Both the position numbers and the translations under genes were made by a program. Below, one piece after another: positions 1 through 64,000 of a stretch of 64,000 bases of DNA; position 1 is the first letter of the stretch; the number at the start of each line of letters is the position of its first letter. Under the pieces are notes generated by a model. That model did no database searches. It worked only from the letters and a program-made list of their open reading frames with translations, and had not been told where the DNA came from. The DNA comes from Trichoplax adhaerens (lineage: Eukaryota; Animalia; Placozoa): the NCBI RefSeq assembly GCF_000150275.1, contig NW_002060973.1, positions 62,001 through 126,000 of the forward strand, read 5' to 3'.

Positions 1-1
1 C

Positions 2-169
2 CGTCGTAATTCCATAGATACTATACGTCCTCCCGCACCAATAACAAGTAATGAAGGCGTTATTTTATCACGTTTGGATCCTAGCAGACCAACATCGACA
101 CTACAAATGCCGGCATTTTATCCTCATCTACAAGATAGTGAATCAGACTTACATCATGGCGAAGAATAA
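2..169 (+). CDS. 3' end of a gene entering from the left edge (RRNSIDTIRPPAPIT...DLHHGEE*); product unknown
   Basis: Open frame from base 2 to TAA at 167-169. Coding-like GC content drops sharply into AT-rich 3'UTR-like sequence afterwards. Confidence 0.65.
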   Translation, partial: RRNSIDTIRPPAPITSNEGVILSRLDPSRPTSTLQMPAFYPHLQDSESDLHHGEE

Positions 170-2816
170 ATTACTCTAATTATTTGCTGTACTTTTATGT
201 CTTAACTTACTTTTGACTATCTATGTTATGATGCATGAGCGTTTAAACTCTTATTATTGTAATCATCTTCATATATAAAAATGATACAGTACATTCTAAG
301 TTAAATTGTAACCTATAATTTAAATTATACTATTCATATTCAAAATCGATATAGTCAGCAGCATGTTGATATATGGAATTAATACACTGTGTACATTGTA
401 CACTATACTTAGAATCGATCTCATTTGATACTTCTACATCCGTATATCCTAAATTATCTTACTAATTATAATAATTACTTAGTTGATTACCAGGCGGTAG
501 GCTTTCAGGTAGTGAGTAACAAGTATATGAAATGATTACCGGTATTTATTAGCGAGAGCTTATGAAAGATTATTCCATACTTGTTGCTTAGCCTTTAGAA
601 CATTGATTTATTATGAATACCGTTGCAGCAGTTGAAATGATGATGGCCAGCCATCATTTCTATAATTAAATTTACTGCTACAACTGCTTCCGTTAATCCT
701 TCAAGTGTAAAACTTGATTTCTGCACCAGGACATAAAGTACAATATATCGTACTGCTTAACTATCATACAGCATCTTTTATTCTAGTGATATACTAATGT
801 AATGTTATTTCGCAATTATCATAAACTAACACTATCATAACAGCCACATAGTTCTGGTGCTTATGATTCTGTATGGGCTATATCTAAATTGATCTAATAA
901 TGATCATTTTCGAGTTTCGTTACAGTTGCCCAAACGATACACTTTTAATCAGTAGTCAATCGTATGATAATTTATGGCGTACTGTTTTTCAGCATTAACA
1001 TGTATAAATCTTCATTTGAACACCTGCGTCATTAGTATCAGTCAGTTAAGATTGCTATTATGCTATTTTATAGACCATGTAATTGGCAATTTTCTTTTTC
1101 TTTTTTAATTTATCAAATTAGCTGGATATCATAACACGTAATTCTTTAATATTAGATATTGCCAGATGCAAAGTAGATGAGCAAAGGCAGATTTTTTCAA
1201 ATTTATATTTGAAGTGTGTAGTAATTAATCATATCATAGGGCAATAATCTTATAACTGCAAGGCTATATCACTTGTTGTGACTTATAGACTCTGTAGCAA
1301 ATGCAAACAGATCAAGAAATCACGACGTGGGAGTATTGTATAACTTGCAATATTTCTCAGGTATAATCTCGACATATACCTTAACCTATAGTAATAAATA
1401 AAATTGAATGATGAACTGGAAATTAGGTCGTACCGCGAAAATTCTCGATTTAATGTAATGGATTTTAATTTCGCAAAGTACCAGTACAAGATCATCTTGT
1501 ATGTGGTAATATAATTAGTTTGGCAAAGAATTAGCAATTTATACAAGTTAAAATTAACTTGAGAAACTAGCGGCAATTTGCAATTGGCCGTAACGAATTT
1601 TTGTGTCCTAGGTATATGATGATATTATACAGCATCAATAATCAGAAATTCTGCAAGTTAATTAGTGCAAACTTCTTTAGTTAGCCCAAGGTATCTAGTC
1701 GCATTTATCGTTATAGGCGAGCATGCGGTACCGTACTTTATCACAGCCTTGCATTATTTATGCCAGATACGCATATTTTAGGAAGCAATTGATGGCGGTA
1801 ATTAAATATTTATTTTTTATTAAAAATTAATTCTATTGTATGTAAAAATACAGCTTTAATATTACATGTGATATATATGAGCTGTGCGCGTACGTATATG
1901 GGTAGAGGGAAAACATTTTTTAGAATTATTTTTATACATTATTATTTCGTGATATTTACACAATACTCGGCAATTTATTTATCTTTGCTTATGTGAAAAT
2001 ATGTATTACACGTATCACTACGATTTAGTATCCATTAAAAGCCTCATTTGATATCATAAGCAAGAGCCGGTGTAGTAGTCTACGTCAATTCGCTAGATTA
2101 GCGTCATCGCATAAGGAAGACTAGTTTTGAATAAAATTTTAAAAATGTGAAAACTTAGAAATATCAACTAACCGTTCCATTTCAAGTTTAAATTAGGGTG
2201 ACCAATTTTTAGTATTATACCGTAGCTCGAACCGGATATCTTATTTAGATATTTAAGCGATCGCTCTATAACTTGCGATTTAAAGTATAACATTCAATAT
2301 CTACTAGATGTACTGGCGAATACTTTTACAAATTCATTTTGAGTTAATACTGTGTACACATTATCTTCACAATTGAAACAGTACTCATATTCAGAAAAAC
2401 TTATAGGAATATAAATTTGCACGTTGAGGAAATGCCTGCTAATTCAAAAGTTCGATAACTAGTGATACGATACTCTTGTTACTCAGTTAATAAACTATAT
2501 TATTGAATATACTGTACAATCAACAAACAACCAGCATCTAATTAACAAGGCATTCATACATTATGTACATTTAGCATGGTCTTGTCCTGCTTTAGATTAA
2601 TTATGAAGAAAACACACTTAAGTAACTGGATGCTATCTTGCGAATCTCGATAAAACATAAAAAGCTTGCCATTATAATCATTTCATTCCCTCTAATTGAT
2701 AACTTCGTCAAATTTCGAGGCTATCATTATAATGTTATATGATTGATTATATATTCTCTTTAGCCTCAACGCGACTAGTAAATTAAGCAGCTTCCATTTT
2801 TTGTCGTTAATCCTTG

Positions 2817-3669
2817 TTAAACTTTCTGACTATTTATATTTTTTGCTTTATTGTTCGTCTTTCGAGAAGATCCTGCAGTTTTTGTAGTTGTGGACTCTGT
2901 TGCCTTGGATCCTCCAATAGTCTTAGTTTTCTTAGATTTCGTAACTGTCTTTGGTTTTTTGTCACCGTTGGAAATGCTATCGCCATTTTGAGTAGTTTGC
3001 TTCTCTACTTTGGTGTTGCTAAGACCAGTGTCAATTCTACTTGTCGCTTTTGCCTTTTTTTTACTTTTGCCTTCCCCTTTTTTTCCATTTACAGTATTAG
3101 AAGAGGTATTTGATGTTAAGTTGTTAGTAGAGTTGGGTTTTACAGATGGCTTTAAATATGGTCTGCTTTTATCTCTTCCTTTCGCTGCTTTAATAACGTT
3201 TTGCATGGTAATAACTTTTTGTGCTGCTTCACTAAAAGCATCATCACAGCTAACTTTTTGTCCTCGATGGTTTTTCTAAATGGACAGCAAGATAGAGAAT
3301 GATAATTTTTATAATAATTTGTTGCAACTTGACGTCTTCATATTAGTATCACTCGTTTGAAACTGTTTGTAGGTCAATGAGTACCTTACCTGATTACATC
3401 GACGACACAGATTGGGTGCATACATTTTTCCCGGAAAATCACCACATAAGCAGTTGATACAAAACCGAACTCCACAAAACTTACATCGATAAGTCTATAG
3501 TTAACAAATGATAGAAATGCTTCATTAGCATGCATATGTTTATTAATCTAAGTAGTCAATATCATGGCTTTTACTAGGATACATCCGCATATCAATGAAC
3601 AGTAATCGATTAAGAGGCTCTTATTTTATCATTGATGGTTCACATTTCTGAATGCTCCTTTACCTGCAT
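2817..3669 (-). CDS. Small (~189 aa) protein with an N-terminal Cys-rich, putative Zn-binding module and a Lys/Ser/Thr-rich basic disordered tail
   Basis: Manual model: exons 3669-3664 (ATG CAG|gtaaag), 3494-3390 (tag|TYRCKFCGVRFCINCLCGDFPGKMYAPNLCRRCNQ|gtaagg) and 3275-2817 (ttag|KNHRGQKVSCDD... running into ORF 2817..3206). Both introns are phase 0. The first exon is the least certain. Confidence 0.7.
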
Positions 3670-6600
3670 TGGTCACGGTACTTGTACTTATGTATACTGA
3701 TACTATTACCGTAAATTTAGAACATAGCTTGCGAAAATTATATTCTAATTCCATTAAAGTATCATGAGTTGGAATCTGCTGACAGACTAAATTGTTAAGA
3801 TATGGCTGCATACTGAGTATAGTATCAATTAATATTATCAAAATTCTCATTTGCACGGTATGGCGTACAAATTAGCCTAGTTATTGTATAATTAGATACA
3901 TACTATAATTGCGATACATTTACTACGGTATAAAATACTCAGAGTATCTGTCTCAGTGTAACTATCGTACAAAATTTAAAACATCATATTTCTAATTACT
4001 GAGCAAAAATATAGCATAAAATTGTCCATTTAGTTCATATTATAATTTCACTCTTTAACGACGTACTTTCTGTCTATTAAGCTGACTACGATAGCAAAAT
4101 ATATGTGTAAATATATATTAAAGAGACGTAAGCTGATAATGGCGCCACCCTTTACAGATGGTTTTTACATTTTTGCACGCTTTACTTTACCGTGTCTGTT
4201 TTCAGACAGCCCCACCGACACATAATGAAATCAGTTTGGCCTACCACAGTTCTTAGAGAAAGTACTTGCTAATGTTTTTATTTTCCTAAAGTTTAAGAGA
4301 AATGATTTATCACAACAGGCTCTCTATGGTCAATAGTTTACTTCTATTATTCTCCTATCTTCGATAAACGACGGAGAAAAAATTGACATTGCTACCATTG
4401 CATCATTATGCTCTATGTAATTGCTCCTTATTAAAAACTGTTTCTAGTCGAAAACTAATATCTCTCTTTCTATGATATATTACACCGTAACTAGTTTGTC
4501 TATTTTCGCTTTACAAAACATACCTTAAATCGTGCCCTGCTTAAAAGTGCCTCTTTTTTTCTCAGCACAGAATAGCCAGGCTATTTCATTGCGGAAATTA
4601 ACAGTGATATTGTTAAAAGCGCTTTATATTATCCAATCAAATCTAATAGCAGTGCTAATTAGCATTAAAAGCAGTTCAACACTTGTTACAACTGTATGAC
4701 TGTTTATGGTTAGTCTTCTTATTGTAGCTCTAATTTGTATAGGCTTTACTGCTAGCCACAGTTAAAGAATTGCCTAATTAATTATAATTATAATAAGAAT
4801 ATTTATTACAATTACAATAGTCAAGCATTGAATTAGTCTAGTTGCCAAGACGACATAAGCAAATTTTTCGTATCTAAAAATGAGTCATTTTGTTAAGGCA
4901 GGACCGTATCTAATCGATTCATCCATCAGTTGTAATTTGCGTTTTAGATGATGATATAATTATCAGGGTGATATATTCAAGTTATTGACAAACCGGGAGA
5001 CAAGATGTGTACAGCCTTTAACGGAGAAAATTTCGACGTAGTACGGGTGTAGCAAAATGACATAAATGCTTATCAGTACCGATGTGCGAAATCGATTATA
5101 TACAATTATAATGCTGTTAGGGTATGTTGCATTCGTATATGCTTCCGATATTAAGCAGCAGTTATATTATAATTAACCTAATGGAGATGTAATACTAGAT
5201 TTTCTTCGCTAGCTCTTTAAGTATACAAATTAATATCAGCAACTATTGGTAGTCCTTGTTAAAAGTATAAAGATTAACTCTATCCAATCTGTATTGTAAT
5301 TAAATTATAATTGCCGCTCAATAGCGTGATTATATAGGATAATTTAATCATAGTAATTAGTATTATGAATATACTTGTACCTATCAATTAAAACTACGTA
5401 CCATTTATGAAGTTAAATCTCGTAAATAACTCTTATGATTCAACACTATATTATATTGACTTGGTAATTAATCTTGCTTAATATTGGCACAGCACCAAGG
5501 CTACAAAAATCGAGGGTAAGCTTCGGTTTAAATTGTTTGAATGGTAAGTGGATGGTGAGAAGTTTGGTCTATACCAATCGACTACGTGAATTACTTAGAA
5601 ACTAATATCAAAAGTTTGATTAAAAGTAATGCAAGCTTATTTGCGTCTCATCAATAATGACAGTTTTACGTACAATTATCATCTAAGCTTAAATGAAGTT
5701 TCCTTAAATCGTCTCACAGTTTCGTTTGAATAAGAATTCGATAGTGCATGAAATAATTCAGTAGTCTGTCTGGGGCTGTGTGCGAGTATATATGAGCTAT
5801 TGTACACTATAATTCGATGGTTTTTGCTTACGTCTACTTTAAGCATGACCATAATCGAATATGACTATAAGTATGTACATAGCACAACTAGCATGTAAAT
5901 TTAAATAAAAATATCTTATTATTGACTCAAATAAGAAATTTAATGGAATACGAATAATACTATAAGCTCTTTCGGACTGTATACAGGGCACTGCATACAA
6001 CCTACACCGTATTATGATGTAATAAATAAATCTATATGTCCTCATCAAATCCCATAATATGAGACTGTTCTGTCAAGTTTCTTATATGTAGTCCTAGATC
6101 ACTTGCTGAGATACCGATAGGGTATTTTGAGTCACAAATATACCTTTTTGGCATATACCTTATATCACTAACTCTGCGTAGATGATACATTTCTCACGAA
6201 GTGTTACTTGATGAGACAGTTCAGTTGTTGAAGGATATTTACGAGATCCTTGCCCAATGCCATAATAAAGAAGTGCTATGCAATTCCCTATATACGGTAC
6301 AGTTCTAGACAGATTAGTGGATTACGTATTCCATTTTTGAAAATATATCGTTTTTTACCAAAGTATTTCATTTGATATGAAACCTTAACTTTAGCAAAGT
6401 AACACACTTCTCATGTAATATTATTAGAGTAGATTCTTAAAATTATTCAAAAGTCGACCTTCGACAACATAACTAACTAATATAATAACGTTACGTTGGG
6501 TATGTACTGTATAGTATTATCTTACCTGAGCTAACAATATATAGCATATTGTATACGTCGATAAAGAACATTTGCGATCGCAAATCGCAAAATAACAATT

Positions 6601-8005
6601 TGTTAATCTGTCATTCTTGCTTGTGATGGATATGCATAGAGGGAACTGTATCACATACACTCTGATATCATGCAATGGCCAAAGATATACGTTTTATAAT
6701 GATATAATTGTCTAATCTGATAATACTGGATGAGAGGTGTCCTATCTTGCTAAAATTCATAATATATTGCCATTTGTCGGTAATGTCTAATTATTACCGT
6801 AAAATAATTTAGTACCTAATTTACGGTTGTACGGAGGGAACTACTGCATTTCACCCATACTCATATCAGGGTATTTGGTGAAGATATTTAGTATATTCTT
6901 TCGCAATATAACATCTAGCTCAATATAAGTACGTAAATGAAGGTTCATTATTTTACCGATAAAGTTAACAGTATACTAGATACGGTGGTAATGTATATTT
7001 AATACCCTATACGTATGGGCATGTCCAACGTGATATGAATCCGTGAATGCGCTAAAAAACAACCCAATAAATACTCCTTTAGTATCCTATACCAATGAAC
7101 ACATAGTCAATTTGTGAGATAGTATGATGCTTTTACAAGAATTGATTGTTTTGTACTCTCTACTAGCTTTTGATAGCCGCTTATTTAAACTATTGTCATT
7201 CAAATGACTATTTATGATATTATACTGTCTTTCGACATGATGATGATGCTGTCAATTTTGGATTACTATTGGTTATATCTGTGCATGTGATATATTAGCA
7301 TAATGGTTCTGTATGTTGGTTTCTATGGATCACTAAGTCAACTTGTTGCTGTCTAAAATTACAGCAACTTTAAGAGTTTGATTTCAATTGCTATCCAACT
7401 ACAGCGTAATAAAATTTCTTACGGAACTTTATCAATGTATAAGAAAATTGTAAGACTTTAAGGTAGGATAGAATTGCACCGATTACTCTCTTGATTAAGG
7501 AAATCTTTTCATCGCGCATTAATTTCCTATCGCAGAGGCTTACTACGTTGATATTGAATCGGCCTCGTTAATTAAATTTAATTTATTACCTAGTTACGGT
7601 ACAACTGCTACAGTATCTGAATCATTATAACATTATAACCTTATAATACTAAAACAACAATTAGGAACTAGTTAAAGTTAGTACACTTTCCTTCTAGAGG
7701 AAGTGATCGTATTATAGAAAGAATTGAACGATCATAGAACAAGATTATTTTATGATAAATGAATGCAGTTGCTTTCCAAATACAAGAAAACTATTTAGCG
7801 TAGTATATGGTGAAGAATGTATACAGATTGTAGCTATTCAACATTCACTGACAGATACTCTATAAATGTGTAATGGCAGTATATCTAAATGATTTTCTTC
7901 TCGATGGCGCTCTTAAATGAGCATATAATTTCCTACTATCTATTGAATAATTAAATCTGACAGATGGAATATCGCTTGCTTCCTGTTTTTTTAGATTAAT
8001 AGCTT

Positions 8006-11000
8006 ATGTCTTCATTACGGCTGTCACCACTTAAGAGCCCTGCCCAATATGAGGGGTTATCGGCCGAGCTTGTATTTAGCAGTACGTATGAAACAAAATC
8101 TGATCAGTTTAATTTGAGTTTTTTACCGATAATAATGTCTTCACCTTCGGCTTAAAAATCAGAAAAGCCTCTCCCACTCGGGCTAGAAAACGAAAAAATT
8201 AAAGATCCAGCTATTACGGCGTCATCTTATAGAGTCACAAATCCACCTTACATGGCTCGATTACATAATCCAGATGGGGGTTGGATCCCAAGAAATAATG
8301 ATTTAGATCAGTTCTTACAGATTGATTTAGGTCGTCTTCGAGCAATTACAATGATTGCAACTCAAGGACAAATTTGTAAAGGTGTTAGCCAATGGGTTTC
8401 TTCGTACTGTATTTGGTATAAAGAGAAATCATCAGAAGCTAGATGGACACCGTACAAGGAGGGGAAAAAATCAACCAAGGTATGCTCATAAAAGATTATT
8501 AATATGAACTGATCATTATTGTAACATGCACCTAAGGGCTTTGTTACAATTTTAATAGATTTTTAAAGGTAATAGTGACTATAATTCCGTAGTCACACAT
8601 TTAATTCTACCCCCATTTAACGCCAGAATTATCCAATTTCGGCCATTGAGTTGGTGTTCACGCGGAATAGGAATGAGAGTAGAAATTTATGGACTAGATA
8701 GTTCATTAACCGGTGATTCAAAATATCGTTGACTATGCGTCAGTGATTGCATTACAGATGGATTGCAAGCCATGATATTGATTTTAATCGAGCTTTTAAC
8801 TGCAATTCGATCAATTTCCAACTGATATCGTTTATTCATGTATAATTATAATAGCAAGCTATTCTGTTAGCACTAAAGAAGAAGAATTAAAATGGGATAC
8901 CGATCTCCATGCGGTACAACAGACAGGTTACTTCGATTGGACTTATCACCGTGTCATGCAGGCAAGTTTATGCATTAATTAATCTTATTGATTTCATAAT
9001 ACGTCCTACAGTAAAATCTCCTTCCTGAGTACCAATAATGATGATTCAATTACTCTCTTGTACTGTAACAGGGAATCGTAAAAAAAAGCCCATACCTAAA
9101 AGTAAATCATAATTCATCAGATCCACCGAAAAGACTAGCGACTACGGAAAGGAGACGGTAATGGCTACTAGAACGTATTCCACTGATTTCTATTTTGCAA
9201 TGATCGAAGCAACTTATTAAATAGAAGATAAATTTTTCTCCTATTTCATTAGATTATCGAATAATTTAAAATATAAGCTGAACCATAACATTCCTACTCG
9301 TTCACTTCAAGATAGGGGGTATTTACAATACAGCGCAATTTTAATTTATCTAAGTCAAACATCGTCTCTAAAATTCATATACTGCTCAGGACACTGTCCA
9401 CGAGTCTGTTTACTGATGTTAATTGGAAGGAAATTGTTTTTAGGAAAGCACCTTTGGAATCCAATAAACATCAACATCAACAAGCGGATATTGTTCTAGA
9501 AGTACAAAAGGTATGTTCAAATTGTTTACTTTCTTGAATTAATTCGAACATCTTCTCAGTTTAGATTGTTCAATGCTTTAGTGTTCTTAAAGGTGCATAA
9601 TATTTTATTAAACAATTTGAGCTTTGATTTTCAACTTTGAAGTCTTTTATTTATTCGCATATTCTTCTTAGAAAGCTCAATTTTTCTAACAACTGTTGCC
9701 TTAAGGAAGTTTCTTTAAATCGAGTTAATCGTTGAATATTATTTTAAAATATAACAGCCAATTATTAACATTACCTATACTATTTACCGAGTTATATCAT
9801 TAAGCTCCATCTACCGTGATATTAGAGATGATTCGATATTATAATAAACCGTCATATAAAATATGCGTAGATAAATAAGATACTATCTGATCTTATATTA
9901 TAAAAATTAATTTTCCTGAAGTACTGTATATGCGTAAATACAAATAATGCCATGGAGTAAGGATGATTTGATAGATTACAAGACATCGATGATTCGTGGT
10001 ACAGGTCATCATTAATTACATCTTTGGTCATCACTTACAGCTTATCTATAATCTAAACCATATAGGATCATGTAAAAACTGTAAATGATCAAGCAAATAA
10101 GAATGTCTTCGATCCAAAGATGTATTTTACCGATGGAGACACTTATTATTCCTACACAAGTAAGTTATAAATTTCTAGAATGGGATTTACCACTTGCATT
10201 AAATTCATTTTTAATGTGCTTCTGCACTATTTTTGCTATACTGAATCTAGTTAGTCAGCCTGAAAGAGACATATACAGTGGTAGCTTGGATGTAGATCAC
10301 GAGAGGACAAACCATTGCGTAAAAATCGTTATAATTTCCAACGCATCAGGTAAAATTAATTATTTCGTCTATAAGAGCGCTCCTGCGATAGTATGGAAAG
10401 ATAGCAATGCCTAAGTTAATAGTAAATTTTTTACTATTAGATACGATAGAAGAAAGAAAAGCAATAAGAGTTGATTTATTCCAAAAGCTAATGTATTGCT
10501 GCCGTGAAAAGGGATTGCAACTGCAAATTATAGATTATAATTGGGAAATGCCAGAGATACAAAACTATGATCCTGAAATAGTTTCCATCATCCTTAACGA
10601 CATTAAAAAATGCAGTCAATCTAATTCTTCCAGTAACTTCATGGTAAATTTTAATAAAGCATAAAATATACACGCGATTGTGCTGACCGTGCTAACTAGA
10701 TTGAGTTGGAATCCAAGTTATACAGTAGATTCTACTCTTAAAAATTATTATTACTGTGTGTAACAGCTTATCGCTATCGTTAAAGAAGGAAATGAATTGA
10801 TATAATGTATTTTTTGTTTCAGATTATTGTAGGCCAAAAGTATGGTAAACGTTTGGTTCCTGATAAAATTAAATACGAAGAGTTTAAGTATTTAGAGGAA
10901 TCACTAGATAATCAACAGAAAGAATTTCTTAACCGCTGGTACATATATGACGGGTCAGATAAAAATAAGCACTATTACCTACAATTACACCTAAATGAAC

Positions 11001-14000
11001 ATTCCTACCAAGAAGGCACAGAAAAATCGCCAATGGAGATTCTACAGTCTTTACATAGCATCATCTATGCTGCCGCTATAAAAGCTATAAGAAGCAATAA
11101 TAACTATCATAAATTCATAACTTCCGGTAAGTAATTATTTAGATCAATGCAGTGCGATAACTTTCTATCCAATATATCCATTACGTCATTAGCATGAATT
11201 TATACCTGTACTAATTAGAATTATTACCATTTAGTCTTAGAGGCGGAAATTTTTGAAAGTATGGCAAATTTAGAAGATCCAAACAAATGTTGTATATGTT
11301 TAAACCGGGATTTTACTAATTTAAAAGTAAACGGTGGCTACACTAAAATACTCAATAACTATATTGATATGAGCGACGATAAAAGTGCTGTGGATAAAAA
11401 GGCTAATAAAATGTTAACTTCAATGAAAGAAAATTTGTTGCCAGAATTTCTGTCAGAGAAAAATATTATTCACTACCAATTGGAATGGGACGAAGATGGC
11501 GTTAACCCAGATTTCAACGGACAGCACAAGGATTACATGACATCATTCATTGAGCATGTCGAAAAGTTCGGTACAGGAGTTATCGAAAATATTAAAAATA
11601 CCTTTGACGAATTAGAAAATTACGACTTACTATCGGAAGATATTAAACATCATGCACGAATTCTTAAATATTATTGCCAATATTTTCGTGGAAGAAGGAA
11701 AGCTATTCAAGCCATTGAGGATTACTTGAGAAGGTATAGTCGAAGCCCACTTGTTATCCATGGACCAGCCGGCAGTGGTAAATCTGCAGTCATGGCTGTA
11801 GCGGCAAATATAACTAAAAAAGTTATATTTGCTAATACTATGGTCATTGTGCGCTTTATTGGAAGATCACCAGAATCATCGAGTGTTCGACTGCTTATTA
11901 ATAGTATTTGCCAGCAGATATGTAAGGTATATGGGCGTCGCATAATTGATGTTGAGAGGGTAAGTTTTCTTGTTAAACCAAAATTTTAGTACATCATTCA
12001 TCGCCTTGATTTGAAATATGTGAACTCTTACTGTTGAACAATATTCATTTATGACAATGCAATAGAGAACCCATAGTACCGCTACAATGCATATATTGGG
12101 GAGGCCTGTTAGAAAGAAACTAGTCTTCACTCGAAAATGTTTAATGACTATCGTGCGGAGGAATCTCTTGATACCTTCTTAATTTATCCTACTTTTAAAT
12201 TAATAAAATAATTTAACAATGGACCCTAAATCGTCTTACATTACAGATAGTAACTTAATTATAACTAGTCAGGACCCGTGGACAATCCAAGATCATGATT
12301 TTCACATTCTACAAATTTCATTCTTCACGTGTGTACTCCTACCTACTGTCTTCGCGTGATCTTGATGGCGTGCGTGCTAAGTTGTGCGTAAAGATTCCAA
12401 GCGCATAATGCTAGTATACTGATAATATACGCTTACAGTATTATCAAATTCGGGCTTGATATTCTCGTAATGAGACAAGAATAGTGCATAGCAGTAGGCA
12501 GTTTCATATTAAAGAAATAAATTGTGTATGAACATTTCGACACTTATTCATGTACTATTTCACAGATTCTTATCGTTTTATCCCTTCCGTAGAAGCGATG
12601 CCATGTACAATGGCATTGTTATTGTACATGGTATACGAATATTATCCAACATTGGACTTAGTATGTTCATAACAAGATAAGAATCAGTCATTTCAGTACA
12701 TTATCTTTTACTAATGGAAGTAAATTGTGCCTAATATATCTTGGCCATTTGCTCATAAGTATGACCTTTGCACACTTTTATGCCGTTATTATAAGTGATG
12801 TTATACGAATGCAAATAGTGCATTTTGATTCCTGGACTTCATTAGCTCGTCATAATATAAGAGTCAATATGTTATCAGTGTTTTGTCTTATATTAAGATA
12901 AAATTATATACAGAATATCTTGATTACTTGTTCATACACTGTTCTACAGCTCCTGCAGTTTTATCCCTTCATTAAAAATGATAATATGCACAAATAATAA
13001 CCTTTGTCGCAGCGTGCTAATACGAATTTTTTTTCTTCGGGATTGCTAGAACAACAAGTCCCTTAAAAGTAAACTACACGAGTGCCTGGCTATGCCGAGC
13101 TATTCGCAGCCATTAACCCTTTATCTTGATGGTTTGGATCAATTATCGAACGATTATGGAGAGCCAGATTTTGATTGGATACCTCGAAATTTACCGGATC
13201 ATGTCAGTATTATTGTATCAGCTACTAGCGAACCTAGGACTAGAGCGTTTGCAAAATTAAAGGTATACTTACGCATTTCCGATAGCTACATTTTAATAAT
13301 AGCATAAATTATAGATTTTTCTGCTTTTCTAAATCTAAAAGATATTCAATCGGTAATCTATAAATTCTTGCTTTCGATGCTTGAAATACATATAACACTT
13401 CTGTAGTATTATCGTAGATACGTAGTGAAACTTTCTTTGTAGTATAGCACCGTATCTTAATGGTAGCATAGCTTTTAGATTCATTTTGCTTTCTAAAACT
13501 TAAAGTCACTTTATAGTTACAACCAGTCAGCACGCGATAAATACTTGATTTTAGCGTAGGAATAAACATAACACTTCAGTATCATTATTGTAGTTGCGTG
13601 CCGGAGTATCAGACTATATGCTTAATATTTTAATAGCAATATAACTTGCAAATTCTTCTACTTTCCTAAATCTTAAAGACATCTAATTCTTAGAATCAAT
13701 CAATAGTCAGTAAATCCTTAGTTAGCAAGATTTCTGCAAATTTTGTACTAAAGGTCGATACGATACTGATGAACCGAGACAATAGGTAGCGGGATTGAGT
13801 ATAGATAACGCTAGCAGACCGCTCTATCCAAATCGAAATTGTTATCTTATAGTTTAAATAATACAGCCATAGTATAAGCTTGAAAGTTAAATCTATGCTA
13901 ATATTTGAAGTAAGTCGAATTAATGAGTGATCAGAGAATTTATTTCTAGATATCTATCGTGCTGCAATAGGATTTAGTTTAGAATGCTTGCTGTCAAAGA

Positions 14001-17000
14001 AATCATAAAGGCTAAATGTTTTCTACTCTTCATTAACAACTTCCTTTGATATGCTTACCTGTATTAGGGTATTGTGAAAGAAGAAGGAAACTTTTTTGAT
14101 ATCCAAAAATTGAGCTCGAATGACATCAATTACATCGTCAACCAATTTATGAACGCGAATCAAAAGTCTTTGACTTCAGAAATGCGGCAATTGCTAATCA
14201 GTAAATGTCAAGCTTGTCCATGGCCGGCTTACGTTAATACAGTTATGTTATTAAGTCTTACCTGGAAGTCATTTACTGATTTGAGTAACTGTAACATTCC
14301 TACCGCTATGAACGAATTGATTGCGATTATTATTGAAAACTTAGAGAAAAAGTATGGTAAAATTTTGATGCAACGTTTATTAATTTATATTACTTTATCA
14401 AGAAAAGGTTTAACAGAAGCTGAATTGGAAGATATTTTATCCTGCGACGATGAAGTTTTGCGAGCAGTTTATCCAAATCGTGAACCAACAGTTCATCGTA
14501 TACCAACCTTGTTATGGATCAGAGTTCGAAATGAATTATCACCCTTTCTTGATGAAGCCTTCGCAGACGGATTTTCCGTTTTGCGTTGGAAGTTTCGAAA
14601 TTTTTCTGAAGTAATACGTAAAAGATACCTATCCAATGCAGACGATAAAACAGAACTACATTCCGTATTGGCAGATTACTTTTCCGATAAGTGGAAAGAC
14701 GGTAAACCATTTGAACGCTTAGATAGAATCACTGTTTTAGCAAATCGCCTTATTATGACCCAACCAGCTATTCTATCGTTGAGAAATAATGATGTGTTTC
14801 AGCCAACATTTAACTTACGTAAATTAAGTGAATTACCATATCATTTATTATACGCTCAAAGATTTGAGCAATTGAAAGAGCTAATGTGCAACTTTTTATG
14901 GCTACTTAGTAAGTTAGCAGCGACATCTATACATCATGTGCTTAATGATTTTGATATGGCCATTAGCAGTATACCAGGTAGTCAGCAGGATTTAAAATTA
15001 GTAAGGGAAACGTTAATTATGTCATTAGTTGCTCTTAATGATGATCCTGCACAACTAGCATCTCAGCTAATTGGCCGATTAGCCACTAAATTCTCTAGTG
15101 AAGGTAATTCTTACGCCAATTACCGTTATGTTAATATGCTATTACAACAAGCAGCTGATCCTGCAGTTCCAAGTTTGATTCCTCCTATCCATTGCGCTTC
15201 GTTGACACCACCAGGTGGTTCGCTTAGTCAATTACTCTCTGGTCACACTGGATCTATCCTTGCATTAACAGCTTCATCGAATGGCCATACTATATTTTCT
15301 GCCTCTTGGGATAAGACAATTAAACTATGGGATGCACGTACAGGATCATTAATAGGAACGATGGAAGGCTTAAGCACTATCAGAGAACAGCAATTGCGTA
15401 GTTTATCTAATTCGGCTAGTGAAGCTAGTGATTTAAGAGAAATTGTAAGTGGACTATCAACCAGCGCATATAGCAAGCAACTGAATAAAATTTGGTCCGT
15501 TGGTAAACGCTTGAGTGATATGAAATTATGTTGTCAAGATCGATTTTTAGTTACTACATGTTGGAATGTAGTTCAGTTGTGGCGTTTGGATCAAATGAAA
15601 TGTGTAGTAGAATTTGCTTCGCATGATGATATCCAGCATCGAGCAGCTTGTGTTGCTAATGTAACTAACAAGCAAGTATTGGTAACCTATGATGAAAGAG
15701 AAATGATCATTCATTTATGGAATATCGAAAAGTTTGGTCAATCTGTTCGCGATTTCAAGAGTAATTATCATAACATGAATTCAAGTTGGAGAATATCTGG
15801 AGCTTACGAAAATTTAGTAATGTTTATTAATTCGCCACAAGCCGTAATGCATGTCTTTAATGTGTCTAACGGTGAGACAATGCATCGTGTTCAAATCCCT
15901 CCTGCCGCAATGTATCGCTCGTTAATCACAACAAATGGGAGAATACTTCTTACCAACGATACTGATGATGCTGTCTCAGTTTGGGATGTCCGATCAGCTC
16001 AATGTCTTGGCGTCATTAAAGCAACGGAAGTCGATGAGTTATCATTTGATAATACCAGTTATGCCTTCCTGTCTACTAATAATAATTATTACATGATTAC
16101 AAATTATTTGAAAAACAGCAATATCCATAAATATGATTTATCAACTTTGGAAAGGAGTCCATTTTCTAGTTTACCTGTTGATAATATTAGTACATTTGTA
16201 TGCTCACCATCCTATGTGATTACAGCGGCGCACGCCGATCCAAGGATATTTGTTTGGGATACTAAAAGAGCTGAAACAACTGCTGCAACAGAATCAACAT
16301 TCTGCCCCAATTGGATTCAATTGGTCCGAAATGATGAAGATTATGTAGTCGCTTATCAAAAGAGCATGTCTTCTTTAACCATTTGGTATTATCCAACGTT
16401 TCGTTTGATCAGAACTTTAACGAATGTCAGCGAAAATATGTTTCATAAAGATGAATTAACCATCAATAAGGATATCTTAGTTTTAAGGAAATTACGAGAT
16501 TTAATCGTGTATGATTTTGAAAAGAATGTTATTGTCAACAACATTCGTGATGTAAGGGAAATTAGCGGTGATTTTCCTTACCTGACATCATATTCTGTCA
16601 TTGGTGATGATCGCATAGCTATTTTGCCACGTTCTGATAAAGCCATGTATATTATCAAAGTAAAAACCGGAGGTGTTGTTGCTCGATTACGTAAGGATGT
16701 TGAAGGTATTGAAAGCAAAGAAATTGTTGGCATGATGGTCAATCCACGCAGGACTGTTGCTGTTTTATTTGTTCAGTTTGAGATGCCCTATTTTACAGAA
16801 TTGATTGTATGGAATTTTCGAACATTTCATTCCACCATTTTCCACTTTGATCACAAAGAGCAGCGTTATAGCGAATTTACTATGTCATGTCTAAGTCCAG
16901 ATGGGCAATATTTAGCCTATAGAATGGAAAATCGCATGTACGTTAATTTATTATGCTTAACTGAGGGCAAAGTCAAAGCAAAACTCTTTTGCAACGCTGA

Positions 17001-17451
17001 TGTTCGAGCTATTAATATGACATCGGATAAGTTAATCATTAGCTATGGTAGTTCAGGCAGTATTGGCATCTGGGATTTAGTACTTGAGCGTTGGGTCCAC
17101 ACGCTTGCCGGGCATGTTTCCGGCATAAGTAGAATTGTGCTTACACCGGATTGTAGAATATGTGTCACTGTCGCCGATGGACTAGATTGCTCTGTCCGTA
17201 TGTGGGATGTTATAAAGCATAAGCAACTATCAGTTTTTACATCTGATGTTAAAATTTTCCAAGACAACATTGTTTTAAATAATGAAGGGAATTGTATTAT
17301 TCTCCATATGCCCGGTATGGGTTCAATTATGACTTTGAGATTGGTATCACCAGATTCGTCGGAAAATAAAACAGTCGCCATAGATGATTCTTTTTCAACG
17401 GACGCTGCCAAGGAAAGTAAAGTCATCGATGCTTCTGTTGCTATAAGCTAG
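8006..17451 (+). CDS. F5/8 type C (discoidin) + DUF4062-like + NACHT/STAND NTPase + WD40 repeat protein, NWD1/NWD2-like, ~1982 aa
   Basis: 14 phase-compatible exons: 8006-8081, 8163-8479, 8559-8712, 8855-8961, 9072-9157, 9253-9318, 9390-9510, 10066-10159, 10251-10349, 10441-10643, 10823-11126, 11235-11959, 13050-13262, 14068-17451 (5949 nt). Discoidin motifs PLGLENEKIKDPAITASS, ARL, QFLQIDLG, IATQG, FKGN, MRVEIYG. NWD-type N-terminal motifs DTIEERKAI, QIIDYNW, GQKYG. Walker A GPAGSGKS and Walker B LYLDGLDQL. GLTEAELEDILSCDDEVL and FNLRKLSELPYHL are typical of NWD/TEP1 relatives. WD40 repeats GHTGSI...SASWDKTIKLWD and GHVSGI...DCSVRMWD. Confidence 0.88.
8962..9071 (+). other. Non-canonical GC-AG intron in the discoidin-NWD gene
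   Basis: Donor CAG|GCAAGT matches the GC-AG consensus and the acceptor is tgtaacag|. Using it keeps the frame open between exons 8855-8961 and 9072-9157. Confidence 0.65.
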
Positions 17452-17497
17452 AATAAACGTATTTTGGTTATATAGCGTATCCTGTATTGAACTCGGT

Positions 17498-17795
17498 ATC
17501 ATTTACTATATTAGCCTTGAATGGCTTCATGCTCAAAACCCATTCTATGTAATATACTCCCTAAGTGCCTTGATTTTAAGGGATAAACAATGTCTATTGA
17601 TATCCCGTTTTTTAAATTTGCTATCAATAATTATATATATGCATACTTTCCATCATTGACTATATTAGCCTTGAACGGCTTCATGCTCAAAACCCGTCCT
17701 ATGTAATATACTCCCTAAATGCCTTGATTTTAAGGGATAAACAGTGTCTATTGGTATCCGGTTTTTTTTAAATTCGCTATCAATAATTATATATA
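17498..17795. repeat. Direct tandem duplication (2 copies, ~154-bp period) just after the NWD stop codon
   Basis: Copies at 17498-17640 and 17652-17795 share ACTATATTAGCCTTGAAyGGCTTCATGCTCAAAACCC...GCCTTGATTTTAAGGGATAAACA...GCTATCAATAATTATATATA with few substitutions. Confidence 0.93.
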
Positions 17796-18633
17796 CTGTA
17801 AAAATATAGCAGCAGTAATACAGAACAACAGTTGTTAAAATACACTGTAATACTGCACGATAATCGCATACGTGTATACCGTAGCGTATAGACGCGTATA
17901 TTAGATAGTTTTACTAATAAACATGATTTTAAGGCAATATCAGTTGCGAAATCCTAGTATTACTGTGCTTGATTAAATAGCGGCCAAAACATGAATGTTG
18001 TCTTAGCTTGTAGATACTGCAAAGTAGTGTCTCAAAAAGATTCACGTAAAATGACAGAATTTGTGATTGCTCTATTTCATTAAAATTAGACCAATAATTA
18101 ATCAATTAATCAGAGCATCAATGATTTATTAATGAATGCGTTCAAAAATATGCAATACAGCACAATGTGTATTCTGTTCAATGACACGTATGGACGCAGA
18201 TTGTTGAATACAAAACGATAATTAGCAGAGTTTATTATTATTTTCCGCTGCAAAGTTCAATAACTACAATTATACCTACTAATGCACAGATCAGTTCTGC
18301 TAACACTCTACAGTTTTGACTAGCAGTTAAGGATCTACTTTTGTAAGATAGATTTGTATAATAATAGACGCTTAAACTTGATAGTGAACCGGATCAATAT
18401 TGTAGCCTAGTGATGTTTCTTATCGTGTAGTTGAATTAGAATCTTTTAGATGATTTAATATACTGTAATACACGAAGGAGTATTGTACCTACTCTTTCTT
18501 GGTACCAATGGTCTATTTTTCCCATTTTTTATTACCGATATATGATTTTGTGTATGATAATGTTAACTTATTGACTAAATGAACTATTTCTTGTTTTGGA
18601 TAATAAATTGGTCATAAATTTGTTTAAATTATT

Positions 18634-18790
18634 TTGAGGCATCTCGATCAGAATGATATGAAAGTTATCTCTACCATAAAAATACGTAAATCATTAAAAT
18701 TTACTGCCAGCCGCAATATTTTAAGTCATTGGCAACGCGGTGCATCATTGCGCTTAGAAGCTTACTCGTATCATGAAAACTGCAGCTGTA
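18634..18790 (+). pseudogene. Possible decayed C-terminal fragment of an F5/8 type C (discoidin) domain
   Basis: FTASRNILSHWQRGASLRLEAYS resembles the discoidin C-terminal strand consensus (ARxxRxxPxxWxxxxSLRxExYG; compare SWCSRGIGMRVEIYG at ~8650-8693). No intact gene structure surrounds it. Confidence 0.3.
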
Positions 18791-19229
18791 CTGTATATTT
18801 GTTCGTTAATTTTACCATGTCTCTCAGATATTTTCGCTGAAAGGGATATCATCACTGGTGATGACTTTTCGTGGTGTACTATTGCGCTTATAAATTTATT
18901 ATTAATACTGCATGATGGGCTTTACTTGAAGAAAAGTAATACTAAAGTTTCAGTAAACTATCCGTTAACTTTGGTAAGATTTCAGCCATTCTCAGCGATG
19001 GGTAATGTGCAAGAAAGCGAATGAGGAGACTGTTGTGCCAAAGAGCGTCAGGGGCGGGAAATATCACGTAACGGAAATCGCACGTAGCAAACCATTATGA
19101 CAGGAATGAAGTGATAACTACAGTATACAGTACACGTACTGTACTCGGTGTACAGTATACTGTACTGTAGTGCATACGCGCAAATACTTGCCCTGTTACT
19201 GTAATGAATCAGCAGCGTCAAAAGCTATG

Positions 19230-20280
19230 GTGTCTTCTACTTGGATTTTTCTGGCCTTCTTAGCGAAATTTCTTAGAGTAATCCACCTTCTACATCAAGT
19301 ATAAAGCGACGGATAATCACTACTGTCACTATTAAGATATTTTTACTACACTTGTATTTTTACAGGCTTTTATGTTAGGAAATTTTCGAAATGTACCATT
19401 CTCCACCACCTGTATCAGGCCAAAAGCCCGTAAAAGGCGTTCGGTAAAACATTGTCTTGACGATAAAGAAGTGTTTCACCACGCTTGGAATTTTCATCTT
19501 CCTGGCTTTCATAGCAGAAATTTAGATCAATATGTGTTCGTCATTCTTTTACGCTTATCGGCTTTCTATGTCAAGCAAAGAGCTCGTAAACTGTCTAGCA
19601 TAACATGCATTGCTTTCGCCGTACAGTTACTTTCACTTCCATGATGAAAGCATTTTGTCATTCGAACCGATACTCATCCCACCTCGTACTTTCACTTGGA
19701 TTTTGGACAGCCTCTAAGGAAAATTAAATTAGTCAACTTTCGACGTCCACAAACAAAGGGCCTTCATAAAGCTGCTGGCAATTGATCTTACCGTAGAGGT
19801 ATTTTTTTTTCCTCACTCGAATTCTTCATAGGCTGTAATGGTGGAAATTTGGATCTAAATATCCGAAATTCTTGAAGCTAATCAACTTTCTACATCAAGC
19901 AAGAGAGCTCAGAAAGCGACCCACAAACGTACTTCTCTCAGCTTCGCACTATAGAATTTTTTTGTCACCTTTTCTAATGAAAGCAATATGTCAGCTATGT
20001 CGATATTCATTGCACCTCTGACTTCCGCTTGGATTTCTCACAGCCTTTCATAAAGCGGCCTGCGGTCAGCCAGGCCTATGGAGTCACGCCTGGCAGAATT
20101 CAAGCCATGAAAGTGTAGGGACTGTACCTTTATGGTGAAGTATACTCTTTGCCAGGTGTAGCGATACCCGTCAATAATAAAATGTGCTTTTCATTGCGCC
20201 TCTGGTTTCAATTGGATATTTCACAGGCATTAACAGTGGGAAATTTTTCAAGCTAATCAATTTGCTACTATGCTACTATG
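19230..20280. repeat. Degenerate internally repeated region, probably a mobile-element relic
   Basis: Recurring blocks such as CTTTCTAyrTCAAGCAA..GAGCTC (~19562, ~19886; partial at ~19287), ATGAAAGCA..TGTCA...CACCTC...CTTGGATTT...ACAGCCT (~19644-19713, ~19977-20046) and TTCATAAAGC. Confidence 0.6.
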
Positions 20281-22329
20281 CGGACTGGACCGGAAAAGAG
20301 CTAATTACTGTAGATTATATATATCGTCATGAGTATCGATTTCGCTCAATCGTAGATTGATAGCAGTCAATAAAATGCTGTTTTGCACGAATGACAGCAC
20401 TTAATTCAAAGGAACGATTGCATGCAGTATTTCAGGAAGCAACTCCTTTCACTTGTTCTTGCTTTGGCGTGATAAAGCAAGGATCATGACTAGTCACGTA
20501 ATGATATAGCATCATCAGCAAAATAGGTATGCATACGCAAGTAAATACAGACTTCTTATATTGGAGTGGGCATAAAGTTATCGTTTTACAGTTTCATTTA
20601 ATTTGTACTAATATTTTTGCTAGGAAGGTTTATGAAAAAAGAAGTGACAACGCAACCATTTTTTTTCGCGGTTGAAATTAAAGTGTCTATCTATACAAGA
20701 ATTAGGAATGCACATACAACGCACCATTGAGACCACATTACGAAATCGTTATGTTTCAGTAGGAAAAGAGGACAAGGTACAGTACCATGGCTTAAGGTTA
20801 AGTAAGTAGAAATTCATACCTGTATAATCAGACAGTAACTGCTAATGAAGGAACAATACGTACATAAGAGTAATAACATCCCTTTCGCTGTAGCATTTTA
20901 GCGATTGGCGGTTGTATAGTACATGACTTAAAAATTCTTCGTAGAAAGCAACATTCATCGCAATATCATAAGATTTCTCCCGTAATATTGTATATAGTTG
21001 CAAATCTAGTGACATCAAATTAGTGTAAAAATCTCATTGCACCCCATGTTAGTAAGAACGTTCCATCGTAGTCAAAGTGATAGCATAATCAGTAACACAA
21101 CAAGACAAAAAATGAAGAAAGGTTTGGATGGAGATTATCCTAACCCTAATCTACGACCTTGTTGCATTATTTACTTGAAATGAATGATGACTACGGTTAA
21201 ATTAGAATTTTAATGCAGGCGACGTGTGTCATTTTATTACGAACTGGGTCAGTAATCAGTTAACTTGCTGATCACTACTCTATTATTAAGATATCACCTT
21301 CAAGTCAATTCGACCTAGAAATGGAATTGGATATTTCCGGTGATTATCGCGCTTATTTCTACTGAATAAACCATTCGCTTCAGTTAAAGAATCCAACGAT
21401 TACCTTGAATCAACAATACTGATCACATTGCAATTACATTAAGATGGTTCATTTTATTGGTTGGATAATCATAATTAACTAATCAGATATGACTATTTAG
21501 ATCATGACGTATATTGACTTAACGGAATGGTTATAATCCACAGTTGAACACCATTCATTTCATTGATTTCGCAGCCGTAACTAGGAAATCATCGATTTAA
21601 AACGTGATAACTTGAATTAATGACTTATCAGTGCAATCTACGAAAAACTGGATACTTTAAGATTTTACAGTGAGATATAAAGCTTATAGTGCATGCCATG
21701 TCTTCAAATGGCTATGCATCCGTAACTTATGAAAAGACAAGGCACAATTACAGCACTTTGATTATGTTTACTTCTGAACCAATGTGTTCTACAGTAGTAT
21801 AGCTTAAAATAACTCCTAATTTAGGCTTTTCATTCTAGTATCAAATAGTAGTTGTTTAAATTTGCTAGTAAAAATTGAGTACAATACTTTATGATTGATA
21901 AACGTTAGCGAACTTTGGTATATGGTATAACTAAGCCAGAATAGAATTTAATTTATTCAACTACAACAGTCAGATTGGATCTACAAATGCAGATTAGTAG
22001 TGCTTGTTATCTTAAATGTTGATTAACGACATTTATATCCATGAACTACGCAAGTATTGACTCATATGTTAGTACGCACGCAAGCTTACAGTTTGCTGAT
22101 TTAAACTGAACTGCCTGCAAATAGATAAGAGTTGTACCCATAAATTATAGCCCTGAATACACTGATAAGTATTTCTGGAACTATCAAATCTTACTGTGCG
22201 ATCTTGACTATCATATTACAATTGTACAATGTTAACGAAGAGAAATAAAAATATAAAGCATTCATCAACAAATAAGTACACTGCAGTCATTAACCTTTTA
22301 CCATCGAACCTTAAAATATAAATTAAGAC

Positions 22330-25300
22330 TTACGCGATGTTAATGTTATAACGTTTGCTTTCTATATCGCTATCGTTAAAGCAGTTATTGTTTTTATTGT
22401 TATTATTATTATTATTATTTTTTTCTTTTTCCAAACTATCGGAACAATAAACTATAGCAGTATTGCCTGAGCATGTGTAAAATACAGAATTTTCCATCTT
22501 GTTGACATTTTTCATGGCTACGTTGGTTAACTTTGCCTTAGTACTTGATTCGTTCCTCTTAATTGTGATCGTATAACCAGCTGAATCTTGTGTTTTATCC
22601 TTGGAATTTCTTGATTCATTGGTAGTGGTCTGTCGTTGTTTGTAATTCATGACAGCGATGGCGATAATAAGAATGATCAGAGAACATACGCAAGTGACCA
22701 CAACAATAAACCAGGGCTGGTTATAAAATTGGATGGAAGCCTTTGTCACTTTTATGGATGTCGTTTGAATGGATAGAGTACTACTGGCTTTACTGTTCGC
22801 TTTGGGGCCTTTAGTTATTAATTGTACATCGTAAAGAGTATTGGACGATAAATTGGTTAATTCGATCTGGCGACTTTTAGCCGGAATGTTATCGTCGTAA
22901 ATATCAAATTTAGATGAAATGGATTCTTTATATTCTAGAATAAACCCCATTACATCAGATTCCTGTACCTGCCACGCTATTAGTGCTGTATGTTGTGATA
23001 TATTAACAACTTCTAGGTTAAATGGCGAGGAAGGAATGATTGATCGAGTCACAGCTATGACCGAAATTGGTACACCCCCACCGTTTTTGTTACTTGCTGC
23101 AACTGTAAATCTGTATTTACCATCAATGAAAGGTCTTGATAGCAATAGAGAGGTTAAGTTACCATCATGAATGTGTATTTGCCATTCATCGGTACGATGT
23201 ACTGCTAATCCATACGATATAGTATAACTGGTAACGAAGCTGTCTACGACAATTGGAGGTTGCCAAGTAAGTTGAATTGTACCAATATTGATCTCTTTCG
23301 CTTGTAATTGTTGGACTGGCCCTAAAGGCAGCACATTGAATGATAAATTGCTTGTTTTAATTAAAATAAAACTATAATCAAGTATGTTTGATACAAGATC
23401 GGTAATTATTGTGTAACTATGATTATTTTACCTGGAACAGGATCGGAAAGAATCAGAGAAGATTGCAAATATGTTTTGCTATCGCCACCTTCATTGAATG
23501 CATTAATTTGGTAATTATAACTCTTACCAGCATCTAAGTTTTCCAATAATATAGTGCTCCGATGATACAGAGTTTTAGTTGTCCTGTTTATAGCGTCATC
23601 GTGATCTATTAATTCCACCTATGTTTGCGACGAAAAAGTAATATAGAACAGAGTTACAATCTAATTTCCGTCGTAATTTAATCTACTTCTATTTCTTAGG
23701 TAACAGTGATAATCTTACCGTCAAAGTGTGATCACATAAATTGATAACTCAGTATTTCTTAGATTGACTGAGACTGGCATTAAGATACAGTATTGGCTAA
23801 TATTTTACAGTAGGAGGCTTACATAATTGTTATAATGGTCAGATCGCAATGCATCATAGTTTTACTTACTCTGTAACCAATAACGCTGTTACTTAATGTT
23901 TGACTGTGATTACTTTCAGAAAAAAAAGACCAAGTTAAAACGACAGCACTGTAAGAGATAACATAAACCGATACATTTTTAACTATTCCATGAGGTGGCT
24001 GGTTTCCGAAACGAACTGTGAGATTTTGATGAGGGTCGACAGTTATACCAACATTGTTGTAGGAGAAGACGCGTATAACATAGTGCTTGTCTGGTTGTAA
24101 TCCAGTTACGATAGTATGGTTAATACTGAAATCTGGCAAGGAAATATTTCGCCGTTGAAATAAACCTCCGAATGCACTTCTTTCACTTAATATAATGCGA
24201 TAGCCGAAACCCGGTGCGAAGTGAAACAATCTAGGAACTGATTTCCACCATACCTCAATTCCATTTATTTCTTGAGCATATCTTGCTCTCACACTTAATG
24301 GAGGATAGCCTGGCGCTTCAAAGTACGTATTATTAATATACAGATATGCAGGTCTACTAGAGCCTAGTTTATTGACTGCGATAACTGCAACGCGGTAAAT
24401 ATTGAAGGGATAAACTGCAACCATAGCTGATGCTTGCCAAACGGGAATATTATCTTTCAGTAAGTGATAATGATGTGAATTAGTAGCAACCAATAACTTA
24501 TAATATAGCAGCGGGCTATTGTTCGCCCTGCCAGGGCGCCATGTTATCATGACTGATTTCTTATTACCTATTAAGTTATATTGCGTTTCAACTGGTGGTA
24601 ATGGTGGTCCTTGGATAATAACTTTCCCATCAGCTTTAGCAAATTTGCGTGTACTGCCAGTTGGTACAAATGAAATAACCACACAATTATAAGTATTGCT
24701 GTCATTGATGGATGCTTCTTGAATGACTAACTTGCTGCTAGTTTCTTTATAAGCCGAAATTTGGACTGCTCCACTATTTTGTAATTCTTCCCTATCGTTA
24801 TTTTTATACCAATGAACACTTGTAGCCAAACGACGATCTTTATTTATTAAACATGTTAAAGTAATCGTACTACCGATCGGAGCCTGAATTACTGGTGGTA
24901 CTACGTTGGCGGTAGTTTCTCGGCACACATTAATCATGACACCTCGACTTTGGGTCTTACCATAAACATTACTAGCAGCGCATTTATATAATCCTTCATC
25001 AGTGGTTTTTAATGAATGAATAGTAAATCCAAATCCTTTGACATATGTTATATGATCATTGACATCTATATTTACGTAGCGATTATTTTTAATTAATTGC
25101 GCTCTGGCTTCTGGAATTCCTTCAGCTACACAATCGATGGAAACGGAATCTCCAATTAACGCTATAACTTCTTCACTGGGTACCTTAATTAGAGTTGGTG
25201 GACAACCGTGGACATTCAGGTAGGCATTACTTACAATATTGCCAATACTATTCATAGCTATACAAGTATACATATTTGCATCTTCGATAATAGCGTTGTG

Positions 25301-26497
25301 GACGGTTAGATTACCGTTATTTGTAATGGTATATTTGCTACCATTATGGATGCGCTGCGCATTATGGTACCACAAGTAAATAATATTATCGCCGTCAGCA
25401 ACGCACTGAAATGTAACGTTGTGAGTAAAGCATGCTTCAGCATTTTTGAGTGGTATCTTCCATTTTGGCTGTCGAATAACGTTAATATCACATTCTGAGA
25501 AATTATGACTATCAATTGAAAAAGCATAGCAGGAGTATGTACCACGAAGATTCGGTTGTATATCTTTTATTACCAATTCTCGCAAATGATTTTGTATCGC
25601 AATCGCAGGATGTGTAGTCAAAATTTGATCATTATATAACCACATGATCTTTGGCAATGGCTTACCATAAGCCATACATTCTAACTTGATATTACTGCCA
25701 GCTAAGACGGTAGAATCATGTAAAGATTTAACGATGGCAGTTGGTACTCGTAGTAGAGACGGTTGTTGCGTGAAATTCAGTCGTTGCCACTGCCCGTAAA
25801 CGTTGATATTAACAAAGCTGTCATTAGATACAAGGTAAAATGTTTGTGTGACGATACAACGATAAACTCCAGCGTCTTTTGATTCAGTAAAACTAAAATA
25901 TAAATTGCCATTAGATTTGGATATAAAAATTCGCTCATTTACTATCACTGGATGTTGTTGCTGTTTGCCTTGATTAGTTACCTCAGACTGACGTACCCAT
26001 GTAATATTGACAATTGGCGGTATAATTTTAGTTGATGGTAAATTGCAGTTCAGCATGACACCGGACCCTAACCTTCGGATGGTATCAGGGAGATTATGAG
26101 GAATGGGTACCCTGTTGCCCACATCGACAGTAGCCAACCGACTAACGCTAGTCCCCCATTGATTAGTAGCAAAACACTGATATTGACCATGATCTCTTCT
26201 CGTGGCTGCTAGTATTGTTAAGCTACCATCTATTAATTTTATTCGACTACTGGACGTTATTTCGAAACCATTATGTCTCCATCTGTAGCTGATTAAGTCA
26301 TAACTTCTAGCGCGACATTTTAAGTAGAGAGGTAATCCGATCACAGCAGCTCTACGATCGACATAATCCATTGGCTGTAATTCGAATTCTGGTAGTTGAA
26401 TTCCCCCTTGATGAAGATGAGCACGGTCACTAACAATTAAAATAAAATAAGTTGAAAAATATAGTAATGTTGTAGATGCAACTATCGCCTTCATCAT
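22330..26497 (-). CDS. L1-family Ig superfamily cell adhesion molecule, divergent paralogue (signal peptide, 6 Ig, 5 FN3, TM, tail without ankyrin motif), ~1268 aa
   Basis: Exons 26497-23870 (ends GYR|gtaagt, phase 0), 23618-23432 (ends PVP G|gtaaaa, phase 1) and 23321-22330. Six Ig Cys pairs (YQC, YRC, YSC, YTC, YKC, YNC) and five FN3 repeats. TM FYNQPWFIVVVTCVCSLIILIIAIAVM. Confidence 0.92.
22384..22418 (-). repeat. (AAT/AAC)n coding microsatellite giving a poly-Asn tract in the divergent L1 tail
   Basis: KNNNNNNNNKNNN near the C terminus of ORF 22330..23334. Confidence 0.85.
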
Positions 26498-29400
26498 TTT
26501 CTCAATTATTCAGGGCCCAAAAGTTTTCGAGATATTTTCTTCTAGCCAATCGATTTACTTATCGTAACTTAAGCCAAAAGTACAAACCCTAGGAAGAAGA
26601 CTCAATATTTAATACTGGTTGGAGCAAGGATAGAAAAAAGTTACATAAAATTATTATCAATCTTTAGGTAAATAGGTCGCTCTAAGTTCGCACCAGGTTA
26701 ATGCTGACTTGTAAAAATTACGACCTTTCTACTTATCGCTAGGCTACTGTTCGCAACAAATATTCTAAATCTCTACTTTAAGTAGTTTATGATTAATCAT
26801 AAAGTCATCATTTTATCGACGAGGATTTGATATTCTCTTAGTGGAACTACATTTATCTCATGAATTTGTAACCTTTAGTGTGCAATATTTTAGCGATTAT
26901 ACAAATACGTACATAGTCGGAGTTTTTAAAAAATTAACTTACTTGCTAAACAGTATGATAAAATGTCTACCACCGTGCCTTTACCAATAATATAATAACG
27001 TCATACAGGGCGAAATGTTAAGATGATGGGAATATTGGCAAGGAAACAAGTAAAATAGTGAAGGCGGCTAAGAAAAAATCTGAATGATCTTGTAAAATAT
27101 TGAAAAATTTCAGATTAAATTTTCAACAAGCATCTAAATAGATTTCATATCATCATATTGTAGCTTCAAATACGATCATTTTTTACAGGTTAGTCACCAA
27201 TAGGAAATGTCCACGACTTATTCAGGATTTGTATCGAAGGCAACGGTAAGTATTTGTATTATTGTTAAGATGTAGAGTAAGATATTCACTTTCTCCGAAA
27301 AGCTAAAAAAGGACGACAGTTTGAAGCAATACCTTGCTACAGCGATCAATGTGTTAACGCATCATTCGCATTGACCTGTGTACTCTGCTACATAAATAAA
27401 TTTTCCATCACAGGGACCAATACTGCAAAACAAAAACCGCATGGTGTCGTCATTCTATTCGATCCGACCAGCATTTTTCTTGAAAGTTCTCGACCAATGA
27501 ATACCGTTGGTTTGTACATCCTTCCTACAGGTAAGTGGCCACCAAGGAAGAGTAAACATCGGTAAACATGCATGCTATAAAGACTAAAATACTTAGCAAG
27601 CTATACTAATTTAATCAAAAACTTCAGTATTGTGACGATATCGATAAGATTTAGTAATTCAATTTCTGAGTAGTGCATAATTTATGCGAACGCTGTTCAT
27701 TAATTAATTATTCTAACTTACTTTTTTCCGGAATCGAATCCTAATGCACTCAGTATCTTGTAATGTATGATAATATTTTACTATTGCATACTTTAGCTGT
27801 GAGTAGACGATATTATGGTGGGTAGCATTAAAATTTGACGGTTAAATTTCTGAAATGCAATATGTTACACGCGCCTTCTACAGAATATTTCGTAGTAATG
27901 TGCAAGACTGCTCGAAGCATATTTGTATCTTTATGGGAATATTACTTCACTCGAGATAGAAGTTAAGATATCATTATCTTAACCAAGTTTAATGATAGGC
28001 TACCGCATGCTGAATGTATAGCAATTTGCATTTGGTCAATTTTTGTTATGTTGACTACATGATCACAAGGAATGATTGCAACACAATTTGAATTTAATCC
28101 ACTTCTAGACACGTTCCTGAGTTTTTTCTCCTTATTTCTCGGCGACCCGTAATTGCAGTTCCCCGATTTAAAAAAAAAGGGTATTGTTCTGCTGTATGTA
28201 TGGTATGGTATATTTAGTACCTACTGAAGAGATATTAACACAAAAATAAGTCCATACCTTAGTATCAAGGTACAATCCGATGAATGTTTAATATCAAAAC
28301 TATAGTAATTTATTCATGTTTTAAATCACTTAGTTGCCCGCATGTACACGCTATAGATTATGGTTATGTACTTGCATTCCATATGTATCTAAATTAAATT
28401 ACAATTTAACTAGCGTAAACATCGAAAATTTATGCTTAACTTAATTATACATCGGATAGTCATGCTTTTGGTAATTGCCAATATGACAATGATAGAATGT
28501 TTATATTAAATTTAGTAATCTACTATAGACATAATACTGCTGGGCTTTAGTTTTATATGTACCTTAATTATTGCCAAAGCTGTTTTCTATTAATATAACT
28601 CACTCTATCAAATTAGTATCAGCCGTAGTTTTAGCCAATAATTGCTTTCTTATAAATCTTTTATGACACAGCGGATATAAGTGAAGGCATAGCGGCTAAA
28701 GATTTCCCTGCTATTTATGCTTTTGCATGCAAATACTGTCAGAAGTGCAATACGTATGAAAAATTAATACCACCGAAAGGTTTGTAACATCGTGTTACTA
28801 GGGATCTTAAGGTGGCTATCTACAGTACCTTAAAACCCGTACATACGAATGTGTAGTTTTATAGAAAACGATAGGATACAAATTGAGATGACACAAAGGT
28901 AGACTTTTGAGACAGGTGATTGAGCAGCCATAAGGATTCTTTAGTTTACATAATGCAATTCTCATGTGTATTGACTTTGTAAAGAAAGTAATTTCTACAA
29001 ATTTTCGTTTTAAGCTCGTAAGCTAACACGCTAGGCAAAAGGAATTCGTTGTTTCAATCCGAATTGTACAAATGAACACATTGTTTATTTGCATGATCAT
29101 TGCGTACGTAAAATATGAATATAATTATAATTATAACTATTAAAACGACTTTTCCGTCATTATTGTTTTGAGAGCTAATTACTTTGCAGGCATTATATTA
29201 TGTTAATGAAGACGCCTTGTGCTGGATACAAATTTCTGTTAAAAAATTTCTTATTAAGGGTATTATTAGGGACAAATTTGTTATTTTTTCAGTACGCCAT
29301 GTATAACTGCTATAATATATCCACATACCAATGCTACCCTATCTGCTATAATTTTATCTTGCATGCTTGTAACATAAGATAAGCGTGTAGGGATGATTTT

Positions 29401-31876
29401 GACTACGTCGCATACTGAATATAGTCATTTAATCGATCTCGCATTCACGGTTTTATTATTTGATACTGTTGTAGGATGGCTTTCATCATGTTGGCAGCCT
29501 CGATCTACTCAAGATTAACCTTATTTCAGATTACTAACTCTTAGACCTATGTAATAGACGCTAATTTAATTACCGGAAAATATTAAATAATCACAATGAC
29601 CATCAAATCATACGTAATACATTTCACGTAATACCAAGTTGTGATGTCGTATGACACTACGGTCTAGACTTCTGTCATTGAACATAAATACAACATAAAT
29701 ATTTCCTTGAGCACTACGATACAGTATTAAGGCTATCATAAAGATTCAATGTAAATATACGGTGCATATACATATAAGTGTATACGCTATTAAAGAAGAG
29801 GGCACATTTTTGACAGTACTTAAGGTGACTCCGTTGATGATCAGCATTTTTTATTTTTCCCTCTATAGTAACTATCGATCACTTGTACATTTATTGCAAC
29901 ATAGTGATGAAGCTATTGTTAACAAAATTGTCCATTGAATTGCTTTCTGATACCGTATTAAAATATTCGTTAATAGTGGCTGTATCAGGAAGGTAACTCC
30001 GTTCTATGAAATCCGACTTATTTTTTACTGATAGGTAGCAATCACATAGTGAGCATATAATTGTCTAAGTACATGATTGAAAGTAACGAAAATATCCTTG
30101 TAGCACGTATTCCATATTCCAGACGTATGCTGGACCTGATCAACGTAGTGTTTAAATACAAGAATCTAAATGGATAAAAAATGATTTTACAGGAATTGCC
30201 ATGTAAAGTTATTTTATATTATACCTAGTTGCAGTTTACGCATTACTTAGTTTTCCTAAATTAAGTAGCATGTAGCCTTTAGTACGATAATTTCTCCACC
30301 AAAATTAATGAAGATTTTTTCCCGGAATATCACGTTAGTTATATAATATAGATTGTGAACCAAATTTCTTTAAAGATTATCTGAAATTGTCCGACTTAAG
30401 ACTCAGGTTCTGCACTCGTGTCCGTTGTAGTATATTATTAAAACATTACTTTCCTTTCAAGTGTCAACTGCTAATTTGAGTGAATCGAGCTTGAAAATTA
30501 TCATTGTAGTCGCAATAGCTTACCCTATCCACTTATTTTTGGGATATGTAAGTGTATTCGTTGATGGATTTACTACGTAGTCGAACATTCGGGTTCAAAC
30601 TGATGTAGCTATATTGCTCTCGTAACCAAGGCAGGCTCAGTACGGAAAATTTGTTTTCGCAGCATATGAAATCGCTTCACACCTAATTGATTCAATTCTA
30701 ATTTTATATGAAATCAAAACTATGTCAATATGTTGTAAGCCGGAGCGAAAATGTATCTAACATAGGAGTGAATGTTACTACTTTATTATTAATGTGGTGT
30801 GATTTAATTTGGGCGAATAATGTTATACACGGAAACTTTAAAACTGATGATATTCAAACAGTTATTGTTAAAATCCGAATACACGCAATTCGTGAAAGCC
30901 TATGAATTTTTCATAACTGTTATAGCACAGAGCAAAAACTGTTAGGTCTTTCAAAAACTATCGAATATTTTAACATCAGTTATTAGTACCCACGCAAATA
31001 ACATTAACGTAAGAAAATGATATAATTATAAATTTAAATTATTCCATATTTTGCTTTGTTATATATTATAACAGATACGATACTTAGCAAATTTATGTAA
31101 CTGATGCGTTAGCGAGCGCGACATTTTCATAAATATGTATTACGTAGCATGTGCTAAATATCAATAGTTATATAATGAAATCGTAATAGATAAAACCGCT
31201 TTCATACACAAAATCAGCGAAGGTTATAAAATGCAATTGTACTATTTGGAATCGTTGCAAAGTAAATAGTTACTTTTTTTATATGTAAATCCTACCGGAA
31301 AAAGTTTCTGTAGATAACTTTATAGCTAGCCTAAATGGCCTACAGTGTTGCAGTTGGTGAATAACATAGAAAATGGGGAAGTAATACTTCTCGTATTACT
31401 CCTAATTTGGCAAGTCATATAAAGTTAGTAATGTAATAGTATACACATAGGAATAATATTCTGCTGTCTGCCTTTTGATTATGTAATACGGTATAGCATA
31501 AATAAGATTAACATGAGTAATGTACTATTTTATAGTAAATGAAGAAATATTTTACAAAGCCTCTATAAGAATGCGTAATGCCTTAACTCAATGTTTTGTT
31601 GTGGTATTACACAAAATAGTGCATTTAAACATTAACATCGATCATTAACCCTAACGAAATGTCTTGATATAATCAATAAATTAAGACAATCGTTGTTATC
31701 GATCGTTAATGATAAATTACAAAATTGCTGCATTCCTTTAATCGAAGTGAGCATGATATTAAATATTCATGTGAAGCGGACATATCATTGTTTATATGTT
31801 CCATAATTTCACTTTAAAATTTGTATCATCAGTGAAATAGAAAATCGCTCACTAAGCATAGCTTTTTATCTCTTTC

Positions 31877-34800
31877 TTATACGAATGTGGAAAATGCGGA
31901 ATTATTTGGATTTATGGTGCTAGCTGGACTAGCAGGTCGGCTGTGGCGTGGTAACGATGAGGAATTTAAATGATTACTGCTGTTATATTGTGATCTGCTT
32001 TCGTATTTTGAATCCCCATATTCACCAATGAATGAGCCATCTTCATTGAATTTGGACAAGCCAGGTAAATCAGCATATTCATCCATACTATCTAAACTTT
32101 CTCGATCAATATCAGCTTGCTTAAAATCATTAGAAGTGTATGTTGTGTCGTGGGGCAATGGTGGTCTTTTGATTGGTATATCATCCATATCCTCGGCCGG
32201 TAACGGAGGTATCTCCGGTTTGTCTTCATCCTGAATGTTGATACGATGTTCTTGATGATGCAACGGATAGTGGCCTTTATGTACACCCTGACTCCTTTTC
32301 TTATAAGCTGATCTCACCAAAAAGATAATTATTAAAATGACTATTAACCCGCCAACCGCACTAACCAAGCCAATAAACCAAGGTTCCTGGTAAAATGGTA
32401 AAATTTGCTGCCCCACCTCCGGTTGAGTTTTAGCTTGAATTGCATTGCTTGGCAAGCTATAAGCATTCCTACTCCTTGCTACAACATGAAACTCATAACT
32501 TGTGTCTGCTGTTAAGCGAGTAACGATGGTTCTTCTAGTAGATGGATTTAATAGTAAAGTGATATTTTCGTGTGGCGATGTAGCAGTTGAAAGTCTATAC
32601 TGTACAATGAATCCATCTAATGGTACTTCTACTACATCCCATTCAATAGTTGCTGTTGTTATTGTTGTTGTTCCAACCAATCGCAAGTTAGTTGGTGCTT
32701 GTGGCCCATTGCCTTGGACGCTTATTTGCGTAGTGCGAGGTACACCATATCCGTTGGCATTTCGAGGCGTTACAGTAAAACGATAGATTCCAGTATTCAT
32801 ATCATAATAGTTGAAAGTAACTTCTGAGCCAATTGTGTGATTACTAATTGTTTTAACGACATTGCCTTCCACATCTACTATTGCGTAATCCACTTTATAG
32901 TGGACAATAGGCCCGTTGGTTACACTCGGTGTTGTCCAAATTAAACGAATTTGGCCTCTAATAGGTTCCGTTGCGGCAATACTACCTACACTCTCTGCGC
33001 AGCAAATTGATACGGATAAGTTAGTTATACATGTCATTTATTGAATTATACTTGATTTTCCTACAGTAACAATATAATGATATTGATAATAAAAATCTTG
33101 ATATGTTGCTTACCGGGTACAGGCTGTCCTGTGTAGCTCCAAACCATGTCAGAATAAGGTCCATCCCCACCTTCAGCGTAGGCATTAACTCGGAAGGTAT
33201 AATTAGCAAATCTTTCCAAATTATTAATAGTGACTTGACTAACATCTCCAAAGACGTTTATTGAGGCAATAGAGTTGTCGTAGATCCAATGTGAAACCTA
33301 TAATTTCAGATAATTAAAGTGAATAATTAATCATACGAATGTAATCAAAAAAGCCTGACTATAGCAAAGCTACTACTAATTACAGCCTATTTATTGCAAT
33401 CCTGTCCGCTAGAGTATCGTTATCACAGTTTTGTAACTAATATCTTCAATTCTGATGCCAGTGTGTAAAACACTATAATATTAGTGGTGCAGTCCGAGTT
33501 TTATACTCGGTCAGATAAAATAGTAATATTACGCCGATTAATATCAAACCGCATTAATACATTATTTTTATACTTTAAAGCGGGATCACAATATCTCCTA
33601 CCCTATATCCTGTGGCTGTCGACTGTGTAGAGGTGATTTTATTCCAAACTACGAAGACCCGATCAGTACTGATTAAGTAAGCTTTTAAATTTGTTGGAGC
33701 TGATGAAGGTGGTGCTATTCCAGTGAAAACCGAGGCGATTGGTGTCTTTATGTTACCTTCACCAACATCATTATAGGGAACAAGTTGAAATTCATATCTA
33801 GTATTTGGCAATAGAGCTGATAAACGAAAGGAGCCGGTGTTCCCTAAAGATCTGGACACCCATCCAGTTATACTAGCTTGGGTTCTATAATATAATCGAT
33901 AACCTATACCAGGTCCGTTTTGATGTTGTCTTGATAGTAGAACCCAAACAATTTGTACTGCGGTATTTTCATTGGCAATACCAAAAAATCGAACGCTACC
34001 AAGACCCTCATACGGCACATCTGTATCCGTAACATGATTAATACTAAGGCTATTTCGACTTATACCGACACCATTGACAGCAGCTACAACGATTTGATAG
34101 GTATTCCAAGGTGACAACTGAATACCGCGGTAGGTAGCAGAAACAGGAACATTATTATCAGCATCTCTCCAGACGCTAACTGAATTGACTAGATAACGTA
34201 TGATAAACTTTTGTAATGGGCTATTGTTAGAATTACCCGGCAGCCAAGAAATATACATTGAACTTTTAGTTTTATTTCTCGATGAAACATTGAACGGTGG
34301 ATCTGGTATGTCGTTGATAGTAATAGCAGCCGTTCTAGTACGACGTTCATAACCAACACTTGGGACTAATGTAGCGATATTACACGCGTAATTACCGCTA
34401 TCGGCTAAAGTACTGTTCACAAAAGTAAGTATGCTATTTAAGTTAGTAGTTTGAATTACTGCACGAGGATTTGTTACATTAGCTCCGTTAATAGTCCAAT
34501 AAATAGTGGCATCCAAAGTTGAATCTTTTGTAGCATTACAATGCAAAGTGAATGGGTTTGGACGGCGGAATGAACGTGAAGTTGGTGAAGTAACAAAGAC
34601 TGTACTATCTCTTACTACAGCGGTACCACTTGCATCGATACTACCACGAGTATTACTGGCAATGCAGCGATAAACTCCGGCATCACTCTGGTTAACGTTA
34701 CGGATAACCAAATTACCGTTCAAGAGTACAGTGTATTTATTGGTTGTTGCGAGATTTAATGCGACATTATCTTTCAGATAGGTCATCTTGGGACGAGGAC

Positions 34801-36133
34801 CTCCATCAACAGTGCATCGAAAAACAGATGATGAACCTTGAAAAAGAATTGTCTCTGGAAGGGGTCTTGCAATAAAATATGGCTGCGATTCAATAATATT
34901 AAGCCATCCTGATGTTACCAAGTTGCTATGAGAATTGGATGCTAAGCATGAATAGACAGCTTTATCGCTCTGTTCCAAATAACGAATTAAGAGTGAACCA
35001 TTATTGTACACATTATATTTACCACTATTTGGGACGACAGCCCCATTTTTGTACCATCTATATTGAACATTACTACCACCGGCACGACATGCCCACATGA
35101 AATCTGATAATACTGGTTGAGCGGTATCAGTAATACGTAATTCCCATGAGGGATCGATATGAATGGTTAATTGAGCCATTTTGGTCATAGGTGTACCACC
35201 GTTCATCGCTGTACATGAATAATTTCCGGCATCTTCCTTTCGAAGGTTAGTTATAGTTAACTGCCTTCCCCATTTATCGAATCGATATCTACCAAAGGGT
35301 AATGGGCCTCCTACCTTTTGCCACTGAATTGTAGGTATAGGAAAACCCGTAGCAATGCACTGGAGTATTACATCGCCGCCAATGTCGATTAGCTGATTGA
35401 TTGGCCCTTCAGTAATATTAACTGCTTCAGATGAAACTGATTGACCAGTAATATTTACGCTCTGCCAAGAACCAATGACGGTCGTTGAAGAGATAGTATT
35501 ACTATCGGGCCTTGAAAGAGGAAATTCTGTTGAACAACGTAATTCTTTAGTGTCATTCGACTTCGCATAAACAAAATATAAGTTACCCGTAACGATTGAG
35601 ATTGCAACTCGAGCATTTTCCTCGATACGCTGCGACTTTCGATCACTCCAAAAGATATTCCCCGGTCTTGGTGTTGTGCTAGGAGGGATAAAACAATCTA
35701 AATAGCCGCTTGCATTGGGTTTAATAAATTTATCTTGTGACGAATCTGATAGTGGTGTAAAGCGAACTTGTAATGTGGCTAGGCGACTAACACTAGTTCC
35801 GTATTGATTTGTAGCAAAACACTGATAGCTATTGCTTTCATCAGCCTTAATGACTCCAGTAAAGGATAAGTTGCCTTCACGCAATTGAACTCGCTGATCA
35901 AGCAGAACAGCCTGATTATTGCGTCTCCAAAAGTAAGTGATAGTATCAGGCCCAGTTGCCTTGCATGGCAGCGTTAAGCCACTATCGTGTGCTAATGAGA
36001 TTGCTCTTACTCCAGAGTAATCGGGTGGTTGAATAGTAAAAGTGGGGGCATTAACACAAGCAACTGGCAAAACACTTGCTGCTGTCACTAAGTGAAACAG
36101 CAAGATTGTGATGGACGATAATTTAATTGCCAT
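31877..36133 (-). CDS. L1CAM: L1CAM/neuroglian-family cell adhesion molecule (signal peptide, 6 Ig, 5 FN3, TM, ankyrin- and PDZ-binding tail), ~1277 aa
   Basis: ATG at 36133 (MAIKLSSITILLFHLVTAAS signal peptide). Exons 36133-33602 (GYR|gtagga, phase 0), 33297-33114 (VSHWIY...PVP G|gtaagc, phase 1) and 32994-31877. TM FYQEPWFIGLVSAVGGLIVILIIIFLV. The tail DSMDEY...KFNEDGSFIGEY matches the L1-family FNEDGSFIGQY signature, and the C terminus is STFV. The symbol is family-level. Confidence 0.95.
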
Positions 36134-36144
36134 ACCTTGAATTA

Positions 36145-36323
36145 CTAAAAATACAAGACAGCAAAAAATATTTAGTACTCTATCAAGGAAAAATCGCAAC
36201 CCCACAAAATTATTCTTAATAATCGTTATTATTAGTAAATTGAATCATTTGCTCAATGAAATGACGAAAGTAAAAGATTTTTGTAACTGATCAACTTCGT
36301 GTGAATCGAGTAATATTAATTAC
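36145..36323 (-). other. Probable 5'UTR intron of the L1 gene
   Basis: Donor TAG|gtaatt at 36324/36323 and acceptor gtattttag| ending 11 nt before the ATG. This suggests a non-coding first exon at about 36324-36480. Confidence 0.45.
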
Positions 36324-39300
36324 CTAAGAAACGAACAAAAGTTTTACGTGTTCTTAAAAAATTTTCTTTCTGCCTTTTCTGATTGTCCACAAATTCTACC
36401 GTTGTATTTCTGATTGTAAACGATAGATCCTGCGCGATTTCTTCGTTCTAAGGACTAGCGCTTTCCTTTCGGCGCGGTAATTGCTTCATTAAGTAGGGAG
36501 AAATATTATATTTTTACTTGGAAAATTGCACAACGCCAAGACGCTTTGACATCTAGCGTGGACAATTTGACGTAATGTCCATATGGTGAAGGGCAAAATA
36601 AATATCAAGAATGTTTAAACAGCGTCACCAGGTATAAATGCTCGGCCCAAGTTGACTTATATAAATGGATATGAGTAATCCAAATGTTAGCTTTTATCAC
36701 TCGCAATATTTCCAAATACGGCAACAATATATCACGTCTTAATGACTCGTTCGATTCATGGTAAAATCAATAAGAGAAATGATTGTATTAATATGGAAGA
36801 AGGAGAGTTGAAAAGTAGACGGTTATTACGAAATCGTGGTGATAAAATTTATTTAATTTTAGCTTTGGTCCAGATAATTCGAACGATCGCTATAAAATAA
36901 GTTTGACCACATTGAAGATGCACGCATCAATGCAGGTAATATAGTAGAATAGATCAGAAGTTATTTGACTTCCTTGTCAGTAAAATAAGGAACTAATAGG
37001 TTTACTAATTGAAAATGGAGTTTTCCTTGTAAAGTAAAGGAGTTACATAGAATTTGAAGATTTAATGAGAAAACGTAAATTACTAGGGTATACAATACGA
37101 TAATGCGTTGAATGTAGTCAATTTGTATAAAACAGTAATGTATTAATTGAAACAATGGCGTCGATTGAGGATAACTAGGTAATTCTTTTCCGACGTGATT
37201 TGATTGATAGCTGCTCATGAATATCAATAGTATTTATCATGTGGATGAAAACATTCCAAAGAAGATATTAAAGTGGTATCAAACAATAATGAACTGAATA
37301 GACAAAGTATTATCAATTGACTCAGACAGAGTGGAGAGGCACTTTTTCAATCTAACTTTTCTTGTTTCGCTAATGAGAAATTTCAATACAGAATTTGAAA
37401 GTTTGCACAAAAATCAGTCTATAGTATTGTAGACAAAGTAGTGCTACGATATTACTAATGATTAATTTTACTCTTACTTTAATGGTAAGTTTATAATAAT
37501 AACGGTTATCCACTTAATACGGCAAGGTAGTAGAGTATTGAAGTCACATTAACAATTTGGGCTTTCTCTACTCTGTCAGCTATGTTGGTGGGAAACAACG
37601 GTAGATTAAAATAGTCGCATTATAAGTACTAACTAGAGCGATTAAACTAGATAACAGCTCGCATTCATATTCTAGTTATGGCGGTTGATGAAATTGTTAA
37701 AATGACCAGTCCATTTTCAATTAGCTTCATTTGTTTTGAAATGTCTTTTTAGATCATAATGCCGAGACGTAAATTGCAGTTGGATTATGTCTTCCATTAG
37801 TCCGCCATTTTAAAGTTCAGACTAATTGAGTCATGTTACAGTTGCATTCGTGAAAAAAATTAAATTAAATTATATATCGTGCCCAAGTCACTGATTCACT
37901 ATTATAGACGGCAAAGGGGGATATTTATAATCTAATTAAGCGATACGACTTTCTTTGATCACTTCCCTCTGTGATTAAACGTAAAGAATTATGTACTGTA
38001 GTAATTGAAAGCGATCTGCCCTTATTAAAATTATGTTCTAGTATAGCAACAGTAGCAATACAGAAGTTTTTAGTCGATGATGAATCATCGACACATTCGT
38101 AAATTGCTCTCCTTGGAGCAATTATTATTAATAGTATCAGTGAAAAGACACTTCATGGAAAATAAATAGAATATTAGACTATTTTAATGAATAGTGTACC
38201 GATTGAATTCAGACCCAATAACGGATTATAATCAATATTATTATATAACAAAGCAATGCAGTACTAATGCGATCAAAAAATAGTACACAAAACAAAAGTA
38301 ATACAATGGCTTTTAATGGGGTAAAGATAGAGTTATGAATAAAGGAGATATTTCTTACTGCCTATTACCATCAGCGACGTGTAATAAGGCGCTTCTTCCA
38401 TCATTACTAAAATGATGTCCGATAAAATCTATTGTTCATAGCCAGACAATTTATATACTATATATATATTGTAAATTGAGTTAGGGCCGTGTCACCGTAG
38501 TGCTAGGGCTTTTTTGTTTCATGCATGTAATTTTTTACCCTATGATTTAAACCATAGTGAAATCATTGAAATAGAAAAGTCTTAAGGGTTCTACCATTTA
38601 TGATTTTAAGAATCAGCAATTATGCTGCTATTACTAGCTAACAAAACAGAATGATGTCATCACTTATAAAATAGTCACTGATTATTATGATAAGCATATT
38701 ATATAACTTTTATGTTTTATTAATTCACTGTTTATTTCATCAGATCTTGTTATAAAGCTTGCATAGAGATGTTAGATACAGCATCATCTACGCTTAAATC
38801 CTTCTACTTGGGTAAATCCCATTCGTTATTTTGCCTTATACGCTTGAGAATGACCATTAAGTTTAACTTTGACAAAATATTCGCTGTCTTCTCTGCACTG
38901 TTTAAAATCAGCACATATTTTAAAAGACTATATTACTTATGCCATAAGGGTGCTGCAGAGTACATGTATATTACTACAACAAGAATATTTCCCTTTTTCA
39001 AATTTACACTGATTAGGATGGCTGTTAATGTATACGGTATTAGCTACATCGCTAAATTATTATGCCACATTTAATTCTAGTTAGCACAGTAGCCCTGTTA
39101 TCAGACTTTCACTTCGTAAATTTTTTCTAGTAAAGAATTCGATTGAGATGGTGTCCATGCCATGAGATGATGGGTTGCCAATGCTGCTGGTGAATTAAAA
39201 TTTTGTTAATTGCGGTGTATTTTTATATAATTGCCTAGTAGAAAGCTATGAAATGCGATGATTATCGTATGATCTATCTTTTTACGGTTACAAAGCGCAG

Positions 39301-41345
39301 TCTATATGTATCGAAATCGCAATTGTAAGCACATTAACAGACTGAAATGTTTGCTCATATGTTTATAGCTTTGCTCGCTAGAATTATTTCCAAGAACTTC
39401 AAGTCGACTCTTCTATAATGAATTATTCAGGGTTCCATTGCTACGGCAACATATTGCACGCTTTTGTTCTGATATAAGGATAGAAGCAATCCTATGTCAT
39501 TTTAGGCAAGAATCGATAAGAAATACCGTAGTTATTGATTAAACACATGAAGTGACCTCTAAAGGGAATGTGATGGAAATCAATATAAAAATATGGCAGA
39601 GTCAGGATGGATAAATTATCGTCAATATTGTCGTCCAATATTGACATTTTAATCCTTTGATTTAAATATCACATGATTTGATTTTCAAATTTATTTTAAA
39701 ACAGTTTAGTATTAACGGCCAGTTGCATTTGATTCAGATGTTGGCTCTATCCTCTATATAGCGTTTAACGATTATCTGCTAATCATACTAAATTAATACC
39801 GTTGTTAAATTTGTTGAATATGGCATTAAAGCGATGCAGGGATAGATTCAAGATTACTTTATAGACATATGTTTATTTTCGATGGAAATCAAGACGTGAT
39901 TTCAAATATTAACGTAAGATTTAGTGACACTAAATATAGAGAAACTTTAAATAGTCGATGTATTACCATTAACATGTGAGCTCACTAATTGTATGACTGT
40001 TTTGCCTCTAATAATATAGTTTAATGATAGAATACGAAATTTGTATAGTCAATAAGTCAATACTTACATCGCGTACGTCGGAAGAGTTTACTCTAACAAA
40101 GAACACATAAAATCAAAATAATATCTTACTCATCTCGAACCTGGGTTATGAGTAGTTCCGTAATTATAATTATAACTATGAAATCTGGCATAGACAATAC
40201 TGCAATTATTCCTCATTAATATTGAAGCATATGGCTCATTTCCTAATACAATTTATTCTATTATTAAATTGAGGAGATACCAATTTGCACCGCATGCCCT
40301 GCTCTACTATAGTATGTACGGTAGATACCAAGTGTCTTAGCTATGTGCAACTAACAATTGCATAACCAATTAATAGGTAATAAATGTTCATTAGCAATCC
40401 ATTGATGATATTATTCTATTATGAGCAATACATGCGCTACCGGTATAGATTACAAATGCTATTGAAGGACAATGACTAATTAACGTTTATTTAATTTGTC
40501 TACCAAAATCAGTACTGGGAAATCATCTATAGATCATGTGAAGAGAATGTATCGTTCTCTGATAATCAGATCAAAAATTTTCCCTAGGTTCAATAGCTGA
40601 GAAAGAAATAACAATTCTATCACCAGACGTCGCTGAGATGAAACATTTTAATCCGTTTCTCCCATTGTTTTAAAATTCTCCGCGACTGAATATAATTCTA
40701 GATCGCTCCTCCTATTTGGCGAACATATCAAATTATGAACAATACTGACTGATGGGCTTTTCTTGAGTAATATAATGTCCTCTTGAATAAGCCAACTCTT
40801 CATGGAAATTAACAATTGGATAATAGTATTCCACTCTAAAGCGACATGATTTTCTCTCATCTACACCTTATTATAACTTTCAGTACAGACAAATTTAACT
40901 AGGATAGATTCTACAGTTTGTTCAGTGTAGTCGATATACGTAATACGAATTCATTTGAATTAAAGATAATTTCTCATTTTATATCGATCAGTTGCCACAG
41001 TCTATAGATAGTTTCTTATTTCTATTAAGCGAATTAAAATTGATTTAAGAGCTATAGTACTATACTTTTCTATAACTTAATTGTCATTTGGTCTTAGATT
41101 CTGGACTAGATATGTCAATAGGGTGTCTCGTTTATCTTACACAATATTAATTTATAGCTTCTTCTGCGGCTCAGAATTGACACTCTAGTTCTCGCTACTA
41201 ATAATTATATATAATTAATATGCATTTGTTGCATTCTTTTGAGGGTTACATGCTAGTACAACAATTAGACCCTGTTTAATGATAAAATTATAAGAGAAAG
41301 GGCACAGCAATCATGACTTTGTATATTGACAACTATTCATCGGAG

Positions 41346-41467
41346 AATATTCAATCAAAATTGTTCCCCCCTGTTGCATAAAAGTTGTCGCCCCTTATCT
41401 AGAAGATCTCTTCTAGGCAGGGGCAACAACTTTCATGCAACGGGGAGTACAATTTTGATTGAGTAGT
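41346..41467. repeat. ~120-bp near-perfect palindrome (MITE-like hairpin)
   Basis: Left arm TTCAATCAAAATTGTTCCCCCCTGTTGCATAAAAGTTGTCGCCCCTTATCTAGAAG. Reverse complement of the right arm CTCAATCAAAATTGTACTCCCCGTTGCATGAAAGTTGTTGCCCCTGCCTAGAAG. The loop is about 4 nt. Confidence 0.9.
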
Positions 41468-44400
41468 CCTTGTGTTCATCATAAAATGGAAATTTCATAA
41501 TCATTTACTGTGACACACTATTCCACGCGAATATATCAAGTAGAAAGTTCGAAAGACCCGAATTTGATTACGAACATGCCAGCCAATCAAACATATTCGT
41601 ATAATTATAACTTCATTAGTGACTAACTAGCTAAGTTATTGATAAAAATTTTATTTTCATATGAATAAACAATAACTTTAATGAAAAAAAGCATAATTTC
41701 CATCTAAAAATTAGATTCATCAAAGAAAGTTTGATTCATAAGAGATTATTTCTGAATTTCGTAATCCCAACTAGTATCCTTAAGCTTTTACCTTGGTAGT
41801 AATTCATATTGATATGACTACATATAGATTTTACAGTATATCTACTTGTGTGCGAACATATGCAAAGTTCCAAACTAATAATTAATATAAAAGTAAAAAA
41901 TTTAGGCTATTTTATGATTCAATTCTTTCACATATTAAATAATAGTCAACTTGAATAAATTTGTAATTCACTATGCCTTACCGAATGTATGATGGTACAG
42001 TGGATATTTATAAAATAAATTCTTAAACCGAATCAGTAATGCAAGCAGTTACCGCAAATAGAGTTCCTCGTTTAAATTATGAGTATCACATCAATGAATG
42101 GAAATATTTCAAAGAAGAAATACATAATGTTATTCATAGAAAATCTATCACAAAAAATGCCCTTTTTTTCTATGAAGGCTGATAAATATGATATGCTTGA
42201 CCCATATTTCATCTAATGACCTAATAGATATTGTTTATTAAGTGACTAAATGTCAATTCGAAAGTTAGTATTCTTGATTAAAATAGATTCTAACGCATTG
42301 GATTATTACCTACTGTTTTAGCATACTTTCTGTATAAGTAATACAGGAAGTTAGGAGATTCTAACAGGATTCATCAGTGTTTCAGGCGCCGAAAATAGTA
42401 GAAACCATATTCTCATGAAATTTTATCTAATTAAATTTAAATTATTCGCGATGTATATTTTTGAAACAAAAATAATTACAATTAGTATCATTTACTAGAA
42501 TTAGTTTGGAGCTAGTTACCATATTAATAATTTGGTATATACCTATTATGATTTGGCGTAAAATCTAACATACCGATTTGATATCACACAACAAGTAGCC
42601 AGAACGCATGCATCACACACTGTATAATCATGACGATGTAGTTTAGTTACGTGGATTCCATCGACCTACACCAAATCAGTGACTATAATAGAATAGGTTT
42701 TGAGCCCGCAATTCTTTTGCATATTACAGATATCATTAAAACTATTAAATATTATTATAGCGTAATAATTACTCTTAATCGGTAAGAATGAGTTTCAACC
42801 AACGATATATCCTTCATTAAATGCAGCTATTACTGGGCATTGCTAATCATCGTAGTTTATGCTAGACGGCCAGTTATAAGTCTTCTGTTGTAAATATCTA
42901 GATGCAGTAATTTTAACGTAGACGTAGTAATATTTATCATACGATTTAGGTTCAGTAAGATTTGGCAAAGTATTTAAACCTTTCTATAAAGCGCTACTCT
43001 TTCGTCTATAAAAATTGACAATATTCTTTTGTCTCAAAGAAATATAGACATTACAATGCTGTACTGACCTCTAAAATGCGGCTTGGGATTTATTGTTGCA
43101 TGTATTCATTGAACAAGCGAATATAAAAATTTTGATGAGTTTAAGTATATTTATTATCATCAACAGTCTGCTATTGCTTTATTATCGCATCTGAACTGTA
43201 CTTTTTAGGATTATTCTAATTTACTATACTTCAGTTACGGTATTCATAGACAAAAGAAGTCTTAAATTACGCTATGTTAGGCTTGCGAGCCGTAAGAATT
43301 TGCTGCTTTACTAGCGGCGCGTTAACTTATTCTATCGCGATTTTATCATTTAAAGTTCCTTTATCTTACTTCTAGAATTGAACTGCGCTGTATTCAAAAT
43401 AAGTAACCTTGCTAGGGAATAGCAAATCAAATTACAACCTAGTTTAGAATTATACAAGCCTCTCTGCTTTAATTTCTAATCATTTGCTTGTAAATTTCTA
43501 TAAAAGTTGCTCAAGGCATTAAAATAACAGCAGACCTTGTTTGAATTTTAAGCAGATCATACAGTAATTTTTATGGCAAGTAGACTATTACGTGAAACAA
43601 GTACTTGTAATACTACTATAGTAAATTTTAAGTTTAAATTCTTAAATAATTATATGCTTAAAAGCTTTAAAAATATCGTAATAAAACTGACTGACCCATG
43701 TATAGACGGCAGTACAGAGTTTCGCCTATCCATACAAAAATTTTACGAATCGATCCAGAAAAATTAGTCGTTTAATAATGAAGGTGTTTCGAAATAATTT
43801 TAAGCTATAGAAATATAAATAAATCCCAAAATTAATCTCTATGGTCAACACTTTTGCTTGATATGCCTGCTAACCAAGCGCTTATGACATGTTAATCCAA
43901 ATTAGGTAATAAGCGAGATATTGTGGCATTGATACGCAATACTGCCAACGTGTATAACAGTATAAAAAGTAGAAGATAAAATTGGAGTATTACGTAATAC
44001 TAAAATAAAATCAGTCAACTTTTGCGCTTGGCAAGTACTCTCTCACACGTACTTGTGAAATTTATTAGCTTCTAATTATTGATTTCTCACCTTAGGTAAT
44101 TTACCTGAGGTTATTTGTAGTCGTTGTCAAATCTCACACATAAGCCTTCACAATACTCATTGCCAGTAATAGTATATAAAGCTTATTACTATCGTGTGTT
44201 CTTATAGCGTAGTATCGATCTAGTTGCGGCAGTCACAGAACCTAATATCACTAGAAGGAATACTTAGAAGCTTTTGCTAATGTTATTGGAAAGAAGGTAT
44301 CTTTCTCTATCGGTGAACTTGCACGATAAATTGTTTCGTCCACTGGCGTAGTATACGTTATGATTAGGAAATATTGGAGTTGTAGAGCACTAAATAGATT

Positions 44401-47400
44401 TTATTAAATAAATGTATATTTAATTAGCTTCACGCCTTTCCGCACTAGCGCCGATGAAAATAGATACCAATATGTTCTGGTCTTTAAGCCGTACGAAAAC
44501 ATGAAAACTGTAGTAAAATTTTCGACGAAGCTTACACAGTAAAAGCAGACTATATGTTATCTCAAAAATTTTACACCTCAATTCAATTTAATAGCCGACT
44601 TTGTTAGCAAGGTAATATCAGCTCCATGGAAGCTTCCGTCAGCTAAGTTTTGCCTATTTTTTAGATTAATTTTAATTTATTGGGCTATTATCACTGTACT
44701 AGAGGCAAATGACTATAATATACCAATCGATTATAATAATTGCTAGTGCGGAAATCTCAGCAAATAGCAATACTACTTGCTATGCCTTGATATTTGCTAT
44801 ACTAAGTATACGTATATTGAGAGTTTTGCTAATGCACACAAGTAGCGTATTGACTTTTCATTTGACTATGTATCGTTTCGTAAATACAATTTAGCATCCA
44901 GTTTGAAGCGTTATCCAATAATTAAAAAAAAAATAATAAACAAATTAGTAACTTTAGGAAGATATTGATAAATGAATATATCTTTAATGTTCACTGGCAT
45001 GATAATAAAGAAAAGAATATCGTGCAATATGTCTTAGTAATACACAATAAGAAGCTATTATTGATTATTAATCACAACAGCTACGGTATCTCTTTTTGAA
45101 GACTATTTAGGCATGTTCGCGAACTTGTTTAATTCACATATCCGTATACTTATTTCTCTGCAGGTATTACAAGATTGATATATCCTGCTACTAAGACGGA
45201 GAATTATTTTTTGAACTAAGTATTTGGTGTAATACAGAGGTCATGGCTGAGTGACGTGATATAAACATGGATTATGGTGGATGCATACCTTACAAATCTA
45301 GAATGAAGAGATGATTGAAATGGTTTACATTTTTTTAGCTTGTAGTAATGTTTCGGGTAACTATCATAAAATAATTAGTGATATGAGATTACTTAGATGT
45401 TACTAGTAGATGAATATGATATCAGTTCTTATTACAGTAACGATGCGATTGAGATGCAAATTCCTTCATATAAGCGTGTATAGACTTGATTTATTCAAAA
45501 TATCTGATCCTGAATATACTAAAATCCTCGGTTTGCCGATATAAATATAAAGATATTAGCTACAAGCACAGCTGCAAACGTTGTCGAACCCATAGTGTTA
45601 ATTTCCCTTTGCTCCTACAATCAATGGGAGAGTCTACATTATTTAAGCAGTAGCAATTTAACTTGAAATGCTAATATCTGCTCTTTTAGAATAAGATCAG
45701 GGATAGCAAAGTGAGTTTTCCATTAAATTAATTGAAATTTTAATTAATGAGATGTGTATAATGTAGCCACTGGAAATCTGTGCGTTATCTCAAATTAAAT
45801 ACAGTAATGACTGTATTCGAAATATACTGTACGTATTGTTTCTAATTAATGAGAAGAATTTCGTATTTCAGTATTGTATACAGATCTGCTATGTTGCAGG
45901 GCTGAACTAGCTACCAATATTGCCAAGATCATAAACTTTATGCGTACATGCTTTGAAACCTCCTAGGATATTTCAATCAATAGATTGAATACTTCGAGAT
46001 AATTAGTTGGTATAGTCTATTGGACACGTAGTATACAACTAGTTTAGTAGTGCCATACTAATTGCAAAAGTCGCGACTACATAAATTTCTTCATCCTTCA
46101 GTTTAGAATACTAGATCAATTATGTGGAATAAATCTGGGTGAGGTATTTAAAGAATGTAATTTAACGGTACTTAATGGAGATTTAATAAGGCAATAATTT
46201 AAATTTTCCAACTAGTAACTGTAGATAATGCTGTAAGTAATGTAGAATTGTACCTTTGCATTTTTGATTTACTACTACTGATTGAATGGATACTCGTAGG
46301 GTGCGTGATGCTTGCAGAATTGTCCGGGAAATATTGATTAAATTAAAACTTCCCGAAAATGCAAAGAACAATCGAGGCTGGTACAGCATAGCATATTTTA
46401 AAATGTCTTTCCTCAATAGTTCATTATAATAATTTCTATCTGAAGCATATATTTAGTAGATATAACAATAGTTAGTTGATGTATATATATATTTCTGCTT
46501 AGATCAACTTTCACGATTGATGCCGCAAAAGATGGTCGATTTCATAATTAATAAATCTATTTCTGCAAGCATGTTTCCTCTCAGAGGTCTTCTTGCGCTA
46601 TGACGGTTTAAAAATGAAATAATAATCCAGAAATTAATCATAGCTGTAACAAGGGCAATTCACAGTATATTTTCTCTGAAGTTATAAATTGCAATTTGGT
46701 GTCGCTATTAAAGCAATTGCATTTGAAATAATCATTAATAAAAAACTGCGATCTTAACATCATAGATATTATTCTGTGACATCCAGGTCAATTGTAGTAT
46801 TGCAAATTGGTAATAATTGTGTACCGCAAGTATTGCACATGGTAATTGAAACAGTGTGAATATGTCTATATGTACTGCTTTCCCAGGCTATTCCAATTTC
46901 AATCAGCTACAGAAATGGTGCCACTATTATCCATCATTATTTAAATCATTCCGCATAATTGTTAGCACTTGTATTCTATTACATTAAATCGAAATGGAAT
47001 CACATTTTCCTAATACAATAGATTAAAAATTGCTTAGTCAATAAGAATTAAACGGTGAATGCATAGTGGAGGTACTCTTTGTACGATGCAAATGGATACA
47101 AATCTCCACTAAAAAATAGATTGTACCTACTAGTAGTATACTATATAATGATGCTAGGTATGATTCACTGGCCTTAATACTATATCTTTTTTCCATTATT
47201 TCTCTAAAATGCAAGCATAGGTTTTGTTTTCCACCTGTTTCCTTCACAAAACAAGGCGATACTAGAAATTAAAAATTTAGTTCCCATCGATAATTTAGAA
47301 CAATTACTGTAATGGGGTTGGCTATATTAGATAATTCGTATTTCCTAAATGGAAAGCAGATGTAAAGCATTTCGAATAAAATCTCTCCTTTTTTTGTCAT

Positions 47401-49675
47401 AAGTAAGAGAGCATAACCATTTTTATCTTCGTCCATCCGAAACCCCAATTAACCACCCCAACAGGGTTGCGTTTCTTTTATAGCATAATAGATGTCACTG
47501 CCTCTTTCCGTCTTGGCAGAAAATTTACAAATGAATTAACACCTCGCGGTGTAAGTGACAACTGTAGCCATGATCAAATTAGGAATCAAGACATATCATT
47601 TTTTACATCTATGGTAGTAACTGCTATTCAGGATGAACTGTACAGGGTGCATTCGCATTGTAAAATTACAGATACTAAATTCACACGTACCTATTACCTT
47701 ATACTGCCAGTATTTATCAAGTATTAATTAACAGCATAATCTTTTTGACATCGTGCATAGATTTCAGGGAAAGCACGCTTAATAAACGATATAATACGAG
47801 GAATAATGTTGAAATACATACCACACAGTAATCTAGCTTAGATGTAAATTAGGAATTAAGCTGCTTGAAAAAATATTTTGGTGTACGTGTTTGTAAAAGT
47901 TCCCATAAAATACAGCAATTTGAAATGATAAAAGGACTCAAAATTAGATCGTTTATATTTGAAAATAAAACGTATTATTACTTCTGGGCTTACGCATACA
48001 TGGGTTTAGCACCTGCTAGCAGATTCAATATAGGACACATAGTTAAATATATTATTAACCAGTTAATAAAAGTAGGACTGGAAACAATAACACAGAATCA
48101 ATTCTGATAATATTTGTTCGTCATTAATTTAATCGATTTACACACAGGTAAAATTATTAATAATGGGCAGAATAAAAAAAAAAACAGATGGGAATATTTT
48201 ATATATCCGGTTTTATCAACCTTGTGTTAGATTGAAATTCTAGATAGGTGATGTTTAATTTTACGCGTTTATCGATCTGCCTTGAACCACTGATACTCTG
48301 ATGTCGCTTTTAAAGCCATCAGTATTATTAATTTCAAAGTTCAAATTCAACACTACAAAGATCATAACATTAACCATTATCTAGAAGAATAGTAAATAGT
48401 TTTTTAATAGAATTTTTAACTAGATCTTCGCATGTTGCTGTTGACAAAGTGGCAAGGAATTGCAAGTATTAAAACGATTTATGGAAACAATCGTAGTATC
48501 ATCATATTTTCGTTTGCATATACTGTACAGTTACAGATTAAAAATTTATAAATCGATTACGGTAAAAGCTACTCATGCTACTAGAAGGATCATTTAAAAT
48601 AACAATTTAATTCTTGAATTAATTCAATATGTTAATACGAACTATCGATCATGTTTAGCAATTATCCGTTAAAAAGTTTCTTAAGGAAATAATGATGCAG
48701 CTTATATTAACCATCGATTGCGTTTGGTAATTCGTTCAAAATTTTATAATAAAATAACGGCTCCTATTTTTAACGTTTATCGTATTACTCTTCCTTATAC
48801 GCTAAAATCAGCATAGTGATGAGTCCAACACCAATTTGTAAATTCTTCGTTGGATATCAACGATGCAACCTAATAGAGAAACGGTATCTCGAACGTTTGC
48901 ATGACATGCTGATATATAATGAATTAATTAGTTAACTTTTCAGTTCTAAATCACCGCAGTCATCATTTGTGATGCAGGTGATCGTAACCCCTAACCTTAA
49001 GACTACGAGGTGAAAGTTTAAATACACATATGAATAATTATATAATCACCTTTCTATTTCATCCTATAATAAATCTCCAGCATTATTGCCATTCTTAGAA
49101 TTTAGGCCACAAGGTATTAAATATAACCTCCAAATCTAGCTATTGCATTTACTGAACTAAATACTAATTTAGTACTTTAAATATTTATTATGTTTCGTAG
49201 GATGAAATCTAGTAAGAGAAAGGGATAACAAATGTATCATCACATATATCGACGTTAAAAATTTCCGCTTAAATTAGTTAGTAACAATATGGTATACTGT
49301 ATTACAGCCTTAATTTTTTATCGAATAGAATAAATTGTTGCTTTAAATATTGGTCATATTCATTGATTTCGTGACTATATGGACTGATTGGATCAAACAC
49401 TTGCTTCATGATCGGTCTTGGCTCGATTACTGCTGACTCTCTTCCTTTTAATGTACTGTAATTATTAATTATTTGCAAAATGAGGCTCATTGCTAAATTG
49501 CCTAGTTGGCTTTTCCGTGTTGTTAATTCATCGATTATGCGGTCCAAGATACTGCTAGAATGAACAACTTGTGTTTCACGGACGGTCGGACTCTCGGTAT
49601 GGTAACGCACGATTGTATCGCGTGCGCATGTTTTATTTTCCATTCCGTAAATTGGTACTGTACCGGCAATGTGGA

Positions 49676-49925
49676 AAATACAGTACTATACTGTACTGTC
49701 CTGTACTGTACAGTACAGGACATGGTAACCTTGGACTGTACGCTCTGCGCCTGCCCAAACTTGAAAAAAAAGAGATGATGACTTTACGGTAGAACGTACT
49801 AAACGTCTAAACCTGATCGACTAGTAGTACGGTACGGTACTAGTACCGAAAATAACAGTACTACTAGCCCATGACAGTACCGGACCGAACCGGACTGAAC
49901 CGAGCCGTACCGGACTGTACCGTGG
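49676..49925. repeat. Pentameric ACYGN / (ACTGT)n low-complexity arrays
   Basis: TACTATACTGTACTGTCCTGTACTGTACAGTACAG; GTACGGTACGGTAC; ACCGGACCGAACCGGACTGAACCGAGCCGTACCGGACTGTACCG. Confidence 0.85.
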
Positions 49926-52638
49926 TCTTCGTCTAGTGGTCCATATTTATAACTATCACCAGTACAAAGGCCTTGTTGTTCACTATGCAGCAGACCTCTG
50001 CATTACGCAGTATTACACCAGGGATCGAGGGTGGTAACCAACCAAGGCTGCGGCGACAGCCATCGAAGATCGATAGGAAAGTATACAGTAGAAAGGAAAG
50101 TGATTTAAGCTTGCTTTAACTAATATGCTGCTTCCATTCGACGTTGGAGCTCCATCGATTTGTCATCATCATCATTACAAGAATAAAATACTAATGCCGT
50201 CATAACACGGAGAGCTTGTGACTTCTTGAGAGAAATCATTTGAATCAATATTATGCAAAAGTATAAAGGCTCCGACAAGAGAAACAAAAGATCATGCTAA
50301 TACATTCTATTGATAGATGAATTATCATTATTGATGACTACCCATTTTATTTGGATATCTACTCGATCAATAGGCTTGGGTCAAAGAAAATTAATATAAA
50401 CCGTCAGCGACTCGATCATCATTCTACTATTCAGGTTGGTAGGAAGAATTAGTACTGTTGGTGGCATCCAAGTCAAACCAAAGACCTTTAAAAGCGGCCT
50501 TACCGACAGCAATCGACATTTTACTCTTGCCTCAGATCGAGAGACTGACTAGCCAGGAAGCGCCAGCGGATGAACGATATTTCGAAATTGGATGAGATCA
50601 TTCAAGTACACTAGCTAGCAAGTCGACCATTTAGATCTACAGTATAAAAAAAACACCCCATCCTTTCAACCTTCATAATACGATGAGGTCTATACAAGCA
50701 AAGTTGTAGTAGTTCATGCCTAGTCTTTACTTCCGTCTTTTAATTGCTTTGCGTCGCTTATTACGAGATCGCCTCTGACAAGCAATCCTATCCATTGATT
50801 GCGTTAGTTTTGAATCTTTGGCCTACTGTAATACAGACAGTTATCCTAATACAATATTGCAGCTGATGGAAGTCGGCTTTTCTTTCACTCCAAGTGTTAT
50901 CCAATAGTCGATGAAAACCAGGTTATCACCATCTATAGTAGCATCGATTGTTGGCCCCGACAGCAACCATGGTCATTTTGGTTCGTCGTCGATTAGCACG
51001 TCTTGCTCGATACAGTCTAACTGCCATTTTTCTATCCTTGCTCTTGACTGCAATCATCACCATCTCTTACTTAAATATCTCCTAGTAAGTATCATTCCAT
51101 CATAATTTACTGATTTGATGATAAATTTCAATGACGCCTATTTCTTTCAATCCATCGTCATTTTTACTCAACCTGAGTATCCTCATATCTACAGAATAAT
51201 CACAAGCTATTCTTGCCTATGAATATCTACCGGCGAGTAGGCTACAGTAAAATCGTTATTTCCCTCCCCCCTTCCAATGTTTTTTTACTCCTTAAAGTAT
51301 TCAACTTTAACATGCAATCAGGATACAATCGTCCTATTGTACTAGATTAAGTACATTACTATAGCACGCAGTAATATTGAGTTAGAGAATAATACTCGTT
51401 TCCATTTGCAACTTATTGTAATTGAAAATAACAACTGCAAGTTAATTTGAAATCGTATCAAAACCTACAACATCAGCCTTTATTCTACATGCAACGACAA
51501 TCGTCTCTATCCATATTACCATATACTGTACAGTAAACGATTTGATCACAAATCACACCTTAGAAATCCCATCATCAATTCAAAGAGTTCATTAGGCCGC
51601 TTGCCAATATCCCCGTTAATATTAGCATTAACCAACTTTATTACCGTTAACTGAGTTAAAAACATGCAAGAGTGCTAGAGTCATGAAGCAAACATAAATG
51701 GGATCCATAGTCATCCGATAATCGGGTATGGTTGATAACGGGCGATATGAGTTGTAAGAAAATCTTGGAGGGACTATCCTTCAGCTTATTATTATTATTG
51801 AACATGGTACAAGTGTGATGTCGAAGTAAACTTCATGCTAATGTAATAAAGCAGTAGCACATTATTTTTTATCAAGGCAGCCATAAAATGTCAATAAAAT
51901 AAACAACTTAAATTCAATATATTATAGCATTTGTTCATCTTATTCTGATCCAAGTAGAATCTTAGACGCTCCTAGCAACTAACTATCTACAGCATTTTAT
52001 CCAACATGGACAAGAAACCTCGTGCTAGCATTACAATATCAATTTCATGAGGCTGCTCTAACGTTGCTTATACTTGGCTTATTATTGTTTATTATTGTTA
52101 TCTTTATTTTGTGATTGATTGTGCAGTATAAATTTCAAAAGAAGTCATGTCGGCAAATTGCGTTTTAGAGGGGAATTTAAGCTAATTGAACCTTTTGATA
52201 TTTAAATAAATTGACTTAAGTAACAAGATCAGATAGGATCCGTGTGGCAAAATGTTTGCTTTTATCAGTAACACCTGCCAATGATTGAAGAGATTGTAAA
52301 ATGTCTGTACTGCCCATTTTTACCAGACACGAGTTACAATTCAAATCCAATCTTATTAATATTCATCAACACTTCTTGCCCTACTACACTTTTCATACTG
52401 TTATTTCCATAAATAATTTCAAATTTATTAAGATCTTTTCATCGAATTGGTGCATTTATTACAGGACAATCACTCACAATGATAGTTTACTGTACTGAAG
52501 CCATCAAACATAACTTAGTTTGGTTTGTAATTAACTCTTGAATTCTATCTTCGTCTACTTTATGAAAGAGAATCAAATTGAATACTGTAAAAAATATACA
52601 AACGTTGCAATCACCTATTCACTTTAGCCGAATACGAC

Positions 52639-55600
52639 ATGTGCGTTACAAGAGATGTACATTGTACTCATATCTTTTACTTATTTATCCTTTGCGCTAT
52701 TCTAAGGTATTCGTCTTTCTTATTCTTGATTACAAATTACACATTTCATGGATGCAGTCAATGGATTAGGCAGCTTTATCTCTATCAATTTTCTGATATC
52801 TCCCTTACAGTCATATTGTTGGCATTGAAATTATTTACGGTTAAATAGATGAAATTAGAAGAAAATACGGTAATACTACACAATCTAATCAATTGTCGTC
52901 AATTATAAATTAATATAGAATATCAATCTTGGGCATTGTAGTCTATGTAGAATAGGCAAAAATAATTTAGATGCCGACTTTAATGTGCCTGCCGAAATTA
53001 ATGTGGTATAACTTGCAATTGCTATATTGGGTACGTCTTCTACTCTACTGTAGTTTGACCTGTAGTAGCAGTTGATTTTATATCTGGCAAAGATTGTATT
53101 CACTGTTAAACACTAAATTATTAATCAAAGTGGAATTAAATGAAACAAGTGCTTTCGTTCGTTCATTTTTTGAAATCAACAGGCCTGGTATGACGAAATA
53201 TCCTTCCACCCAACTCATAACTAACGAACTGTAAACAGATTTTAATATGTCGGCGGCGTAATATTATTCTTTTTCCAGGGAAAGATTACGTACTAAGTTC
53301 GCTATTATTACCTAATGAATCATCGTACAATATTAACGATGAAATAAATGCTACCTCAATTGAAATTCTTTTACGCGTGCCAAAACAAGATATTCACGGA
53401 AAAATATTAATTACGTGCAATGACATACATACTCTTACAACATTGACTACATCACATAATTCGTGGGAAAAATCGATCACGTAATATCAATGATCGCAAC
53501 TCTCAAGAATGACTTATTTTTTACAAACTACGATATCCTCGCTTACACAATAAAGTTCTTTTGGCAATCAACAATATATCAACATAATGGATTAGAAAGT
53601 AACTGAAATTACGTATATTATACAGATATAGTTGTACGCCATTACCAATGGGAACAATGAATAACTTAGATAGGGTTATTATGTTTTATGTTTTAATACG
53701 TGATTATTTTGTTTGTTACTGTAAGCAACGTTATTAAAATGGAGCAATAGCTTGCAAAATAAAATGCGATACTATGTTTACTTTTATTGAAATGTAGGCA
53801 CTAGAATACAGAGGGGTTGAAACCCATTCAATGATGATAAGTTATGCAACCTTAATCATTGTCGATTTAGAAAGAACATCTTCGCTAGGCTATGTCGCTA
53901 AACCGTAATGTATATTCCAAGTGAAGATAAAACGATGCAACCATATTGACCTGATTCATGATTATTAATAATAACGGCATCTTCAATACATGGATAGCAC
54001 TGTCGTCATTGTTAGAAATACACTGTTCATGGGACCCATCTTGAACGTGATCATCTACTGTATATATTACGCCACTCTATTATACTGTAGTATGAAATGC
54101 GGCGAACACACAACGCCTTATTGCATAAGCCCATGCTCACCCAACTATTCCATAAATCGTAGTTTATGGTCGATACTATAGCTTTTACGTCTGTAGTAAA
54201 GCAATCTATAGTATATACGCGTACGAGCAGACGTATTCAATTTGGATATCATTCGTTCCTGATAGAGTTAACTCTATTTTTCTGATATACGAATTTGTAT
54301 GATTTTACCTTTAGCACTCGACCCACTAGTGTAAAAATTGCTCTAAAAGAAGACGGCTTCTCTAACGAAAATTCAAACCCAATTAATCAAGAAGATGAAA
54401 ATACTGTCCAACAAGGAGCATCAAAAGAAAAACATGAAGAACATCATCGAAATATCAATGAATTCAAGCGCAACGATGATATTGTGATTAAAGCCAATAG
54501 TAATCAAGGAATCAAGAATACGAGAACTGGAAGCAAAAACAAAAATAGCTTAGGTCTACCAAGCCCCTCAGACTACAATCAATTGAAATCATTTGTTTTA
54601 TTCTGTGGATTTCCAAGATCAGGACAAAGCTTAGTTGGAGCTATTATGGATGCCCACCCGCACATGACTATAGCTCATGACTTTAATATTCTTGGTAAGT
54701 AATGGATGTAACAGAATTGGTTTAGGCAAGCCCTTCAAGACGTTACAATACTGTTACTTTAGTCTATTGCAGTTGATCCTTATCGTGTGCACAAGTAATT
54801 GCCTATTCCCTACTTGCTACGCTATACACATAGGAATGGCAATTATTTTCGATCGTTTGTGTTGGCTAAGATGATAAATAGATTGTTAATATTATACATT
54901 TTTAACCATAGTTTGGAATCACATAATATCGCAACAAATGTTAGATTGTTATTTTCATACTATTTACTGTCATGGCAAAGTGTCCTTTAGCGAAAAATGA
55001 GTTTAATTGATAGCTCATAGATGATTATGTTGTTGCAAAATATGTAAATGTACGAGTCGTATACTCTACCCATTTCCGTCTTGACTGATGGTATTAATAA
55101 TACTATCGCGATGTTAAATAAATGCTTAGTCGCTGAATCTTTAATAATAATATTATACTAGTATTCATAACATCCTGTCTTTGATATGTACTGCAATTAT
55201 AGGCGGATGGTCGAAAAACTTAAGCTGGAGAAATGATAAGAAAGATCTATACCGTGCTTTATACGAAAGATCGCGAGATCGAAATGGCAATCGAAAGAAA
55301 TTAGCTGGTAATCGTCGAAATTTCTTCGTTCCAAAGTTGTACCAAGGTACTTTCCAAGATTATATTCAGGTTAGGAGAATTGATTTATAATTGTTCGCAT
55401 TAATTAAACAAGAATAACCGTAAAAAAATTCAATTGTATTACCTGGTAACTTATCTTGCATAGTATAACTAAGCTAACTACTTTCAAATAACTAAGCAGT
55501 CATTCTATCTACTGACTTACATTTCCGTATCCTTATCCCATATCGCTAACATTAAAATAGTCAATCACAGTTGCAAATAATTGTATTCAGTCGAAATTTG

Positions 55601-56287
55601 GCTTTAGAGTTAATACCAATCCATTCTATTAGATTATAGGTGATATGAGTGGACAACGTTTAACCCAGGCTTATGTTAAAGATTTTAATAAAGCAAAAAG
55701 AAATGTTGACAGTATCCGTCATTTTATTGGTATGCCCATTAAATTCATCATGGTGTTGAGAAATCCATTTGATACTATAGCTACTCAAGTTCTACGGACT
55801 TTAAAAGCCAAAGCCAGAAAAAAAGCTAGCAAAATGCAAGATACTAATTTAAGTGAAGCTGATCAGGTAATGATGATTAAGTGAAAACTTTTCTTTGACT
55901 CAGAAATTCATGTCCATCAATAATGCTAATATAAGGTCTGATTTTTGATAGGTTAATCTGACCAAAGTGTTATTAAATAAAAGAATACGAGCATACCTCA
56001 AAGCAGTGGAAGCGAACAAAAAAATTTACCGTATGTACAAGAATCAAACCTTAATATTATACCTCAATGAAATTGTAAATTCACCTGACACGGAAATAAC
56101 GAAAATCTGTAATTTTTTGGGTATCCAATGTTCCAAGAAATATATAAGCTTATGTTCCGATATAGTTAACGAACAACAGTCAATTACCCGTAAACAAATT
56201 CAATGGACCGAACATCAAAAGGACATGATTTTAAATAAAATTAGCAAGACCAAATGGCTACGAAAATTTAAATTCATCGATACGTAA
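52639..56287 (+). CDS. Membrane-anchored sulfotransferase-family protein (Sulfotransfer_3 / TPST-like PAPS-binding fold) with a long N-terminal luminal region, ~545 aa
   Basis: Catalytic-domain exons 54315-54694, 55203-55369, 55633-55866 and 55952-56287 are solid, with 5'-PSB loop FCGFPRSGQSLVGAIMDAHP, 3'-PB motif KFIMVLRNPFDTIAT and EITKICNFLGI. The phase-compatible 5' exons 52639-52706 (hydrophobic IFYLFILCAIL), 53093-53187, 53279-53480, 53626-53674, 53798-53904 and optional 54091-54168 are my manual reconstruction. Confidence 0.8.
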
Positions 56288-57808
56288 CTAATCAAGATGT
56301 CAATAGGTTTTTCTATGTGTACAAAACAATGATGCTGATAGCAAAGCTATATTCATCGACAGCAATTATTAAAAAGTAAGCTTTATGAAACTATGTTTTT
56401 AACGTATGCTACTTAACATAACTTTCATTTACTGGTATGTTATTCATAAAACGAGAATGTAGTGTATGTATTTAACAATCCAGGTACTGTACGTTGCTAC
56501 TTGCAATATCATTGTAATAATACCGCAATTCATTTAATGTGTATATATAACACATATACGTAATTCTCGCTAGTGACGATTATACTACTCATTTGAAGTT
56601 ACGGGTAGTGCTACTCTAGTCTAAGGATTGAATGCGTTTGAAAAGTTGTGCGGGATACAAACTTTCACGCTCAACTGATTTCTTAATTAAAAGCTTCAAT
56701 TAGCAATTTTAAGTGTTAATACAAAACCATGTTACTTCTGGCATACTGCTTCTACGAAGCAAATTTTATGTAAATTAGCTTTGCTCTTAAATAGATCATA
56801 TACTGTAGCTCTATTGTAGTTAAGTTAGCAATTCGAGTAAAAACTGTTTTGAACAATTTATCATGTCCCCTGCTAAATACTTGTAAGATGCTCTTTAACA
56901 ATTGTATATATATACTGGTCTATATATCGGCTTAATGTTGGCTGTTTTAAATTCATTATTACAGTATGTATGCGGCTATAGATAGCCATTTTTGCGTCAA
57001 TGTTGAATTCATCACAATGCATTGTAATTCGTAATGCCTAGCATGCGTACACCTAAAATTCTACATATAAATGGTATTTACACGTAAACTTGTCTAAGTA
57101 ATAAAAGAGCTGTAAATATAGTATAGTTAATATATATGCGCACAAGTAGTGATATATTTGACAAGGTATCCTCAAATTAATTATCGGATGTTGTCCAGTA
57201 CAGAAACAAATCGCGTTGTAAATGAAAGTTATTTACAATCAAGTAATATATAGTTGTGAGCCATGCACTGAATGCATTACAATCATGGAATTTACGAAAC
57301 TAATGTACCATACACACTAAGTTCATGGTGAAAAATACCGTATACCATGCAATAATGATAATCTGCTCAAATAGACGTATTTTAAAATAAAAAATTCGAC
57401 CTTGAATCAAAGAATAATTCCTTCTTGATCGAAAATAATTGCAAACGTACGCAACGTTGCAATTTAGGAAATAAATGTAGTCGATGATATATTTAAACCA
57501 AATCCTTTTAATAAGCTTATTACGGTGTGATCTAAAAACTGAACAAAATATTAAAACATGCCATATAATCCTTTTATTTTTAATGGAATTGCGGTACTTA
57601 TAGCCAATTTACAATATGGTCCAGTTTACGATGAATTCTATTACTGCTGCTACAAATAAACTGGATTAAATTAACCGATGTAAAATAGACACTGTATCGC
57701 TGATTAAAGATCCTTCTTTAAGAACTACATTACAATAAGATTGTATTGCGACTAGATTGAAGAAAGCGAATAGCTTTTGAATTAACTAGAGCCAGAATCT
57801 TTGTGATA

Positions 57809-59350
57809 CTATTCCTCATGTCTATTTTCTACACTGTTCTTTACCATTTCGATTGCTCTGTCAACTTCTTCAGGATCACCTGATATAACTATAGCACGGG
57901 TAGTTGTTCCAGGTTGAGGTTGTCTAGCTATCCGTACTTGACAATCGCATTGGTTCCTAGTAAAATAATTATTAATGAAATACTTCAGATTATTAAGCGA
58001 TCTTCGTACTAGGATTAGCAAATACATATTTGTAAATGCAATTTTATCATAATCAATTATATCTAACCGAATTTTAGTTATATTATTTCCACGTTGTCCA
58101 ATGACAGCTCCGACGTGCTGTAAGGAATAAAATGAAAATCATTGTTGACGATGTTCTATCATTTTACGGAATATCATTATATACAATCAAACAAAGCATA
58201 CTTACATCATTTTCAACTAATAAGTGCTTACTGACCAAGGCTTTGCCTGTTGATAACAAGAAATAAGTAACAAAAATAAATCATACATGATATTGTGTGT
58301 CTAGAATTAGAAAGAGTATGCAATTGAATATTACAGCACTTTCTAACCTGTTTCATTGTATCTTTCTAGCAATATATTCAATCTGTAAGGAAATAGAAAT
58401 ACATTTTTAACAAGCTATAGCTTCGGGGTTATAGCACGATATACTCGTATATTTATAATTGCTCTGTACATTTGCTATTTTTATTTTCAGTACAGTAAAT
58501 AAAGCCTTGATAAGATCTACAATTGTAACTTTAACGTCAGGTTAGGTACCGAAACTCATAGTAGTACAATGACATAAACATATTTACTAATTAAGCATTC
58601 TAAAGGCATGGTTAGAAAAGTGAGGCAGGCGCCAAGTTACCTGCTCTGTATTAACTCTTTCGCCAAGTCAACGTCTTTGGAAGGACCATAAATACAGACT
58701 TCTCGTTTACAGGACTCTTCGTCTATGAAATCTTCAATTTTAATGCTGCATCCAGACTGCTTCCTAAAATGTAAAGCATTCCAATAAGATCTTACAGGCA
58801 GTGAAGATAACATGCTTCACAATTATTGCCATCATCTATACATGTTTAAAATTATCTTAATTAGCAATCTGCACAACATTCCAACGTAAGTCATGATAGT
58901 AGCTCCATTAATACAGAGTCACTGCAAGTGAAAATGAATCCTATAACCCAGTACACATCATTAGTGGGTATACACATATAGTATACTATACCTAATGCCT
59001 CCAATTATATTTCCAGCACGACCAATCAGACCACTAACAAACTGAAAGTGAAATCAATTAATTTTGTTAATGCAAATAATGAATGGAAGCTTATAGGCCA
59101 GCACAATAATTTTCTAAGGCAGGCAAGCCCTACATGGCTAATAGTTCCAACATAATACAGTTGCTACAATATATTGGTAAATTACAACTTATAAATTAGA
59201 AGTGAAAAGGAAAGAAACGATTCAGAAGTACAAAATGACATCGGTAGCTCATTATCAATTTCTTACTTACCAAATCTTCGACCAAAAAACGATGCGTTAT
59301 TAAGCCACTTCGCGATTCTGGCGGAATGCCGCTAGATTCAGTATTAATAT
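57809..59350 (-). CDS. Small RNA-binding protein with two type I KH domains (5' end not resolved)
   Basis: Phase-compatible exons 59350-59271, 59041-58992, 58763-58641, 58382-58348, 58246-58206, 58117-58068 and 57956-57809. KH1 FLVEDLFVSGLIGRAGNIIGGIRKQSGCSIKI...REVCIYGPSKDVDLAKELI. KH2 LLVENDHVGAVIGQRGNNITKIRNQCDCQVRI...RAIVISGDPEEVDRAIEMV. Both GxxG loops are intact. Confidence 0.9.
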
Positions 59351-59619
59351 CTAAGAGTCGAACAAGATATCATAAATAAATTTAGTAACTACACGTAGCT
59401 ACTATATACTGTATTCACAGATAGAACAAATGTGATGATGACAGCACTGCTATCCGAACGTGAGGCTACGAATGTGTACGAAATGATGAGGTCTGATTAC
59501 AAGACACTACGTATCTATAGTATATACCAACAAGTCAATAATATTAGTTCTACCATGCATACTTTAGTTTCCATTGACGACAGTAGCGTGCCGTAAACGA
59601 TTATCGGTGACACGGTCAA

Positions 59620-59982
59620 GTGAATTTCGGTAAAAATTGGCACAGGTAAAAATGGCTGACGTAAAACACTAACTAGATATATCACTTAAATTACAATCTT
59701 ACCATGTATAATTCTGAACAAGATTATGCTACAGTATATTGTCAAATTTTCAACCCGAATTAAGTACAGTAGTTGGGCTAACGATACTCGTCTACTACTG
59801 GAAGATACTAAGTGAAATTAAACCGTAATCAAACTAAATTTGTTACTCCTAAAGCTACAACACTTATTCAAATACAGAATCTAGAAGGAAAATTTACAAA
59901 TTAACCTTCATTAAATCTCTGATTAGGAATTAGACCGTTTTCCACTGGTACCACTTTTACCTGTGGCATTATTACCGTTCAC
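59620..59982. mobile_element. 363-bp MITE-like element with imperfect TIRs and a degenerate 9-bp TSD (Mutator-like)
   Basis: Left end GTGAATTTCGGTAAAAATTGGCACAGGTAAAAATGG. Reverse complement of the right end GTGAACGGTAATAATGCCACAGGTAAAAGTGG. Flanks CACGGTCAA and CACAGTGTA match at 6 of 9 positions. Confidence 0.65.
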
Positions 59983-61339
59983 CACAGTGTAGTACATTGA
60001 ACCTTTTTCAGTTTACAACAGACTATACTGTATATATGCGTACGCATAGCTATCATTCAAATTTGGAAAGTTGAACGATCGGTTCCTTCACGCATTTACT
60101 TAAGGTAAAACTGTGATGAGTCTATCCAATGTTAACAGTGTTAGTAAAACGGTCGGGAAAGGAGAGGTGATAATCAATTACAATATCCTTCGTTTCTTAC
60201 CAGTGCATAAATATCGGTTGGTTATCGTTGCGATACTTGGAACCTAAGAAAGAAAGAAATTCGATTTAGAAGGTTTAGTCAGTCTAGATCATGCTTGATG
60301 ATTGAATACCGCACGACCATCCGTAGAATGTGTACGTAGCTACGTTATGATTGCTTTTATCAAGTTTGAATACATATGGAGTACAAATGATCAGCTTGGT
60401 AGCAATAGTGATCGAGGAGAAAGTCGACATGTCTAATGAATCGTTGATTCCCATGCTTGGATGGAAAAAAAAAATGTCATATGCATGACCTGATACTGCA
60501 GCTGGACAAATTGCAACATTGACAGCACACGTGCGATATCCTATATAGTACAGTATAGTGCTACAGTACGTTTCAAGCTATAAGTTCAAGTCATCTTTGA
60601 AAGGTAGAATAGCAGCCAAAGTGGAAAAAGATTATTGTTCAGATAGTAGGAAATGATGCCAATTAGTTTGCTCCTAGAATGCCTTGTATACTATATCGCA
60701 ATTAAGAGTCATCTAGTAGTAAGATATCGTCATCCGATCACTAATTGTCGCTATTGCTAGTAAGCCCATAAGGTATGAGCAAAGCGTTGGATGCAAGCAC
60801 GCATCCAGCTTGTCGAGATTCTTACCAACCATGCGATACAGTAAAAGCAGATCGATATCGTCTATTATAAGCGTATTACTATTGCAAATGAGCTAGGATA
60901 TCGCTTTCCTCTTCAATGAGTTGCCAATGTCACTGCGTGTAGGGGTTGATTGCGAGCGAGCTATACCGAAATGAAATGTAACCGGTATTCTTATCCTGTC
61001 TAGTAGATCATGATTCTTCCATGCAGTACCTTGCAACACTTAACTCTATCCAATGGCATTGATCATTGACTTACATGAGATTTGATTACATTATTTCTTG
61101 CAAGCTCTGTTAGCACTTTACATTGAAGATTTGGCCTAGCATTACGCCACAGAGGCCTTAGCATTCCAATTAAACTCATTCTACAACGGAAAATTCAATT
61201 TGTCTTGACAGCAATCCAAGAAAAGAAATGGCCACAACGATTTGACTACAGTTGTCTTCAGTCACGCATTCAGTCAGCAAGTGTAGTATCACGTGTAGCT
61301 GCTCCAAATTGATATGGCTATCAGAAGACTAGAACGAGA

Positions 61340-62120
61340 CGCTATACTGTACTGTATGCATCCTAGTCTACAGTACGACGGATACTGTACGTACAGTACT
61401 GTACAGTAGAAGAAGACCTGGACCGATCGCTCTTGGACGGACAGACCTTTTCTGCCTCATCTCGTCAAAGTATTGCTTCAAACACTTCGTTATGATACGA
61501 CCTTAGTATGTCCACGGTTGATTTTTAAAGTTGCTGATTTCTATTCAATTTAGTAATGCAGTACTGTATACTGTACTGTACCGTGAAGTCTTATTACTGT
61601 ACAGTACTGTACATAGCAAGTTAAAAGTTTGAGACCTGACTAATAGAGTCATTATATACCGTATTTATGTTTAACGCACAGCTAGGAGTGCAGATTCGGT
61701 TAGTTCTGCTTGGGAAAGAGTTATATAAGGTCATCGATGTTATTTAACTTAGTAGCAGTGATTTAAAAAAACAGACACGGAAGATCCATGTCCATACTAC
61801 GCACTGTAAACAGCCATTTTTCGACGACCTCATGTTGTAAGGAAAGTCCGTCTGTCTGTAGAGCTACACTACAGTACTGTTATCTTCTCTTACGGTCTAC
61901 TGCACTGTACACTGTACAGTACAGTACAGTTCAGTATGAGGAAAACCTACTGTAATGTTCCACTAGTACAGTAATGTACTGTAAGCAACAAGTTTTTGTC
62001 GACCTCATTTTGCACGGAAAGTCCATCTGTCTGTAGAGGTACAGAATGAGGAAACCTACAGTATTAATGTTACACTAGCACTGTACCGGAATCTTCCCCT
62101 ACAGTCTACTGTACTGTGCC
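61340..62120. repeat. Cluster of (ACTGT)/(ACAGT) arrays containing a degenerate ~175-bp tandem duplication
   Basis: CGACCTCAT..TG..GGAAAGTCC.TCTGTCTGTAGAG.TACA at ~61824 and ~62000. ATGAGGAAA(A)CCTAC...TAATGTT.CACTAG at ~61936 and ~62046. Many TACTGTAC/GTACAGTA words. Confidence 0.8.
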
Positions 62121-64000
62121 AAAAAATGACGCATGGTTATTAAGGTCATCTGTTAGCGTGTCACTGTCTAAGTTAATATAAACAGTAGTGTAGCGTATGG
62201 TGAGTTAGGACACCTACCCATACAGTAGTTCAGTTTGCAAGAAGTAAGAAGTCACTTCTTAGAATGATGCTCGTACTGTACTGTATCGTTGCTGATTGGT
62301 AAGGATAAGTCTCTATTGGCTATCAGGATAACAATCTCCTGTTTCTTAGGCAATGTCTGCTTATACGCGTATATAGATATCCCACTCACGTAGCTCGCTA
62401 AAAATGGAGACCAAGAAAAGTTAAATAAAATGTCCACTGTTGCAAGAGCAATACGAGTTAGGGTGCCATGAATGAATGAAATTGCTTGATATTGACAAGC
62501 AAAGAAATGCTAGTGATTATTGTACTGTACGAGCACAGCTCGTATACACTTGTGTTTGAATTACTCTAACTTTATCCAAACATCTTGGTTCGCCATCAGT
62601 TACTTTTAACATCTGACAGCGTAAAACTACGATCTTATCCACTTTATTAGCTTTAACAAGGGACAACGTGGCTTTTTGTCAAATACTAAAATATTGAAAT
62701 GTTGGGTAAAGGAGAAAAAATTGAAAGATGGACTACGATGTTGGCATAAATATCACCAGAAAATACAATGTTTATTACATAGTGGATAATTATTACGTAA
62801 CTAAAATTCTCATACCCTCATATTAGACGCAAAGCGTGATTCTTGCTCTTATACTTAATAGCATCCTATTCTAATCCGGTAGTTCGATTGGTTTCTTAGT
62901 TAAAAATAGATAAGGTACTAGAATAGATGAATCAAGTCTGTTTAGCTAACTATCGTTGGCTACATGGATTCGTTTGTACGTACTTCAGCGAGTAACCAAA
63001 CGTATTTTTCTAAGAAATTATTTTACAACTGACTATAAACTAGATAGTGAAAATGCGACAATCATAAATTCAGAAACGATTGAATACGACAAGAATCGAA
63101 ATTTGATATTTAGTTTTTTAAGATAGAATCTACGCATATGATCTATTTCTATCATATCGGGATGCTATTCTTTGAATGACTCTTTTACTAGCAATACTGA
63201 TATTATGTATCCATTGTTCCATTAAACATATACTTATGCCAATATGCTTCCTTCATAATGCTATAGCAGTTTCATAAAATTTTTTAGGGATGAATAACTT
63301 AATCCATAGTTGCATTTTCAAGCTAAATGTTGTATTCTCATAACCAAATTTATGAAATGCCATGCGCTCTACGCAGAACTTAAAGTAGGCAAAATAGCAT
63401 GGCAATGACGGTGAGATGAAATATCGAACATAGATCCAATCCTGATAAGAACAAAGTTCTTTTTTTCTTACTTCTTGCTTAGTAACCGAAACAGAACCAG
63501 TCTATTTCAAAATATAAGTACCATACTGGCCATACTGACTGCATGAAAGGGTTATATACCGTACATATAATAGTAAAGGAGCTCGAAAGCTACAGTGAAG
63601 TGCAGTATAAAATGCTAGCACTAAGCTGCTGAAAGACTTGTTAACGAGCTTGAAATTTCAGTATTATTAATTCAGGTTAGGATCATAATGAATCGATATC
63701 GTCCGATAGAACTGTTTTTTATACAGTCCACTACATTTTACTGAGTGCGGTGACATATGATAAATAAATACAACTATTTCAGTAAATGTCAGAAATGGGA
63801 TTTGCGGTGATCCTATTAAATCATTGCTGGGTAAATATCAATAAAAAATATGAATTATGATGTCTTCAAAATTTTAGAGAGAAATCAAACATACCAAATA
63901 ATATTTTCTCTCTGCAAAAATATTGAATATTGATTAAATCATTGCGTGAATTTACGGCTGCAGTGGAAGCCCTATCAAAGGCAATACCGTACTTTATTGG

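Follow-up and report, generated by a model that had tools for sequence, protein, structure and literature searches.

The analysed locus of Trichoplax adhaerens probably encodes one cytosolic STAND protein of the NWD family, whose discoidin domain would serve in targeting or ligand binding. The predicted order of its parts is an F5/8C discoidin domain, an unassigned linker of about 160 aa, a divergent TIR-like DUF4062/NIR domain, a NACHT-type P-loop NTPase, a winged helix with a helical region, and WD40 repeats. We infer that the exons form one mRNA and that the product resides in the cytosol. The case draws on the domains themselves, on exon phases that fit, on coding signal in two linker exons, on the quality of the splice sites, on conservation among placozoans and on the placement of the gene within an NWD clade.

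Gene model

The window is a stretch of 64,000 nt from contig NW_002060973.1 (assembly GCF_000150275.1), and all coordinates are window coordinates on the plus strand. The gene model occupies positions 8006-17451 (+) and comprises 13 exons with a summed coding sequence of 5,883 nt, a multiple of three, encoding about 1,960 aa (Table 1). The initial annotation counted 13 intron phases that fit; the phases are all compatible and a junction-by-junction check by hand found the frame kept throughout, but the introns number 12. The start codon at 8006-8008 is immediately preceded by in-frame TAA (7997-7999) and TAG (8000-8002) stops, as had been described, and each of the junctions proposed at 8712/8855, 8961/9072, 9510/10066 and 10159/10251 is present in the sequence. 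Pfam, profile and homology searches of the spliced model were carried out exon by exon. A search against Rfam over 7000-19000 returned no match.

Table 1. Exons of the gene model and the adjacent 3' motif, in window coordinates.
Feature	Coordinates	Strand	Content and evidence
E1	8006..8081	+	Predicted first coding exon, MSSLRL...; ends in phase 1; weak donor GCA/GTACGT
E2	8163..8479	+	F5/8C discoidin domain, N-terminal two thirds; Pfam PF00754
E3	8559..8712	+	Discoidin domain, C-terminal third; ends ...EIYGLD; Pfam PF00754
E4	8855..8961	+	Linker; followed by a GC-AG intron, donor CAG/GCAAGT
E5	9072..9101	+	Short linker; alternative donor 9158; boundaries uncertain, placed by phase logic only
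E6	9334..9510	+	Linker; alternative acceptor 9354/9355; donor AAG/GTATGT
E7	10066..10159	+	Linker; contains ATG 10120; donor CAA/GTAAGT
E8	10251..10349	+	End of linker and DUF4062/NIR-like domain, part 1 (first beta strand, VKIVIISNAS); without Met
E9	10441..10643	+	DUF4062/NIR-like domain, part 2; tblastn
E10	10823..11126	+	DUF4062/NIR-like domain, part 3 (KYGKRLVP...); tblastn
E11	11235..11959	+	SVLEAEI motif (putative catalytic Glu region), then NACHT-type P-loop GPAGSGKS
E12	13050..13262	+	Walker B LTLYLDGLDQL and next NACHT segment; tblastn; splice sites and phases fit
E13	14068..17451	+	HTH_NWD1 winged helix, APAF-1-like helical region, WD40 propellers, stop; 1,127 codons
AATAAA	17452..17457	+	Likely polyadenylation signal directly 3' of the stop; motif match only

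A complete discoidin domain without flanking cysteines or a predicted signal peptide

E2 matches the F5_F8_type_C profile (PF00754) from position 2 to 84 over 8165-8479, with 52.1 bits against a cut-off of 28.2 (E 9e-14), and E3 continues the match from position 86 to 127 over 8559-8711, scoring 21.7 bits as an exon fragment. Together the two exons span the full profile and form one complete discoidin domain interrupted by a phase-0 intron, in agreement with the initial annotation. A library search with this domain yielded 2,365 matches. The nearest solved structures are a factor V-like C2 domain, neuropilin b1, factor VIII C2 and lactadherin C2 (E 4e-20 to 1e-10). The factor V/VIII, lactadherin and neuropilin domains are extracellular and have a disulfide that closes them; both flanking cysteines are absent from the Trichoplax domain, Lys and Leu occupying the expected positions. 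Cysteines flank about 65-70% of 291-407 related domain copies, and the terminal disulfide is typical of secreted members of the family, not strictly defining. The absence of a signal peptide from the predicted start, claimed earlier, holds for the model and for the sequence upstream: a scan of 3300-8005, 4.7 kb, found no candidate for an exon that would supply one.

Binders of the factor V C2 type insert the hydrophobic tips of spikes 1 and 3 into phosphatidylserine membranes. Aligned to the factor V-like C2 domain, the Trichoplax domain carries a four-residue deletion that shortens spike 1 relative to C2-type discoidins and removes its membrane-inserting Trp-Trp tip. Lipid binding is therefore not predicted by the sequence, which weakens the lipid-sensing role originally proposed.

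The NWD part of the predicted protein

E8 contains the first strand of the DUF4062-like domain but no Met, and therefore requires an upstream exon; its phase-1 junctions yield Ile and Asp codons. Joined to E9, it reads ...SNAS-D-TIEERKAI, which fits the NWD consensus ...SSTFTDTxxERNAL. The DUF4062-like assignment of the initial annotation stands on homology and lacks a profile match: the region aligns by tblastn to the corresponding part of NWD1-like proteins (E about 1e-7 to 4e-5; for E9, 2e-7 to 3e-5), E9 and E10 also match paralogues in the same genome, and PF13271 (DUF4062) gave no Pfam match on E8, E9 or E10 searched singly. The splice between E10 and E11 rebuilds the "SV" of the family motif SVTEIEI. 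Both glutamates of S-V-T-E-x-E-I, the putative catalytic region, are retained, as SVLEAEI, here and in the placozoan fragment P0273. In the family motif DMRWG the Arg is replaced (here DYNWE), and judged by this substitution NADase activity appears doubtful.

The Walker A (E11) and Walker B (E12) motifs of the NACHT domain, described earlier as intact, both align to NWD1-like proteins. Pfam reports AAA_16, NACHT and NPHP3_N on E11; the NACHT profile (PF05729) covers its positions 2-65 on this exon alone at 20.2 bits, with a cut-off of 26.7 and a domain split across three exons. E12 has a strong coding score and tblastn matches at E 1e-9 to 1e-5. E13 carries HTH_NWD1 (PF25469, 60.8 bits, cut-off 27), a weak APAF1_C match and, bearing out the WD40 repeats claimed earlier, PF00400 (45.6 bits, cut-off 27) along with many propeller families. 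The genome contains 5-6 loci of the HTH_NWD1 type.

Exons of both parts are conserved in other placozoans. Fragments from these animals are 87% identical over the discoidin exon and 78-88% over the NWD exons, with similarity stopping at the exon ends: the open reading frame fragment P0138 is 87% identical to E2 up to the donor at 8479, P0271 and P0273 are each 78% identical to E11 within its boundaries, and P0001 is 88% identical to E13 across 1,106 aa and shares the position of the stop. A quick tree of E13 alone pairs this exon with P0002 as its sister (99% SH-aLRT), inside a 10-row NWD1-like clade (99%). In the nine other members of this clade, DUF4062 is preceded by N-terminal extensions of 61-276 aa, which often begin with myristoylation motifs; lipidation motifs of the MGxxxS type were found in five of the nine. 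CaaX ends occur in other NWD clades. The Trichoplax gene has neither. A hidden last exon encoding a CaaX end was considered at 17981-18013 (ending CCLSL) and rejected, its donor being weak and the tail of the large exon, with its stop, being conserved in P0001.

One transcript or two

In the model, linker exons connect the discoidin domain to the NWD exons. E3 has a significant coding score (p<0.01). E4 and E6 score as coding in the frames that the fusion requires (p 0.001-0.015): E4 scores at p about 0.001-0.009 in the model frame and negatively in the others, and E6 at p about 0.01, while the 92-codon frame overlapping it is negative. The GC donor of E4 matches the consensus at 8 of 9 positions apart from the C, and the donors of E6 and E7 match at 8 of 9 each, a quality that arises by chance at about 3e-4 per position. 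Ending in such a donor, E6 is an internal rather than a terminal exon. The ends of the linker are less distinct. The coding score of E1 is indistinguishable from the null, and this exon, the only nearby one with an ATG and a phase matching E2, is the uncertain part of the model; E5 has no coding signal of its own. The score of E7 is weak (p 0.03-0.13), with no signal in its second half, and its acceptor has only a modest pyrimidine tract. Pfam searches of the linker exons returned nothing meaningful, and no counterparts of E1-E8 were found upstream of four NWD paralogues in the same genome.

An alternative acceptor at 8871 is present as described in the initial annotation and translates to ALKKKN followed by a stop. 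It was rejected as the main form because the coding signal of E4 sits in the frame of the 8855 acceptor; a minor short isoform may use it.

A less probable arrangement, though one of real weight, consists of two adjacent genes: a small cytosolic discoidin protein of about 310 aa (E1-E6), ending in or soon after 9511-10065, and an ordinary NWD gene starting 46 aa ahead of the DUF4062-like domain at ATG 10120, the only possible start for an independent NWD gene. That the two sets of exons are in frame would then be a coincidence. The 555-nt intron 9511-10065 could house the end of one gene and the promoter of the next, and AATAAA/ATTAAA motifs lie within 9537-9850; ATG 10120 has A at -3 and would give a short N terminus, as in NWD proteins of the CaaX type. 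The weak coding signal of E7 and the absence of the fused architecture from every other organism searched, and of the fused protein from the databases searched, point the same way. Against this, the 8/9 donor of E6 is in a phase compatible with E7, a concurrence with an estimated chance of about 1% from the measured site rate. The open frame of E7 starts exactly at its acceptor, which coincides with the last upstream in-frame stop, and the segment 5' of ATG 10120 is more coding-like than the segment 3' of it. The 555 nt would need to accommodate a terminal exon, a poly(A) site, a promoter and a 5' UTR together, and long N-terminal extensions typify the clade to which this gene belongs.

It is highly improbable that the NWD gene starts at ATG 10085 with 10160-10250 unspliced, making the discoidin exons a separate gene: the resulting 109-codon open frame is unusual at 33% GC, but its first 55 codons score as non-coding-like (p 0.42-0.43), it contains a consensus donor and acceptor 91 nt apart, and it has no homologous open reading frame in a database that holds other-placozoan fragments of three other exons.

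A targeting module or a sensor

The predicted combination of discoidin and NWD parts turned up nowhere else in the searches. No discoidin domain was found among 120 NWD homologues, and no NWD parts among 150 discoidin relatives. A search of two very large protein libraries, with a length window that included 1,960 aa, found no full-length protein of the discoidin and NWD kind, and a combination of NACHT with discoidin/FA58C was not found in the searchable literature. No NACHT protein with a discoidin domain features in the published census of Trichoplax sp. H2, which probably missed the present gene altogether.

NWD relatives in the same clade share the order DUF4062/NIR-like domain, NACHT P-loop with Walker A and B motifs, HTH_NWD1, helical domain and WD40 propellers, and group with the Trichoplax gene at 99% support and 25-38% identity. 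They lack the discoidin domain, and the DUF4062 motifs of the Trichoplax gene are degenerate and undetected by Pfam. DUF4062 has been described as a TIR-like N-terminal NADase effector of NLR-like proteins, with activity shown for TEP1 and bacterial proteins, not for human NWD1/NWD2 (bioRxiv 10.64898/2026.09.04.749371, 10.64898/2026.05.01.722283). This domain likewise lies N-terminal to a STAND/repeat sensor in TEP1 and in the bacterial NIR/DUF4062 effectors Avs2, Vulcan, Vesta and Swarozyc; their Glu motif is retained in Trichoplax, whereas the Arg of DMRWG is lost, and no lectin-type domain has been described in them. APAF-1 shares the layout of an N-terminal output domain, a STAND NTPase, a winged helix with a helical domain, and two WD40 propellers, but has NB-ARC instead of an NWD-type NACHT, CARD instead of DUF4062, and no lectin module.

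On the model of APAF-1, and in line with the 2026 work on DUF4062, the WD40 part would keep the NTPase inactive until a ligand is present, whereupon the NACHT module would oligomerise and gather the N-terminal TIR-like domains as output. The discoidin domain might take the place of the lipid anchor of related proteins and bring this switch to a surface of membrane or glycan. In the closest relatives a myristoyl/palmitoyl signal occupies the tip of the N-terminal extension, so a discoidin domain at this position is most likely a targeting or ligand-binding module. Since DUF4062 is now described as a TIR-like NADase effector, the protein already has an effector at its N terminus; with relatives usually lipid-anchored at one end, targeting becomes a likelier role than sensing.

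It seems unlikely that a single fused protein instead uses its discoidin domain in the manner of plant NLR-ID proteins, as an integrated decoy or sensor whose ligand (a microbial product, a glycan or a peptide tail) triggers or gates the switch; a sensor role had been proposed in the initial annotation. In its favour, placozoans harbour intracellular bacteria, the domain is intact with 87% conservation between placozoans, and neuropilin b1, a binder of peptide tails, is among its nearest solved relatives. An analogous case comes from bacterial conflict systems, in which discoidin-fold NPCBM lectin domains are fused to TIR, kinase or other effectors beside STAND AP-ATPases (Kaur et al. 2021, PMC8195603). 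These systems also combine a discoidin-fold lectin, a TIR-type effector and a STAND ATPase, but they belong to another Pfam family, are prokaryotic and consist mostly of separate genes. In STAND proteins of similar layout, moreover, sensing usually falls to the C-terminal repeats and output to the N terminus, the N-terminal tip of the relatives bears anchors rather than sensors, and the sequence reveals no ligand.

Implications

Among the NLR-like proteins of animals, NWD proteins form an old, widespread family; not until 2026 was their DUF4062 domain identified as a TIR-like NADase. If the discoidin and NWD exons belong to separate genes, the locus pairs an NWD gene of the ordinary kind with an unusual discoidin protein, small and devoid of a signal peptide. 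We tentatively propose that in an early-branching animal a cytosolic, disulfide-free discoidin lectin module has been fused to a TIR-like/NACHT/WD40 switch as an integrated recognition or targeting domain. Its targets, purely by inference, might be glycans or membranes belonging to intracellular bacteria or to damaged compartments. Such a protein would be the first animal NLR-like protein with an integrated domain of the lectin type, paralleling both plant NLR-ID proteins and bacterial NPCBM-TIR conflict systems. A true fusion would constitute a natural experiment in which the lipid anchor of the family has been swapped for a ligand-binding beta-barrel, indicating that targeting to a surface is a core need of NWD proteins. 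The ligand of the discoidin domain would then provide a handle for finding where such a switch works, and discoidin domains, thought to be extracellular in animals, would prove usable inside the cell.

Gene structure and domain composition

The exons of the proposed gene are listed in the table below. The window belongs to an assembly of 105.6 Mb (1,414 contigs, GC about 33%). Each exon was searched separately, and the downstream exons were defined on the same strand by tblastn with five NWD1-like proteins as queries. The sequence features reported by the initial annotation are confirmed at the locus: an ATG at 8006 with TAA and TAG in frame just upstream, a complete discoidin domain, and an NWD-type STAND NTPase with intact Walker A and B motifs and WD40 repeats, the NWD-type part being identified by tblastn and Pfam. 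All intron phases fit, as had been claimed, but the introns number 12, not 13. Positions 2–84 of Pfam F5_F8_type_C match 8165–8479 (52.1 bits, cut-off 28.2) and positions 86–127 match 8559–8711; lying on adjoining exons, they make up one complete domain with a phase-0 intron within it. HTH_NWD1 scores 60.8 bits (cut-off 27), and APAF1_C also has a weak match within E13, whose stop codon is immediately followed by AATAAA.

Exon model of the proposed discoidin–NWD gene
Exon	Position	Strand	Content and basis
E1	8006–8081	+	junctions worked out manually
E2	8163–8479	+	discoidin, first part (Pfam)
E3	8559–8712	+	discoidin, second part (Pfam)
E4	8855–8961	+	linker exon, manual junctions
E5	9072–9101	+	manual junctions
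E6	9334 (or 9355)–9510	+	linker exon, manual junctions
E7	10066–10159	+	manual junctions; holds ATG 10120
E8	10251–10349	+	first strand of DUF4062-like domain
E9	10441–10643	+	DUF4062 region, tblastn
E10	10823–11126	+	DUF4062 region, tblastn
E11	11235–11959	+	family motif around conserved Glu, then P-loop GPAGSGKS; tblastn
E12	13050–13262	+	Walker B LTLYLDGLDQL; tblastn
E13	14068–17451	+	HTH_NWD1, WD40 propellers; tblastn and Pfam

In this model the coding sequence totals 5,883 nt (1,960 aa), and the codons split at junctions encode K, A, I, D and V. Intron 8962–9071, which separates two linker exons, is of the GC-AG type; apart from the C, its donor at 8961/8962 (CAG/GCAAGT) follows the consensus perfectly. 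Splicing at 11126/11235 restores the SV of the NWD motif SVTEIEI (here SVLEAEI), and splicing at 10349/10441 restores ...SNAS-D-TIEER..., comparable to ...SSTFTDTxxER...; for the NWD exons, the two restored motifs are good internal checks of the model. The 8 kb upstream of the gene contain only one sizeable ORF, Lys/Ser/Thr-rich and 129 codons long (2817–3206, minus strand); in the 4.7 kb that separate it from the gene, no ORF exceeds 75 codons. Just downstream of the putative poly(A) signal lies a tandem duplication (17498–17795; 154-bp unit, 1.9 copies, 92% identical).

Probable linkage of the discoidin and NWD exons

Fitting frames are weak evidence alone, because the AT-rich DNA here is full of GT and AG. 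Coding potential was therefore scored in two ways, by codon usage and by a 3-periodic Markov model, with 5,772 codons of the genome's other genes as the training set and stop-free random segments as the comparison. E3, E4 and E6 are coding-like in the required frames (p 0.001–0.015). E7 scores weakly (p 0.03–0.13), the stretch before its only ATG outscoring the stretch after it, and the signal of E1 and E5 does not rise above noise under these models. The donors of E6 (AAG/GTATGT) and E7 (CAA/GTAAGT) each match eight of nine consensus positions. By chance, each strand of 64 kb would hold about 20 such matches. The chance of one where the coding signal of E6 stops, and in a phase fitting E7, is about 1%, which makes E6 an internal exon. 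E8 lacks a Met, so an exon upstream of it is needed.

The deciding junction is 9510/10066, an intron of 555 nt. In a less probable two-gene reading, the discoidin gene would end within 9511–10065 and the NWD gene would begin at ATG 10120; the resulting N-terminus of 46 aa would be atypical for the gene's clade, a mild argument for fusion. An independent unspliced NWD start at ATG 10085 is very unlikely, as its 109-codon ORF scores as non-coding (p 0.42–0.43). This ORF (10085–10411) crosses intron 10160–10250 into the NWD exon, and could misdirect gene predictors to start there.

Among protein libraries, E2 matches the placozoan ORF fragment P0138 (87%), E11 the placozoan fragments P0271 and P0273 (78%), and E13 the placozoan fragment P0001 (88% across 1,106 aa), all from other placozoans; none of these similarities extends past the model's exon boundaries. 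The matches show constraint on both halves. The fragments lie on separate short contigs and are silent on the junction. A library search whose length window covered 1,960 aa returned no fused protein of that size, and no protein of this genome's own annotation was among its matches. We regard fusion of the discoidin and NWD exons in one gene as fairly probable, and a single cytosolic discoidin–NIR–NACHT–WD40 protein as the best, if moderately secure, reading of the sequence.

The DUF4062-like domain

Two 2026 preprints (10.64898/2026.09.04.749371 and 10.64898/2026.05.01.722283) show DUF4062, which they rename NIR, to be a NADase of TIR-like type. It is the N-terminal effector in bacterial defence proteins and human TEP1, and most eukaryotic NLR-like carriers have it at their N-terminus; human NWD1 and NWD2 showed no activity in vitro. 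The Glu-containing motif is retained here (SVLEAEI; LVLETEI in P0273). Further family motifs are degraded (DMRWG to DYNWE) and the domain has no Pfam match in the exon-by-exon searches, which makes NADase activity of the encoded domain uncertain.

The discoidin domain and its possible targeting role

Among animal discoidin domains, the one here belongs to the C2/b1 type; factor V-like C2, neuropilin b1, FVIII C2 and lactadherin C2 are its best solved matches. It lacks both flanking cysteines, which are present in about two thirds of related copies, and, unlike factor V-like C2, the Trp-Trp tip of spike 1, removed by a four-residue deletion. Consequently, the sequence does not predict classical phosphatidylserine insertion and points to no particular ligand. 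The initial interpretation stands in part: the single fused protein remains the best reading, whereas the proposed sensing of lipids or damage is speculation and is weakened by the loss of the hydrophobic spike.

Lipid anchors were surveyed in 35 homologues bearing the DUF4062-like region. Nine animal proteins (P0021, P0036, P0049, P0053, P0070, P0072, P0105, P0112, P0119) end in a CaaX-type box (CDIV, CVIS, CEVI, CSIM, CTIF, CLLV, CTII, CVLI, CLIV), and five (P0008, P0013, P0054, P0063, P0090) have an MGxxxS-type myristoylation/palmitoylation start, with such a motif a little further in from the N-terminus in two more. Across animal NWD-like proteins, having a lipid anchor at one of the two ends thus looks like a family-wide theme. 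In the tree, the CaaX proteins make up the NWD1- and NWD2-type clades, and E13 falls in a third clade beside the homologue P0002 (99% support). This clade has no convincing CaaX boxes; its nine other members have N-terminal extensions of 61–276 aa, and five of these nine carry lipidation motifs.

The gene studied here has neither a CaaX box nor an MGxxxS-type start. A hidden CaaX exon, such as the candidate at 17981–18013, is ruled out by conservation of the gene's stop in P0001; this mini-ORF after an AG (a polybasic stretch, CCLSL and a stop) has a CaaX-like tail that is, for the same reason, probably due to chance. With both signals missing here, the discoidin domain would occupy exactly the position at which the closest relatives carry a putative membrane anchor. 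Mainly for this reason, a targeting role is preferred over a sensor role.

Novelty of the architecture

Local phmmer searches of the 120 best NWD homologues found no discoidin domain, and those of the 150 best discoidin relatives no NWD parts. The genome contains 5–6 NWD-type loci, and a search of it found neither a discoidin domain nor a linker-like exon upstream of the paralogues; the discoidin exon itself has a single, weak paralogue. Four NWD-type loci besides the present one lie at G000:C1414:6351925-6386987 and G000:C1414:220230-221944. Three of them stand in tandem, with bodies of 917–1,587 codons that have almost no introns. The DUF4062 motifs at these loci are much better kept than in the present gene.

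A full-text literature search found no protein combining NACHT with discoidin or FA58C. A census of NLRs in Trichoplax sp. H2 lists just one NACHT–WD40–DUF4062 protein, with no discoidin domain (PMC6321704); the present gene was probably left uncounted because its NACHT and DUF4062 matches are so weak. The nearest printed parallel is bacterial, namely conflict systems in which discoidin-fold NPCBM lectin domains are fused to TIR and other effectors beside STAND ATPases (PMC8195603). If the fusion is true, the gene would represent a new variant within the NWD family, not a new type of system.
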